A stretch of DNA of 64,000 nt from Candidatus Eiseniibacteriota bacterium (lineage in GTDB: Bacteria > Eisenbacteria > RBG-16-71-46 > CAIMUX01 > VGJL01), in contig CAWBWI010000001.1 in NCBI GenBank assembly GCA_963792585.1, forward strand, positions 1,248,001 to 1,312,000. Reading direction: 5' to 3'. This document shows positions 1-64,000 of the stretch, one piece after another. Within the stretch, counting starts at the first letter, position 1, and each line of letters begins with the position of its first letter. Made by a program: the position numbers and the translations under genes. The notes below the pieces were generated by a model. That model made no database searches and was not told the origin of the DNA. It was given only the letters and a program-made list of their open reading frames with translations.

Positions 1-9
1 GTGGGCGTG

Positions 10-815
<806 letters not shown>

Positions 816-817
816 GG

Positions 818-2044
818 CTAGAACTCCTGCAGGATCGACGCCGGATCGAGTCGCGTCGCGCGATAGGTAGGGTACCAGCTGCCGAGCAGTGCGATGCGCC
901 ACGGCGATCAGAAGCGACCAGACGAAGTAGATCGGAACCGGCTGGACTGCGAGTCCGGCAAGCTCCGGCCCCAGGATCAAGCGCGGAGAGCGTGCCGAGC
1001 AGGTATCCGCCCACGCCCGCCCAGGACTCCCAGGATGATCGACTTCGCGAAGAACAGGCGGTAGACGCTCCCGCGCGTCGCCCCGAGCGTGAGGAGCGTG
1101 CCGATCTCGCGCCTGCGCTCCTCCACGTTCGCCCACATGTAGTTCGCGATCGAGATCGCGCCCACCAAGCGAGATGATCACCAGCAGGATCAACGAGATC
1201 TTGGCCATCAGCCGGTTCGTCTCGATCTGGGTGTTGACGATCTGCCCGATCGTCGTGATCCGGGTGTCGGGGAGGATGTTCCGCAGCTTGCCGAGGAGTC
1301 CGTCGGAGATGGCGGAGCAGCAGCCCATGATCTCGATGGCGCTCACCTGCGGGCCGGTCCCCAGCAGATCTCTGAACGACGTGGAGGTGCGCGAAGACAC
1401 GATCGTCGTCGATCGTGCCCGTCTCCGGCAGACACACGAGCGGTCGTGAACTCCCGCCCTTCGATGGTGACCTTGACGCCATCCTTCAGGTTCAGGCGCT
1501 GCGCAGCGACGCTGCCGACGAGGACCTCGGTCGGCGCGAGCGAGTCGATCGCCTTGCGCTGGAGACGCTCGTCTACGTAGGAAGGCCCATTCTTCACTTC
1601 GGGGCTCACGCCGCAGGCGGCGGCCAGTTCGGCGCCGTCGAGTCCGGCGCTCTGCCAGATCGGTTTGGAGGCGAGTTCGTTCGCCGGCAGGATCCCGGTC
1701 AGAATGACCGGAACAGCGCCGACCTTCACCCGCCGCGTCAGCTTGGGCGAGAGGTTGTCGACGCCCGGGAGCATCGAGGTGGCGACCCGCTCGACGTACT
1801 CTTCCGGAAAGGTCGGCGCGTCGATGTCGGCCGTGTAGTAGTCGTCCACCGAAGCCGCTTGCGGAAGCACCAGGATGTTCGCGCCGAGGTTGTCGAGCTT
1901 GATCGCGACCGCCCGCTCGGAGACCGTGGCCACCGACTGGATGCCGACGATGACCGCGATCCCGACGGTGATCGCGAGCAGCCCTGAGACCATGCGCGAC
2001 TTGCGGAGCCAGAGTTCCTTCCAGAGAATCGTGCGGAGCTTCAT
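818..2044 (-). CDS. MacB/FtsX-family ABC permease, frameshifted
   Basis: [27 protein letters not shown]-terminus; [19 protein letters not shown]tsX motif; ends [10 protein letters not shown]. Pieces in ORFs 1343..2161, 324..1400, 977..1168. Confidence 0.85.
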
Positions 2045-2057
2045 CGGCCCGGCCCCC

Positions 2058-2826
2058 TCACTTCTTCGCGGGAGCGCAGGAGGCGTTCGGATTCTGGACG
2101 GTCGTCGGGACAGCAACCGCCCGCCTTCATCGTCGCTGCCTGCACCAAGGCGTTGCGACATCCGCCGCGCCGGTGTAGGTGCCGGTGACCTGCCCCTGGG
2201 CGTTGACGACGAGCGTGACGGGCTCGGTGGATGCGAGATTGACCTTCATCTGGGTCAGAAACGCCGCCTCGGCCGGGTCGTCCATGTCGATCTGGACCGT
2301 GACGCACTGTCTGCTGCATCTGCCCGCAGGCAGCGGCACAGGCTGCCGTAGCCCCGGACTGCGCCGCCATGCTCCTTCGGCTCAGCAGAAATGAAGACCG
2401 CTTTGCCCGATCTGAAGCAGCTGAAGGATCTCGGCCTTCTTCGGCGACGGGACCATGGCGACGAGCTTGTCCGCCGTCGCCTGCGCCGCCGGCAGCCCGC
2501 CGGCGATGACGCCGTTGCGCGCCGCGACGATGATGAGCGGCACCGGCGCGCCGGCCAGGCGGATACTTGGCCACAAGCTCGGCGTTCGCCGGATCCGACC
2601 TGATCGAGTTCGACCAGGGTCGGCTTTCTTCACCTGCTTCATCGCCTGCTTGATCATGTCCCTGGCCTGGTCGACACCTGTCGCCCCTTGGTCGGTGACG
2701 AGGATGAAGGCGATCTTCTCGTGCTTTGCCGCAGAATCGAGATCCTTCTGCGCCGAGGCCGCGGCGACCGATCCAAGCAACGCCAAGGAAGAGGATCGCG
2801 AGGGCAAGACTACGGACAGACATCAT
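2058..2826 (-). CDS. Exported hypothetical protein with C-terminal GGCCP motif, frameshifted
   Basis: Signal-peptide-like start MMSVRSLALAILF; continuous coding signal over ORFs 2382..2807 and 2127..2339; reconstructed end GGCCP..QNPNASCAPAKK*. Confidence 0.6.
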
Positions 2827-2918
2827 GACCCCCTGTTGTTCGTGTCCCTGTGCGCTGTCGATGGCGAATCTATCTCCGCGATCCGTGGCAGATCGTTCGA
2901 TGAAGTGTCCCGGCGCGC

Positions 2919-3320
2919 TCACTTCCTGCTCCCGCAGGAAAGCCGGTTTCCGCGTGGGCTGCAGGCGTGATCGCCGGCGCTCGCCACTGGGGGCATCATG
3001 GGGCAGCATCCGCCCGAGGCCTTGATCTTGGCCGCACGTTGCCGGTCGGCGGCCAGCCCGGGCACGTCTGTGAAGCACTGCCCGAGACACTCGAGGAGTT
3101 TCTCGTGGAAGACCGTCTCCGCCGGACGAAGGCGGTAGAAGCACCAGAGCCCCTGCTTGCGAACCTCGACGAGTCCCGCCCGGCGCAGGTAGTTGAGGTG
3201 ATGCGATGCCTTGGCCTGCGGCACTCTCAGGATCGTGATGAGGTCGCTGACGCAGAGTTCGCCGTCCTGAAGGAGGTGGAGGATACGGAGGCGGGTCCGG
3301 TCCGCGAAGGCCCGGAACAT
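2919..3320 (-). CDS. ArsR/SmtB-family transcriptional repressor
   Basis: FRAFADRTRLRILHLL..ELCVSDL...SHHLNYLRRAGLV..RKQGLWCFYRL; C-terminal GGCC. True start may be slightly upstream. Confidence 0.92.
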   Translation of the reverse strand: MFRAFADRTRLRILHLLQDGELCVSDLITILRVPQAKASHHLNYLRRAGLVEVRKQGLWCFYRLRPAETVFHEKLLECLGQCFTDVPGLAADRQRAAKIKASGGCCPMMPPVASAGDHACSPRGNRLSCGSRK

Positions 3321-3370
3321 CTTGTCGACCTGGTTGATCGTCTTCCCGCGATTGGCGACCTTCGTTTCTC

Positions 3371-3396
3371 ACTATACTCATCTGTGTAAGTATAGT
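3371..3396. promoter_or_regulatory. Candidate ArsR operator (12-2-12-like inverted repeat)
   Basis: ACTATACT-N10-AGTATAGT, an AT-rich palindrome immediately upstream of the second arsR. Confidence 0.6.
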
Positions 3397-3533
3397 TTTG
3401 GAGCCGCCGGCGACAAGGAGAATCTCTCCTATGACAAGCACCGGAGGCCTTCGCGTCGCGGCCGGACGAGGCCCCGGGAGCGTCCGATCGGTCCCCTTGC
3501 ACCGGGCTCCCTCCCGCGATGCTCCCGCCTCCT

Positions 3534-4229
3534 CTAGAGGTTCACCCCGAAGATGTGGGTGACCGTGAGGTAGAGGCCGGCGAGCACGAAGATCGCGCCG
3601 GTGATCGGCCTAGCCGCCCGCTCGATCTTCGTGAGGGCGTTGAACGCTCGGCCGATCCCCTGCGCGCCGAGGACCAGGAGGACCGCGAAGACCACGACAG
3701 GCAGGCCGGTGCCGATTCCATAGACGGCAGGCAAGAGAACGCGCGAGTGAGCATTCACGGCGAGCGGGATCAGCGCGCCGAAGAAGAGCCCGGCCGAAAC
3801 GGGACAGAACGAGAGCGCGAAGAGCACCCCGAGCAGACCCGGCACCGGCCACTCCGGACCGGGCCGCCCGTTCGCGGATCCTCTGGCCGACATTCCAGGA
3901 CGGCAGACGTAGCCGGAGCAATCCCATGATTCCGACGCCGATGAGGATGAGGAGCGGCCCGAGGATCTGGTTCATCTGCTTCTGCAGGAAGAACGACACG
4001 CTGGGAAGCGAGAGCACGCTCGAGACGACGAGCACGCCCACGAGCACGTAGGTGAGCGCGCGGCCGAGCGAGTAGAGAAGTCCCGCGAGCAAGCACCCGG
4101 CGCGGGCTGCCGACGCTGCGGCCGACGAATGAGATCGCGGCCACGTTCGCGGCGAGCGGGCACGGGCTGATCGAGGTGAGGATCCCGAGCCAGAGGGCCG
4201 TGCCGAGTGCCGACGAGGAATGCGGTCAT
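3534..4229 (-). CDS. ArsG-like / DsbD(CcdA)-type membrane protein, frameshifted
   Basis: WLGILTSISPCPLA.NVAAISF and LFALSFCPVSAGLFFG motifs, multiple TM helices; ATG 4229 overlaps upstream stop. Confidence 0.8.
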
Positions 4230-4765
4230 GACTGCTTGCCGCGACAGGTACGCGCGCGTCTCCTCCTGGATGTAGCGGACGAATCGCTCCTTGTCGCCGA
4301 CGAGCTCCCAGACCTTTGGCAGGTTCTTCCATGCCACCTGTTTTCCTGTTCGCTCATCGACGATGACGACGGACTTCGTGAAGAGCTTGTACTCCTTCAC
4401 GAAGTGCTCGTTGCCCTTCTCATCGACGTTCACGGCCTGGAAGACGAGCCGGCCGTCCTTCAGCTCCTCCGGGAATCCGGCCGTGATCGCCTCGGCCGTG
4501 TACGCCTCGATCTTCCGGCACGTGGCGCATCGCTGGGTGGTGTGGAAGTAGTAGGCGAGCACCCGGTGCGGTCAGGCCGTCGTGTCGACGACCGCCTCGG
4601 CGGTTTCGGCCGGAGTTGCCGGCGCCGGCGGCTGTGCCTGGGCGTTCCCGACGGGACCGCGCCGCTTCCGGCCGCGATCCCGAGCAGACGCCAGAACGAG
4701 GAGACTGCGGCGAGCGGCCGTGCGGCTCGCTGCGACTCCGGTTCGGAGGGAAGTCGGCGCTTCAT
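4226..4765 (-). CDS. ArsF-like thioredoxin-fold exported protein, frameshifted
   Basis: YYFHTTQRCATCRKIE...VNVDEKGNEHFVKEYKLFTKSVV...WKNLPKVWELV motif of the ArsF-like family. Confidence 0.8.
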
Positions 4766-4997
4766 GCGAGCATCTCCTTCAGCTGCGCGACGGTCGGGAC
4801 GCGACCGCTCATCTTGATCGTGCCGTCGACAATCAGGGCCGGGGTCGAGAGGACCCCGAAGCCGATGATGGCGTTCGATGTCGGTGACCTTCGTCGATCT
4901 CGCACTCGAGGCCGATCTCCTGCGCGGCCTGCTTCGTGCGTTCGTACAGGACCTGGCATTTCTGACAACCGGGACCGAGAACCAGGACGTCGGACAT
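4762..4997 (-). CDS. Small redox-active disulfide protein (MTH895/thioredoxin_3 family), frameshifted
   Basis: VLGPGCQKC...GVLSTPALIVDG..KMSGRVP, joined from ORFs 4833..5024 and 4762..4968. Confidence 0.88.
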
Positions 4998-5051
4998 GGA
5001 GGTAGCTCTCCTTTCATGAACCATGGCAGCCGGTCTGCCGCGGTCGCTCCC

Positions 5052-6527
5052 CTAAGTTGTGACGTGAATCGCCGCGGCGGTGCGGCGGCGATTGCGACGT
5101 TCCACGAACACCAATGTCAGGGCCAAGAGGCCCAGGAAGGCGATGAGGTAGATCGTGAGGGTCGCAACCCCCGCGCCGTCCGCCCATGCGCCGTAAATAA
5201 GCCCCGCGAGGGTGCTGAAGACCGCCACCCATGCGACGTAGGTCCAGGTCTTCGCCCGTCCGATGATCGCGGAGATGATCAGAATGCTCTGGAGGCTCAG
5301 TTCCGGATCGGCCATCAAGTAGGCGAGAAGCGGACCGCGGTGCATGCCGAGCGATAGGAACATCTTCGCGATCGGCACCTCCACCAGCGTCGGGAAGTAC
5401 ATGAAGACTCCAAACACCACCCCGGCCATGTTACCGAGCAGCGTGTTGCTGCCGGCCAGCGACTCGATCCACTCAGGGCGGATGAGCTGCCTGGCGATGC
5501 CGACGACGAAGACCCCGATGACGAGCAACGGGAAGATCTTCCGCACGAAGCTGTACGATTCGGCTAGCCAGACGCGGGTATCTTCGGCGCCCAGGCGCCG
5601 GCGCGAGAGTCCCGCGACCCCCGCAATCCCCAGGGCTACCCCGACAAAGCGGCCCGTGACGCCGACGGCGAGCCCCTCCGGCCGCGGGGTGATCCGCAGC
5701 GCGGCGATCAGCAGGGTCGCGACGATGAGGGCGAGCGCGGCTTTCGCCCATCTGTTCCATCCTTCATCGATGCGCGCAAGCCCTCGCCAGGCGGTCACCG
5801 CGATGAGCGCGAGCAGCGCGATCAGGGTTGCACCCTGTACGCTCACCCCTTCCTCGCCGCGGGCGGCATCGAAGGGCACGAGCCGGAGGAGCGTTTCCTG
5901 CAGTTGAGCGGCGCCGGAGATGGGAAGCGTCAGCTCCGTATACACGTTGGAGAGGAAGCCCAGCTTCAGCGTCCCGAGCAGCAGCAACGCGACGAGGGCG
6001 GCGAGGAAGAGTAGCGGCGTTCGGGCCGTCTCGGGGACACCCGCGAACATCGCATCCGTTTCGCGATCGTGCGCGGCATCGGCGTGACGGAAGGTCAGCG
6101 CCATGATCATCCCGATCCCGATACCGAAGGCCAGGGAGAGGACCAGGCGGGCGATCGCCAGGTCGGCCCCGATGACCCCACCGGTGTAGATGAGGGCGAG
6201 GATGTTCGCGGCCGGCGCGAAGAAGAGAAACGTGATCGCGGGCCCCAGCCCGGCCCCCTTCTTGTAGATGCCCGCGAAGATCGGGACGATCGTGCAGGAG
6301 CAGACCGCCAGGACCGATCCGGCGAGGGCGGCGGCAGGATAGGATACGGCGCGCGGGCTGTTGCGTCCGAGGAGTCGCGTGATCGTCGCTTTGGGAACGA
6401 GCGCGGTCATTGCCCCCGCGATGAAGAAGGCGGGGACGAGACAAAGCAGGACGTGCGCCGCGAGGTAGGCGGCGAGATTCCCGAGTCCCCCCTGCAGCAG
6501 CTTGAGGATGAGCCCCCCGACATCCAC
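5052..6527 (-). CDS. ArsP-like (DUF318) permease
   Basis: HVLLCLVPAFFIAGA, LAVCSCT.VPIF.GIYKKGAGLGPA, FMYFPTLVEVPI motifs; polytopic membrane protein. Confidence 0.88.
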   Translation of the reverse strand: MDVGGLILKLLQGGLGNLAAYLAAHVLLCLVPAFFIAGAMTALVPKATITRLLGRNSPRAVSYPAAALAGSVLAVCSCTIVPIFAGIYKKGAGLGPAITFLFFAPAANILALIYTGGVIGADLAIARLVLSLAFGIGIGMIMALTFRHADAAHDRETDAMFAGVPETARTPLLFLAALVALLLLGTLKLGFLSNVYTELTLPISGAAQLQETLLRLVPFDAARGEEGVSVQGATLIALLALIAVTAWRGLARIDEGWNRWAKAALALIVATLLIAALRITPRPEGLAVGVTGRFVGVALGIAGVAGLSRRRLGAEDTRVWLAESYSFVRKIFPLLVIGVFVVGIARQLIRPEWIESLAGSNTLLGNMAGVVFGVFMYFPTLVEVPIAKMFLSLGMHRGPLLAYLMADPELSLQSILIISAIIGRAKTWTYVAWVAVFSTLAGLIYGAWADGAGVATLTIYLIAFLGLLALTLVFVERRNRRRTAAAIHVTT

Positions 6528-6569
6528 CTATCTCCCCTCCCTCAGGCCCCCGACAGAGGCCTCGCATGC

Positions 6570-6604
6570 ATGGCGACTTGGCCATACCAGCAACCCATTG
6601 TCAA
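6570..6604 (-). promoter_or_regulatory. Internal promoter/operator upstream of the permease
   Basis: ATGGC-N6-GCCAT palindrome (6570-6585) and TTGACA on the minus strand (6604-6599); -10 element weak. Confidence 0.5.
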
Positions 6605-6620
6605 ATAAAGAGGTCGCCTG

Positions 6621-6926
6621 TTATCGCGACTCTTTCAACACCTGCGTCGCACAGGAAAAGAAGTTCGTTACGCAGGGCGTGAGCAGACGGTAGATCACCA
6701 CGCTTCCCTCTCGGCGGTCCTCGACGATGCCATGCGCCCTCAGGACGGCGAGATGCTTCGAAACCGTCGTCTGGTCGGAGCCGATCAGCCGGGTTAGATC
6801 GCCCGCGCTGCACTCCCCACGACTCAGGCGATCGACGATCATCAGCCGCGACTCGTTCGCCAAGGCCTTCAGCACTCGGGCCTGACTTCGGAACACCTCT
6901 CTACCTTTCTCTTTCGGCAAACTCAT
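6621..6926 (-). CDS. ArsR/SmtB-family transcriptional repressor
   Basis: LKALANESRLMIVDRL..GECSAGDL...TVSKHLAVLRAHGIV..RREG..VIYRL.TPCV..FFSC. Confidence 0.92.
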   Translation of the reverse strand: MSLPKEKGREVFRSQARVLKALANESRLMIVDRLSRGECSAGDLTRLIGSDQTTVSKHLAVLRAHGIVEDRREGSVVIYRLLTPCVTNFFSCATQVLKESR

Positions 6927-6932
6927 GCGCCT

Positions 6933-6961
6933 ACTTTATGGCCATGTTGCCATGCTGTCAA
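6933..6961 (-). promoter_or_regulatory. Sigma-70 promoter with ArsR operator in the spacer
   Basis: Minus strand TTGACA-N17-TAAAGT; ATGGC-N6-GCCAT (6938-6953) lies between the boxes; the ATG begins 7 nt after the -10 box. Confidence 0.7.
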
Positions 6962-7030
6962 GAGCAACAATTGGGTGTTCACCCGCGTCGAGGCGATTGG
7001 CGCGGTGGCTCGTCTCAAGCGGGAGATCGA

Positions 7031-7789
7031 CTACTTCAGCCTCCCGACGAGGCGGAGCAGACCGTCGAGAATCGTCAGAGGATGGGGCGGACAGCCCGGA
7101 ACGAACAGGTCGACGGGGACAACGGAGGCGGCGCCGTTGTGCTGCTCGGGGTGGTCGATGTAGGGCCCGCCGCTGATGGCGCAGGCTCCGACCGCGATCA
7201 CGATCTTCGGGTCCGGAACGGCGTCGTAGGTCTTCTTCAACGCAGTGCGCATGTTCTCCGTCACGGGACCCGTGATCAGCAGCCCGTCGGCGTGGCGCGG
7301 CGAGGCGACATACTGGATTCCGAACCGGCCGACGTCCCAGCCGATCGTCGTGAGCACGTTGGTGTCGGCCTCGCAGGCGTTGCACCCGCCCGCGCTCACC
7401 ACCCGCAACTTCAGGGAACGACCCAGGAGCCGTTGCAGACGACCGCCGAGCGCCGCAGCCAGACGCAGTTCGTCCCGGCCGACCCACAGATCCTCGCGCT
7501 TGCTCACCGCGAGCCGATGATCGCCCGTGTAGGCGATCGCGCCTTCCGGGCAGGCGGTTTCGCACTCCGTGCAGAACAGGCACTTTCCGAGATCGATCGT
7601 CACGCGTCCGGTCAGCCCGATGGCGCCCGTGGGACAGACCGCCGCGCACTCCGCGCACCCTTCCCGGCACACGGCTTCACGGATCCTCGGCAGCCCGCGG
7701 TATCGATCGGGCAACGCGGGGGCCGGCCCCTTCGGATACGGGGTCGTGCGATACCCCTGCCGCAGCCTTGCGAGAATGAGCTTGATCAT
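7031..7789 (-). CDS. hyfI: Ehr/hydrogenase-4-like small subunit (NuoB/HyfI-like) fused to an N-terminal 2x[4Fe-4S] ferredoxin domain
   Basis: CREGCAECAAVCP and CLFCTECETACP, then SAGGCNAC, SPRHADGLLITGPV, GACAISGG, VPGCPPHP. Confidence 0.88.
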   Translation of the reverse strand: MIKLILARLRQGYRTTPYPKGPAPALPDRYRGLPRIREAVCREGCAECAAVCPTGAIGLTGRVTIDLGKCLFCTECETACPEGAIAYTGDHRLAVSKREDLWVGRDELRLAAALGGRLQRLLGRSLKLRVVSAGGCNACEADTNVLTTIGWDVGRFGIQYVASPRHADGLLITGPVTENMRTALKKTYDAVPDPKIVIAVGACAISGGPYIDHPEQHNGAASVVPVDLFVPGCPPHPLTILDGLLRLVGRLK

Positions 7790-9291
7790 AGGTCGTGCCC
7801 GCAATACGAGAGGTTGAAGCTCTTGTTGCAGAGGGGGAAGTCCGAGATCGGCTGCCCCCGCATCGCGTACGCCAAGCCGAACCAGTTGTGGAATGACGGA
7901 TCGACGATCTTGTACGAGGCGAACCGCCCCTCACCGTTGGTGATCGCCACATGGCAGATCTCGCCACGCCACCCCTCGACCAGCGAGACCGCGAGCCTGT
8001 CCGGCGCGAGCGCCGGGATGCGTTCGGCCCGCGCATCGTCCCGACGGCAGCGCATCGAGTTGCTCGTGGACGAAGGAAAATGCGCGTTGGATCTCGATCG
8101 AGCGGATGTGCGCCCGTCCGAATACGTCCCCCGTCTTCCAGGTGCAGGATGGGATGTGCGCGTACCTGTAGATACCGAAGGGATGATCCTTGCGGACGTC
8201 ACGATCGATCCCGCACGCCCTGGCCGCGGGACCGACCAGCCCGATTTCTTCGCAGACTTCCTTTGAAACGAGTCCGGTTCCCTCGAAGCGAGCCATCACC
8301 GATGGGCTGTCCCAGAGCAGCGCATCCGCGATCGCCGTGTCCTTCGCGGCCGCTTCCAGGCGCGGCGCCATCTGACGGAGAAGGTCCACGTTCAAATCGA
8401 ACGCCACGCCTCCCGGACGAAGCAGGGAGCGGCCGAAACGACTCCCGCAGGCGGTCGCGGTCAGGTTCAGGACATCCCCTCGGATCCGCCCGCAGTAGGA
8501 GGCGGTCGGCAGATAGCCGACGTCCCCGGACAGCGCCCCCAGATCACCGATGTGATTCGCGATCCGCTCGAGTTCCAGGGCGACTCCGCGAATCGCCATC
8601 CCTCGGGGCGGCACGTTGACTCCGGCGATCGCCTCGACCGCCTGGCAATAGGCGTGCGCGTGTCCGACCGTTGTGTCGCCGGCCAGGGTTTCGATGTAGG
8701 GAATCGTCCGCTTGTCGGGCCCGCCCCGGAGCGCACGCTCCACGCCGCGGTGCTGGTACCCCAGGGAGATCTCGAGGTGGAGCACTTCCTCCCCGTAGCA
8801 CTGAAAGCGGAAGTGGCCGGGCTCGATCACCCCGGCATGGACCGGACCGACGGCGACCTCATGGACTTCCTCGCCCTCGACCTTGAAGTAATCCATCACA
8901 CCGCACGGAGTCTGGCCTTTGGACTTCCCCGCCGGGGGCTGAAACCGAATCGGCTTGAGCCACGGGTGTCCGCGCGGCTCGATCCCCCATTGCTCCGCCA
9001 GCTCGCGCTCGAACCAATGCGCCTGGGGGCAGTCCGGGGTGAGAGCGTCGAACCCTTCCGTGACGTCCGTCGCGCAGACGGCGAGATCTCCGGTCGTCGT
9101 CGTTTGCGATGACCGCGAACATCCGCACGCCCGTGGGCGCCGTGCGGCACGGCGAAGAGCGCGGAGATCCTCCCCCCGCGGATCGTCGCCTCGATGACGG
9201 CGCTCCGGAACGCGCCAGGGCCTAGAACCGGGACATCGGCCATCCCGATCGACTCGGCGTTGCCCAGCATGGCGAAGAGATCACGCGGCAT
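7786..9291 (-). CDS. hyfG: Ehr/hydrogenase-4-like large subunit (NuoC+NuoD-like; no NiFe cysteine motifs), frameshifted
   Basis: VGPVHAGVIEPGHFRF, LGYQHRGVE, LELERIANH, VEGWRGEI, DPSFHNW, DFPLCNKSFNLSYCGHDL across ORFs 8896..9291, 7931..8899, 7786..8202. Confidence 0.88.
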
Positions 9292-10778
9292 CAGAACAGC
9301 CTCATGCCGGCGATCGCCTGGTCGATCGCGGTCCGGAGAGCCCCGGGGACGTAGAGGCCGAGCACGAGGACGGCGAGACCCAACACCGCCGGAGGAACGA
9401 TCGCCGAGAATCGTTCCCGCGCAGGCGTGTCTTCTCGTGAGGCTACTGACCCCGTGCCGTGAGCCATCCGGAGAAAGACCATCGCCATTCCGACAAAGAC
9501 GGTCAGAAGGAGCGCAAGGTAGGCCGCGGCGATGATGAAGCGGCGTGCGTCAAGGGTACCCTTGAGGATCGTCAGCTCGCTCACGAAAAGGCCGAAAGGA
9601 GGCGATCCGGTGATGGCGAAGAACCCCGCCAGCCAAAGGGCGCCCGAGACGGGCAGCACGCGGAGCACACCGGTGACCTGGCTCGGCGGTCTTCGTCCGG
9701 TAGGCTCCGAGGATGTTCCCCGCCAAGCAGGAACAGCATCGCTTTCGTCAGGGAATGGTTCACGACGTGCAGGAGCGCGCCGAATGCGGCGATTCCCCCC
9801 ACGCCCACGCCAAGCATCGCAATCCCCATGTGCTCGACGCTCGAGTAGGCCAGCATCCGTCTTGTAGTCGGACTGCCCGACGATGAAGACCGCGGCGACC
9901 GCCATCGACACGACCCCGAAGAGGACGAACAGCCCCTTGCTGAACTCGGCCAGACCCGCCGCCACGCATACGCCGTGCATGCGGAGGATCGCGAGGAAGG
10001 CGCAGTTCAGGAGCGCGCCGGAGAGCAGCGCCGAGACCACCGATGGCGCCTCGCTGTGCGCGTCGGGCAGCCAGGTGTGAAGCGGCGCCAGTCCCATCTT
10101 GGTCCCGTAGCCGACCAGCAGGAGGAGGAAGGCCGCCTTGAGCCATCTTCGGGTCGAGCTCCGTGGCATGGGCCATCAACTCGGGAATCCGTCATCGAGG
10201 AGATCCGCTCGCCGGCCGGATCTGCGGCGACGACCAGGAAGAAGTTCCCGAGCAGGGCGATGGCGATACCGACGGAGCAGATGACGAGGTACTTCCACGC
10301 CGCCTCCAGCGAGCGGTGATGGCGGTGGAAGTGGATGAGCGGCGCGCTCGCCAGCGTCGTTCCCTCGACTGCGACCCACATCAATCCGACGTGTTGCGCC
10401 GACGATCGACGAGGGTCATCGAGGCGAGGAAGAGCAGGAGACAGCCGATGAAGGTGGCCTCCGGGGCGTTGGGGAAGAGGAATCCCTCCTCGATGTCGGC
10501 GCGCCTTCCCTGACCCTCCCGATTGAGGTAGCCGATGGCGTAGACGGCGATCGCCAGGAACAGCGCGCTCGTGGTGCCCAGGAAGAGCATCTCGGCCGCG
10601 TCGCAGCGCCACCCATCCGCCGAGCTGCGATAGCGGCCGCATGGCCCACGCGACTGCGGTCAATCCTGCGTGCACGATCGCCGCCGCACAGCAGGAGAGC
10701 ATGACGAAGCCGATTGCCGCGCATGAAGAACGCGCCCGCGCCCGCGATGAGCGGCAGCAGAATGAGCGCCAGAATCAT
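9291..10778 (-). CDS. hyfF: Antiporter-like membrane subunit (HyfF-like), frameshifted
   Basis: WVAVEGTTLASAPL, EAAWKYLVICSVGI, GYGTKMGLAPLHTWLPDAHSEAP, LAYSSVEHMG, PPFGLFVSE. Confidence 0.85.
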
Positions 10779-10803
10779 CCGATCCGGCGCTTTCCTGAGT
10801 CGT

Positions 10804-11449
10804 TCATCCTCTCAGCTCCGACAGTCGATCCGTGTCGATGTGATCGAACTCCCGATTGATGTGGTAGATCATGATCCCCATGACGAAGACGGCCACGAAG
10901 ACGTCCAGCAGGATTCCCATCTCGACGAGGAGCGGCTCCTTCTCCGCAAAGGCAAGACCGAAGGTGTAGATCCCGTTCTCCATCGCGAGATAGCCGAGCA
11001 CCTGCGTGATCGCCATCCGCCGCGCGACGATCATGAAGAGGCCGACCATGATCGTGAACAGCGAGACAGCGATCATGAACTGAGAACCGGCCGGGACCGG
11101 GAGCGGCAGCCGCCACCCCAGCCAGAGCGCAACGCCGAGAAGCGCGCCGCCCACGAGGAGCGACGGCGTGTAGCCGACGATCGGATCGATCTCGCGCCGC
11201 ACGTCCGCTCCACGCACGGCCCGCGTCGAGAAGCCACGGGAAGACGACCCCCTTCGTGATCATGCTGGCGGTGGCCTGGAGGGCGACGCGGAGGGTGAGG
11301 TCGCCCGCGTGAAAGAAGATCGGGAGCAGCCCGAGGATGATCCCCTGGACCGCAACGATCCGGATGCAGGCCGCCAGGCGGCTCGTTCCCAGCAGACGCA
11401 GGTTGCTCAGGACGACCAAGGCGATCGCGGCGTCGATCCAGTCTGTCAT
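10804..11449 (-). CDS. hyfE: HyfE-like membrane subunit, frameshifted
   Basis: QVLGYLAMENGI...VEMGILLDVFVAVFVMG...INREFDHIDT; joined from ORFs 10775..11449 and 10804..11217. Confidence 0.85.
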
Positions 11450-11485
11450 CGATTCCCTTCCGTTCCTCTTCGTCCTATCGCCGAC

Positions 11486-12400
11486 TCACCGCAGGACCAA
11501 CATCAGGGCCAGCCCGGAGAGGACCGTGGCAGCTACGAGAAGTTGGGGCACACGATTCAGCCGCTGCCTCGCCATCACGGACTCCACGCAGCCCGTGGCG
11601 ATCGCCAGGATGACCATCCCGGCCAGGCCGACGGCGAGATCCAGCGCGACATGACCCGTGCGGATCGGAAGCAGGATGCCGGTGACGAGCGCCCCAAGGA
11701 CCCAGAGCTTGAGCGCCGCGGCGTACTGCACGAACGCCAGATCGGGTCCCCCATGATCCAAGACCATCACCTCGTGGATCATCGTCAACTCGAGGTGGGT
11801 GTTGGGATCGTCGAAAGGGATGCGGGCATTCTCGGCCAGGTAGACCACGAAGAAGGCCGCGCCGATCAGGAGCAGGGGCAGGCCCCCGCTGGGACCGAAA
11901 TCGAAGAGCCGCACGGAGGCGTAGCCGTCGGAGAGGGAGAGACCGCCTCCCCGCCGGGCCAGGGTCGCGAGCCCGAGCAGCAGGGCCGGCTCGGCCAGCG
12001 CCGAGAAGGTGACCTCTCGACTCGCCCCCATCCCCTCGAAGCTCGAGCCGGTGTCGAGCGCCGCGAGGACCATGAAGAAGCGCATGAGGGCGAGGAGGTA
12101 CGCGAAGAGCACCAGATCCCCCGGAAACGCGGCGAGAGCCCGCACCCCGGCGAACGGCACCAGGAGCAAGGAAATGCTCACCGCGGCGAGACCGACGATC
12201 GGTCCGGCACGAAAGACCCAGGTCGTCGTGTCGCTGTAGACCGCGCCCTTCCGAAGGAGCTTCGCCAAGTCGTGGTAGCCCTGGAGGAGCGGCTGGCCCC
12301 GGCGGCCGGCGAAGAGCGCCTTCGTCCGGTTGACGATCCCGAGGAGAAGCGGCGCCAGGAAGATCGCAAAGGCGACGGGTACGATCGCGACGACGTTCAT
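11486..12400 (-). CDS. hyfC: NuoH/HyfC-like membrane subunit
   Basis: RRGQPLLQGYHDLAKLLRK, DTGSSFEGMGASRE, ENARIPFDDPNTHLELTMIHE. Confidence 0.92.
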   Translation of the reverse strand: MNVVAIVPVAFAIFLAPLLLGIVNRTKALFAGRRGQPLLQGYHDLAKLLRKGAVYSDTTTWVFRAGPIVGLAAVSISLLLVPFAGVRALAAFPGDLVLFAYLLALMRFFMVLAALDTGSSFEGMGASREVTFSALAEPALLLGLATLARRGGGLSLSDGYASVRLFDFGPSGGLPLLLIGAAFFVVYLAENARIPFDDPNTHLELTMIHEVMVLDHGGPDLAFVQYAAALKLWVLGALVTGILLPIRTGHVALDLAVGLAGMVILAIATGCVESVMARQRLNRVPQLLVAATVLSGLALMLVLR

Positions 12401-12403
12401 GGG

Positions 12404-14387
12404 CTAGGCCAGTTTCCAGACGAGAAGGAGCAGAAGGGTGAGGGCGATGTACAGCACGTAGAGCTGCATCTGTCCGCTCTGCAGCCAGCGCTGCTTCGCG
12501 AGCACGCGGCCCCAGCCCGCGAAGACCGGTTCGTAGACGCTCTTGTACATCGGATCCGCGGTGTGCGTCGTCAGCGAGGATTCCTCCGGGAAGAGACCGC
12601 CTGGGGGCGCGTACCGGCGGCGTGTCCGGAGCACGAAGTAGAACAGACCCGTGAGCGGCTGGGCGAACCCCGAAGCCGTGTACTGCATCCGCGGGTTCGG
12701 GGCCGCGTAACCGCAATCCCAGGTCGTGGCCGTCGTGACGGACCGGCCGGCCAGGAGCCTCCAGCGCAGGAAGGCGAGCGCGCCGACGCATGCGAGAAGT
12801 GCGGCCGCGCCTAGGACGATCCAGCGCATCGAGTCCGTAGCCATCGCCGGGACGGTGACATCAGCAAGAGGCAGATCGGCTGCGGCCGCCACGACACCCC
12901 TCATTCCACCAATCAGGATCGGGCCCAGCAGGCCGATTCCAACGCAACCCGCCGCGAGCACGATCATCGGAATGCGCATCGCCCATGCCGCCTCGGTCGC
13001 GCCGGCTGCTTGGTCGCAACGCGGTTCTCCGAGAAAGACGAACCCCGAAGGCCTTCGTGAAGCACGCTGCGGCGAGACCGCCGATGAGCGCGAGGGCTCC
13101 GATGGCGACGGCGCACGCGGCGGCGCCCACCGCGCCGAGACCGACGATCCCCTTCAGAGCGCCGAGGTAGATGAGGAGCTCGCTCACGAATCCGTTGAGC
13201 GGGGGCAATCCGCAGATGGCGACCGAGCCGACGAGGAAGAGCCCGCCCGTCCACGGCATTCTCTTCAGGAGCCCCCCCATGCGATCGATCTCGAGGCTGT
13301 GCGCAGCGTGGCCGACGGCGCCGGCGCCGAGGAAGAGCAGCCCCTTGAAGATGGCGTGATTCACGACGTGCAACATCGCGCCGGCGAATCCCAGGTAGGC
13401 CATCGCCGGCAGGCCATAGCTCTTGCCCAAGAGGCCCACGCCGAGGCCGAGGGCGATGATGCCGATGTTCTCGACGCTGTGGTAGGCGAGAAGCCGCTTG
13501 AGGTCGTGCTGCGCGAGAGCGAAGACCACGCCCAGCACCCCGGAACTCACGCCGATCGCGAGAATCGTCCAGCCCCACCACGGAGGCGGGATTCCAAGGA
13601 AGGTGATCGTGCGGACGAGGCCGTAGATGCCCGTCTTGATCATCACCCCGGACATCACGGCCGAGACATGACTCGGGGAAGCCGGGTGCGCCTCGGGTAG
13701 CCAGACGTGGAACGGCATGAATCCCGCCTTCGTGCCGAAGCCGATCACGGCCAGCAGAAAGGCGACGCTCGCGGCGCCGCGAGAGCCGGGCGCGATCCTC
13801 ATGGCGTCGAAATCGAGGGATCCGGAGGACTGACCGAGCATCAGGAAGAGGATCAACAATCCGGCCGTGCCCAGGTGCGTGGCAACGAGGTACGTCCGGC
13901 CCGCCTGGCGTACTTCCTCCTTTTCGTCCTCGAAGACGACGAGGAAGTACGAGGCCAGGGCCATGACCTCCCATGCGATCAGGAAGAGAACGCCGTTTCT
14001 CGCAACGAATACGAGGACCATGCTGGCGATCAGGGCATTGAAGAAGAACCAGCAGGCGCCCAGGTTCTTCTTCCCGCTCCAGGCCTTGAGGTAGGAGGCG
14101 CCGTAGATGCCGGTCAGGGCGGAGAGCGCCAGGACCGGCAGAATGAAGAACGCCGAAATCGGATCGACCCCGATGGAGAACGATCCCATCGGCATGCTCC
14201 AGGGAATCCGCAGCGCGAGACTCCCCCCGCGCACCAGCACCCCGATGGCCGTGACGAGCCCGAGAATCGATCCGGCAAGTAGCCCGGTCAGGGCCATCCC
14301 CGTCGAGATGCGTTCGTTGCGATGGGTCACGGCCGCGAGAACACCACCGGCGAGGATGATGCCGAGCGATGCCAGGAGGAGGGTCAC
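12404..14387 (-). CDS. hyfB: Antiporter-like membrane subunit (HyfB-like), one frameshift near 13030
   Basis: FLIAWEVMALASYF, GFGTKAGFMPFHVWLPEAHP, DLKRLLAYHSVENIG, PPLNGFVSE, TWDCGY..P.PRMQYTASGF. Confidence 0.9.
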
Positions 14388-14415
14388 CGCGCGGCGCTCT
14401 TGGGCCCCTGGGGGG

Positions 14416-15132
14416 TCATTCGGTCGCGCTCCCCGACCCGCGGAGCCGCTCTCCCTGGATCTCCAAGTCGTCCGCGCGTCTCACGGCGTTCAGGATCTCC
14501 TCGCGCGACGCCTGCCGGGAGAGGAGGGAACGGAACTCCTCGTCGCGAAGCGTGAAGGCGAGTCGCGAGAGCACGTGAAGATGGGCGCGCACGCCGGGGC
14601 TCACGATGGTGAACAGCGTGTTGACGGGCTTGCCATCGATCGCGGCGAAGTCGATCTCGTGCTCGAGGAAACACAAGGTCACGGTCGGCTTCGGGATGTG
14701 CATCACGATCGGATTGCGGACATGCGGGATTGCGATACCGTCGCCGACCCCCGTCGAGCCGAGCGATTCGCGGGCGAGGAGCACCTGGTGAAGGAACTGC
14801 CGATTGACTTCGTCCGGAAGCCTCATCAGGTCCACCACGGCCCGCAACACGGATGCTTTGTCCGTCCCGCCGACCCGATAGTGGATTCCCCCCGCTTCGA
14901 GCGCGTCCCCGACGGTGGGAAGGGGCATCCGGGCTGAATCCTCCGGTTCCTCGAAGATCTCCGGAGAGACGTTGATCCTGCGCGATGTCGCCCACTCAAG
15001 GAGTTCGGCCCGGTTGAACCGGTGCTGCTCGTTGATGCGATAGGCCGGAAGTCGCCCCTCTTTGATCCAGCGGTAGATGGTCTTCTCGGAGACCCCCAAG
15101 AGACGCGCGGCTTCCCTAACCCCGAGTTGCAT
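14416..15132 (-). CDS. Excisionase-like HTH (HTH_17) fused to a PTS EIIA(Ntr/Fru) domain
   Basis: VREAARLLGVSEKTIYRWIKEGRLPAYRIN...RF; then ARESLGSTGVGDGIAIPH with the phospho-His, and IDFAAIDGKPV. Confidence 0.92.
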   Translation of the reverse strand: MQLGVREAARLLGVSEKTIYRWIKEGRLPAYRINEQHRFNRAELLEWATSRRINVSPEIFEEPEDSARMPLPTVGDALEAGGIHYRVGGTDKASVLRAVVDLMRLPDEVNRQFLHQVLLARESLGSTGVGDGIAIPHVRNPIVMHIPKPTVTLCFLEHEIDFAAIDGKPVNTLFTIVSPGVRAHLHVLSRLAFTLRDEEFRSLLSRQASREEILNAVRRADDLEIQGERLRGSGSATE

Positions 15133-15353
15133 CCGCCCCGCCTCCTGTCAAATCCGAATGGATTGGAACAAGTTGAGACATGGGGCGAATCTTGTCCTAA
15201 GACGTCCGTTGCGTCAAGGGTTCGCGCACCTGCCCGGCTCTCCGCCGGGGGGCGTTCCCTTCGATCCCCGAGCGTGACCGGTCCCAAACGCCCGACCGCG
15301 CACGGCCCATCTTCGACGAGCCGTGCGCGGTGGTCCAACCGGGGTGGATTGGG

Positions 15354-17117
15354 TCAGTTCGTGATCACGACATTTTGCGTCGCGCGATCCCTCCCGGACT
15401 CGAGCTTCAGCCAGTAGATGCCGGCGGGGAGGACGCGGCCGGAGCCGTCCTCGAGCGCGCATATGCGCCGGCCGGGTCCCGCATTCACCTCGCCCTCGAA
15501 GAGCGTCGACAGCTTGCGCCCCGCCGCGTCCCAGATCGTGAGGCTCACGAAACCGCGATTGGGGAGCGTCCAGGAGATCTCGACCTCGCCCGTGGTCGGG
15601 GTCGGTGACGGCGTGTTCAAGATCAATGCGCGCGATCCGTCGCCCATCGACTCAACGTCGGCGGTCACGCAGGGATTGGGATCGCAGACGGTGCGGTTCC
15701 CCATATAGGTGTCGCCGCAGTCGACTTCGAGCGTGACCTGGCAAGCGCCGTTGTTGTGGCAACAGGCGCCAACGATCGCCTCACACGGATTCGGGTCGCA
15801 CGTCGTGCCGACGCCCAGGAACACGTCACCACAGTGGGCCATGGTCTGGAGCTCGCAAACTGCTGCATCTGCGCAGCAGGCACCCATCAGGTCGCCGCAC
15901 GGATTGGGATCACATGTGGTCCAGTCTCCCATGTACACGCCGACACAACCGAACGGATCCGTGAGCTCGCAAAGTCCGTCGCCGAAGCAGCAGGCTCCGA
16001 TCGCCGCGCCGCACGGGTTCGGCATGCAGATCGTGCCGTCGCCCTGGTAGGAGCCGCCGTTCGCCGCGCACATGTCGGGATCCTCGACCTCGCATGATTG
16101 ATCGGCGAAGCAGCAGGCGCCGAATCCCGTACCGCACAGATTCGGCACGCAGGGAGCATAGTCTCCGTGATAGGTCCCTCCGTTGGCCGCGCAGTCGGCG
16201 GGCGTGAGCGTGACGCACTGTCCGGAGGGGAGACAACAAGCGCCGGTGACCGGCGCCGAGCCGCACGTGAAACTCTGGCAGCGAATCATCACGTCGGAGT
16301 CCAAGACCGCGTCGCCTGCGTCGGCGATCGCGATCTTGATGTGGTTCGTGCCCGGGAGAATCGTGCCGGTCGCATAGAAGACCTGGGTCAATCCATCCAA
16401 CTCCGTGTTGATGGAACCGCCGCCGTCATCGAGGTCGTTGTTCCGGTAGCAATCGCAGTTCGGTCCGACACCCACATATGGATTCCCGCAGTTCACGTTG
16501 TTGATCGAGACCGGAGATCCCGCGCCGCTGCAACCCATCGGTGCCACCGCGATATTCGTGCCGTTCAGGAAGAACCCGAAGACGTCGTTGAAGGGAGTGT
16601 TCACGTACTCGTTGTATTCCTCGGACCCGAATGTGTACTGGAACACGACCTCCTGCGCCGTCGAGCAGGTGAAATCGAACTCCAGGATGGCTGCGTCAAA
16701 GGTCGTGTATCCGGGGATCAGCCCTTCGAGGTCGAGGTCCCCCACGGCCATGTTGTCGGTCGTGGTGGCGTCGCCTAGATTCGGACCATTGAGGGTGTTC
16801 ACGTCGCCGGAGCTCAGGATGATCCCCTGATCGAAACCGACGACACCCAAGCCGCCGATGAAGGTGCCCGCCGCTTGCGGCGCGGCGATCAGGACGGCGT
16901 TCGTCACAGTGACATCCGGGCCGAGAAGACACTGCAGGAGTTCCCCGACACTGACCGCAGGCTGGACGAGCTTCGGCCCGCCCCCCCGTTCCGCGATGTA
17001 GTTGGTGCCTGTCGGTCGACTGCCGACGCCTCCAGCGACATGGACGACGGCCAGCGACATGAGGAGCGCGAGCACCACTTTGCCTGCGCGCCATTTGGCA
17101 ACATGAGTGATTCGCAC
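15354..17117 (-). CDS. Secreted choice-of-anchor L-like protein with five Cys-rich repeats and a C-terminal FlgD-Ig-like domain
   Basis: GIILSSG, DAAILEFDF, YTFGSEEYNEYV...FNDVFGFFLNGTNIA, HIKIAIADAGD..LDS; GACC..PNPC repeats; IWDAAGRKL..L...LPAGIYWLKL. GTG start at 17117 after a purine-rich RBS. Confidence 0.8.
   Translation of the reverse strand: MRITHVAKWRAGKVVLALLMSLAVVHVAGGVGSRPTGTNYIAERGGGPKLVQPAVSVGELLQCLLGPDVTVTNAVLIAAPQAAGTFIGGLGVVGFDQGIILSSGDVNTLNGPNLGDATTTDNMAVGDLDLEGLIPGYTTFDAAILEFDFTCSTAQEVVFQYTFGSEEYNEYVNTPFNDVFGFFLNGTNIAVAPMGCSGAGSPVSINNVNCGNPYVGVGPNCDCYRNNDLDDGGGSINTELDGLTQVFYATGTILPGTNHIKIAIADAGDAVLDSDVMIRCQSFTCGSAPVTGACCLPSGQCVTLTPADCAANGGTYHGDYAPCVPNLCGTGFGACCFADQSCEVEDPDMCAANGGSYQGDGTICMPNPCGAAIGACCFGDGLCELTDPFGCVGVYMGDWTTCDPNPCGDLMGACCADAAVCELQTMAHCGDVFLGVGTTCDPNPCEAIVGACCHNNGACQVTLEVDCGDTYMGNRTVCDPNPCVTADVESMGDGSRALILNTPSPTPTTGEVEISWTLPNRGFVSLTIWDAAGRKLSTLFEGEVNAGPGRRICALEDGSGRVLPAGIYWLKLESGRDRATQNVVITN
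15667..16250 (-). repeat. Five tandem ~35-39 aa Cys-rich repeats (GACC-x5-C-x7-C-xn-C-xPNPC)
   Basis: Seen directly in the translation of ORF 15354..17252. Confidence 0.9.
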
Positions 17118-17496
17118 GATTCCCCCCTCTCGATGGCTCCGCTCCGCGTGCCCTTGACCATTCCGGCTTTGGAGCGCAACCCAGCGAGGAAATTCCGAGG
17201 ACCTTGTTGTTACATCCCTTCGACGGACCGGCCGCGCGACCCGGCTTCGCACGATCTGTAACAGCTCGGGTCGCCGTCTTCACAACTCGGGTCCTGGGCA
17301 CCGCGCGCGGCCGTTGCCAACAGGGGCCAATATTCTATCCCATGACGCTCGGAGGCGTCTACTTGACATTGCGTCGAGAGGCTCGGAAATGGCCCGGGAC
17401 TCCTCGGGCGGGTCCGCGCGCGCCCTCCCCCCGGGTCAGCGCCGGGGCAGCAAGCACCCTGTGCTTTGGGAGGTGATCGGCGGGAGGCCGATGCCG

Positions 17497-18165
17497 TCAG
17501 GACCCCTCCGGGTTACGTCCGGCCAGCGCGGCCGCCGCGGCCGCGGCGCGCTCTTCGAGTGCTGCCACGCGGGCGGTGAGTGGACCCAACGCCGCATCGT
17601 CCGTGGCAGCTCCGGCCGGTGCCGGGGCCATCCCCTGCTGCTGGCGGCCACGGACGAACTTCAAGTATCCGAGGCCGATCGCCACGATCAGGGCAAAGAG
17701 GATGACCCAAAACCTCGCCACGGAGTTGCCCGAGAAGACCACCCAGCCGACGCCGTAGACCATGGTGAACAGGCCGCCGAGGAGGAGCCCGTTCGAGATC
17801 ACTCGAATCCGCTCGTTCTGGGTGAGGGAGACGACCAGCACGAGCGTGGCGAAGAGGACGAGGATGATGCTCGTCACCCGAGCCCAGTCCTTCAGCTCCG
17901 CTTGGTGTTTCTCGTTGAGGGCGTCCTGCTCGGCCCTCAGGCTGTCGAGTTGCGCCTGCTCGGCCGCCGTGAAGCTGCCGGGGGCCGCCTTGGCGTTCAA
18001 CGACTCCTGCCGCCGCGAGGTCTCCTGCATCCGTTTCGTGTACTTCTCGGCCGGCGACGGATAGAAGGTGTTCACGCCGACACCGACGAATGCCAGCACC
18101 ATGAGTCCGAGGAAGAACGAGAAGATGGTCTGCAGCGCATAGTGCTGCCGATCCGTTGCGATCAT
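17497..18165 (-). CDS. Hypothetical membrane protein (4 TM, coiled-coil loop)
   Basis: FVGVGVNTFYPSP; NGLLLGGLFTMVYG; hydrophobic segments; RBS GGAGG. Confidence 0.7.
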   Translation of the reverse strand: MIATDRQHYALQTIFSFFLGLMVLAFVGVGVNTFYPSPAEKYTKRMQETSRRQESLNAKAAPGSFTAAEQAQLDSLRAEQDALNEKHQAELKDWARVTSIILVLFATLVLVVSLTQNERIRVISNGLLLGGLFTMVYGVGWVVFSGNSVARFWVILFALIVAIGLGYLKFVRGRQQQGMAPAPAGAATDDAALGPLTARVAALEERAAAAAAALAGRNPEGS

Positions 18166-18394
18166 GGTCCCTCCCGTGCGGTTCCGGCGAGTTGCCGGAG
18201 ACGTGCGAATCGCCTCGACTCACACCGGCCCTCCTGCCCGCCTCCACCGCCGAATCTCAGGAAGTCTACCGGAACTGCACCCCTGTTTCCGCGAATCGAT
18301 TGCGGGGCGGGTGACTCCACGCCGACGCAAGTGCTACGATTCTGAGTTTGCTTCGACCGCGGCGCGCGAGACCTTCGGCAAGGAGAAGGGCACT

Positions 18395-20189
18395 ATGAGA
18401 ATCCTCTATCACTATCTCAAGAGATACCGCGGCCGGGTGCTCCTGGCGCTGTTCCTTGCGACCGTGAATCAGTGCTTCTCCCTGCTCGATCCCCAGATCT
18501 TCCGCCACATCGTCGACGAGTACGTATCGAAGTTCAAGCAGTACACCGGCACGGAGTTCTTCCGCGGCGTCTCGATGCTCCTGCTCGCCGCGGTCGGGGT
18601 GGCATTCGTCTCCCGTGTGGCGAAGAACTTCCAGGACTACTTCATCAACGTCATCACGCAGCGGCTCGGCGCGGAAATGTACGCCGACGGCCTGAAGCAC
18701 TCGCTGGAACTGCCGTATCAGGTATTCGAGGACCAGAGAAGCGGCGAGACGCTGGGCAAGTTGCAGAAGATGCGGACCGACGTCGAGCGGCTGATCTCCG
18801 TGGGAATCAACTTCGCCTTCACGACCTTCGTCGGGGTCGTCTTCGTGACCGTCTACGCGATCACCGTTCACTGGCTGATCGCCCCGATCTACTTCTCCAC
18901 GATTCCCATCATCGGCGGGCTGAGCGCCATCCTCAGCCGCAAGATCAAGAAGGTGCAGAAGGTCATCGTGGCCGAGACGACGGCCCTCGCGGGGTCGACC
19001 ACGGAATCGCTCCGAAACATCGAGCTGGTCAAGAGTCTGGGGCTCGCCCAGCAGGAGATCAGCCGCCTGAACGCGACGACGGACAAGATCCTCCAGCTCG
19101 AACTGAAGAAGGTGCGCTACCTGCGGAGCCTGAGCTTCATCCAGGGAACCTGCGTCAACGCCCTGCGCACGGGGATTCTCGGCCTGATGCTCTACCTCAT
19201 CTTCGCGCAGCAGATCACGTTCGGGCAGTTCTTCGCGCTATGGATCTACTCGTTCTTCATCTTCGGACCGCTGCAGGAGCTGGGAAACATCATCAACGTC
19301 TACCGGGAGTCGGAGGTGTCGTCTGAACAACTTCGAGGAGATCCTGCGCATGCCCGCCCGAGCCCCGGCCCGCGTCGCCGGTTCGTCCTCGAGCACATCG
19401 ACAGCCTCGACTTCGACCACATCAGCTTCCGGCACTTGAGCGGCACGACGGACGCAGTCACCGATGTCACGTTCCGGGCCACGAGGGGCGAGACGATCGC
19501 CCTGGTCGGTCCGTCGGGCTCGGGCAAGACCACGCTCGTCAAGCTTCTCGTCGGCCTCTACCGCCCGCACACCGGGCGCGTCTGCTACAACGGGGTGGCG
19601 GCGGACGCCGTCGACCTCGATCGACTGCGCGAGCGGATCGGCTTCGTCACGCAGGACACCCAGCTCTTCTCCGGCACGATTCGGCGAGAACCTCGTCTTC
19701 GTCAACCCGACGGCGACCGACGAGGAGTGCCTGGACGTCCTGCACAAGGCGGCCTGCCAGAGCTTGCTGGCCCGGGCGCCCAATGGGCTCGATACCGTGA
19801 TCGGGGAGGCGGGGGTGAAGGTGTCGGGGGGCGAGAAGCAACGGCTGTCGATCGCCCGTGCGCTCCTGCGTCATCCCGACCTTCTCGTCTTCGACGAGGC
19901 GACCTCCGCGCTCGACTCCCTGACGGAGGAGGAGATCTCGGCCACGATTCGTGAGATCTCTCTGTGGAAGTCGCTCATCACCATTCTCATCGCGCACCGG
20001 CTCTCGACCGTGATGCACGCCGACACGATCTACGTCCTGGAGCGCGGCCGGATCGTGGAGTCGGGGAAGCATGCCGAGTTGCTTGCGATGAAGGGTCTGT
20101 ACTTCGCAATGTGGCGTCAGCAGATCGGGGAACGGGGCGATCCCCCCGCGGTCGAAGATCTGGAGCGTGCGGTGATCTCCGGGCGCTGA
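18395..20189 (+). CDS. ABC exporter, fused TMD-NBD (MdlB/MsbA-like), frameshifted
   Basis: Six-TM domain, [41 protein letters not shown]; joined from ORFs 18164..19954 and 19464..20189. Confidence 0.9.
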
Positions 20190-20211
20190 AGGACGCGGAG
20201 GAATAGACAGA

Positions 20212-20237
20212 GGGAAGGCCGCTTGCGCGGCCTTCCC
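20212..20237. terminator. Hairpin between convergent genes
   Basis: GGGAAGGCCGC-TTGC-GCGGCCTTCCC perfect 11-bp stem. Confidence 0.65.
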
Positions 20238-20293
20238 GGATGGTTACTCGTCACCTTAGAGGGACAAGCAGATTGGCTGCTGCCCGAAGGGGA

Positions 20294-20602
20294 CTAGTAC
20301 CGGCGCGAGGAGCTTCCGCCGGCGTTGCCGAAACTCCGGTCGCCACCGCGGTCTTCGCGGGGCTTGGCCTCGTTGACGGTGAGGGCGCGGCCCTTGTGGT
20401 CGCGGCCGTTCAGCGCCGAGATCGCCGCCGTCGCCTCGCTATCGGAACTCATCTCGACGAACCCGAAGCCCTTGCTGCGTCCGGTGTCGCGGTCCATGAT
20501 GACCTGCGCGCTCCTGACGGAACCGTGGGGAGTGAACATCTGCTCCAGGTCGGAATTCTCGACATCGAAGCTAAGATTACCTACGTACAACTTGGCACCC
20601 AT
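20294..20602 (-). CDS. RRM (RNP-1) RNA-binding protein with Gly-rich tail
   Basis: RNP2 LYVGNL, RNP1 KGFGFVEM, LTVNEAKPRE; RBS AAGGAG. Confidence 0.95.
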   Translation of the reverse strand: MGAKLYVGNLSFDVENSDLEQMFTPHGSVRSAQVIMDRDTGRSKGFGFVEMSSDSEATAAISALNGRDHKGRALTVNEAKPREDRGGDRSFGNAGGSSSRRY

Positions 20603-20990
20603 CGTTGTTCTCCTTTGAACTCGGATAGCGGATCCATTTTTGTCTCTCCGGATCCATTGGAAAGGGACCCTGTGTGGGTCCAGAAGGAAGGACGAACGAG
20701 GCCAAGCAGCGTGGACAGATACAGAACCGCACAGACCAGACTCTTTCGGCAAACCAACTAGTCGGACCGTACGCTGCGCCGCGCGTCGAGAGCAAGGTAA
20801 TTCGAAGCGGCGATTCCCGCGCATGTGTCGCTGCAGACGGGTCCGATCACGGCTGCAGCGCGCTAACCGACTGCCGGCCGTGATCATACAGGATCTTCGA
20901 GAGTCGCTGCAGAAATGCTAAACGTGTGATACCATCGGATTCGCCAAGGGTCACGTCAAATTACATGCACTAACCCAAGGTGGTGTTCCG

Positions 20991-22562
20991 ATGTCCAGCA
21001 AGACAAAAGCCCAGCTGACCGCTGAGAATCTCGCCCTGCAGGCGCGTCTGACACACCTGGAAGCAGAACTGCTCAAGCCTGGCCTAGGGATCGAGCCGCC
21101 GCCTGAGACCTTCGCGACCGAACGCGAGAGAGTCGAGGAAGCCCTCAAGATCTCGGAAGTCCGCTACCGCCGTCTCTTCGAGTCCGCAAAGGACGGAATC
21201 CTCATCCTGGACGCGGAGACAGGCACGATTTCGGACAGCAACCCATTCCTGGAGCAGTTGCTCGGCTACTCCCACGACGAACTCCTGGGCAAGAAGCTCT
21301 GGGAGATCGGTCCGTTCAAGGACGCTGCCGCCAGCCAGGTTTCCTTCCGGCAACTGCAGGGCAATGAGTACATCCGCTATGAAGATCTTCCGTTGCAGAC
21401 CAAGACCGGAGAGCACCGCCAGGTGGAGTTCATCAGCAACCTCTACCTGGTCGACCACACGAAGGTGATCCAGTGCAACGTTCGCGACATCACCGCGCGA
21501 AAGTTGGCCGAAGCGAACATCAAGAAAGCGAACGAGAGACTCCAGTCTCTGGTGACGGCATTGCAGATGCGCGACCGGGAGCTGACCCTGCTCAGCCACA
21601 TGAACGATCTCCTTCAGACCTGCGAGACACAGGAGGAGGCCTATCGGGTCGTCACCCTGACGGCCATGGAGATGTTCATCGGCCAGAGGGGCTGCCTCGC
21701 GGTCGTCCATCCCTCCGGTCACTACCTGGAGACGGTCGCCCAGTGGGGCGACGGATCCCTTGTCGAGGATGTCTTTTCCACCCAGGATTGTTGGGCGCTG
21801 CGGCGGGGACGTCCTCATGAAGTTGCCAATCCGCGGACGGAACCTCTTTGTGGCCATTTCGTTCGGCCGCCGGATCACAGCTATCGTTGCTTGCCATTGA
21901 CGGTTCACGGGGAGACTGTGGGCGTCTTCCACCTGGACGCAGCCTCGAACCTTGGAGAAGTCCATCACAACAGCCAGCATCAACTGGCCGTCGCGGTCGG
22001 CGAGACGATCAAGCTCGCCCTGGCAAACCTGCGATTGCGGAGGAAGCTGCACGATCAAGCAACGCGCGACCCGCTGACGGGCCTGTTCAATCGGCGATAC
22101 CTTGACGACACTCTCCCCCGCGAATTGCATCGCATCGTGCGCAAGGGCGCCCCGCTCTGCGTCGCAATGCTCGATCTGGATCACTTCAAGCGCTTCAACG
22201 ACACGTTTGGGCACGACGCGGGCGATCTTGCGCTCAGGGAATCGAGCCGCCTACTGCGCGAGAACTTGCGCAAGAGCGACATCGCCTGCCGCTATGGTGG
22301 AGAAGAGTTTCTGCTCGTCCTTCCGGATTCCGCGCTCGAGGACGCGAGCCAACGACTCGAGCAGATCCGGTCCCGGTTCGAGCGCATGGAGATTCGTCGC
22401 GAAGGGCAACTGCTGGCCACGATCACATTCTCGGCGGGCATCGCGACAGCCCCGGAGCACGGCTCCACGCCGGAGGAACTCCTGCGGGCGGCGGACGCCG
22501 CCCTCTATGCCGCCAAGCAGGCGGGACGCAACCGGGTCCTTGCCTATCAGCCGCCGGCATAG
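20991..22562 (+). CDS. PAS-GAF-GGDEF diguanylate cyclase
   Basis: YRRLFESAKDGILILDAETG PAS; CWALRRG GAF; DPLTGLFNRR, I-site RKSD, active site GGEEF. Confidence 0.93.
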   Translation: MSSKTKAQLTAENLALQARLTHLEAELLKPGLGIEPPPETFATERERVEEALKISEVRYRRLFESAKDGILILDAETGTISDSNPFLEQLLGYSHDELLGKKLWEIGPFKDAAASQVSFRQLQGNEYIRYEDLPLQTKTGEHRQVEFISNLYLVDHTKVIQCNVRDITARKLAEANIKKANERLQSLVTALQMRDRELTLLSHMNDLLQTCETQEEAYRVVTLTAMEMFIGQRGCLAVVHPSGHYLETVAQWGDGSLVEDVFSTQDCWALRRGRPHEVANPRTEPLCGHFVRPPDHSYRCLPLTVHGETVGVFHLDAASNLGEVHHNSQHQLAVAVGETIKLALANLRLRRKLHDQATRDPLTGLFNRRYLDDTLPRELHRIVRKGAPLCVAMLDLDHFKRFNDTFGHDAGDLALRESSRLLRENLRKSDIACRYGGEEFLLVLPDSALEDASQRLEQIRSRFERMEIRREGQLLATITFSAGIATAPEHGSTPEELLRAADAALYAAKQAGRNRVLAYQPPA

Positions 22563-22749
22563 TGGCTCTTGCATCCGACATTGAGAGCCTCTTGGTTCTG
22601 CGCCCACGGCTTCAACGTGCGCGCGTTCGCTCGATTGTGTTCGAAAGGTCTCCGGGCCCCGCCACACTTTGAGGGGCGCGGGCCCGGCCCGATCGATGGA
22701 AACGTGGACCCAAACACGGCTGCGACATTCAAGTCGTCCCAGCGGGGCC

Positions 22750-23778
22750 CTATAGCTTGGTCTCGCGCTCCAGAATGATCTCGACGCGACGGTTGTTGGC
22801 GCGTCCTTCAGCGGTGGCGTTATCGGCGATCGGGCTTCCTTCGCCGATCCCCCGAGCCTGGATGCGACCGGAAGGGTAGCCCTTGTGCAGCAGGTAGTCG
22901 CGGACGGCGTCGGCCCGGTGTTGCGACAGGTTACGGTTGTAGTCCTCCGCACCCTGGGAATCGGTGTATCCCTCCACCAAGACGTTGCGGCCGGGACTCG
23001 CGAGCAGCGCATCCGCGACCTGATCCAGCCGCGACTGCGCGCCCGTGAGCAGGATCGCTTCGTCGGATCGAAAGAGGACGCTGCCCGAGAGCGTGATGAC
23101 CATGCCCCGCTCATCCTCCTTGACGGCGGCGAGTTTGGCGAGCGCGGCCTGAGCTTCGGTCGCCTTCTGCTCGGCCTCGATGCGGGCCTTCTGCTCTGCG
23201 GCGAGCTGCTCGGCGGTCGCCTGGCTGCCCCGTTCCGACACGGCCAGTGCGGTACGCGTCTGGTTCAAGGCCTCGGTCTTCTGCTGCATGAGTGTGGCCT
23301 GCTCTGCCGTCCGCTTCTCGGCCTCCACACGTGTTTGTTGCTCGGAGGCCAACCGCTCGGCCGTTTCCTCGCCCCTGCGTTGCGAGATCGCCAGCGCCGC
23401 CCGGGTCACACTTAGATCCTCCGTCTTTTCCTGCAGGATACTGCCCTGCGTCTTCTGGTAATCGCTGTCCGCCCGAGCCTTGCTCTGTTGCTCCGTGACG
23501 ATCGACGCCTGCCCATCCGCCATCTCGGCCTTCCGCTGTGCCACATATGCGAGGTCGCGCGAATGGTACGTGCTGCCGTCCTTGGAGAACGACTTCTCGG
23601 CCTGGGCGAGCGCCTCCTGCGCCTTGTGGAGATCCGCCGGCGCGAGTTGCGCCGCAGGCCCCGCGCTCGCGTGCTGGTAGGCCAATCGGGCGTTGGAGAG
23701 CTCACTCGGTACGGTGGCGGCGCAGCCAACCATGAGCGCTGCACACGCGACCACAATCAACATTCCGGTCGTCTTCAT
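22750..23778 (-). CDS. DUF4398-OmpA lipoprotein with coiled-coil linker
   Basis: Lipobox MVGC; AY.AQRKAE; VITLSGSVLF, EGYTDSQG..YN..LSQHRA, NRRVEII. Confidence 0.9.
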   Translation of the reverse strand: MKTTGMLIVVACAALMVGCAATVPSELSNARLAYQHASAGPAAQLAPADLHKAQEALAQAEKSFSKDGSTYHSRDLAYVAQRKAEMADGQASIVTEQQSKARADSDYQKTQGSILQEKTEDLSVTRAALAISQRRGEETAERLASEQQTRVEAEKRTAEQATLMQQKTEALNQTRTALAVSERGSQATAEQLAAEQKARIEAEQKATEAQAALAKLAAVKEDERGMVITLSGSVLFRSDEAILLTGAQSRLDQVADALLASPGRNVLVEGYTDSQGAEDYNRNLSQHRADAVRDYLLHKGYPSGRIQARGIGEGSPIADNATAEGRANNRRVEIILERETKL

Positions 23779-23798
23779 AGAGGGCTCCTTCCAACCGG

Positions 23799-24149
23799 TC
23801 ATCGGTTGTCACTTCGGAGTTGGCGTACCCGCTCCATCGCCTGCGCGGCTTCCAGCTTTTCGCCCTGCTCACGGGAGAGGACGACGGCCAGCTCGGCGTC
23901 GGCCTCAGCCCGCAGCAGTTGCGACGCGGCCTCATCCTTCTTGCCCTTATCCGACAGGACCCTTGCGCGATCCAGCTCCTCCTTCGCCAACTGCAGATGG
24001 TACGAAGCGCGCGGGACCCCGCTTGCCCCGACCTCCTCCGCGGCGCGGATGGCCGAGGTGGAGGACTCGGTCCGCAGTGCGGGACGGCTTGCACAGCCTG
24101 CGCCGACCACGACGATAAGCAGACTCCCCAACATCAATACACGTCTCAT
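23799..24149 (-). CDS. DUF4398 lipoprotein
   Basis: Lipobox GAGC; SAIRAAEEVGA..P.A.YHLQLAKEEL; RAEADAELA. Confidence 0.85.
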   Translation of the reverse strand: MRRVLMLGSLLIVVVGAGCASRPALRTESSTSAIRAAEEVGASGVPRASYHLQLAKEELDRARVLSDKGKKDEAASQLLRAEADAELAVVLSREQGEKLEAAQAMERVRQLRSDNR

Positions 24150-24181
24150 GATGACCCCCTCACATGCGACGCGACCCGGCC

Positions 24182-24838
24182 TCAGAAGCTGAAGCCCAAA
24201 GCCAACGTCGTGGTGAATCCGTTCAACTTGAATCCGTTCAGGGCGTACTCGGTCTCGTTCAGCTTGATCTTCTGTTCACCGAAGGACGGATTGGCCCAAA
24301 CGTACCGGCCCTCGACCCCGATGAAAGCATTCCGCGAGATGTTCACGTTCAACCCGCCTCCGGTGTGGATCCCGAAGGTCGTGGTCCCATTGAAGGTGTT
24401 GAGATTGTCACTCACGTTGAACTTGGTGAAGTAGGCGCCGATTCCCAGCTCACCGTACGGATCGACCGGCCCGACGGGGATGAGGGCCTTGGCGGACGCG
24501 ATGATCGGGATCACGTTGAAGTCCACCTGACGGCGGGCTGCGATCCCGTTGGCTGCCGCGAATGAGCCGGTACCCTTGAAGTACCCCGCGCCAAGTTCGA
24601 GGGCAAGCGTGGGAAGGAAGTAGTGGCCGATTGCGAGCTCGCCGTTCACACCCGTCTTCGTGTCGCCTTCGAAGGTCGTCTCGAGGTCGACATTGCCGAT
24701 GTTGAACGAAGAGCTGGGCGAGTAGACCCCGCCCTTGAGGGCGACGTAGCTTCCCAGCATCCCCGCTCCGTAAGCCTGCGTTGCGAGACCAGCCACGCCA
24801 AGCATGGTGAGTAGAAACAGCACACGTGTCGTTTTCAC
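24182..24838 (-). CDS. Outer-membrane beta-barrel protein (OmpW/Ail-like, ~8 strands)
   Basis: Signal peptide, alternating strands, PYGELGIG, C-terminal LGFSF. GTG start with AGGAG RBS. Confidence 0.8.
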   Translation of the reverse strand: MKTTRVLFLLTMLGVAGLATQAYGAGMLGSYVALKGGVYSPSSSFNIGNVDLETTFEGDTKTGVNGELAIGHYFLPTLALELGAGYFKGTGSFAAANGIAARRQVDFNVIPIIASAKALIPVGPVDPYGELGIGAYFTKFNVSDNLNTFNGTTTFGIHTGGGLNVNISRNAFIGVEGRYVWANPSFGEQKIKLNETEYALNGFKLNGFTTTLALGFSF

Positions 24839-24959
24839 AATTGCTCCTTCGCGATCATCGATTCCGTGTCGCATGAGATTCCCCTTGTCCGAGGCTGCTG
24901 AGATGCACGGCGCACCCGTGCGGCGCCCAGCGCTGTCTTCCGGTACAGCTGTTCGATAG

Positions 24960-24975
24960 AGCAACTCGCGTGCCG
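24960..24975 (-). promoter_or_regulatory. Sigma-54 promoter (leftward)
   Basis: Minus strand CGGCACGCGAGTTGCT (GG-N10-GC); IHF-like TCAACTGGTTA at 24990-25000. Confidence 0.75.
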
Positions 24976-25039
24976 ACACTTCGATGTCGTAACCAGTTGA
25001 CCCTGCACAAGTTAACAAAAAGTTACTCGTCCGAAGTCG

Positions 25040-25070
25040 ATCAGAATGATGGGGTGCGCGTCATTGCGAT
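25040..25070. promoter_or_regulatory. Candidate activator UAS pair
   Basis: ATCAGAATGAT and GTCATTGCGAT, 20 bp apart. Confidence 0.5.
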
Positions 25071-25209
25071 GGAGGAAGGGTCATGTCCCGGTCACCTTGA
25101 CGACGCGGCCCTCGGGTCTATGAGGAGACCGTCTTGGCGGGACTCGGGGATGGCGAGTCGGGCGATTCTCACGACGCCTTCGATCGCGGACAGACTCGGA
25201 CAATTCTAC

Positions 25210-25240
25210 ATCAATGTGATGACTCAGAACTCAATGTGAT
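25210..25240. promoter_or_regulatory. Candidate activator UAS pair
   Basis: TCAATGTGAT exact direct repeat at 25211 and 25231 (20 bp period). Confidence 0.6.
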
Positions 25241-25307
25241 CGAGAGCCCCGCTGTGTCCCGTGCCGCCAGGTGATTGCCTGTAAGAGGTTACGAGAGAAC
25301 TCGCCGG

Positions 25308-25323
25308 CGGCACGTTGGTTGCT
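25308..25323 (+). promoter_or_regulatory. Sigma-54 promoter (rightward)
   Basis: CGGCACGTTGGTTGCT (GG-N10-GC); IHF-like TGTAAGAGGTTA at 25280-25291. Confidence 0.75.
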
Positions 25324-25447
25324 CCAGTTGCAGCGGACAACCACGCGGGGCGGCGTCTCCATGCGGACCCGGTCGCACGCCCCGATGAGATCCCGAGAGA
25401 GACTGCTCGGGTGAAAACACGGTCCGTGACAGGAATAGGAGCATGTC

Positions 25448-25849
25448 ATGAAGACTTACCGGAGATTCTCCCTGGCTGTGTTCACCGTGATCATGATCGC
25501 TGTTTGCGCTGCGGGAGTCAGCCTGGCCGTCGAGACCCCACGTCACGTGGTCGGAGAAAGTGAAATCCAGGCCAGGATCGATCAGCAGATCGACCAGGCC
25601 GGCGCCGATCGACAGGCGATTCAGACCATGCTGCAGCGCGAGGAAGTCCGGCAGATCGCCGGGTCAGCCGGTCTGGATCTCGAGCGGGCCAGCGCCGCCG
25701 CCGCGGTCCTGTCCGGCCCCTCACTCGAGAGTCTGGCTGCGCAGGCCAGAGCGGTTAACGCCGATCTCGCGGGCGGGGACAGCACCATCGTCATTTCGGC
25801 GACCGCGCTCATCATCATCCTCTTGCTCATCATCCTCATCGCCAATTAG
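25448..25849 (+). CDS. PA2779-like exported protein with Gly-Gly motif and hydrophobic C-terminus
   Basis: Signal peptide; R..I..ML.R.EV; LS..L..LAAQ...LAGG followed by IVISATALIIILLLIILIAN. Confidence 0.75.
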   Translation: MKTYRRFSLAVFTVIMIAVCAAGVSLAVETPRHVVGESEIQARIDQQIDQAGADRQAIQTMLQREEVRQIAGSAGLDLERASAAAAVLSGPSLESLAAQARAVNADLAGGDSTIVISATALIIILLLIILIAN

Positions 25850-25861
25850 GAGCGCTCATTC

Positions 25862-27938
25862 GTGAGAGCTCGGCGTGGGATCGGGGTCTGCTTGGCGGTG
25901 GCGGCTCTTTCTTGGTCCGCCTCCGTCGACGCCCGTATGCCCTCGCGTGACGGGGGCTCTACGGAAAAGGTGCAGGTCCTCGACGTTCCCTTCGTCCCCC
26001 AGAGCGGAGAACTGTGCGGCGGGGCCGCGCTCGCCATGGTTTTGCGCTACTGGGGGATGCCCGGCGTCCTCGCCGAGGACTTCACTGCACTGTTGGAGCC
26101 AGGACTGGCGGGCATACGAACCGGCGCCCTCGTGAACGCCGTCGAGTCCTACGGATGGACCGCGCTTCCCTTGCCGGGGACTGCGGCTGAGGCTCGGAAC
26201 CACCTCGCTCAAGGGCGCCCTGTCATCGCGCTGATCCGGGCCGGTTCAGGCTCCAATCACTACGTAGTGGTCCTGGCCCGAGCCAACGGGTGGGTGGTTC
26301 TCCATGACCCGAACGTGGGGCCGTTCCGGGCCGTTCGCGAAAGCGTGTTCGACGCCGCCTGGTCCGAAACTGGACGGTGGGCGCTTCTGGTACTGCCTCC
26401 GCCCAAGACCGATGAGCAGAACGCGCCGTATCTCGCGACAGCCGACTCCACGACGTTCGAGGCTCCGGAGGCGTGCGATTCGATGGTGGAGGCGGGGATT
26501 CTCTTGGCGCAGCAAGGAGACACGGCGGCAGCGGAACTCCAGTTCCTGGCGGCCCAGTCGCCTGTCGCCCGCCTCCGCCGCGCCGCTGCGCGAACGCGCG
26601 GGACTGCGATTTCGCGCCGAGGACTGGGCGGGCGCGGGTCGACTGGCGGAGCGCGCCCTCGCCCTCGATCCGCGCGATGCATCCACCTGGCGGTTCCTCG
26701 CAGGCGCCCGCTTCCTGGCCGATGACGTCGACGGCGCGCTCTCCGCGTGGAACCATGTGTCCGAACCGCGGACCGACCTGACACGTATCGATGGTCTGAC
26801 GCGCATCCGCTTCTCGGCCGTGGCCCGCCAGCTCAACCTGCCGCCGGGGCGGCTTCTCACACCGAGCGCCTTCCGCCAGGCCCGCCGTCGTCTGGCCGAA
26901 GTGCCGGCCCAGTCGGAGTTCCTGTTGAGCTTGAGACCCCTTCCGGGCGGCAACGCTCAAGTGAACGTGACACTCCTGGAACGCCCGCCCGTGTTCGATG
27001 GTCCCTTGGATGTCGGGAGCGCAGGCATCAAGGCTCTCACCGGACGTGAGATCGCTCTGGATGTCGCAAGCCCCACCGGGAATGGCGAGTTGTGGACTGC
27101 CGGGTGGAGGTGGTGGAAAGACCGGCCCCGCGTCTCGCTGGCGCTGACGATTCCGGCGGCTGGAGGCCGCCCCGGGATCTGGCGACTGGACGGATTCTGG
27201 GAGCGACAGGCCTACGGAGCTCCGGTCGGATTTGGTTCGGGCGACACGACTCGTGCGTCGGTGAGCCGAGAGCAACGCCGACGTACGGCGCTCTCCTTCG
27301 CGGACTGGCTTGGCCCGGATGTGCGTATGGAGGTCGGCGCGGCATTGGATGAATGGGTCGGAAGGGGCGCCCACCTCTCGCTGGAGGGAAGCGTTGAAAC
27401 GCGATGGGCGCGCGACCGTCTGGCGCTGGTAGCAGGGGCGGCACGGTGGGTGAACCTGAAACACGGCGCTCCGTTCGGCACCGGCGTCATGTCCCTCCGA
27501 TGGAGCTCGAACGTTCTGGATGGCAGCGACGCGTGGCAAATCCGCATGGGCGTATCCAGCACGACAGCGGATGCCCCTCTTGCGCTCTGGTCCGGAGCGG
27601 GAACAGGTTACGGGCGCGCGCCGCTCCTCCGTGCTCACCCCCTGCTGGACGGAGGCGTGTTACGCGGCCGGATCTTCGGACGCACGCTCGCCCACGGAAC
27701 GATCGAAAGGCAGGCCTGGCCATGGAGACTCGGGATCGTGCAGATCGGCTGGGCCCTCTTCGTCGACGGCGCCAAACCATGGGACACGGGGCAGACTGCT
27801 CCAATCTCGTGGCAGGTGGATGGCGGGACGGGCCTCCGCCTGCGGGGTTTGGGCATGAAGGGTCAGCTTCGGATCGACGCTGCCCGCGGACTCGAGGATG
27901 GGAGCTCGGCGGTATCCGTCGGCTGGCAGATTCCCTGA
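25862..27938 (+). CDS. C39-like cysteine peptidase-TPR-POTRA-beta-barrel fusion, one frameshift near 26570
   Basis: Signal peptide; LDVPFVPQSGELCGGAALAMVLRYWG, HYVVV, HDPN; TPR LAERALALDP.DA..W; POTRA-like RIDGL.R....V.RQLNL.PG......ARRRL; Trp/Gly-rich amphipathic strands ending VSVGWQIP. Confidence 0.75.
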
Positions 27939-27950
27939 ATCGGATCGACC

Positions 27951-29621
<1,671 letters not shown>

Positions 29622-29632
29622 GGCCACCTCCT

Positions 29633-29733
29633 TCAGTTTTGATCGATCCTACTCAGTTCTGATGGAACTTACAATCGCCAGTTTCGTTGATGCCCATAAA
29701 CAGCAAGGAGTTAGGCGGGGCACGAAAGTGGCT
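29633..29733 (+). promoter_or_regulatory. Sigma-54 promoter with UAS pair and IHF-like site, divergent from the activator gene
   Basis: TCAGTTTTGAT and TCAGTTCTGAT at 29633 and 29653 (20 bp period); AGCAAGGAGTTA near 29702; GGCACGAAAGTGGCT at 29719-29733. Confidence 0.65.
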
Positions 29734-29812
29734 CTTCGGGTTGTCGAGACTCGTGAGCCCCCGGGCGTTCCGCTGGGGGCCAGGCAAATGTCGGCATGTG
29801 AAGGAGACCAGG

Positions 29813-30146
29813 ATGGACGCGGCCCTGGAGACAGATCGAGACGCGGCTCAAGCTCTGGCGCATCCGGATTGATGAGCTCGCATCCGAGATCCAGCGACCC
29901 GGCGCTCAGGCTCGATTCGACTCCCTCATGCACGTCGACGAACTCAAGGCCCTGCTCGCGATTGCACAGTCGAGGTTCGACGCGTACAGGGCGGCTGGAG
30001 ACACGGAGCGGGGACACCTCAAGGTCGAGTTGAAACGCGCCTGGGACGAGATCGATGCCGCCTTCAAGGCTCCGAAGCCTCGTATCATGCGGCGCAAGAC
30101 GGATAGTGAACCGGAGAGCAGGACGAAGGGCAAGACGGATTGCTGA
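29813..30146 (+). CDS. Small coiled-coil hypothetical (stress-protein-like), frameshift near 5' end
   Basis: RBS AAGGAG then ATG at 29813; a shifted frame reads QIETRLKLWRIRIDEL..A.ARF....DELK...AWDEI..AF into ORF 29928..30146. Confidence 0.55.
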
Positions 30147-30233
30147 ATCCGTCGGTTCAAGAGTCGAACAGAGTCAGGGACCTTGACCAAGGGTGACTCC
30201 CCTCGGTCGGTTTCGAACAAAGAGGTACATTCC

Positions 30234-30898
30234 ATGAAACGACATTCCAGCCAGCATTGGCATCCTCGTCTTGATCGCGGCGGCAATCACCGCCGGTTGC
30301 GCACAGGAACGGGACGGCGTTCGAGCCGCCGCGTCGGCGCAGGAGCGGGCCCCGCAGAAGCCCCGCGTCGAGACACTCGTCATTCCGAGCGGGACCAGCG
30401 TCATCGCGTCCCTCGATACGCGACTCTCATCCGAAACGAACCATGCAGGTGACGCGTTCGGCGCCACGACGACCGAACCCGTTATCGTTGCCGGGAAAAC
30501 GGCCATCCCGGCGGGCGCGCGGATCCACGGAGTGCTGCGCGACGTCCAAGCCTCCGGCCGGATCAAGGGCCGCGCCCGTATGACGCTCGCCTACGAGTCG
30601 ATCGTCGACTCGCAGGGCAAGACACACCCAATCTCGGCGCAATCCCTCACGCTTGCAGGCGGCATCCACCACCCATAGCGACGTCGAGAAGATCGCTGCC
30701 GGAGGAATCCTCGGCGCGATCATCGGTGGGGTCACCAAGGGGGGTAAGGGCGCTGCGATCGGCGCAGGCGCGGGGGCGGGCGCCGGAACCATCCTCATGC
30801 TCGCGACGAAGGGCGACGACGTGGAACTCGAAGCGGGTCAGCGACTGAACGTGCAGATGATGTCTCCTACGAGCATTCAGGTGCTGGCGCAGCGATGA
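30234..30898 (+). CDS. Lipoprotein with TrbI-like beta domain and glycine zipper, frameshifted
   Basis: Lipobox TAGC; IPSGT...LSS....GD.F.....P......IPAGA...G; GGILGAIIGG..GGKGAAIGAGAGAGAG...TKGDDVEL. Confidence 0.75.
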
Positions 30899-31029
30899 TC
30901 CTGAACCCATCAACGGCCGGCGCCGTCCGATCGATTTCCCATCGGAGATCGAACACGGCGCCCCAATGATGTCACCACTGCGGGCCCGGCAGTTCACGCC
31001 GCAGTCAGAGACAATGAGAGGAGACCGCG

Positions 31030-31530
31030 ATGAAGAGCACTCGAATGATTCTGCTGGCGGCCACGCTGGCCGCTATCTTGGGCCCTGCCCTTGCTTTGGC
31101 GGGTCCCGATACCGATGTCGGTTTCCGGGGATGGGGTCCACGGATCGGGCTGTCGCTCAACCCCGACCAGGTCCACTTCGGAGCCCACCTCGATTTCGGT
31201 AACTTCGCGAAGCACGTTCGCTTTCAACCCAACCTGGAGTTGGGTTTCGGCGACGACGTGAAGCTCTTCACCGCCAACGCCGAGGCGTCGTATCGCTTCA
31301 GCTCCCGCTGGGACGTCTGGTCGCCATACCTCGGCGGCGGGATCGGCGCAAACGTCAAGAGCGTCGATATCGGTAAGGACAGCACCTCACAGACTGACCT
31401 GGGCGTCAACCTGCTGGGCGGGGTCGAGAAAGGACTCTCGGACGGGGATCGGTTCTTCATCGAGGGCAAGTTCAGTCTGAACGACGTCCCCGACGCCAAG
31501 GTCACGGTCGGATGGACGTTCTATCACTAG
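31030..31530 (+). CDS. Small outer-membrane beta-barrel protein
   Basis: Signal peptide; PDQVHFGAH, FQPNLELGFG, PYLGGGIG; C-terminal GWTFYH. Confidence 0.75.
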   Translation: MKSTRMILLAATLAAILGPALALAGPDTDVGFRGWGPRIGLSLNPDQVHFGAHLDFGNFAKHVRFQPNLELGFGDDVKLFTANAEASYRFSSRWDVWSPYLGGGIGANVKSVDIGKDSTSQTDLGVNLLGGVEKGLSDGDRFFIEGKFSLNDVPDAKVTVGWTFYH

Positions 31531-31603
31531 TCGCAAAGCAGCAGGGGCGCCGTCGGTTGGCGTCGCCCTTCCTGCCCCTCGGCGGCATGACAGGAGGTTT
31601 CCC

Positions 31604-31753
31604 ATGTTGTGGACCATTGCAGTCGTACTCGTCGTGCTTTGGCTGCTCGGCCTTCTTACATCTTTCACCATGAACGGGCTCATTCACGTTCTGCTCGTCA
31701 TCGCGATCATCGTCGTGCTTCTTCGCATCATTCAGGGCCGACGGCCGATCTAG
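31604..31753 (+). CDS. lmo0937-family small membrane protein (49 aa; not in ORF track)
   Basis: AGGAGG RBS; MLWTIAVVLVVLWLLGLLTSFTMNGLIHVLLVIAIIVVLLRIIQGRRPI*. Confidence 0.9.
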   Translation: MLWTIAVVLVVLWLLGLLTSFTMNGLIHVLLVIAIIVVLLRIIQGRRPI

Positions 31754-31902
31754 ACAGCGTGGCGGCGCAGACGCCGCCCGACACGAAGTGCATTGGGGTC
31801 GCTCTCGATGGTCACGGCACTTCCGCCTTGGCAGGTCGAGGACAACAGGGGTTCCGTCGGACATCTGCGGCCCGTCGACGGACTCATCCAGGAGGACTTG
31901 AT

Positions 31903-32535
31903 ATGCGATTCACCCGAAGTCTACTCACCGCGGCGCTGGGTCTCTGTTTCGCGCTGCCGGCCGCGGCTCAGTACATCGGTGTCCTGCAGTCCGCCGAGAC
32001 GATGGACAAAGGCACCTTCAAGCTCTTGGTCGCCCCGATCATGGCCTTCGGCAAGAATGGAGCAGACGATGAGTTCGGCGTAGCCGCCCGCGGAGGGTAC
32101 GGATTCACCGAACGCTTCGACGCCGAAGCCAAGCTCGGCTTCTTCGAGAACGGCACGTACGCCGGCGCGGACGGCGAGTTCTGGATCCTGCAGGGCAAGG
32201 AGAAGGATGCCGGACTGGATGTCTCATTGACCGGAGGCGTGCATTGGATGTTCGGGAAGAAAGGGGCCCTCGACACCATGGGGTTCGACGTCACGCCCTT
32301 GTTGAGCGGGCACGTGAACAAGAGTATCGAGCTGTGCGGCGCCCTGGATGCCTCGTTCGAGTCGATCAATGATGCGCCGAAGGGCGTCGACGACACGTTC
32401 ACGAGAGTGCACCTCGTACCTGGAATCGAGTACCGCCTGTCCGATTCCGCCGATCTGGTCGGTGAGATCGGCATCGGGCTCAACGACGATTCGTATACCT
32501 ACGCGGGTATCGGCGTCGCGTTCTACCTCCGCTAA
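31903..32535 (+). CDS. Probable outer-membrane beta-barrel protein
   Basis: AGGAGG RBS, signal peptide ending AAA-Q, amphipathic strands, C-terminal GVAFYLR. Confidence 0.7.
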   Translation: MRFTRSLLTAALGLCFALPAAAQYIGVLQSAETMDKGTFKLLVAPIMAFGKNGADDEFGVAARGGYGFTERFDAEAKLGFFENGTYAGADGEFWILQGKEKDAGLDVSLTGGVHWMFGKKGALDTMGFDVTPLLSGHVNKSIELCGALDASFESINDAPKGVDDTFTRVHLVPGIEYRLSDSADLVGEIGIGLNDDSYTYAGIGVAFYLR

Positions 32536-32547
32536 CAAGGACGTGAC

Positions 32548-32760
32548 ATGAAGACCATTGGAATTGTCCTCGTCATCCTGGGAGTTCTCGCGCTGATCTA
32601 TGGCGGAATCACCTACAACAAGAACCGCACTGTGCTCGAGGTGGGTTCGATGAAGGTCACCGCCACGGAACGCAAGAGCATTCCCGTCCCGGCAATCGTT
32701 GGTGTGGTCGTGCTGCTCGGCGGCGCCGGCCTTCTGGTGATGGGCAGCCGCCGTACCTAG
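32548..32760 (+). CDS. DUF3185-like small two-TM protein
   Basis: IGIVLVILGVLALIYGGITY...V.EVG..K.T....K.IP.P.I.G...L.GG. Confidence 0.75.
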   Translation: MKTIGIVLVILGVLALIYGGITYNKNRTVLEVGSMKVTATERKSIPVPAIVGVVVLLGGAGLLVMGSRRT

Positions 32761-32856
32761 TCTCTCGGATCTTCGCCGGTCTCGGCCGCGCGACCGCCCA
32801 AGTTGGTCGCTGATCCATGGCCGGCAGAGGGAAGGTCCGCAACACAGGAGGAAACC

Positions 32857-33411
32857 ATGCGTTCGGCAACAGTCCTGTCCCTTCTGATCATCTCCATGGT
32901 CGGCTGGGGCGTATCAGCAAGCGGGCAGACCCCGTCGACGTCGACGGAGCGGCCCCTGACCCTGATTCCTACCAAGCTTCAGGAACTCAATGAACTCCGG
33001 ATCGATACCGGAAAGAAGGCGGTGCTCGCCGACGGCACCATGAGTGACGTCTATGTGAAGCACTTCCCGGCGGAGGGAAACACCTACCTCAACTTCCACG
33101 TCGACGTCGCCACGGAGGCTGGTCCGTTCGTCCTGCGCCACGAGGGGATTCGACTGGAAGGCCCGACGGCAAAGGGAGCGACGCCGGGGATCGCTTCCTT
33201 CACCCCCCTGGATTGGTTCCTGGACACCGGTGCGGAGGAACTGCGCGGAGATTCGCTGACCGTGAAGGACAAGGCGCTCGTGCAGTTCACCATCGAGGTG
33301 CCGAAGGCGGGCATGGACGATCTGACGCTCTTCGTGCATTTGCAGCGTATCGGGACCGTCCGGGAGATCCGTGAACGGATCACCCAGGATGGAGGAACGC
33401 AGAAGCAATAG
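32857..33411 (+). CDS. Exported hypothetical protein
   Basis: AGGAGG RBS, signal peptide, typical codon bias; no family recognised. Confidence 0.6.
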   Translation: MRSATVLSLLIISMVGWGVSASGQTPSTSTERPLTLIPTKLQELNELRIDTGKKAVLADGTMSDVYVKHFPAEGNTYLNFHVDVATEAGPFVLRHEGIRLEGPTAKGATPGIASFTPLDWFLDTGAEELRGDSLTVKDKALVQFTIEVPKAGMDDLTLFVHLQRIGTVREIRERITQDGGTQKQ

Positions 33412-33563
33412 GGGCGCCCCAGGACGATCGAGGTCCTAGCCAAGACGATGCATTCGTGCCAGTCTCACCTGTTCGGGCGAATGCCCGGAAACACGCCTGC
33501 GCGACGCGACGCGCAGGCTTCCGGCGTTGTCGGGCAAGGAGTCGGGATGGCAGGAGGATCCGC

Positions 33564-33920
33564 ATGAATCCTGAGGTCCTCGAGGAGATCGGACGAGAGA
33601 TCGAGCGCCTGCGCCGCCGGCATGCGGGGCTCATGCGCGAACGACCGGACGCGCGGGAGGTGATCGCCCGATGGGTCATCGAAGTGAGCGGCCTCTGCTG
33701 GTTCGTGCCCCTCGAGGACGTGGTCGAAGCCGACATCGATGTGGAGATCACGAGCGAAGTCCTGGTTGTTCGCGCGAACAGGACCTGGCCTGAGCCCGCG
33801 GTTCTCGTGGGCATTCTTCCTGTCCCGCACGGGTTCGACCCCGATCGAGCGGCGATCCGGTTCACGGAAGAGACGCTGGAGGTCCGGATCCGGCGGGGCC
33901 AACACAGGGTCACGCGATGA
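33564..33920 (+). CDS. Divergent Hsp20/alpha-crystallin-like protein
   Basis: AGGAGG RBS; L.DV..ADIDVEI...VLVVRA.R ... LPVP..FDPD.A..RF....LEVRI; ATGA overlap with dnaJ. Confidence 0.55.
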
Positions 33921-34996
33921 GGAACTACTACGAAGTCCTCGGCGTCCGGAATTCGGCAACCCCCGCAGAGCTCAAGAAGGCGTATCGCAGCCTCGCGCTG
34001 AAGTTCCATCCGGACAAGAACCCCGGCGATCGGAAGGCGGAAGAGAAGTTCAAGGAACTGGCCGGGGCCTACGAGATTCTCTCCGATCCCGAGAAGCGGA
34101 GGGAGTATGACGACACCTTGGCCGGCCGCGTTCCTACCGGAGACAGACCCGGCGGGCCCTTCGCCCCCGGCGGAGCCGGACCCTTCGAACCGGACGTCGA
34201 GTCGATGTCGGTCGAGGAGATTCTTCGCCGATTCGGTGACATCTTCGGAGGAGAGTTCGGAGAGCGGATCCACCAATCGCGCGGGGCGGCCCGCCCGGGG
34301 CACGATGCCGAGGTCGAACTCGAAGTCGACTTCCGCACGTCGGCCCTCGGGGGAAAGGTGTCCGTTTCCCTCTCGGGCGCGGTCCCCTGTCCGCGCTGCG
34401 CCGGACGGGGCGCGGTCGGCGATCATCCGGCCTGTTCGACCTGCCAGGGGAGCGGGCACGTCACCGCACAGTCCCGGGAGAAAGGACAGTTCTTCACGGT
34501 GACCCGTCCCTGCTCGATATGCCACGGCACCGGTATCGACCCCTCCAAGGTATGCCCGGAGTGTGGCGGCGAGGGCACGATCGAACGAACGCGCAAGCTC
34601 AATATCAGCATCCCCGAGGGAACGGAGGATGGGACCATCCTCCGCCTGGCGGGTCTTGGAGGAGCCGGGACCGGGGGCGGTCCGTCCGGCGATCTACTGG
34701 TCCACGTTCACGTGCGCACCGATCCGGTCTTCCACCGTGAGGGCAACGACGTTCACTCCGAGGTCGCCGTTCCCGTTGCCATCGCGGCGCTCGGGGGCAA
34801 GGCGCCCATGCAGACACTTCGCGGGCGGGTCAATCTGACCATTCCGCCCGGAACCTCCTCGGGAACCCGGCTCATCCTGCGGGGCCAGGGCATCCGTGGA
34901 GGAGATCACGTCGCGCGCGTCATCCTCACCGTGCCCGCAGACCTCACCCCGAGACAGCGGGAGCTGTTCGAGGAGTTGAGGAAGAGCGGCGTCTGA
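33917..34996 (+). CDS. dnaJ: DnaJ-class chaperone
   Basis: J domain with HPD, four CxxCxGxG repeats, C-terminal domain (GDLLVHV, IPPGT.SG). Confidence 0.92.
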
Positions 34997-35017
34997 ATGC
35001 TCGAGGAAGGGGTAAGC

Positions 35018-37006
35018 ATGAATGACCGCGACAGGACGTGCATCAACACCCTCCGCATGCTCGCCGTCGACATGGTCGAAGAGGCCGCATCCGGCCACCC
35101 GGGCCTGCCCCTCGGCGCCGCCCCCATGGCCTACGTCTTGTGGGATCGATTCCTGCGCCATGATCCAAGGGATCCGAGTTGGCCGGATCGGGACCGCTTC
35201 ATCCTCTCGGCCGGGCACGGCAGCGCCCTCCTCTACGCGCTCCTCCACATGACCGGTTACGATCTGGCGCTCGATGAGCTGCGGCGTTTCCGTCAATGGG
35301 GCAGCCGCACGCCCGGGCATCCGGAGTCCCATCACACCCCCGGAGTGGAAGCCACCACGGGACCGCTCGGCCAGGGCTTCGCCATGGGTGTCGGGATGGC
35401 GATGGCCGAGGCGCACCTGGCGCGGCTCGTCAATCGGCCGGACTTCCCCGTGGTCGCCCATCACACCTATGGAATCGTTTCGGACGGAGACCTGATGGAG
35501 GGGATTTCCTCCGAGGCCGCCTCCCTGGCGGGCAGGCTGGCGCTGGGTCGCCTCATCTATCTCTACGATGACAACCACATCTCGATCGAAGGCGACACCG
35601 ATCTGGCCTTCACCGAGGACGTGCGGGCGCGCTTCGAGGCCTACGGCTGGCAGACGCTGCGCGTGCCCGACGGCAATGATCTCGATGCGATCGACCTGGC
35701 GATTCGACAGGCCCTCGCCGATCGCGCTCACCCATCCCTGATCCTCGTGCGCAACCACATCGGCTACGGCAGCCCGAAGCAAGACTCCGCCTCCGCTCAC
35801 GGCGAGCCCCTCGGCGCGGAAGCGACCCGGGCGACGAAACAGACGCTCGGGTGGCCTTTGAGTCCCCCATTCCACGTGCCCGACGAAGCCCGCTCCCACC
35901 TGGGCTCCGCCGTCGAGCGCGGCGCACGGGCGCACGCGGAATGGAACTCGCTGGTCGATGCGTTCGGTTCGGCCCATCCCGAGTCGGCGGCGCTCTACGC
36001 GAGGATTCGGCAGGGCGAGCTTCCGAAAGACTGGGATCTCGACCTCCCAAGATTCTCCGAGAAACCGATCGCGACGCGGGATGCCTCCGGCCGGACGTTG
36101 AACATCCTCGCCGCCCGCCTTCCCGAGCTGGTCGGCGGATCGGCCGATCTGGCACCGTCCACGAAGACCCTGATCGAGAACGCGGCGGATTTCGATCCGA
36201 TGAAGCATGCCGGATCGAACATCCACTTCGGCGTCCGCGAGCACGCGATGGGTGGATGCCTGAACGGCATCGCGCTGCACGGCGGTCTCATTCCCTTCGG
36301 GGCGACTTTCTTGATCTTCTCGGACTACATGCGACCCTCCGTGCGTCTGGCCGCGATGATGCAGACCCATGTGATCTTCGTCTACACGCACGACAGTATC
36401 GGCCTCGGCGAGGATGGGCCGACCCACCAACCCGTCGAGCAACTGATGGCCCTGCGCGCGATCCCCGGCCTCACCGTCATCCGTCCTGCGGATGGGAATG
36501 AAACCGTGGCGGCGTGGCGTCTGGCGATTTCGCGCCGCGGGCCCGTGGCCATCGTGCTGAGCCGTCAGAAGCTGCCCACACTGGACGCGTCCCCCGACGC
36601 GATCGCCGCAGGCGTGCCCCGCGGCGGGTACGTGCTCGTCGATTCGAAGGACGGGCCGCCGGAGATCGTCCTCCTGGGCACCGGATCCGAGGTGTGCCTG
36701 TTGACCGCCGCGCAACCTCGGCTCGCCGAGAAAGGGGTAAAGGCGCGGGTGGTCTCGTTCCCTTCCTTCGAGCTCTTCGACGCGCAACCCGAAGCGTACC
36801 GTCAGGGGGTATTGCCCCCCGAAATCCCGAGAATCGCAGTCGAGGCGGGCGTAACAAGGGGATGGCACGAGTACGTGGGTGATCGAGGCGCCGTGATCGG
36901 CCTCGACCGCTTCGGCGCCTCGGCGCCCGGCGAGATCGTCATGCGAGAGATGGGATTCACGCCGGAGCGGGTCGTCGAGCGCGCGATGCGGCTCTTGGGG
37001 CGGTAG
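35018..37006 (+). CDS. tkt: Transketolase
   Basis: [52 protein letters not shown]. Confidence 0.97.
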
Positions 37007-37058
37007 CCGCTCGAATCCTACAGGAGAGCGGTATGGAACTCGAAGCGAGGAGGCTCCC

Positions 37059-37967
37059 ATGGAACTTGGGATGATCGGGCTTGGACGGATGGGCGGCATG
37101 ATGACCGAGAGGCTCCTTCGGGGCGGCCATGCCCTCGTCGGCTTCGACCGGAGTCCGGAAGCCATCGATCGCGTGAAGAAGCTGGGCGCTCGGGGCGCGG
37201 ATTCGCCCGCCTCGCTCTGCAAGCAGCTCGTACCGCGTCGCGCAGTCTGGCTGATGGTGCCGTCCGGCGATGCCGTCGATCGCACGATCGAGGAACTCCT
37301 GCCCCTCCTGACCCCCGGGGACGTCGTCATCGACGGCGGGAACAGCAACTTCAAGGATACGATTCGCCGCGCCGCGATGCTCGAGGCGCGCGGATTCGCG
37401 ATGGTCGATTGCGGGACGAGCGGCGGCATCTGGGGTTTGACCGGCGGCTACAGCCTCATGATCGGCGGCAACTCGGAAGCGGTCGCGTGGTTGCGTCCGA
37501 TCTTCGAAACGCTCGCCCCCGCCCCGGACCGCGGATGGGGACATGTGGGCGGCAGCGGGGCGGGGCATCTCGTGAAGATGGTCCATAACGGGATCGAGTA
37601 CGGCATGATGCAGGCCTACGCCGAGGGCTTCGCAATTCTCCGTGCGAAGGAGGAATACGGCCTCGACCTCTCGCAGGTCTCGGAGATCTGGCGACATGGA
37701 AGCGTCGTCCGCTCCTGGCTCCTCGATCTCCTCGCCCAGGCGATTGCAGAGAATCCCGACATGAAAGGGATCGCGCCCGAGGTGGCGGACTCCGGGGAGG
37801 GACGCTGGACCGTATTCGAGGCGATCGACAGCAATGTCCCCGCCCCCGTCATCACCCTGTCCCTGATCGAACGGATCCGCTCGCGCGATCGAGACTCGTA
37901 CACCGACCGGCTCCTGGCCGCGATGCGCCGCGCCTTCGGCGGCCATCCGGTCAAGACGGAGCCGTAG
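37059..37967 (+). CDS. gnd: 6-phosphogluconate dehydrogenase (short YqeC/GntZ type)
   Basis: GLGRMG, IDGGNS, GTSGG.WG, KMVHNGIEYG, DSGEGRWT, AFGGH. Confidence 0.95.
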   Translation: MELGMIGLGRMGGMMTERLLRGGHALVGFDRSPEAIDRVKKLGARGADSPASLCKQLVPRRAVWLMVPSGDAVDRTIEELLPLLTPGDVVIDGGNSNFKDTIRRAAMLEARGFAMVDCGTSGGIWGLTGGYSLMIGGNSEAVAWLRPIFETLAPAPDRGWGHVGGSGAGHLVKMVHNGIEYGMMQAYAEGFAILRAKEEYGLDLSQVSEIWRHGSVVRSWLLDLLAQAIAENPDMKGIAPEVADSGEGRWTVFEAIDSNVPAPVITLSLIERIRSRDRDSYTDRLLAAMRRAFGGHPVKTEP

Positions 37968-37968
37968 G

Positions 37969-39426
37969 ATGAAGCTCGCGGTGCCGGAGGCGTGTCTCTT
38001 CGTGATCTTCGGGGCCCGCGGGGACCTCGCCCGTCGCAAGCTGATCCCGGCGCTTTGCAGGGTGCTCGCCCCGAAAGAACGCCGGGATCGAATCCACATT
38101 CTTGGCGTCGGCACACCCTCCGACATCAGCCACGAGAAGTTCCGCATGCTCGCCCGCGATGCTCTTCGGGAGGCCGGGGTTCCGCCGGAGGTGACATCCA
38201 GTTGGTGCGACCGTTGCGTGCACTACCATTCGATCGGGGCCCAGAACACGGAAGACTACGCGACGCTCGCGCGCGCGATCGCCGAGATCGAGGAACGCAA
38301 CGACCTGCCGGGAAACCGCGTCTTCTACCTCGCACTCCCGCCGCAGGTCTTCGTCCCGACGATCACCGCCCTCGGGAAGACGGGCCTCAACCGTGGCCCC
38401 GGCTGGACCCGGGTGGTCGTGGAGAAACCTTTCGGCCGCGATCTCGCGTCGGCCATCGCACTGAACCAGGCCATCCACGAGTATTTCGACGAGTCTCAGG
38501 TCTACCGGATCGATCATTATCTCGGCAAGGAAACGGTGCAGAATCTCCTGGTCTTTCGATTCGCGAACGCGGTATTCGAATCGATCTGGAACCGGGATCG
38601 GATCGAGAGCGTGCAGATCACCGTCGCGGAGGACCTCGGGGTCGAACATCGAGGGCGTTATTACGAGGGCGCCGGCGCCTTGCGTGACATGGTCCAGAAC
38701 CACCTCACCCAGTTGCTCACGATGATCGCGATGGAGATCCCCTCCGCCTTCGACGCGGAGGCGATCCGGGCGGAGAAGATCAAGATCCTGCGCTCACTCT
38801 CCCCGATCCGACCGGAAGACGTCGTCTTCGGGCAGTACGGCGCGGGAACGATCGACGGGACCGCGGTACCGGCCTACCGAGACGAGCCGGATGTCGCGCC
38901 CAACTCCTCGACCGAGACGTTTGTCGCCCTGCGTCTGGAGGTCGCCAACTGGCGCTGGTACGGCGTCCCGTTCTTCCTGCGGACCGGAAAGCGACTCCTG
39001 CGCCAAGCGACGGAGATCGTCGTGCGCTTCCGCTGCCCGCCTGTCTCCATCTTCAAGGAACTCCCCGCACGCGCAGTCTCCTCCAATGTTCTGGTCATCA
39101 CGATCCAGCCGGACGAAGGATTCGAACTTGGCTTCCAGGTCAAGGCGCCCGGCCAGCCGCTCGACATCGTTCAGCAGTTCCTTCGCTTCCGCTACAGCGA
39201 GACGTTCCAGCGTCTGCCGGAAGCCTATGAGACCCTCCTGCTCGATGTGATGCTCGGTGACCAGACGCTCTTCGTCTGGTCGGAGGTCGCCGAGGCGGCG
39301 TGGCGGATCTATGCGCCGTGCATCGACACGCCCCCACCCGTCCATTCATATGCGGCAGGGACCTGGGGGCCTGCGGAGGCGGATCAACTCGTGGCCCGCG
39401 CGGGTCATGAGTGGCTTCAGCCGTGA
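37969..39426 (+). CDS. zwf: Glucose-6-phosphate 1-dehydrogenase
   Basis: FGARGDLA.RKL, EKPFG, RIDHYLGKETVQN, RDMVQNH, LRTGK. Confidence 0.97.
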   Translation: MKLAVPEACLFVIFGARGDLARRKLIPALCRVLAPKERRDRIHILGVGTPSDISHEKFRMLARDALREAGVPPEVTSSWCDRCVHYHSIGAQNTEDYATLARAIAEIEERNDLPGNRVFYLALPPQVFVPTITALGKTGLNRGPGWTRVVVEKPFGRDLASAIALNQAIHEYFDESQVYRIDHYLGKETVQNLLVFRFANAVFESIWNRDRIESVQITVAEDLGVEHRGRYYEGAGALRDMVQNHLTQLLTMIAMEIPSAFDAEAIRAEKIKILRSLSPIRPEDVVFGQYGAGTIDGTAVPAYRDEPDVAPNSSTETFVALRLEVANWRWYGVPFFLRTGKRLLRQATEIVVRFRCPPVSIFKELPARAVSSNVLVITIQPDEGFELGFQVKAPGQPLDIVQQFLRFRYSETFQRLPEAYETLLLDVMLGDQTLFVWSEVAEAAWRIYAPCIDTPPPVHSYAAGTWGPAEADQLVARAGHEWLQP

Positions 39427-40181
39427 CATCCGAGATCCGCATCTACTCCGATTCCGACACTCTCGGCGCGGCGGCGGCCCGGGCGGTCGCGGAGCGCATC
39501 GTGACGCGGCTGTCCCACGCGGAGACCTTTGCGATCGCCCTCGCGGGAGGGCGATCGCCGATCAACACCTACCGATATCTCGCGACGACACACCGGGATG
39601 CAATCCCATGGACGCGGGTCCACTTCTTCTGGAGCGATGAGCGGTATGTCCCGCCCGACGATCCCGCCAGCAATTACGGTGTCGCAAAGGCGGAGCTTCT
39701 CGGTCGCGTGCCCGTGCCCGTCGAAAACGTTCACCCGATGTCGACGCAGGAGCGCGACGCCGATGCGGCGGCGGCTGGCTACGAGTCGATCCTGCGTCGG
39801 GAGTTCGGTCCCGATGGTCCGATCTTCGATCTCACGCTCCTCGGGCTGGGGACCGAAGGACACACGGCATCGCTGTTCCCCGGATCGTCGGCGTTGGGAG
39901 AGACGCGCCGATGGGTCATGCCCGCGCTCGCGCCGGCAACGCCCGCGCAGCGGCTGACGCTCACGCTCCGCGCCCTGAACCTGTCGCGTGAGATCTACTT
40001 CATCGTGGCGGGCGCGGAGAAGGCTCCCGCCCTGGCGGCCGCATATCATCGTACGGCCTCGCCGGCGGACTGCCCGGCAGCCGGAGTGCGCCCGACCGCG
40101 GGCAGGACCGTCTGGTGGGTCGATGTCGCAGCGGCCGCCCGTCTGCGGGCGATGCCGGCGCCGGACGATCCCCAACGGTGA
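39423..40181 (+). CDS. pgl: 6-phosphogluconolactonase
   Basis: LAGGRSP, DERYVP.D...SNY, LLGLGTEGHTASLFP; GTGA overlap with zwf. Confidence 0.95.
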   Translation: MTSEIRIYSDSDTLGAAAARAVAERIVTRLSHAETFAIALAGGRSPINTYRYLATTHRDAIPWTRVHFFWSDERYVPPDDPASNYGVAKAELLGRVPVPVENVHPMSTQERDADAAAAGYESILRREFGPDGPIFDLTLLGLGTEGHTASLFPGSSALGETRRWVMPALAPATPAQRLTLTLRALNLSREIYFIVAGAEKAPALAAAYHRTASPADCPAAGVRPTAGRTVWWVDVAAAARLRAMPAPDDPQR

Positions 40182-40320
40182 CCCGCGGATTTGCCGGCGC
40201 GTAGCGGCGGCAATCCAATCCGCGGATTCTCGTATCACCTCGAGGCATCGGCCGACTGCCAGAGAGGGGCCGGTATGCCCTCGATCGCCGCAGGTCATGT
40301 CGAACGCGGGAGAAGTCTCG

Positions 40321-42918
40321 ATGAAACCGTCCATTTCCATCATCGCGTGCGGCGGGCTCATTCTCGGCGCCGCTGTCTCCACGATCTCCGCCGCGCGTCT
40401 CTTCGACACGTCGACCACATTCGTCACCGGCTCCTATCCGGAAGGCTTCTATCCGCATGCTTCGCGGGTCGCGGACATCAACAATGACGGGAGACCCGAT
40501 TACGTCGCGTCCAACCACTGGTTCTCGAACAACGTCTCCGTGATGTTGCACGACGCCGGGGCCGGCTACCTCGCCCCGAGCTTCCTCACGATCGACTTGA
40601 GCTCGATCGGCGTCGAAGTGGCTGATTTCACGGGTGATGGCCTCCCCGACATCCTCGCATCGAATACCGGATCGAACTATCAAGGAAGCACCGTTTCCCT
40701 GCTGCGCAACCTTGGGGGCGGGGCCTTTGCCCCACGGCAGACTTTCGCGGCGGTTGCGGGTCCGACCGAAATTGTCGCGGCGGATTTCGACGGCGACGAC
40801 GATACCGACGCTGCTGTCGCAGGGTATGGTCCTTCCGGACAGGGGACACGGATCGCCATCCTCCGCAACAACGGATCGGGGGGTTTCCTCGCCCCCACGC
40901 TCATCACGGTCGGGATCGGCCCCTCGGATCTCGAGGCCGGCGACTTGAATGCCGATGGCCGTCCCGATCTCGTCGTGGCGCGCGATACCTTCAAGCTCAC
41001 CGTCCTGCTGAACGTGGGCAACGGAGCCTTCGCGGCGCCCGTCGACTATGTCACCCAGGATCAGCAATGGGCGGGTGACTTCTTCGCCAATGCCGAGTTG
41101 AGCGACGTCGACCGCGACGGTGACCTCGATGTCTACTGCTCGAGCACGCGCACCCAAATCGATGCCGACTACGGCGCCATTTGCGTGCTGAAGAACCAGG
41201 GAAATGGAACCCTCGGCAACCGCAGTTCCATCGTCCTCCCTCGCTATCTTGGCGGAGCGGTCGATATCGCAGTCGCAGACGTGACGAACGATACGTGGCC
41301 CGACCTGCTCACCGCGCATACCGGAAACGGCGGTTGGGTGGTCACCCCCTCGCTCGGAGGGGGCGCGTTCGGCCCCGGCTTCGAGTACGCCGGCGGAAAT
41401 GACCCGATGAAGATCGCGGCGGCGGATGCCGACGCGGATGGGGATCTCGATGCGCTCGTGCTCAATCGCTACTCGCTCACCCTGGGCGTTCACCTGAACA
41501 GAGGCAATGGCACCTTCCTCGAGCCGGGCGGACGGGATCTCGAGCCGCTCTGCGGGTGGATGGATGCGGGCGACATCGACGGCGACGGTGACCTGGACGT
41601 TGTCTCCAGCTTTGCGTACGCCGGCGGAGGCGGGCTGTCCTTGATCCGGAACAACGGTGACGGCACGTTCACGCCGAGGCAGAATTACACCGGCCCGCGG
41701 GGCGCCATGACGCCACGTTTCGACGACCTCGACGGCGATTCGGATCTCGATCTTGTCTGGGCATTCGACCCCACGTCCCCGCCCTACGATTTCGTGGTGC
41801 GGCTCAATGACGGCAGCGGGAACTTTGGCGCGCCGACTTCGTGGCAGGTCGGCACGTGCGGCACCGGCGACCTGATCACCATGGACGTCGACCAGGACGG
41901 CGATCGCGACGTCCTGCTCACCGACTGGCTCGGCTGCGGCGGCATCGACAGCCCTTGGGTCTGGATCCGCCGTAACAACGGGGACGCGACCTTCGGCCCG
42001 CCGTATCGCCTGGTCTACGTGACGGATCCGAAGGAGATGGACGCGGCCGATTTCGATGGAGACGGAGAGGATGATCTGGCCACGTTGCACGCGGACGGGA
42101 TCAAGCTGGTTCACCCGATCGGCGATGGGCTGTTCGGGCCGCCGACGGGATACCCGGTGCCGGATCCTCCGTATGGGTTGGTCGCAGCCGACCTCGATGG
42201 CGACGGATTCCCCGATATCGCCACGGCCAATATCCGCGGCGCATGGGAAGGCACGATCTCGATCTTCATGAATGACGGCACCGGGATCCTGGGCGCCCCC
42301 TCGACGATCCGCTCCGCCTTCTCGACGGAGGTTTCTCCGATCGGCCAGATTCTGGCGGAAGACGCCGATCAGGACGGCGACCGGGATCTGCTGCTGATGA
42401 GCTATGGCGGGCAGGACCTTCTCGTCTACGAAAACGACGGTCAGGGCGGGTTCGCCCTTCAGGGCCGTTACGTGGTCGGCGCCGCGCCGGGCGACTTCCG
42501 CTGCCTCGACTTCACCGGAGACGGCAAGCCGGACTTCGGCGCCGTCATCGGGCTGCCGCCGGCCAATCTCAACAAGCGATTCGTGGTGGCCGCCGGGATC
42601 CAGACCGACCCCGCGGCGGTCGACGAAGCCGGGACGAGAAGCCCGTCCGCGCTGGTCTCCCACGGTCCCAATCCATTCAGGGACTTCACCCGAGTGGGAT
42701 TCCGTCTTCCGGCGAGGACTCCGGTGCGGCTCGCGGCATACGACGTGGCCGGGAGGGAGGTCGCATCCCTGCTCGACGGCGTTCTCGGCGCCGGGGAACA
42801 TCTGGTGACATGGGATGGGGCGGACCGGTCCGGGGCGCGACTCGCCGCGGGCGTCTACCTGATGCGGCTGATCACGGATGGCGGGACAGCCTCCCTGAGG
42901 CTCGTCGTGATGCCCTGA
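40321..42918 (+). CDS. Secreted FG-GAP/VCBS repeat protein with C-terminal FlgD-Ig-like domain
   Basis: Many D(F/L)DGDGDxD repeats; GPNPF, YDVAGREV..L, WDG.D..G..LAAGVY..RL. Confidence 0.9.
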   Translation: MKPSISIIACGGLILGAAVSTISAARLFDTSTTFVTGSYPEGFYPHASRVADINNDGRPDYVASNHWFSNNVSVMLHDAGAGYLAPSFLTIDLSSIGVEVADFTGDGLPDILASNTGSNYQGSTVSLLRNLGGGAFAPRQTFAAVAGPTEIVAADFDGDDDTDAAVAGYGPSGQGTRIAILRNNGSGGFLAPTLITVGIGPSDLEAGDLNADGRPDLVVARDTFKLTVLLNVGNGAFAAPVDYVTQDQQWAGDFFANAELSDVDRDGDLDVYCSSTRTQIDADYGAICVLKNQGNGTLGNRSSIVLPRYLGGAVDIAVADVTNDTWPDLLTAHTGNGGWVVTPSLGGGAFGPGFEYAGGNDPMKIAAADADADGDLDALVLNRYSLTLGVHLNRGNGTFLEPGGRDLEPLCGWMDAGDIDGDGDLDVVSSFAYAGGGGLSLIRNNGDGTFTPRQNYTGPRGAMTPRFDDLDGDSDLDLVWAFDPTSPPYDFVVRLNDGSGNFGAPTSWQVGTCGTGDLITMDVDQDGDRDVLLTDWLGCGGIDSPWVWIRRNNGDATFGPPYRLVYVTDPKEMDAADFDGDGEDDLATLHADGIKLVHPIGDGLFGPPTGYPVPDPPYGLVAADLDGDGFPDIATANIRGAWEGTISIFMNDGTGILGAPSTIRSAFSTEVSPIGQILAEDADQDGDRDLLLMSYGGQDLLVYENDGQGGFALQGRYVVGAAPGDFRCLDFTGDGKPDFGAVIGLPPANLNKRFVVAAGIQTDPAAVDEAGTRSPSALVSHGPNPFRDFTRVGFRLPARTPVRLAAYDVAGREVASLLDGVLGAGEHLVTWDGADRSGARLAAGVYLMRLITDGGTASLRLVVMP

Positions 42919-43087
42919 GCTTCCGCGTGAGTCGGGCAACCGCGGGCGCGCCCCGCAGGCGCACCCCCGGCGATGGCTGACCGCGTCTTGCGGGGATCGA
43001 GCTTACCGCGAGCGGACCACGCGGACCGGCTCGATCCCTGTCTGCTCCTCTTGAAACGGGCACGGTGAAGCCCGCGCCGGATCCGCG

Positions 43088-44249
43088 TCACTCCCCGTAT
43101 TGGAGATCCAGGCTGTAGTCCACGTCGTCGGTCCAGAAACGAATCTGGATCAAGGCTTGGCCGTCGGTCTCGGAGGTCACCTGGAGCACTATGGGATTGT
43201 CCGTTCCTTCGGATCGGGCCGTATTCCCGCTCGGTGGAATCAGCTCGACGCGACGGTGCGCCCCCTCCCCACCGGAGATCGTCGCGTCCAAAGTCATGGT
43301 CAAGGCCTGTCCTGCGGCCATCGCAATCGTGTAGAAGTCCTGGTCGACGTCGCACCCGCGAAGTCCCGTATGGAGTCCGGCCGTCAGAGGGGCCGCCATG
43401 TCGCGGAAATCATTGTCCTCGAACGCGTCGTCGTCGCACGGATCGCCGGCCGTCACAGCCAGGTCATAGAGAACGTACTCCCCGGGGTCCAGCCCGTAGC
43501 TGCTGTAGATCTCCACGAAGTAGGTGCCCGGAAGGAAGGTGTAGCTGTAGTCCGGGGTTTCGCCGGGACGCGCCGAAGTTCCGAGGGTCGCATAGTACTC
43601 GTGCGGGCCGCGCATGAAGTGGATCTGCCAGCCCGGGTAGTCGGTCGTATCCGCGGAGGCATCATGGATCAGCGTCGACACCGTGATCCTGCTGGTGGCG
43701 TCAACGTCCAGGCGATAGATGTCCTTGTCTTCGTCGCAAATACTCAGGGACCGGCGGACTCTCCCGATGGTCACCGGCTGAGGCGGATTCCACGTCCGGG
43801 TTCGGCTCGAGCGCGTCCGCGATGTGCGCGCAGTCGTCGACCCCCGTCTGGAAGCTGCGGGTGAACGGCTCCACCCCGTTGCCCGCGAGATCGACCGCCG
43901 TCTGCGTCACGAAGATCGTGTGCGCAGACCCCGCGGCGAGGAGCGTGTCGAGCGTGACCGTCGCGGTCAGGTTCGCGGGATCGTACTCGACGTGCCCGTG
44001 GGAGGAATAGCCGGCGACCCCCACGGACGCCGCGGTCAGTGAAGCGGGGTCCATCGCCTCCGAGAAGGTCACCGTGATCGGCACGACGAGCCCGACATCG
44101 GTCGCGTTGGCCACCGGGGTCGCGGATACGACCGTCGGGGCCACCGTGTCGCCCGGGCCGGTTTCATCCGCCACGCGGTCGCGGCCGCCGCAGGACAGGC
44201 AGATGGTGCAGAGCGCCAGGAGCGCCGTGATCTCCAGTTTCCCCGTCAT
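43088..44249 (-). CDS. Lipoprotein with Big_5 Ig-like and PPC-like domains, frameshift near 43770
   Basis: Lipobox CLSC; DTVAPTVVSATP...V.FSEAMD; DALEPN and DDAFEDND...D.DFY motifs. Confidence 0.7.
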
Positions 44250-44314
44250 GGCTTCCCTCCTTCGGACGTCGGCATCGTCCGGCGCGGCCCGCAGCTCCCG
44301 GGGAAAGCCCGCGA

Positions 44315-45994
44315 TCAGTTCCGAACGAGCTTCCGGTACTTGATCCGGTGAGGCTGAAGAGCTTCCGCGCCGAGGCGGCGCTTCTTGTCCTCTTCGTATT
44401 CCTGGAAGTTCCCCTCGAACCAATGGACCCTGCTCTCGTCCTCGAATCCGAGGATGTGGGTCGCGATCCGGTCGAGGAACCAGCGATCGTGACTGATCAC
44501 GACGACGCAGCCGGCGAACTCGATGAGAGCCTCCTCGAGGGCGCGCAGCGTGTCGACGTCGAGGTCGTTCGTCGGCTCGTCGAGGAGCAGCAGGTTTCCG
44601 CCGCTCTTCAAGAGCTTGGCGAGATGGACACGGTTCCGCTCGCCGCCGGACAGGTCGCCGACCTTCTTCTGCTGGTCGGATCCCTTGAAGCCGAACCAGG
44701 CGCAGTAGGCCCGGCTGTTCACCTCGCGCTTGCCGAGGGGAACCACGTCGCTCCCCCCCGAGATCTCCTGCCAGACCGAATTGGCCGGGGCGAGCGCGTC
44801 CCGCACCTGGTCCACATAGGAAATCGAGACGGTCTCCCCCACCTTGAGGACCCCCGAATCGGGATGCTCCTGGCCCACGATCATGCGAAAGAGGGTCGTC
44901 TTGCCGGCCCCGTTGGGACCGATCACGCCGACGATGCCGCCCTTGGGCAACGAGAAGCTCATCCCGTCGACCAGGAGTCGATCGCCGAATCCCTTCCTGA
45001 CGTCCTCTGCCACGACGACGACATCGCCGAGTCGGGGTCCCGGCGGGATCACGATTTCAGCCGTCTGCTCCTGCTTCTCCATGTCCTGATTGAGCAGCTC
45101 TTCGTAAGCGGATAGGCGTGCCTTTCCTTTCGCCTGGCGCGCGCGCGGACTCATCCGCACCCACTCGAGTTCCCGGCTGAGGGTGCGCAAGCGCTTCGTC
45201 TCGGCCTTCTGCTCGTTGCGCAGGCGCTCCTCTTTCTGTTGGAGCCAGGAGGAGTAGTTGCCCTCCCAGGGGATGCCGTGGCCGCGGTCGAGTTCGAGGA
45301 TCCAGCCGGCGACGTTGTCGAGGAAGTAGCGGTCGTGCGTGACGGCGACGATTGTCCCGGGGAAGTCCTTCAAGTGCTGCTCCAGCCAGGCGACCGACTC
45401 GGCGTCGAGGTGGTTCGTCGGCTCGTCCAGTAGCAGCAGATCCGGCTGTTGCAGGAGGACGCGGCAAAGGGCCACGCGACGGCGTTCGCCGCCGGAGAGG
45501 TTCGTCACCTCCGCGTCTCCGGGAGGGCAGCGCAACGCGTCCATCGCGATCTCGATCTTCCGGTCCAGTTCCCAGCCTTCCCCGTGCTCGATCTTCTCCT
45601 GGACATCCCCCTGCTCCTGGATCAGGCGATCCATCTCCTCCGGCTCCATCGGCTCCGCGAAACGGGCGCTGATCTCCTCGAAGTGCCGCAGGAGGTCTCG
45701 CATCTCGGAGACTCCCTCTTCGATGTTCTCCTTCACCGTCTTCGCAGGGTCGAGCACCGGCTCTTGCGGGAGGTAGGCGATCTTGATGTCGGGACCGGGC
45801 GTGGCCTCGCCGAGATGGGCCGTGTCCTCCCCGGCCATGATCCGCAGCAATGAGGACTTGCCCGCGCCGTTGAGGCCGAGCACGCCGATCTTCGCCCCGT
45901 AGAAGAACGAGAGCGAGATGTCGCGCAGCACGACCTTGTCGGGCGGATGGACCTTCCCGACCTTACGCATGGTGAAGATGAACGGACCCGCCAC
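44315..45994 (-). CDS. ettA: Energy-dependent translational throttle protein (ABC-F)
   Basis: [22 protein letters not shown], two NBDs, [26 protein letters not shown]. Confidence 0.97.
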
Positions 45995-46067
45995 AAGGAC
46001 CTCCTGCTCATTTGTCGATCGGCCGGACCAGAGGAGATCCTAGCGCGTTCGTGCGCATGTTGCGCCG

Positions 46068-47747
46068 GTGGAATCCCGCCGCCAGGGCTTCCGACGTCGA
46101 GCCGGTGAGCGCTCCCCGCCATGGCTTGCGGGGTTCGGGGGGGAATCGGTACCCTCCGCCATCGTGGAAGCGATTCGATCATCCCGCAGCGGCTGGTACC
46201 TCGCGGCCGGAATCGCCATCGTGGACCTCATCGTGCGCCTGCTCGTCGCACTGCGACCCCTCGAATACATCGACGGCATGACGGTTCCTGATGATGCCTA
46301 CATCTCGCTAACGATCGCCCGAAACATCGCCCGCGGGCTCGGGCCCCTCTTCGGGACGGCCCACACGAACGGCTTCCAACCCCTGTATGTCTTTCTCGCC
46401 GCTCCGTTCTTCCGCTGGTTCCCGGGAAACCCCGAGACCCCGGTGCACGCCGCACTTGTGCTCCTGTGCATCCTGGATGCGGTAGCGCTCCTTTTGCTCT
46501 GCCGATTCCTGACAAGGATAGGTCGCTCTTCGCTCGCGCTCCTTGCCTTGGGGACGGTCTGGGTCTTCAATCCCTACGCGGTGAAGACGACGGTGAACGG
46601 GTTGGAGACATCCATGTCGGTCGCGGCGCTCGCGGCGACACTGCTCGCATTCACCCATTACAGAGCGGCCCCGACAGCGCGTGAGGACGCCCGGCGTGCG
46701 CTCCTGCTTGGGTTCTGCGCCGGGGTGGCGATCCTGGCCCGGATCGACAACGTCTTCCTGCTTCTCGCGATCTGGCTTCTCGTCCTTTCGAGGCACTCGC
46801 GACCTTGGGCTCCGCGCCGGCTCATTCGAGCGACCCTTCTCATCGCCGCGCCGGCGATCCTGGTCAATATTCCTTGGTGGATCTACTCGTTGCACTACAC
46901 CGGAGATGTCTTTCCGATCAGCGGCAAAGCGGTGCGGTACCAGTCCCTCGCGCTCGTGGACCACGCACCGACGCTCGGAAACTGGTATCTACCCCTGCTC
47001 GGCCGGTCGCTCAAGATCCTGCTCTTCGGGAACCGGGTGGCGATCGCGGGTGGTCTGATCCTCGGCCTCCTCCTCATCGTGCGGGAGGGACGCTCGGGGC
47101 TCGCGGCGGCGGCTTCATGGCTGCGAGAGCTTTCTCCCCTGGCGTGGCACGCTCTCTTCCTCGTCCTCGCTTACTCCCTCTTCGTCTTCACGCCATGGTT
47201 TTTCCCGCGATACCTCGCTCCGACGATGGCCTTCTTCGCGCTCGGCTTCGCGTGCATGGCCGATGGATTCCGGTCACGGATCGCCAATCCGCAGACCCGG
47301 CAGACGTTCGCAATCCTGCTGCTCGTCCTGGCCGCGGCCCTCAATTTCGGTCGCAGCGAATTCCGCCAGTTCTACACATCGAAGGACAACGTGACGCAGG
47401 GGTACATGAATCTGGGTCTTTGGGCGCGCCAGCAGTTCCCGGACGGCACCCGGATCGGGAGCATGCAGAGCGGCGCACTCGCCTACTTCGCGGACAATCT
47501 CACGGTCATCAATCTGGACGGCGTCGTGAACCGCCCATGTTACGACATGCTGGTGCGCAAGCAGGGCATCGAGTACATCCGCGAGAGCGGAACGCAGTAT
47601 GTGGTCGATTGGCTCGAGAACATCGAACACCTTCGAAAGGAATCGGCGTCATGGCGCGAGGACGATCTGATCCCGCTTGGCCGGATCGACGGCTTCGGGA
47701 CCTGGCGTCACAACTGGTTTCTCTTCAGGGTGAATGATCGCCGCTGA
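46068..47747 (+). CDS. Polytopic membrane protein, probable GT-C glycosyltransferase
   Basis: DDAYI...IARNIA.G.G..F....TNGFQPL, NGLET, ARID, RY, NLDGVVN. Start uncertain. Confidence 0.7.
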   Translation: MESRRQGFRRRAGERSPPWLAGFGGESVPSAIVEAIRSSRSGWYLAAGIAIVDLIVRLLVALRPLEYIDGMTVPDDAYISLTIARNIARGLGPLFGTAHTNGFQPLYVFLAAPFFRWFPGNPETPVHAALVLLCILDAVALLLLCRFLTRIGRSSLALLALGTVWVFNPYAVKTTVNGLETSMSVAALAATLLAFTHYRAAPTAREDARRALLLGFCAGVAILARIDNVFLLLAIWLLVLSRHSRPWAPRRLIRATLLIAAPAILVNIPWWIYSLHYTGDVFPISGKAVRYQSLALVDHAPTLGNWYLPLLGRSLKILLFGNRVAIAGGLILGLLLIVREGRSGLAAAASWLRELSPLAWHALFLVLAYSLFVFTPWFFPRYLAPTMAFFALGFACMADGFRSRIANPQTRQTFAILLLVLAAALNFGRSEFRQFYTSKDNVTQGYMNLGLWARQQFPDGTRIGSMQSGALAYFADNLTVINLDGVVNRPCYDMLVRKQGIEYIRESGTQYVVDWLENIEHLRKESASWREDDLIPLGRIDGFGTWRHNWFLFRVNDRR

Positions 47748-47838
47748 TCCGGAGCCGTTCCCCTGCCGGCCGGCGTGAGACGCGATCGCCTGCCTGCTGA
47801 AGAGGGAAGCGCCCCGTAGGGACGTGGCCCTGCCTATC

Positions 47839-48372
47839 TCAGTTCGTCGAGAACCACAATCGGTCAGGGAGCACCGTCCAGACCGTGACCCGGACCTTCT
47901 TCCACGGCTCGGCCTGCGGATCGACGGACGAGATTGCCATCTGAATCGACAGCCCCTGGTCCATCATCATCGCGATCGGCTGGTTGCACCCGCGCGGCAA
48001 ATAGCCGATCCGGGCCCCCTCGCTCGAGTAGAGGGCGACCGCCCAGCAATCGTACGGATTCCCGCTCTCACGAATAGGCACGAGGGCGGCCCCGACCTCG
48101 AGCCGCCGCAGAACCTTCGGGTGCATCCCGTGGTGGTGTTGGAACCCGGCAACGAAGACGGAGGCGAGGATCACCAGATGCTCGGGGCAGAAGGGAGCCG
48201 GACTGTCCGTGCCGGAAGCGGACGAAGCGGAGGCTCCGTCATCTCCCCGAGAAGCCGGCCGTGCGCCGGTCCCTTCCCCGAGTCGGTCCCCCGCTCCCGT
48301 CGACGGTCGCGCCGCGTCTGCGGCCTTCCGATTCTCTACAAGACGACGCCACCGCTCGTTCTCTTGATCCAT
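47839..48372 (-). CDS. Stand-alone HIRAN domain protein
   Basis: VAGFQHH, L..IRESGNPYD.WAVALY...G.RIGYLPR..N..IA.MMD.G. Confidence 0.85.
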   Translation of the reverse strand: MDQENERWRRLVENRKAADAARPSTGAGDRLGEGTGARPASRGDDGASASSASGTDSPAPFCPEHLVILASVFVAGFQHHHGMHPKVLRRLEVGAALVPIRESGNPYDCWAVALYSSEGARIGYLPRGCNQPIAMMMDQGLSIQMAISSVDPQAEPWKKVRVTVWTVLPDRLWFSTN

Positions 48373-48423
48373 TGATACCCTCCCTCATGCCATGTTGCGG
48401 GGATCACAAGGGAAGGGTACCGG

Positions 48424-48456
48424 GCGGGGGGTGACATCCGTTAACACCCCCCCCGC
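48424..48456 (-). terminator. Hairpin downstream of the propeller gene
   Basis: GCGGGGGGTG...CACCCCCCCCGC. Confidence 0.45.
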
Positions 48457-48482
48457 GCGCAGGCCGGCGGATGGGACCCGAA

Positions 48483-49970
48483 TCAGCGTGCCAGGGTCAG
48501 CTTCCCCGTCTGCGTCGCCGATCCGGTCAGCAATCGGTAGTAGTAGACTCCGTCTGCTAGGCCATCCGTGTCGAACTCCACGGTCTTTCTCCCCGGTCCT
48601 TGCACCTCGTTCACGAGGAGCCCGACGGTGCGTCCCGTCACGCCATGGACTTGGAGCGAGACGTGGGCCCGCGCGGGGATGGTATAGGCAATTGTCGTCC
48701 ACGCCTTGCAGGGGTTCGGGGAGTTCTGTTCGAGAATCGTCACCTTCGTGTCGACGCCCTCGACATCCGGCGCCGCCGCGGACGCAGCCTGGTTCAGCCT
48801 GGCCGTGGAGCCGCCGACCACGAAGACGCTCAAATCCGATCCGAGGATGATGGCATTGGCGTAGCTGCCGGGCGTGGTCGCCGTCCAGGCGGAAGAACCA
48901 TCGCTGTTCACCTTGCAGACCGCCATCTCCGTCAGCGTGCCGGCGGCGAGATAGATGTTGTCGAGCGGATCCATCACCAAGTGCGCGTGCATGAGAAGGG
49001 CGTACGGACCGTCCGCATTCGGATTCGTCCATACGATGTCGCCGTTTCCATCGGTCTTCAGAAAGGACGCGCCCCCCGATCCCTGGTTGGGGAACCCACA
49101 GATGACAGGCTGATTGTCGCTACCGACTTCAACGCGGAAGGCGGCCAGGTCGTAGACCCGCGACCAGAGGAGGCTGCCGGATGGCGAGATCTTCTTGAGC
49201 TCGGTCCCGCCGTTGAACACATACTCGGCGTGGACGAGGTAGGTGTTGCCGAAAGCGTCTCCATCGGCGTCACCCACCGTAACGCTGTTCACTCCCGGGA
49301 AGCTCCAGACCTTGTTTCCGCTCCGGTCGATCTTCGCGTACCCGTTGACGCTCCCGAAGATGGCCCGGGCGGCGATGACGATGCCGCTATCGGGTGAGAA
49401 CTTGAAGTTGACCGGCGCGCCGATCCCATCCCCATCGAAGTACGACCACACGGCCGTCCCATCGGGGGCGAACTTCTTGACCTTGGTGACAAAGCCCGAC
49501 TGCCCGCTCCCCATGCCGAGGACGTAGATGTTGTCCTCTTCGTCGACAAGACACTTCTTCGTGTAGCTGCCGTCGAACGAGTTTTCGTAGACCACCCGCC
49601 ACACGAGGTCGCCGGACGGATTGAACTTCATCAGGATGGATGCCGCGTTGACCGGGTTCGAGTATCCCGACATCAGGGTGCCCGTCACGAGGATGTTGTT
49701 CTGGTGATCCGTCGCGACCCAGGTGGCCTTCTCCCAATTGCTGTTGCTCGTCTGGTCGAACTTCGCTTCCCACTGAAACGCGCCGTCGGCGTTTCGCTTG
49801 GTCAGGAGGATGTCCCCCGCAGGATTGTAGTCATAGCTGACGGTGTAGACGTTCGCCGCGGAGTCCAGGGCCACGGACACGCCCTCCGTGTCCACAACCC
49901 AGTCGACACTGACCTGCCCAAGCGCGGCCACCGGAAGCATCAGAACCGCCAGCACAATCGCAATCTTCAA
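48483..49970 (-). CDS. Secreted beta-propeller protein with T9SS/FlgD-like C-terminal domain
   Basis: Repeats ALD..ANVY, D..NNI.V.G, K.D.NG...W; LEQNSPNP...TTI.Y.IP, GVYYYRL. TTG start after GGAGG. Confidence 0.8.
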   Translation of the reverse strand: MKIAIVLAVLMLPVAALGQVSVDWVVDTEGVSVALDSAANVYTVSYDYNPAGDILLTKRNADGAFQWEAKFDQTSNSNWEKATWVATDHQNNILVTGTLMSGYSNPVNAASILMKFNPSGDLVWRVVYENSFDGSYTKKCLVDEEDNIYVLGMGSGQSGFVTKVKKFAPDGTAVWSYFDGDGIGAPVNFKFSPDSGIVIAARAIFGSVNGYAKIDRSGNKVWSFPGVNSVTVGDADGDAFGNTYLVHAEYVFNGGTELKKISPSGSLLWSRVYDLAAFRVEVGSDNQPVICGFPNQGSGGASFLKTDGNGDIVWTNPNADGPYALLMHAHLVMDPLDNIYLAAGTLTEMAVCKVNSDGSSAWTATTPGSYANAIILGSDLSVFVVGGSTARLNQAASAAAPDVEGVDTKVTILEQNSPNPCKAWTTIAYTIPARAHVSLQVHGVTGRTVGLLVNEVQGPGRKTVEFDTDGLADGVYYYRLLTGSATQTGKLTLAR

Positions 49971-50231
49971 GAGTTCCTCCCCAGTTTCATCCCTCGGTCC
50001 ATCCATTCAGGTTGCTCTCTAGAGCAGTGACGCATTTGGGAGCTTTGATACATGGCGAAATTCGCAACACTTCCACGGCGCGAGAGCCCGTTCGTGGCCC
50101 ACGGGCAGGCGCATCCCCGGGTACCGGGTGCCCTGGTCGTGATCAGGGTCGTCGACGCGGTCGTTGTTGAATCGCCCGGCCGGGCGCACGGAAGTCACAG
50201 TTGGGACGCCAAGGGGCGTCCCCCCTCGAAG

Positions 50232-51233
50232 CTAGTCGATCTTCACGATCTTTCGGTGGAATCGGGTCACGACCGTGGGATCGGGATAGAGCGTTGTGGT
50301 CGCCTCCGCCTTGCCGCCGTAGTCGAACAGGCTTAGAACGTAGCGGATGCTCTCGAGTCGCGCCAACTTTTTGTTGTTTGCACGGACGATCACCCACGGA
50401 CTGAACGAGGTATGGGTCCGGCTGAACATCTGCTCCTTGTACAGCGTGTAGGTATCCCACAGCTCCTGGGCCCGTTCGTCGATGGGGCTCAGCTTCCACT
50501 GCTTGAGCGGATTGGCGCGCCGCGCCTCGAAGCGGCCGAGTTGCTCCTCCCGTGAGATGGAGAACCAGAACTTGATGATGGCGACGCCGTCCTCATAGAG
50601 CATGTGCTCGAATTCCGGCACCTGCTGCATGAACCGCTCGTATTCGGCTTGGGTGCAGAAGCCGTTGACCGGTTCGACGACGGCGCGGTTGTACCAGCTC
50701 CGGTCGAAGAAGACGATCTCGCCTGGATTCGGCAGCTGCTTCGCGTATCGCTGGAAGTACCACTGGCCGCGCTCTTCTTCCGTCGGCTTCGGCAACGCCA
50801 CGACACGCATCGCGCGTGGATTGAGGTGCTCGATGAAGCGCCGGATCGTACCGCCCTTGCCGGCGGCGTCGCGTCCTTCGAGAACGACGGCGATCCGCTT
50901 CCCATTCCCTTGCACCCATCTCTGCAGCTTCACCAACTCGATCTGCAGCGCTTCCAGCTCCTCGTCATAGTGCAGGACCTGGAGGACTCCCTTGAGCTTC
51001 ACCTGTCGCTCGCGGAGGAGCGCGATCAACCCTGCCTTGGTGTTCACGCGGGAGAGGTCGTCCTCCGTCAGTACGACCCCGGAATCCCCGATCGCGCGCT
51101 TGTGGTCCTTCGTGCGCGGGTCCGGGATCTCGGACGCTTGGTCCCTTCCCGTTCGAACGAGCTTCGGCCCCGATGCGGGGGCGGCAGCCGCCCGATCGGT
51201 CGGCTTCCGCACGGCATTCCCACGACCCTTCAT
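50232..51233 (-). CDS. ppk2: Polyphosphate kinase 2
   Basis: EGRDAAGKGG, WYFQRY, FDRSWYNRA, KQWKLSPID. Confidence 0.95.
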   Translation of the reverse strand: MKGRGNAVRKPTDRAAAAPASGPKLVRTGRDQASEIPDPRTKDHKRAIGDSGVVLTEDDLSRVNTKAGLIALLRERQVKLKGVLQVLHYDEELEALQIELVKLQRWVQGNGKRIAVVLEGRDAAGKGGTIRRFIEHLNPRAMRVVALPKPTEEERGQWYFQRYAKQLPNPGEIVFFDRSWYNRAVVEPVNGFCTQAEYERFMQQVPEFEHMLYEDGVAIIKFWFSISREEQLGRFEARRANPLKQWKLSPIDERAQELWDTYTLYKEQMFSRTHTSFSPWVIVRANNKKLARLESIRYVLSLFDYGGKAEATTTLYPDPTVVTRFHRKIVKID

Positions 51234-51460
51234 TCTCGTATTCTCCAGAGGCGCACGCTCGGCGCCCGGCCTCTACGTATCCATCGCCAACATGGACTCT
51301 CCCCATCTCGCAATCGACTGCCGACGGGAACATATTGAGATCTATCGTGATCGGCGCCGGGCGGATGACGAGCGCGTCCCGGTATTGCGATCGATTGCGA
51401 TGAGACGCGTGAAGGCAGGCTTGGGGCCTGCCCCCGCGTGAACTGCGGCTACGGACGGGC

Positions 51461-53653
51461 TTATCGGCTAAGCACGACCTTGGCAGCCTTCGCGGATCGG
51501 TCCGTCGAGAAGCGGATGAAATAGACGCCGTCGGGGGCGCGGCGTCCCGCTCCGGTCGCACCGTCCCACACGATCGTCCCCGCGACGGCGCCGTCGCCCC
51601 TGCCTTGTTCGAGGACGGCAACGCGCCGTCCCTGGGCGTCGAGCACATCGCAGCGCAATGCGCCCGGACGCGGGAGGCTGTACTCGACCTCGACCTTCGG
51701 GCCCAGTGTCCCGCGCACGCGTAGCGCGATGTCCCCCCGATCGCCGCCCGGCGAAAGCGGATCCCCCGCCGCTGCGGGGTCGATGCGCGTCACCTTCATG
51801 ATGACGGCGCTGCCTCCTCCGACCCAGAAGCCGTCCGCGACCGGGTAGAGACAGGAGCCGGCGGTCGTGGAGGGAAGCACGATGGAATCCCAGGTCGCCC
51901 CTCCATCCTCGGTGACGAAGATCGTCCCATCGTGGTGCCAGCTGTCGCGGGTCGCCGCGCCATGGAGCGCGTCGGAGAATGCCAGGTCATAGGCGTTCTC
52001 GGACCAGACGCGCGTCCAGGATCCGCCCCCGTTGGTGGTGCGGTAGATCCCTCCGCTGTTGTAGACCGCGGCCAGCCCCACAAGGGAATCATGCCAGTGG
52101 ATCTGCCATGTCCACGATGGAAGACCGGTGACGCCGATCGCCGCCCACGAGGCTCCGCCGTCGGTGGTCTTGAACATCCTGGGACTGCCGCCTGTGTAGC
52201 CCGACGCGAATCCGAGGTTCTCATCGACAAATGAAATCCCCGTGAGCCCACCGGAGGAGGGGATTCCGTTGCTCCTCTGCTCCCAGGTCACTCCGTAGTC
52301 CGTCGTTCGATAGACGCGGGACTGCGTCTGCCCCGTCACGGCCGCGAATGCGATGCCGGCCGCGGGGACCGACAAATTGAACGCCCTTCCATTCGTTGGG
52401 TTGTTCGGAATCGCGACGGGAAGCCAGTTCTGACCGCCGTTCGTGGTTCGCCACATTTGACCGTAGTCTCCGGCGACGACGGCCCGGTCCGCGTCCCAGT
52501 ACTCGATCGCCTGGGTGAATGCGATCTGCGGGCCCGTCGGGTCCTCGGACCAGGTCGCGCCGCCGTCATCGGTGTGAAACCAATGCAGGGGTGGCGATGT
52601 GTCGGTGCCCGCGGCACCCTGTCCGCTCGGCCCCACGCCGATCGCGCCGATCTCTCCCCGCAGTCCGGTGACCGCCGTGTGCGTCGCGTTGCTCCAGGTC
52701 GCGCCGGCATCGGACGAGCGGAAGGCGTCTCCTTCGTCGGAGACGGCCACCATGGCTCCGTCGGGGAGCAGGTCGATGTCGAGGAATCCGCCACCGCCCG
52801 CCTGAAGCGAGACATCCCAGTTGTGCCCGCCGTCCGTCGTCTCGAAGATCGAGGCACCCTCGAGATTCGTCACGACAAACCAGTGGTCCGCGGAAAGCAG
52901 GGCGACATTCCCCATGTAGACGACGTTGGAGGCCGGGAACTCGTCGGCCCAGGTCGCGCCTGCGTTCGTCGTGCGCCAGATCGCGAAGTCACTCAGGATG
53001 ACACCGTGTTGCGCGTCCGTGAAGAAGACTTCATTGAAGATCTGGTTGTCCGGTACCCCGCTGAGAGGCAACCAGGTCTGACCACCGTTGGTCGTGCGTC
53101 GCGCGAGGAAGGAGCCGAGGACGTAGCCGTTGGACGGATCGAGCCAGAGCTGCTCATGCAGATCTTGCGCGCCTGGAGACGCGAGCATGGTCCAGGTCAC
53201 TCCTGCGTCGGTCGAGCGAAGGACTTGTCCGTCGTCCCCCGCTGCGCAGAGGATGGTGCTCGAGACCCGCTCGAGGTCGTTGAGTGTTCCGGTGGAGGGA
53301 TTCGTCACGGGCGACCACGACGCTCCCGAATCGGCCGAGCGGAAGACCCCGGGGGAAGCGCCGACGGCCAGAAGCTCTCCTGAGCCGAGGCTGAGGACAT
53401 CCTGCAAGTCGATCGTGAATCCGGGGAACAGATTCCGGCTCACCCACGAGGCGCCCCCATCCGTCGTCACGAGGACCGCGCCACGATCGCCGACAGCCCA
53501 GCCGGTCGCGGCATCCTGGAAGTCCGCGCCCCGCAGGGCATTGCCCTGCGGTGTCGGAAGGGCCCAACTGAATTGGTATTCGGTCGCGGCGGCGGAAGTG
53601 CTGAGGGCCGCGCACGCCAGAACGGCCATCGTGAGAGCGACATGGAACCGCAT
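51461..53653 (-). CDS. Secreted YCF48/BNR (Asp-box) propeller protein with FlgD-Ig-like C-terminus
   Basis: PQGNAL, many T(T/D)(D/N)GG.(T/S)W repeats; LDAQGRRV, WDG....G....GVYFIR. Confidence 0.88.
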   Translation of the reverse strand: MRFHVALTMAVLACAALSTSAAATEYQFSWALPTPQGNALRGADFQDAATGWAVGDRGAVLVTTDGGASWVSRNLFPGFTIDLQDVLSLGSGELLAVGASPGVFRSADSGASWSPVTNPSTGTLNDLERVSSTILCAAGDDGQVLRSTDAGVTWTMLASPGAQDLHEQLWLDPSNGYVLGSFLARRTTNGGQTWLPLSGVPDNQIFNEVFFTDAQHGVILSDFAIWRTTNAGATWADEFPASNVVYMGNVALLSADHWFVVTNLEGASIFETTDGGHNWDVSLQAGGGGFLDIDLLPDGAMVAVSDEGDAFRSSDAGATWSNATHTAVTGLRGEIGAIGVGPSGQGAAGTDTSPPLHWFHTDDGGATWSEDPTGPQIAFTQAIEYWDADRAVVAGDYGQMWRTTNGGQNWLPVAIPNNPTNGRAFNLSVPAAGIAFAAVTGQTQSRVYRTTDYGVTWEQRSNGIPSSGGLTGISFVDENLGFASGYTGGSPRMFKTTDGGASWAAIGVTGLPSWTWQIHWHDSLVGLAAVYNSGGIYRTTNGGGSWTRVWSENAYDLAFSDALHGAATRDSWHHDGTIFVTEDGGATWDSIVLPSTTAGSCLYPVADGFWVGGGSAVIMKVTRIDPAAAGDPLSPGGDRGDIALRVRGTLGPKVEVEYSLPRPGALRCDVLDAQGRRVAVLEQGRGDGAVAGTIVWDGATGAGRRAPDGVYFIRFSTDRSAKAAKVVLSR

Positions 53654-53880
53654 GGACGGAAACCTCCTTTGTTTGGTCGCAGATTCGTTCCAAAACGATG
53701 GCAAGCAGTCGTGCTTGCGGCCGCTCCGATACGAAGCGCGAGAAGGAAAAGAGCGAGCCTAACCTTGTGAGTCCACCTGATATGTCCTACAATTAAGAGG
53801 GTTTTGATCGGCCACCGACTTCGCGAAAGGGTGTGTCGCGGGTGAGGTTGCGCCGGTCCTCACGAAAGGGGTGCACTTCG

Positions 53881-55626
53881 ATGCTTCGCAGAATGTTTGG
53901 CGTTTCCCTGCTCTTGGCGGCCGGCCTGTGGATCGCGTGGGGACCGGTCCACGCACAGGGCTGGACGAACATCCGGCTCAACTCCGACACGTCCACCCAG
54001 TTGCAGAATGAGCAGCAGATCGTCGTCAACCCGACCAATCCGTTGCAGCTCGCCGCTGTCTGGAGGGATTTCCGACTCGGATACAGGCAGATCGGATACG
54101 GCTACTCGACCGATGGCGGGCAGACCTGGACCAACCCCGGCCTGTTCGTCGATCCGCACTATGCGAACGACAGCGATCCGGCTCTGGCCGTCTCGGCGAC
54201 CGGGACCTTCTATGCGATGCTGCTCGCATACACGGGTAACACGAACCTGCCGAACGGAATGCTCTGCTACCGCAGCGTCAACGGCGGCATGACCTGGGAA
54301 GAGCGTGGGTTCGCCATCAACGGCGTCCCGAACGTCTTCGAAGACAAGGAGCTGATCGCATGCGATCGGTCCTTCACACCGCGGCGCGGGCGGCTCTACT
54401 GCGTCTGGGACCGCTTCAATGAGACGAACATCTACTGCGTCGCGAGCGGAGACGAGGGCGCGACCTGGACGCCCGCCGTCCGCGTAAGCAATCAGTCCAG
54501 CAACCAGTTCCCGTGCCCCGCTGTGGGGCCGGACGGGACCCTCTACGTCGCCTGGACGTACTACGGCGGCTACCTGCGGTTGGACAAGTCAACCGACGGC
54601 GGCGCGACGTTCGGCAGCGATGTGAACATCACGAGCATCTACAACCCCGCCCCGACCCTGAACGGCGGCGTTGATGCGATTTGCAGCCCCGCACTGGACG
54701 TCGATATCACGGGCGGCCCATTCAACGGTCGGCTCTACGTGGTCTACCTGAATCGGGTGAACAACGACTACGACATCTACATCCGCCATTCGATCGATCA
54801 CGGCGCGACGTGGTCGACCGCCCGTCGGATCAACGACGACACCGTCAACAACGGGCGCGATCAGTTCCACCCGTGGATGACCGTCGACAACACGGGTACC
54901 CTCTCCGCGGTCTGGCTGGACCGGAGGCAGGACCCCGCGAATCTGCAATGGCACTGCTACATGAGTCAGAGCACCGACGGTGGCATGACCTGGAGCGCGA
55001 ACCAGCAGATCTCCACGATGCCGTCCGACCCTGGTCAGATGATGGCCGGCGGGGCGCCGACGATCGACTACGAGGCGGATCGCGCGGCGAAGATGGCGCG
55101 GGGACCGGTCCTCAAGTCGGGACGGACGGAAGGAGACCAAGCTCTCGAAGAGGACAATCGGCACGGAGATCCCCATAACGATCAGGATCAGGATCAGACG
55201 CGCGCCGGTGTGATCGGTGAGTACATCGGGATCGCGTCCTATGACGGTTATGCGACGCCGGTGTGGACCGACACCCGCAACGGCAATCAGGATACCTATG
55301 CGGCATTCGATGCCGCGGTGATGGCCGTGAACGAGCAGGGAGCGCAGGCGACGGACCACATCCTGGTCGTCGCACCCAACCCGGCGAGCGGTCCGGTGGG
55401 GCTGGCCTATCGGGTACCCAGCGATGGCTGGGTCGGCCTCGAAGTGGTCGACGTCAACGGGCGCAGGGTTCGAACCCTGGTTGCCCGAAATCTCCGCGCC
55501 GGAGACTACCACTTCATCTGGGATCGCACGGACCAGGTGGGGCAGGACGCGGCTGCAGGGACATACTACCTTCGCTATACCGCTCCGGGAGTCGAGAGAA
55601 GCGCCTCGGTTCAGGTGATCCGGTAG
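53881..55626 (+). CDS. Secreted sialidase-like BNR-repeat protein with FlgD-Ig-like C-terminus
   Basis: QNEQQIVVNPTNP, STDGG.TW Asp-boxes, DKE.I..D, IGEYIGI, WTDTRNG; PNP, DVNGRRVRTL, WD..D..G....GTYY. Confidence 0.85.
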   Translation: MLRRMFGVSLLLAAGLWIAWGPVHAQGWTNIRLNSDTSTQLQNEQQIVVNPTNPLQLAAVWRDFRLGYRQIGYGYSTDGGQTWTNPGLFVDPHYANDSDPALAVSATGTFYAMLLAYTGNTNLPNGMLCYRSVNGGMTWEERGFAINGVPNVFEDKELIACDRSFTPRRGRLYCVWDRFNETNIYCVASGDEGATWTPAVRVSNQSSNQFPCPAVGPDGTLYVAWTYYGGYLRLDKSTDGGATFGSDVNITSIYNPAPTLNGGVDAICSPALDVDITGGPFNGRLYVVYLNRVNNDYDIYIRHSIDHGATWSTARRINDDTVNNGRDQFHPWMTVDNTGTLSAVWLDRRQDPANLQWHCYMSQSTDGGMTWSANQQISTMPSDPGQMMAGGAPTIDYEADRAAKMARGPVLKSGRTEGDQALEEDNRHGDPHNDQDQDQTRAGVIGEYIGIASYDGYATPVWTDTRNGNQDTYAAFDAAVMAVNEQGAQATDHILVVAPNPASGPVGLAYRVPSDGWVGLEVVDVNGRRVRTLVARNLRAGDYHFIWDRTDQVGQDAAAGTYYLRYTAPGVERSASVQVIR

Positions 55627-55664
55627 GCGTTCTCGCAGGATTCCGCAGCGCGGCATCGAAAGGA

Positions 55665-55693
55665 CCGCCGGTGGGGCATGACCCTACCGGCGG
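55665..55693. terminator. Hairpin between convergent genes
   Basis: CCGCCGGTGGGG-CATG-ACCCTACCGGCGG. Confidence 0.6.
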
Positions 55694-55713
55694 CCCCATT
55701 CACGGCGAGAGGT

Positions 55714-56040
55714 TCACTGCTCTTGGGCAGTGATCTCCACCGCGCGCGATTCCTGGGACCTGCCGTCGGGACCGACCATTTCCATGAACATGGTGAGGGT
55801 GTACTCGGTCTCGCTGACCCAGCGAATCTCCTCGCGAACGACAATCTCCTTCCCCCGCGCAGGGTCAATCGATGCCCATCCCCTCGAAGGGCATCCCTGC
55901 GGTCTCCCCCTTGCAGGTGCCCTTCAGCTGGCGGCCACGGAGGATCCACTCGTAGGTCGATGGTCCCATAGTGACCACGGGTTCAAGAGCGGGAGGAATC
56001 CAAAGCTCCCATCGCCATAACCGATGAACAACTAGCATGT
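55714..56040 (-). pseudogene. DUF1579-like gene remnant with internal deletion
   Basis: EWILRGRQL...GETAGMPFEGMGID* followed in another frame by DPARGKEIVVREEIRWVSE...MFMEM.GPDG....AVEI...*. Confidence 0.55.
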
Positions 56041-56113
56041 TACTGAATAGGACCTGGCCGAGTCTGGACTGCGGCAAGCCTCCCGAAGCGGCGGCGGCCA
56101 CAGTCAGCCTTGC

Positions 56114-56142
56114 TTGACAATTGGGACACCGGTGCTTATACT
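56114..56142 (+). promoter_or_regulatory. Near-consensus sigma-70 promoter
   Basis: TTGACA-N17-TATACT. Confidence 0.75.
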
Positions 56143-56287
56143 TAGTTTCAATTCTACGGAGCCTGCGGGGTCGCAGAGCTGTTCTTCTCCAAGCTTCACG
56201 CTCAGCGGAATACTCATGTACGGACTGGGCTGAAGATCGGAGACAGGCAAGTGCCGGTCCCAGCACCGGAGAGACGGAGCGCGTGAG

Positions 56288-57043
56288 ATGTCGAAATTGG
56301 GCAAAATCTCGTTGGTCGGATTAATCGTGGCTTTTGCGATGTCGGCGGGAGTCACGCCCTCAGAGGCGTTGATGGTGGATCTGACGACCCTTGGAGCCGG
56401 CGGCTCCATCGGAAACGCGTTTTTCACGCAGGTCAACCATCAGGTGGCCGGTACGGGCGTCAGAGACACCTTCGTTCGAATCGAGAAGAGCGATTGGGAG
56501 CGCGGCATGAACACCGACGGCTCCTATTCGATGGACGAAGTCGCCGGCAGCACGCATTCGATCCGTGTGAGTGATTTCGGAAGGGTCGACCGCGGCGGCG
56601 TGGAGTCGATTCGCTTCCTTCTCAACGTCAACCAGATGGACACGAACCCCCTCGTCTCCCTGGACAAGATGAAGATCTTCGTAGCGCCCAGCGGAGACTA
56701 TCATTCGATCGCGGAACTCAACGACTACGGCACGCTGATCTACGAGATCGGCCAGAGCAACAGGGTCAAGCTCAACTCCGCACTCGAGACGGAGGATGCC
56801 GTCGGCGACATGTTCGCCTACCTCCCATCCAATTTGTTCGCCGGGCACGAAAACGAGTTCCTCTATCTCTACTCGGGTTTTGGTTACAGCGGTGGGAGCC
56901 TGAGCACCAACTCTCGCTGGGAAGAGTGGGCCAATGTCGACCCGCAAGTCCTGACCCCAGTGCCTGAGCCGGCCAGCCTGCTCCTCCTCGGGGGCGGCCT
57001 GATCAGCAGCATGCTATTCCTCCGCCGTCGTCGGTCTGCATAG
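56288..57043 (+). CDS. PEP-CTERM sorting-domain protein
   Basis: Signal peptide; C-terminal VPEPASLLLLGGGLISSMLFLRRRRSA. Confidence 0.92.
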   Translation: MSKLGKISLVGLIVAFAMSAGVTPSEALMVDLTTLGAGGSIGNAFFTQVNHQVAGTGVRDTFVRIEKSDWERGMNTDGSYSMDEVAGSTHSIRVSDFGRVDRGGVESIRFLLNVNQMDTNPLVSLDKMKIFVAPSGDYHSIAELNDYGTLIYEIGQSNRVKLNSALETEDAVGDMFAYLPSNLFAGHENEFLYLYSGFGYSGGSLSTNSRWEEWANVDPQVLTPVPEPASLLLLGGGLISSMLFLRRRRSA

Positions 57044-57074
57044 GCGACGAGAGCGGCATTCGAGTCACAGACTC

Positions 57075-57109
57075 AAGACCGGGGCGGCAGAAGATGCCGC
57101 TCCGGTCTT
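57075..57109 (+). terminator. Intrinsic terminator-like hairpin
   Basis: AAGACCGGGGCGGCA-GAAGA-TGCCGCTCCGGTCTT followed by CATTT. Confidence 0.7.
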
Positions 57110-57162
57110 CATTTGTGGCATCCTACCGGGCGGTCTCCGGAACACGACCCCGGCACGCCATC

Positions 57163-57191
57163 TTGACGCTCTCGTAAGGCCCTCCTACATT
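57163..57191 (+). promoter_or_regulatory. Sigma-70 promoter candidate
   Basis: TTGACG-N17-TACATT. Confidence 0.55.
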
Positions 57192-57255
57192 CGAGCCGAT
57201 ACTCAGATCAGAATGGTCCGGCAAGAGCCGCCCTCACCGCGCTTGGAGGTACTCA

Positions 57256-58485
57256 ATGCGCAGATTCTCATCCCCTCTGACCCTCGTCCTGCTGACGCTG
57301 TTCCTGGGCGCTCTGGCGCTGCCCGCCAGCGGCCAGTTCAAGGGCCTCAAAGACAAGGTCAAGGCCAAGGCCCAGCAGAAGGCCGACGAGAAGATCGACA
57401 AGAAGATCGACGAAGCCACCGAGGGATCGCAAACGGATGAGGCGGGCACCGAGAGTGAGGCCGAGGCGCCCGCCGAAGGAGAGTCGGCGCCGCCCGCGTC
57501 GACCGGTGGTACGGCCACCGCGGAAGACATGACGCTCTACACGAAGTACGACTTCGTCCCGGGCGATAAGGTGATCTTCTTCGACGACCTGTCGTCCGAT
57601 GAACTCGGCGAGTTTCCATCGCGGTGGAAGCTCGACGAGGGCGTCTTCGAAGTCGCCAAGCAGCATGGGCAGCCGTGGATCCTCTGCACCGATGAGGGGA
57701 AGATCCGCCCCAAGATCGCGACCGGTCCCCTTCCCGACAAGTACACCGTGGAGCTGGATTTCTACACCAAGGGCGGCGAAGCCAAGGGCCACTGGTTCTT
57801 CATCAACTGGATCGACGCGGAGGACCGGGAGATCGGGAGTTTCATGATTCAGGACCACGATCACACCCGGCTCAGAATCAATGACAAGGATCTCGCGAGC
57901 AAACAACTGGCGGGGTACCTCAAGCCCGGCAAGCACACGATGCGGGTCATGGCGACCAAGACCACGATGAAGTGCTACATCGATCAGGAGCGGGTAGCGA
58001 ACGTCCCCGCTGTCGATGGATTCTCACCGGTCAGCCTCCAAGTACACTTCGACCCCTGGAAGGACGAGCCGGACAACCCGATGTTGGGGGGCGCATTCCG
58101 GTACGCGGAGGGCGGGAAGACCCTCAAACAACAGCTCGACGAGGCCGGCAAGATCGTGACGCACGGGATTCTCTTCGATTCGGGATCCGATCGGATCAAG
58201 GCCGAGTCGTTCAAGACGCTCGCTGACATCGGCGGGCTCCTGACCGAGAATGCGGCGTTGCGCCTCTCGATCGAGGGACACACGGACGCCGACGGCGCCG
58301 ACGACGCGAACATGACTCTCTCTCAGAAGCGAGCCGAGTCGGTGAAGGCCTATCTGTCAGGCAACTACAAGATCGATGCAGCCCGCCTCGAGACCAAGGG
58401 GTGGGGTGAGAGCAAGGCGATCGACATCAACGACACCGCGGAAGGAAAGGCGAACAACCGCCGGGTGGAGTTAGTGAAGCTCTGA
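57256..58485 (+). CDS. OmpA-family peptidoglycan-binding protein
   Basis: Signal peptide; KYDFVPGDKVIFFDD....GEFP.RW; GILFD, IEGHTD.DG...N..LSQKRA, NRRVELVKL. Confidence 0.92.
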   Translation: MRRFSSPLTLVLLTLFLGALALPASGQFKGLKDKVKAKAQQKADEKIDKKIDEATEGSQTDEAGTESEAEAPAEGESAPPASTGGTATAEDMTLYTKYDFVPGDKVIFFDDLSSDELGEFPSRWKLDEGVFEVAKQHGQPWILCTDEGKIRPKIATGPLPDKYTVELDFYTKGGEAKGHWFFINWIDAEDREIGSFMIQDHDHTRLRINDKDLASKQLAGYLKPGKHTMRVMATKTTMKCYIDQERVANVPAVDGFSPVSLQVHFDPWKDEPDNPMLGGAFRYAEGGKTLKQQLDEAGKIVTHGILFDSGSDRIKAESFKTLADIGGLLTENAALRLSIEGHTDADGADDANMTLSQKRAESVKAYLSGNYKIDAARLETKGWGESKAIDINDTAEGKANNRRVELVKL

Positions 58486-58532
58486 CGCAGCGGGCAGAAC
58501 CGTCAACCCCACGGAGGTCCGCGGCCGATTCG

Positions 58533-60454
58533 CTACGGCTTGCGGACCTCTTCGATGATGCGGATGACGATGTTCTCCTTCTCCCGCACCGTCCGCGGAA
58601 CCAGCTTGCCGTTGACGAAGACCATCGGGACGCCCGTGAGCCCGAGAGCCTGTGCGGCGCGCGCATCTTCGTTGATCGCTTCGGTCACCTCGGGCTTCTG
58701 CATTTCCGCGAACAGCTTCGTCGGATCGAGCCCAGCGGCCCGCGTCGCGTCACGGAGGGATTCGTCCGTGAAGGACTGCAGGTTGCGCATGAGCCAGTCG
58801 TGGATCTTCCAGTAGGCGTCCGCTCCGCCGAGCGAGCCCGCCGCCTCCGCCGCCTTCGCCGCCTTCCCCGCCAGGGGGTGCACGGCTTCCGGCCGCAGCT
58901 TCGCGGGCAGCGTGGGGTTGCTGGTCGGATCGATCGGATAGTGGCGGAAGGTGTACTTGATCCCCGACTTCCCCCTGATGTAGTCGCGCACCGCGATGTC
59001 CATCGCCGCGGTGTACGGCTCCTGGAAGTCACCGAAGACAACGACATCGGCCCCCTGGATCCGGCAGGGGCATCCCGAGCGACCACGCCCGTCGATCGAT
59101 CGGAAACGCCCGGACCGGCTGTTCCCGCCAATCGTCGACGTATTTCTGAAGCGCGAGCACCGGTCGATCGGCGCCTGCCGTGAGCGGGGACGGGTTCTTC
59201 GCCGTGACCTCCTCGATCGTCTTCTTCAGGGCCCCGGGAACCTGCCAACCTTTGAACTCGACGCCGTTGACGAAGATCATCGGCGTGAAGAAGAGCCCGA
59301 GGGCGATCCCTTCCTCGCAATCCGACTGGACGCGACGAAGCGTCTCCGCGCCCGTCATGACGGCAACGAATGACTCGACGCTATAGCCCATCTGGGTGAG
59401 GGCGGACTTGAGCTCGGCGTCGGTGAACGTGCCGGAGCGTCCGAAGAGCCAGCGGTGCATCTCCCAGAAGCCCTCATCCCCGGTGAGAATCCCCGCAGCC
59501 TCGGCGGCGCGCGCCGCCCAGCACGCGTTCGGGTGCATCGAGGTCTTGGCGTACCGATTGCAGGGCACGCCGGGGGAGGCTTCCGCGCACATCGGGAAGT
59601 GCATGATCGAGAGCGAGACGTCCTTGCGCGAGGCGAGGATCGCCTCGATCTCCCCCTCGATCCGCTTGCAGTCGGGACACTGATAGTCGGTCAGCATCAC
59701 GACCCGGATCGGGCATGTTTCCGGGCCAAGTCGATAGCGTCCCGTGAAACCGGTGCGACCCCACCTATCGACGACGCGCCCCTCGTTCGGCGACTCGCGC
59801 CTGCGCGAGGATCTGCTCGGTCGACGCGCGCCGCTCCCCCTCGGCCTTCGCGCGCTGATCTCGCTCGAAGCGGGCGTTCGCCACTCCGAGCGCGATGGAG
59901 ACCGCCAGGAAGGCGCACGCCGCCACACCGCCCACCCGATCGAACTGAGCCTGCGTCATGCGAGGACCTCCCGTTTCGATCGTCGCGCCGCCCCGCGCGC
60001 CTCGACTTCGATCATGAGAAGGGTGGCCAGATTCACCGCGTGGATACCGGCGCAGTAGGGACACAGCTTGCGAAGCGCGATCATTACGAAGATGAACAGC
60101 AGCGACGCGGCAGCCCCGAGACGAAGCAGCCAGATCGCAGGCAAGGGAACTGCGGGGCGAGCCAACCCACCCGATGAGCAGGGCGACGAAGTAGGCCACT
60201 CCCACGAAGGAGACAGGCCAGCCGATCCCCGGCAGCGAGCCCCATCGTGTCGCCTCGAGGGCCTCGCAATCGCTCTTGGGGCCGCACCCGGGGAGCCCGC
60301 CGCCGAAGTGCTTCGACACGAGGAAGATCGACAGGATGACGGCGGCTGCGAGGAGCGCTGTGATCGGCCAACCTGCGGCGTCCGAGATCCGGATCGACCG
60401 GATACGCCCCGTTTGAGTGGGACCAGGGTCCCGTCGCGTCGTCTGCTTCGTCAC
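58533..60454 (-). CDS. VKOR-DsbA-DsbA(thioredoxin_4) fusion, frameshifted
   Basis: VKOR loop CGPKSDC and CPYC; first Trx DYQCPDC with HFP and TP.IFVNG; second Trx FGDFQEPYT, HYP, GVP.VFVNG. Confidence 0.8.
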
Positions 60455-60684
60455 CCAGCTACTCCCCTTCCCGACCAAATCCGACGGATACCGGCTCCGT
60501 CCGGCGAGGCGTCTTCCGTCACGTCCCCATCCGCAATGGATAGTACATCAATCGGGCCCCGCGAATGCCATGAGGGCATCGTCTCCGGGGCTGGTCCCGA
60601 AGCCGGATGGACCGTAGAATGATGACGCAATCGAATCGACCGATGATCCGATCGACGCGTCGGTCGGACGGGGTTTTGCAGCCT

Positions 60685-63452
60685 ATGATCGAGCCGCGAA
60701 TCCGGCGATCTCTCAGCATCCTCTTCCTCTCGGCGGCTGCGTCCACTGCCGTCCGAGGTGCCGATGCAGGATCGGTGTCCCCATGGATTGCCCGAATCGA
60801 CTCCCTGAGGGTCGAGAGTCGAGCCGAATCGGCGCTCTCCGTCATTGCCGAAGCACTGCCGATCGCAGAGTCATCGGCGGATTCGACTCTCATCCTCGAA
60901 CTGTGGGTCCGTCAGGGGGAGTTGCAGAGCTCGCTCGGCTTCGCCCGCGAGGGCGAAGCCGTCCTCCGGAGGGCATTGGGTCTCGCCCGGGCCCGGGACG
61001 ACACGGCGAAGGCCTGCGTCGCGCTGCGGTGGCTCAGCGTCGCTGTCGGATCCCAGGGACGCACCGATGAGGCCGCGCAGTTCTGTCGCGTCCTCCTCTC
61101 CCTCGCGCAGACGCGCCGGGACAGGATCCACGAGGCATGGGCGCGCGTGGGCCTGGCCTGGAGCGCGGAGACGATCGGACGAGGCGACGAAGCGCTCGAG
61201 GAGTATCGGCTCGCGTCCGACCTCTTCCACGAGGGCGGCGCCCAACGGGGTGAGGCATGGGCGCGAAACGGCCTGGGGAACGCCCTGGCCGGAATGGGCC
61301 GGTACGACGAGGCGCGCAGGAGCTATCGCGAGGCGGAAGATCTCGCGGAGCGGGCCGGCTATCGGATGGTGGAAGGCCTGGCCGCCAACAACCTCGGGAC
61401 GCTCGAGTACCTACTCGGCGACCCGGGCGCGGCCGTCGAGCATTTCCGCCGCGCGCTCCTGGTCAGGCGAGAGATCCCGAACGTCCGCGAGTGGATCATC
61501 CCGTGTCTGAACCTCGCCCTCTGCGATGCGGACCTTGGCAGACTCGATGCGGCGAGCGACTCGCTGACGGCCATGATCGCCGTGTGCCGCGAAGGGGGCT
61601 ACGCGGATCTCGCCGCGAAGGTAACCAACCAACTTGCCCAGACGCGCGGACTCCAAGGTCGGGCCCGGGAGGCGCGATCGCTCTATCGGTCGACGATCGC
61701 GATGGGCGCGAGGGTCCCGATGAAGAACCGCGTCGAGGCGGCTACGGGGTTGGCCGAGTCGCTCCGGGAGGCCGACAGCACGATCGTGGCACTCCGATTG
61801 CTCGAGCAGACGCTCGCCTGGTTGGACGAGCGGTCGGATCCCACCTGGCGCATCCACATCGACGTCGGGATCGGGGAAGCGAGCCTCGATTTGAAGGATG
61901 CCCCGGGCGCGCTCCCCCACCTGCGGAGGGCGGTCGCGGATGCGCGGCGTTTGAGCCTTCCCGCCATCCACGAGCAGGCGTTGCTCGATCTGGGACGCGC
62001 GTGGCGCGAGGTGAACCGTCCGGACAGCGCGCTCGCGGCCTGGAGCGAAGCCGCCCGCCTGTGGGAAGAAGTTCGCGGCGCTGCATCCGAGCCCGAGTGG
62101 AGGGAAGTCCGCGGCGCTCAGGCGCGTTCCCTGTGCACGGACATGACGTCTCTCCTCCTGGGAGGTGATGCCGGACCCGATCGCCTTCGCGAGGCCTATG
62201 ATCGGGCGCAGAGGTTCAAGACGCGGACCCTGATCGAGAGGATGCAGGGCCCGGCGGGGAAGGCGCGGCCGCCGGATTCGATCGCCACCCTCGAGCGTCT
62301 GCAGGGGGCCATACTCGACTCGAATGAGGTCCTGCTCGACTTCTTCCTCGGGCCGCGCGTCTCATACCTGTTCGCCGTCTCCAGGGATTCGAGCCGGGTC
62401 GCCGTGCTTCCCCCGAGAAGACACTCTCTGCGATGGTCCTCCTCTACCACGACCTGCTTCGGACCCCTCCTTCGGGAGTCGGTTCTCTCCGGGCAATCGA
62501 CGAAGCGGGCCGCAAACTCCACGCCGTGCTGCTTGCCGACGTGCAGGACTTCGTCCGGACACGGCGCAGAATCTACGTATCGCCGGATGGAGTGCTGAAT
62601 CTCATCCCATTCGGTCCGACCGGCACGAGCGATTCTGCCGAATCCGAGTGGATCCGCATCCCCTCGGCCACGGTGCTCGACCTGCTTCGCTCCCGCGCGC
62701 GGCCAACGCAGGAGACGCCGTGCAGTGTCCTCGCATACGCCGACAAGCGTGGCCCCTCGGGCGACCTTCCGGGGGCCGAGCAGGAGGTCGAGCACCTTGT
62801 CAGCAGGTACAGGGACACCGAGGCGCGATTCCTGACGGAAAGGGACACGGTCCGTCTCGATGAGCTGGCCGTCGCGCGCTCGGTTCTACACTTCGCGTCG
62901 CACAGCGAGGCGAACGACCAGCGACCATGGCTCTCGAAGATCGGGCTCGGCGGAGCCGGCCTGAGAGCCGACCAGATCGCGGCGGCACGGATCCCCGTCC
63001 CGCTCGCCGTCCTCGCCTCCTGCCAGACCCAGCATGGACGGGTTCTTTCCGGAGAAGGGACGCTCGGCCTGTCCGCCGCCCTGCTCTCGGCCGGTTCGGA
63101 GTGCGTTGTCGCCACCATTTGGCCCGTGGACGATCGGATCACCGCGCACCTGATGCGCGAGTTCTACGCGGGACTCGCTTCCGGACGGACCGTGGCCGGG
63201 GCGCTCCGCCGGGCACAGGCGGAGATTCGACGCGGTGACCGGACGTCCCACCCCTTCTACTGGGCGGGATTCGTTGCGATCGGGCGGGGGGAACTACGGA
63301 TCCCCCTTCGGGTTCGAACGCAAACCTGGGCCAACCTCGCCGCCATCGCGGCAGGGGCGACGCTTCCGCTTCTTGTCCTGATCCTGTGGTTGCGGAGGTC
63401 CCGACGGAAGCGCTCTGTGATCTTCGGGCCGGGGAAGCGTCTCATGGGATGA
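60685..63452 (+). CDS. TPR-CHAT (caspase-like) protease with N-terminal signal and C-terminal TM, frameshift near 62430
   Basis: TPRs (NGLGNAL, NNLGTL); SPDGVLNLIPF, LPGAEQEV, catalytic HFASH and LASC, WPVDD, HPFYWAGF; TM LAAIAAGATLPLLVLILWL followed by RRSRRKR. Confidence 0.88.
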
Positions 63453-64000
63453 CGAAGCAAGAGCTGGAAGCGCTCCCTGACGAGGAGCTGCTCCGGATCG
63501 GGAGGCGGGATCCCGGGGATCCGCTCGGATCCCGTGCGGTCTCCACCCTGCTGGAGCGCTATCAGGATCGGGTGTACGTATGGTGCTATCGGCTCGTGCG
63601 CGACCACGACCAGGCGCTGGACATGTCTCAGGATGTTCTGCTGAACGCATATCGACGCCTGGGCACGTTCGAGGGGCGATCGGGCTTTGCATCATGGCTC
63701 TTCGTGATCGCGCGCAATCGCTGTCTCAGCGCGCTTCGCCGACCGTCCCTGATATGGGAGGACGAAGGCGCCCTCGATCAGATCGAGGGGCCGAGCGCGC
63801 CGCCCGACGAGGAGTTCGAGAGAAGGCTCGACGAGGAGGAGGTCCTGAATCTGATCCGCATCCACCTGGATCCGATCGAACGCGAGGCGCTGTGGTTGCG
63901 GTGTTACGAGGGCATGCCGGTGGATGAGATCACGCGACTCCTTCGGATCGACGCCGCTACCGGGGCCCGGTCCGTGATCCAGAGGGCGCGGCGAAAGCTC
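63449..64000 (+). CDS. ECF RNA polymerase sigma factor (truncated by window end; not in ORF track)
   Basis: ATGA overlap with the CHAT gene; LLERYQDRVY.WCYRLV.D.D.ALDMSQDVLL.AY..L.TFEGRS.F.SWLF.IARNRC; region 4 EREAL.L..YEGM..DEI...L. Confidence 0.9.
   Translation, partial: MTKQELEALPDEELLRIGRRDPGDPLGSRAVSTLLERYQDRVYVWCYRLVRDHDQALDMSQDVLLNAYRRLGTFEGRSGFASWLFVIARNRCLSALRRPSLIWEDEGALDQIEGPSAPPDEEFERRLDEEEVLNLIRIHLDPIEREALWLRCYEGMPVDEITRLLRIDAATGARSVIQRARRKL

Follow-up and report, generated by a model that had tools for sequence, protein, structure and literature searches.

A C39 peptidase-TPR-POTRA-barrel protein paired with a small PA2779-like protein: a PA2778/PA2779-type gene pair with a predicted Omp85-type barrel added

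In this study, we have found that the window, by which we mean the whole 64,000-nucleotide stretch of DNA analysed, carries a two-gene unit in which a small PA2779-like gene is followed by a large gene encoding a C39 peptidase, a TPR region, a POTRA domain and a predicted outer-membrane barrel in a single chain. The fusion is real, and it is a PA2778/PA2779-type pair with a predicted barrel added. Taken as a whole, our reading is that the TPR region grips the small protein and that the C39 domain cuts it after a Gly-Gly motif in the periplasm, freeing a helical domain; we judge the chances that this reading is right to be evenly balanced. Uncultured soil bacteria often carry the pair, which belongs to poorly known soil phyla. 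Our literature search found no paper on a C39-TPR-POTRA-barrel fusion and no functional paper on PA2778/PA2779 pairs.

Results

The small gene (25448..25849, forward strand) is a 133-amino-acid open reading frame and a conserved neighbour of the large gene. Its product comprises a signal peptide (about residues 1 to 27, by eye), an extended RHVVGE segment (25541-25558), four helices, a Gly-Gly motif and a hydrophobic C-terminal helix. The AF2 model (pLDDT, 73.9) predicts a four-helix protein with a flexible Gly-Gly linker before the terminal helix: Gly109-Gly110 (25772..25777, forward strand; L-A-G-G), the candidate cleavage site drawn from the alignment and the model, stands at the end of helix 91-108 and opens a low-confidence linker that leads to the tail helix. 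The original prediction described an LAGG motif and a very hydrophobic tail of about 22 residues on a small exported protein; both are present, and we count 23 residues in the tail (25778..25846, forward strand), D-S-T followed by about 20 Ile, Leu, Val or Ala residues. The membrane helix within it is predicted at residues 118-132, with one residue beyond.

Conservation at the candidate site is strict. In an alignment of 52 small-protein sequences, G110 is invariant and G109 is kept in at least 90%, glycine occupying position -1 in all 52 and position -2 in 51; moreover, the expected conservation of the motif is borne out by the complete small proteins that adjoin a C39-bearing partner, every one of which (56/56) has Gly-Gly. 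The helix predicted before the motif is amphipathic, with hydrophobic residues at -4, -8, -11, -15 and -18, and the register of the first four differs from that of bacteriocin leaders, which is -4, -7, -12 and -15. The small protein scored 38.9 bits against NF033919 (PA2779 family, subfamily), just below the 40-bit cut-off, and 17 bits against Pfam DUF6627, below the 27-bit cut-off; because close relatives (P0266 and P0281) are named "PA2779 family protein" by NCBI, we would place it, from its sequence, as a borderline member of that family.

The large gene begins after a gap of 12 nucleotides (25850-25861), with AGGAG at 25848-25852 and a GTG start at 25862. Once a single extra base is discounted, it runs from 25862 to 27938 and encodes one protein of 691 amino acids, of which the first 232 codons (25862..26557, forward strand) specify a signal peptide, the C39 peptidase, a linker and the start of the TPR region, and the last 458 codons and stop (26562..27938, forward strand) specify the rest of the TPR region, the POTRA domain and the Omp85-type barrel. 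The signal peptide (about residues 1 to 24) is of the ordinary type and, by eye, has no conserved lipobox. The C39 domain (residues 37-182; 25970-26407) is separated from the TPR region by a variable 21-residue linker, and its catalytic set, Q47, C52, H133 and D149, falls in the motifs QSGELC (Q at 26000-26002, C at 26015-26017), HYVVV (H at 26258-26260) and HDPN (D at 26306-26308). These motifs, the gap, the signal peptide and the C-terminal VSVGWQIP had all been predicted, and all lie where they were said to be.

Several comparisons identify the peptidase. The N-terminal part matched the Pfam families Peptidase_C39_2 (39.7 bits; cut-off, 24) and Peptidase_C39 (38.6 bits; cut-off, 22), with a weak match to the NCBIfam model C39_FapD (13.4 bits), and a profile search against the sequences of solved structures returned ComA (3e-7) and PCAT1 (1.2e-5). 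The modelled domain superposed on the ComA peptidase domain 3k8u with a Z score of 18.5 and an rmsd of 1.8 Å over 132 residues, and on LahT150 with a Z score of 18.4. All four catalytic residues are invariant across 55 sequences. By its sequence and its model, the C39 peptidase is active-looking. Pfam gave no match to a patatin domain in the large protein, whose N terminus consists of C39 and TPR.

The domain bounds and structure matches that follow were taken from a model of P0001, an intact homologue that is 95% identical. They place the TPR region at 26471-26750, the POTRA domain at 26760-26957 and the barrel at 26958-27935; the earlier estimates for the TPR region (about 26480-26760) and the POTRA domain (about 26765-26990) were close. 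In this AF2 model (mean pLDDT, 73.1), the TPR region passes straight into the POTRA domain, with a helix at 289-296 and the POTRA domain from about residue 300; there is only one POTRA-like segment, a beta-alpha-alpha-beta-beta unit at 300-365, and 16 strands lie between residues 366 and 689. Foldseek matched BamA (9n2e_A; E, 1.6e-8) and TamA (4c00; E, 1.7e-7) with a probability of 1.0, VIA-align gave TamA a Z score of 19.4 and an rmsd of 3.9 Å over 273 residues, and the nearest Atlas clusters were Omp85/POTRA (score, 0.97), with patatin/Omp85_2 clusters also among the nearest. By sequence profile, the window's protein reached 13.4 bits (E, 0.057) against Pfam Omp85 (PF01103; cut-off, 24), two relatives scored 24.0 bits (P0366) and 23.1 bits (P0505) over model positions 224-307, and when the profile was searched against solved-structure sequences, neither BamA, TamA nor any other Omp85 protein was among the best 60 of the 73 hits. 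With BamA and TamA found by structure at E values of 1e-8 to 1e-7, the barrel that had been proposed for the C-terminal half holds up as a prediction: the models indicate a POTRA domain followed by a 16-strand Omp85-type barrel.

Within this barrel, the conservation analysis picks out an L6-like loop (27564..27686, forward strand; residues 568-608), in which 17 of 41 columns (41%) are invariant; the figure is 9 to 17% for the remaining structured domains, and neither the signal peptide nor the linker has an invariant column. The loop, which is followed by five strands, has the densest conservation of the whole protein and includes L-R-A-H. A loop-6 motif of the (V/I)RG(F/Y) kind is conserved in Omp85 proteins, and the L-R-A-H loop may be its counterpart.

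The two genes keep company widely. A survey of gene neighbourhoods, which the original prediction had proposed, found that 60 of 64 distinct systems have the small gene next to the large gene in the same orientation (upstream in 57 and downstream in 3), the other 4 having no flanking DNA; since the two-gene arrangement recurs to this extent, it is far beyond chance. For the POTRA-barrel part, 760 representative relatives were found at E ≤ 0.001 (clusters at 50% identity). Phyla named in record titles are Eisenbacteria, Krumholzibacteriota, Latescibacterota, Acidobacteriota and Gemmatimonadota, and public annotation of the large proteins reads only "C39 family peptidase." The sole bona fide C39-less variant, G005, has its own signal peptide and keeps the small partner, the TPR region, the POTRA domain and the barrel; its small partner has His-Gly, not Gly-Gly, and Peptidase_C39_2 had no match in its genome (94% complete). 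This pairing of a missing C39 domain with His-Gly is a single case.

Upstream of the small gene, a sigma-54-type -24/-12 box (GGCAC-N5-TTGC; 25309..25322, forward strand) lies 126 to 139 nucleotides before the ATG. Of 56 upstream regions from relatives, 21 contain the strict form of the box, versus 0.013 expected per 300 nucleotides, and an alignment of 12 upstream regions shows no variation in its core columns. About 70 to 100 nucleotides farther upstream are two direct copies of TCAATGTGAT (25211-25220 and 25231-25240, forward strand), the only 2 matches in the window versus 0.07 expected; none of 100 shuffles reached 2. Close relatives have kept this block in their own upstream regions, and the two copies may be binding sites of an enhancer-binding activator. 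The neighbours of the pair in this lineage encode outer-membrane and OmpA-like proteins. Together, the sigma-54-type box and these envelope neighbours point to a regulated cell-envelope function.

Discussion

The large and small proteins are predicted to bind each other. When residues 37-300 of the large protein, its C39-TPR part, were co-folded with residues 29-122 of the small protein, the score was 0.63, and the best of three controls gave 0.00; 116 of 157 solved complexes and 2 of 215 mismatched pairs score at least as high, counts that are rough because our own alignments were used. Three runs agreed in 100% of contacts, with a partner pLDDT of at least 70. The confident contacts join TPR residues 210-287 to small-protein residues 32-47 and 89-90, so that the RHVVG segment lies in the TPR groove, and the TPR residues involved are conserved above the rest of the TPR region (0.87 versus 0.75); on the small protein, the contact residues and the remainder are about equally conserved (0.65 versus 0.64). 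The original prediction had asked whether Gly-Gly docks at the catalytic Cys. Co-folding favours the binding itself and puts the confident interface elsewhere: Gly109-Gly110 and Cys52 are not among the confident contacts, and because the tool treats an unnamed residue as uncertain, their absence carries no weight against docking.

We postulate the following. Sec would carry both proteins across the inner membrane, in which the small protein would stay held by its tail. The C39-TPR-POTRA part of the large protein would face the periplasm, in keeping with POTRA domains generally; no linker able to span the membrane lies between the TPR region and the POTRA domain. The TPR region is predicted to grip the N-terminal RHVVG segment of the small protein, and the C39 domain would probably cut after the invariant Gly-Gly, in the periplasm, to free the helical domain from the C-terminal membrane helix. 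The barrel would serve at least as an outer-membrane anchor, in place of the lipid anchor of canonical PA2778. Several points weigh against cleavage. The register of hydrophobic residues before Gly-Gly departs from that of bacteriocin leaders. The site is only a few residues from the expected inner-membrane helix, whereas the enzyme hangs from the outer membrane; furthermore, the motif could be partly structural, because the canonical PA2779 site is less strict even though the peptidases there keep their Cys motif.

A structural role for the motif would suit a different account, which we consider unlikely, in which the small protein is a bound partner rather than a substrate, an adaptor or tether anchored in the inner membrane and held by the TPR region, Gly-Gly is a flexible hinge where the membrane begins, and the C39 domain acts elsewhere or does not cleave. 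The confident interface is consistent with this account, as it joins the TPR region to RHVVG and names neither the catalytic Cys nor Gly-Gly, and so is the position of Gly-Gly in a low-confidence linker between two helices. G005 keeps the small partner without any C39 domain, and the pairing is therefore independent of the peptidase. In addition, 62 distinct canonical PA2779 tails comprise 47 with Gly-Gly, 6 with Gly-Ala and 9 with other residues (P-A-A-G, A-A-G-R, P-A-G-Q and V-G-Q-D among them). However, the invariance of Q, C, H and D in 55 sequences argues that the enzyme is under selection for catalysis, and Gly-Gly is present in every complete partner of a C39-bearing protein, its only loss being the C39-less case. 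A dedicated Gly-Gly-type peptidase whose gene adjoins that of a Gly-Gly protein usually marks an enzyme and its substrate, as established for peptidase-containing ABC transporters. The rule that C39 peptidases cut after Gly-Gly or Gly-Ala is stated in the FapD report (PMC5557850).

The proposed enzyme is encoded in two frames. A single extra base produces a +1 frame break in the TPR region (26558..26561, forward strand; CAG TCGC CTG, where homologues read Q-[S/C]-L-S-P), which agrees with the frameshift predicted near 26570. Over 26300-26800, a 91%-identical contig differs by 44 substitutions and by exactly one gap, of one letter, at 26559. The best of 271 homologues of the C-terminal half was P0001 (95% identity), and the homologues are proteins of about 691 amino acids with an N-terminal C39 domain, uninterrupted copies being found in nine related genomes; the two frames are thus one gene, as had been supposed. 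Most likely the break is an assembly indel, because other genes of the window are frameshifted too: an ABC transporter gene (18143-20186) falls in two frames and a sigma-54 activator gene (27951-29627) in three. The full-length protein is thus probably produced by the organism.

It is quite unlikely that the break is instead real, the copy being a pseudogene or expressed as two polypeptides. The extra base is present in the assembled sequence, the site is not a homopolymer run, and the best word share with the exact stretch among sequencing runs was 0.14. Set against these points are conserved genes lying within about 12 kb that hold at least three further frame breaks, and an assembly (5.4 Mb) that is only 84% complete despite having just seven contigs. 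The codons flanking the break are fully conserved, and the sequence downstream keeps its 95% identity to P0001 with no stops and no decay; that piece alone would have no signal peptide. Seven other split copies of the large gene were found, broken at differing positions, and six of them come from one series of MAGs with shared naming.

The part played by the barrel bears on whether the intact protein also secretes. It may simply be an anchor. We see a small chance that the protein is a processing-and-export machine, in which the barrel passes the cut product, whether the helical domain or the tail peptide, across or into the outer membrane, like two-partner secretion (TPS) with a built-in protease. 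The L6-like loop, the most conserved part of the protein, seems to exceed the needs of a passive anchor, and its motif persists in the G005 protein at 29% overall identity; however, a conserved L6 loop is a general structural trait of Omp85 barrels and so is no proof of transport. Only one POTRA domain is predicted, the 133-residue small partner has no Pfam match to a TPS-type domain at E ≤ 0.1, and canonical PA2778/PA2779 pairs manage without a related barrel (0 matches in 80 loci). The Omp85 class is described as inserting or translocating proteins, while PlpD indicates that an Omp85 scaffold can merely hold a periplasmic enzyme, both according to PMC11116518; FapD works with the export barrel FapF (PMC5557850). 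There is a slim chance of an active barrel in a fuller sense, whereby the TPR region catches the N terminus, C39 cuts at Gly-Gly, and the barrel passes the helical domain outward or the hydrophobic helix through a lateral gate. Were this so, the protein would be a one-polypeptide processing-and-export device, possibly the first bacterial Omp85 protein to handle an alpha-helical membrane peptide.

It is very improbable that the protein is a type Vd-like autotransporter whose barrel exports its own C39-TPR passenger to the surface to meet external targets, for although its enzyme, single POTRA domain and 16-strand barrel follow the order of PlpD and patatin-type Omp85 clusters are among its nearest in the Atlas, the modelled TPR region meets the POTRA domain with no linker long enough to thread the barrel, the predicted binding partner is exported by Sec and anchored by its tail, canonical relatives combine the same kind of partner with a signal peptide of the lipoprotein type, its lipobox Cys invariant, and the PlpD passenger is itself now reported to be periplasmic (PMC11116518). 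The type Vd layout that had been named for this protein thus survives as a domain order; surface display, by the same report, is now disputed for PlpD itself.

If our preferred reading of Gly-Gly cleavage by a periplasmic enzyme is correct, the uncharacterised PA2778/PA2779 pairs gain a testable enzyme-substrate hypothesis, with a cut after Gly109-Gly110 and recruitment of an RHVVG-type segment by the TPR groove. The Omp85 superfamily gains a protease-bearing branch beside the patatin-bearing PlpD, and this branch supports the view that the Omp85 scaffold has been reused to hold periplasmic enzymes.

Comparison with known systems

The closest counterparts are the PA2778/PA2779 families (NF033920/NF033919; Pfam DUF6627), which take their names from Pseudomonas aeruginosa genes, and the comparison with these pairs in the original prediction was right in kind. 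The two-gene layout is the same: in the 65 of 80 canonical loci scoring E ≤ 0.001, the small gene is directly upstream in most. PA2779 proteins share the signal peptide, conserved N-terminal segment, helices, Gly-Gly-type motif and membrane helix of the small protein; canonical tails differ in that they carry a further conserved segment at the C terminus and hold less strictly to Gly-Gly. PA2778 has the same order of an exported C39 domain followed by TPR, and residues 39-277 of P0001 align to model positions 2-228 of 255. However, the window's N-terminal part (57.5 bits) and P0001 (59.2 bits) fall below the 150-bit cut-off of NF033920, an equivalog model. True members are C39-TPR lipoproteins of 299 to 351 amino acids that score 283 to 317 bits and have no barrel; in seven that we aligned, Cys24 is invariant in an L-[AS]-G-C lipobox, by our own observation, whereas the large protein and its aligned relatives have no conserved lipobox, and the large protein adds about 390 residues of POTRA and barrel. 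No barrel related to that of the large protein was found within 4 kb at the 80 canonical loci.

The same peptidase fold and catalytic set are found in the ABC transporters ComA, PCAT1 and LahT. There the C39 domains are cytoplasmic parts of inner-membrane exporters and remove an N-terminal leader; here the peptidase is itself exported, the helix that resembles a leader is part of the larger, N-terminal portion of the small protein, and the piece after Gly-Gly is a membrane helix. The ABC-transporter enzymes cut after a Gly-Gly that ends a helical leader (PMC5557850). The originally proposed combination of a C39 peptidase outside the cytoplasm with an outer-membrane barrel has an earlier parallel in the FapD/FapF system for functional amyloid export in Pseudomonas. 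In the report on that system (PMC5557850), FapD is a Sec-exported C39 peptidase, active in the periplasm, that depends on its catalytic Cys and acts together with a barrel in the outer membrane; FapF is a 12-strand, autotransporter-like trimer, not an Omp85 protein, and is separate from FapD, and the Fap proteins are described as having no canonical site. Unlike the Fap system, this locus has no amyloid subunit genes.

The best structural matches for residues 304-691 were TamA (4c00; Z score, 19.4) and BamA chains (Z scores, 17 to 19), at about 10 to 13% identity, and the large protein has one POTRA domain instead of their three or five. It is also unlike two-partner secretion, in which TpsB has two POTRA domains and TpsA a TPS domain, as it has one POTRA domain and its partner has no TPS match. 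A 2014 survey of Omp85 proteins covers metallo-, WD40- and patatin-type N termini, and the terms "peptidase," "C39" and "TPR" are absent from its main text (PMC4104836). Among Omp85 proteins, PlpD, formerly type Vd, has the same plan of an enzyme, one POTRA domain and a 16-strand Omp85 barrel in one chain, its enzyme domain being reported as periplasmic and held on the Omp85 scaffold (PMC11116518). The protein described here carries a C39 peptidase and a TPR region in place of the patatin lipase, and it has a dedicated small partner.

Organization of the two genes and the frame break

The two genes lie on the + strand and together span 25448-27938. The large gene begins with a GTG codon at 25862, twelve bases past the stop codon of the small gene, and is preceded by AGGAG. 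Its first 232 codons encode a signal peptide followed by a C39 peptidase domain, which gave Pfam C39 scores of 39.7 and 38.6 bits, each over its cut-off, and in which we found the same C39 motifs as those quoted in the original prediction.

The reading frame of the large gene breaks at 26558-26561 and resumes in the +1 frame, where it continues to 27938. The earlier proposal that the two frames represent one gene was upheld: homologues of approximately 691 amino acids that carry an N-terminal C39 domain are uninterrupted. A search with the downstream part returned 271 matches at E <= 0.001, the best of which was an intact homologue, P0001, with 95% identity, and uninterrupted copies were present in nine related genomes. 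At the break, the window reads CAG TCGC CTG, where the relatives have Q-[S/C]-L. Furthermore, a contig from the public sequencing run X1, which is 91% identical over 26300-26800, differed from the window at 44 substituted positions and otherwise only in lacking one base at 26559. The window's own stretch was absent from the public runs (best share of words, 0.14). The genome itself comprises 5.4 Mb in only 7 contigs and is 84% complete. An ABC transporter gene (18143-20186, + strand) is also split over two frames within its ATPase domain, with positions 2-77 of the ABC_tran model in one frame and positions 80-137 in the other, a further sign of indel errors in the assembly. The sigma-54 activator gene (27951-29627, - strand) is split over three reading frames and therefore contains two frame breaks. 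The large gene was split in 8 of 64 distinct copies, each at another position, and six of the seven other split copies came from one series of metagenome-assembled genomes that share a naming pattern. A programmed frameshift was rejected, since CAG TCGC CTG offers no slippery run and the extra base is absent from all homologues and from the 91%-identical contig. We consider it quite probable that the break in the large gene is an assembly indel.

Domains and predicted fold of the large protein

A model of P0001, computed from an alignment (A1) that comprised 55 relatives, had a pLDDT of 73.1 and a pTM of 0.58. In this model, the C39 domain (residues 37-182) is followed by a weakly conserved linker of 21 residues, three TPR pairs (residues 204-296), a POTRA-like beta-alpha-alpha-beta-beta segment (residues 300-365), and 16 strands that would form a barrel (residues 366-689). 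A helix was modeled at 383-390, within a stretch of pLDDT under 50, and a long loop at 568-608, followed by five strands, occupies the place of loop 6 in Omp85 barrels. The expectation of a POTRA domain plus an Omp85-like barrel was borne out in the predicted structure, for which the best Foldseek matches were BamA (9n2e_A; E = 1.6e-8) and TamA (4c00; E = 1.7e-7), followed by Toc75 and Sam50 and then by C39 domains. Structural alignment with VIA-align matched the model to TamA (Z = 19.4; rmsd, 3.9 A; 273 residues), the ComA peptidase (Z = 18.5; 1.8 A; 132 residues), LahT150 (Z = 18.4), and designed TPRs (Z of approximately 18). In a language-model Atlas, residues 297-691 adjoined the Omp85, POTRA, Omp85_2, and patatin-Omp85 clusters (score, 0.97).

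Judged by its sequence, the putative barrel is very divergent. The Pfam Omp85 model scored 13.4 bits in the window and 24.0 bits, exactly at the cut-off, in the relative P0366; in a profile search of solved-structure sequences (E <= 10), the best 60 of 73 matches included TPR and C39 proteins and no Omp85 protein. Conservation was present in every structured domain of the large protein. Residues Q47, C52, H133, and D149 were invariant in 55/55 sequences, and the loop-6-like segment was the most conserved part, with 17 of 41 columns invariant. The invariant share was 9 to 17% across the remaining structured domains, and the signal peptide and linker had no invariant columns. Representative relatives of the POTRA-barrel part numbered 760 at E <= 0.001 and 599 at the stricter 1e-10; judged from the match start, roughly 107 of the best 150 relatives were full-length fusions.

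The small protein and conservation of the pair

The small gene (25448-25849, + strand) encodes a PA2779-like protein of 133 residues that scored 38.9 bits against the NCBIfam PA2779 family, slightly below the cut-off of 40, and 17 bits against Pfam DUF6627. A typical signal peptide, judged by eye, covers residues ~1-27. The AF2 model (pLDDT, 73.9) predicted an extended R-H-V-V-G-E segment (residues 32-37), four helices (37-62, 65-74, 78-87, and 91-108), a low-confidence linker that starts at Gly109-Gly110, and a terminal helix (118-132) composed of nearly all Ile, Leu, Val, and Ala. No known fold was recognized by Foldseek in the PDB (best E = 4.8). When 52 small proteins were aligned, the second Gly was invariant and the first was Gly in 51. 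Hydrophobic residues recurred at positions -4, -8, -11, -15, and -18 ahead of Gly-Gly, a register that fits an amphipathic helix ending at Gly-Gly.

Loci were taken from related genomes and species-representative genomes, and the removal of duplicates left 64 distinct systems, including that of the window. The gene-neighborhood survey supported the pair as a unit: the small gene was adjacent and on the same strand in 60 of the 64 systems (57 upstream and 3 downstream), and in the remaining 4 the flanking DNA was absent. The reversed order, with the small gene downstream on the same strand, was seen in loci L062, L066, and L059, which are Acidobacteriota/Vicinamibacterales records. Gly-Gly, whose conservation had likewise been anticipated, was found in 56/56 complete small proteins that lie beside a C39-bearing protein; three more small genes were incomplete, two of them frameshifted and one cut at a contig end.

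One related genome, G005, carries a variant whose large protein lacks the C39 domain but comprises a signal peptide of its own along with TPR, POTRA, and barrel. In the small partner, His-Gly replaces Gly-Gly and the N-terminal segment differs. At this locus (L012/L076), the genes (966-1424 and 1411-3138) overlap by 14 bases, and no Peptidase_C39_2 domain was detected in this genome (94% complete) at E <= 0.01. The retention of the partner indicates that the pairing can persist without the peptidase, and this single case is consistent with the first Gly being linked to the peptidase. Shorter relatives were also considered as natural C39-less forms: Pfam scans covered 18 proteins of the representative search, five of which were read (P0366, P0420, P0361, P0373, and P0412). 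All five lack an N-terminal signal peptide: two (P0366 and P0420) start at an internal Met at the beginning of the TPR, and the other three start mid-sequence. We consider them truncated or split gene calls rather than natural variants. Only the G005 protein combined the C39-less form with its own signal peptide.

Predicted contact and proposed mechanism

The C39-TPR part (residues 37-300) was co-folded with the small protein (residues 29-122). The original prediction had suggested co-folding as a check on whether Gly-Gly docks at the catalytic Cys. Binding was predicted, through the TPR; Gly-Gly and Cys52 lay outside the named contacts, an outcome that the tool counts neither for nor against docking of Gly-Gly in the active center. 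The score was 0.63 (0.63, 0.65, and 0.60 in the individual runs), against 0.00 for the best of three controls; the score mark is reached by 116/157 solved complexes versus 2/215 mismatched pairs, counts that are approximate with our own alignments. The runs agreed in 100% of contacts, with a partner pLDDT of at least 70. The confident interface joins the concave face of the TPR (residues 210-287) to residues 32-37, 40, 43-44, 47, and 89-90 of the small protein, whose main contacted stretch lies directly past the signal-peptide cut. Conservation of the TPR contact residues was 0.87, versus 0.75 in the rest of the TPR; the small-protein contact residues had no such excess (0.65 versus 0.64 in the remainder). 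A216, A224, G247, R277, and L285 are invariant residues of the TPR groove. With its interface on the TPR, the model supports recruitment through this domain.

As the likeliest mechanism, we postulate that Sec would carry both proteins across the inner membrane and that the small protein would stay held by its terminal helix, as suggested by its signal peptide and a 20-residue hydrophobic stretch that ends one to three residues before the C terminus. POTRA domains are periplasmic. The TPR runs into the POTRA in the P0001 model with no spanning linker, and the partner is exported; taken together with the report that the enzyme domain of the patatin-like protein PlpD, on its Omp85 scaffold, is periplasmic (PMC11116518), these points suggest that the C39-TPR-POTRA part would face the periplasm. 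There, the TPR is predicted to catch the N-terminal segment of the small protein, and the peptidase on its flexible linker would probably cut after Gly-Gly, releasing a helical domain of approximately 80 residues. A precedent is provided by Pseudomonas amyloid export, where the periplasmic C39 peptidase FapD, reported to be catalytically required, works with the outer-membrane barrel FapF (PMC5557850).

Promoter region and neighboring genes

A sigma-54-type GGCAC-N5-TTGC box at 25309-25322 (+ strand) faces the small gene. The window contains three boxes of this type, compared with 0.52 expected; the strict box occurred in the upstream regions of 21 of 56 relatives, compared with 0.013 expected per 300 nt, and an alignment of 12 upstream regions showed no variation in its core. 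The segment 25211-25240 contains TCAATGTGAT twice, 70 to 100 nt upstream of the + strand box. A second sigma-54-type box (24961-24974, - strand) points toward a divergently oriented gene (24182-25018, - strand) that encodes a barrel-like outer-membrane protein, and the divergent boxes thus stand on either side of the TCAATGTGAT repeat pair. The arrangement of the two boxes and the repeats suggests activator-dependent control from a shared region. The leader between box and start codon (25334-25447; ~115 nt) is conserved in sequence among close relatives. A structured RNA in this leader was rejected, since RNAalifold gave 15 pairs at -6.67 kcal/mol, 0/15 of them compensatory; no inverted repeats were found upstream of the small gene.

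The sigma-54 enhancer-binding activator encoded a short distance downstream of the pair, on the - strand at 27951-29627, has XylR_N and V4R sensor domains, AAA+, a lid, and HTH_8, and its gene is a conserved neighbor of the pair in approximately 20 loci. An envelope gene cluster surrounds the pair (22750-25018, - strand, and 30271-32532, + strand). It encodes an OmpA protein with DUF4398, a second DUF4398 protein, the barrel-like protein, a TrbI-like protein, a YMGG glycine-zipper protein, and two OMP_b-brl proteins, and several of these genes are conserved neighbors in 12 to 22 loci.

Comparison with known systems

Searches of the full-text literature found no functional work among the papers listed for PA2778/PA2779 and, by title and abstract, no relevant paper joining Omp85, C39, and POTRA among the matches listed; for DUF6627 and the PA2778/PA2779 family names, the single full-text match was unrelated. 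The words "peptidase," "C39," and "TPR" are absent from the main text of a 2014 Omp85 survey (PMC4104836). The large proteins carry the public names "C39 family peptidase" or "hypothetical protein."

True PA2778 members, found with the N-terminal query, are 299 to 351 amino acids long, score 283 to 317 bits, and consist of C39 and TPR only; their lipobox Cys is invariant in 7/7 aligned members, so they are likely lipoproteins. P0001 aligns with the PA2778 model over C39 and TPR at only 59 bits. Among 80 metagenome loci with true members, 65 had a PA2779-like gene (E <= 0.001), which in most cases lay immediately upstream; a POTRA-barrel relative was found near canonical PA2778 genes in none of the 80 loci (HMM; E <= 1). 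The canonical PA2779-like proteins share M-[IV]-G-T-E as a conserved N-terminal segment, with P-A-G-G ahead of the membrane helix, and their 62 distinct tails comprise 47 with Gly-Gly, 6 with Gly-Ala, and 9 with other residues. Unlike the window's clade, the canonical PA2779 proteins (L106-L185) carry an extra conserved segment, T-D-I-L-G-[FY]-T-x-[VI]-F-P-F, after the membrane helix. On this comparison of members and loci, the window's clade resembles a divergent sister group of the PA2778/PA2779 pair, with a predicted C-terminal Omp85 barrel in place of the N-terminal lipid anchor of the canonical enzyme. In conclusion, we regard this system, with its putative function, as a combination of known kinds, the PA2778/PA2779 pair and the Omp85-tethered enzymes.
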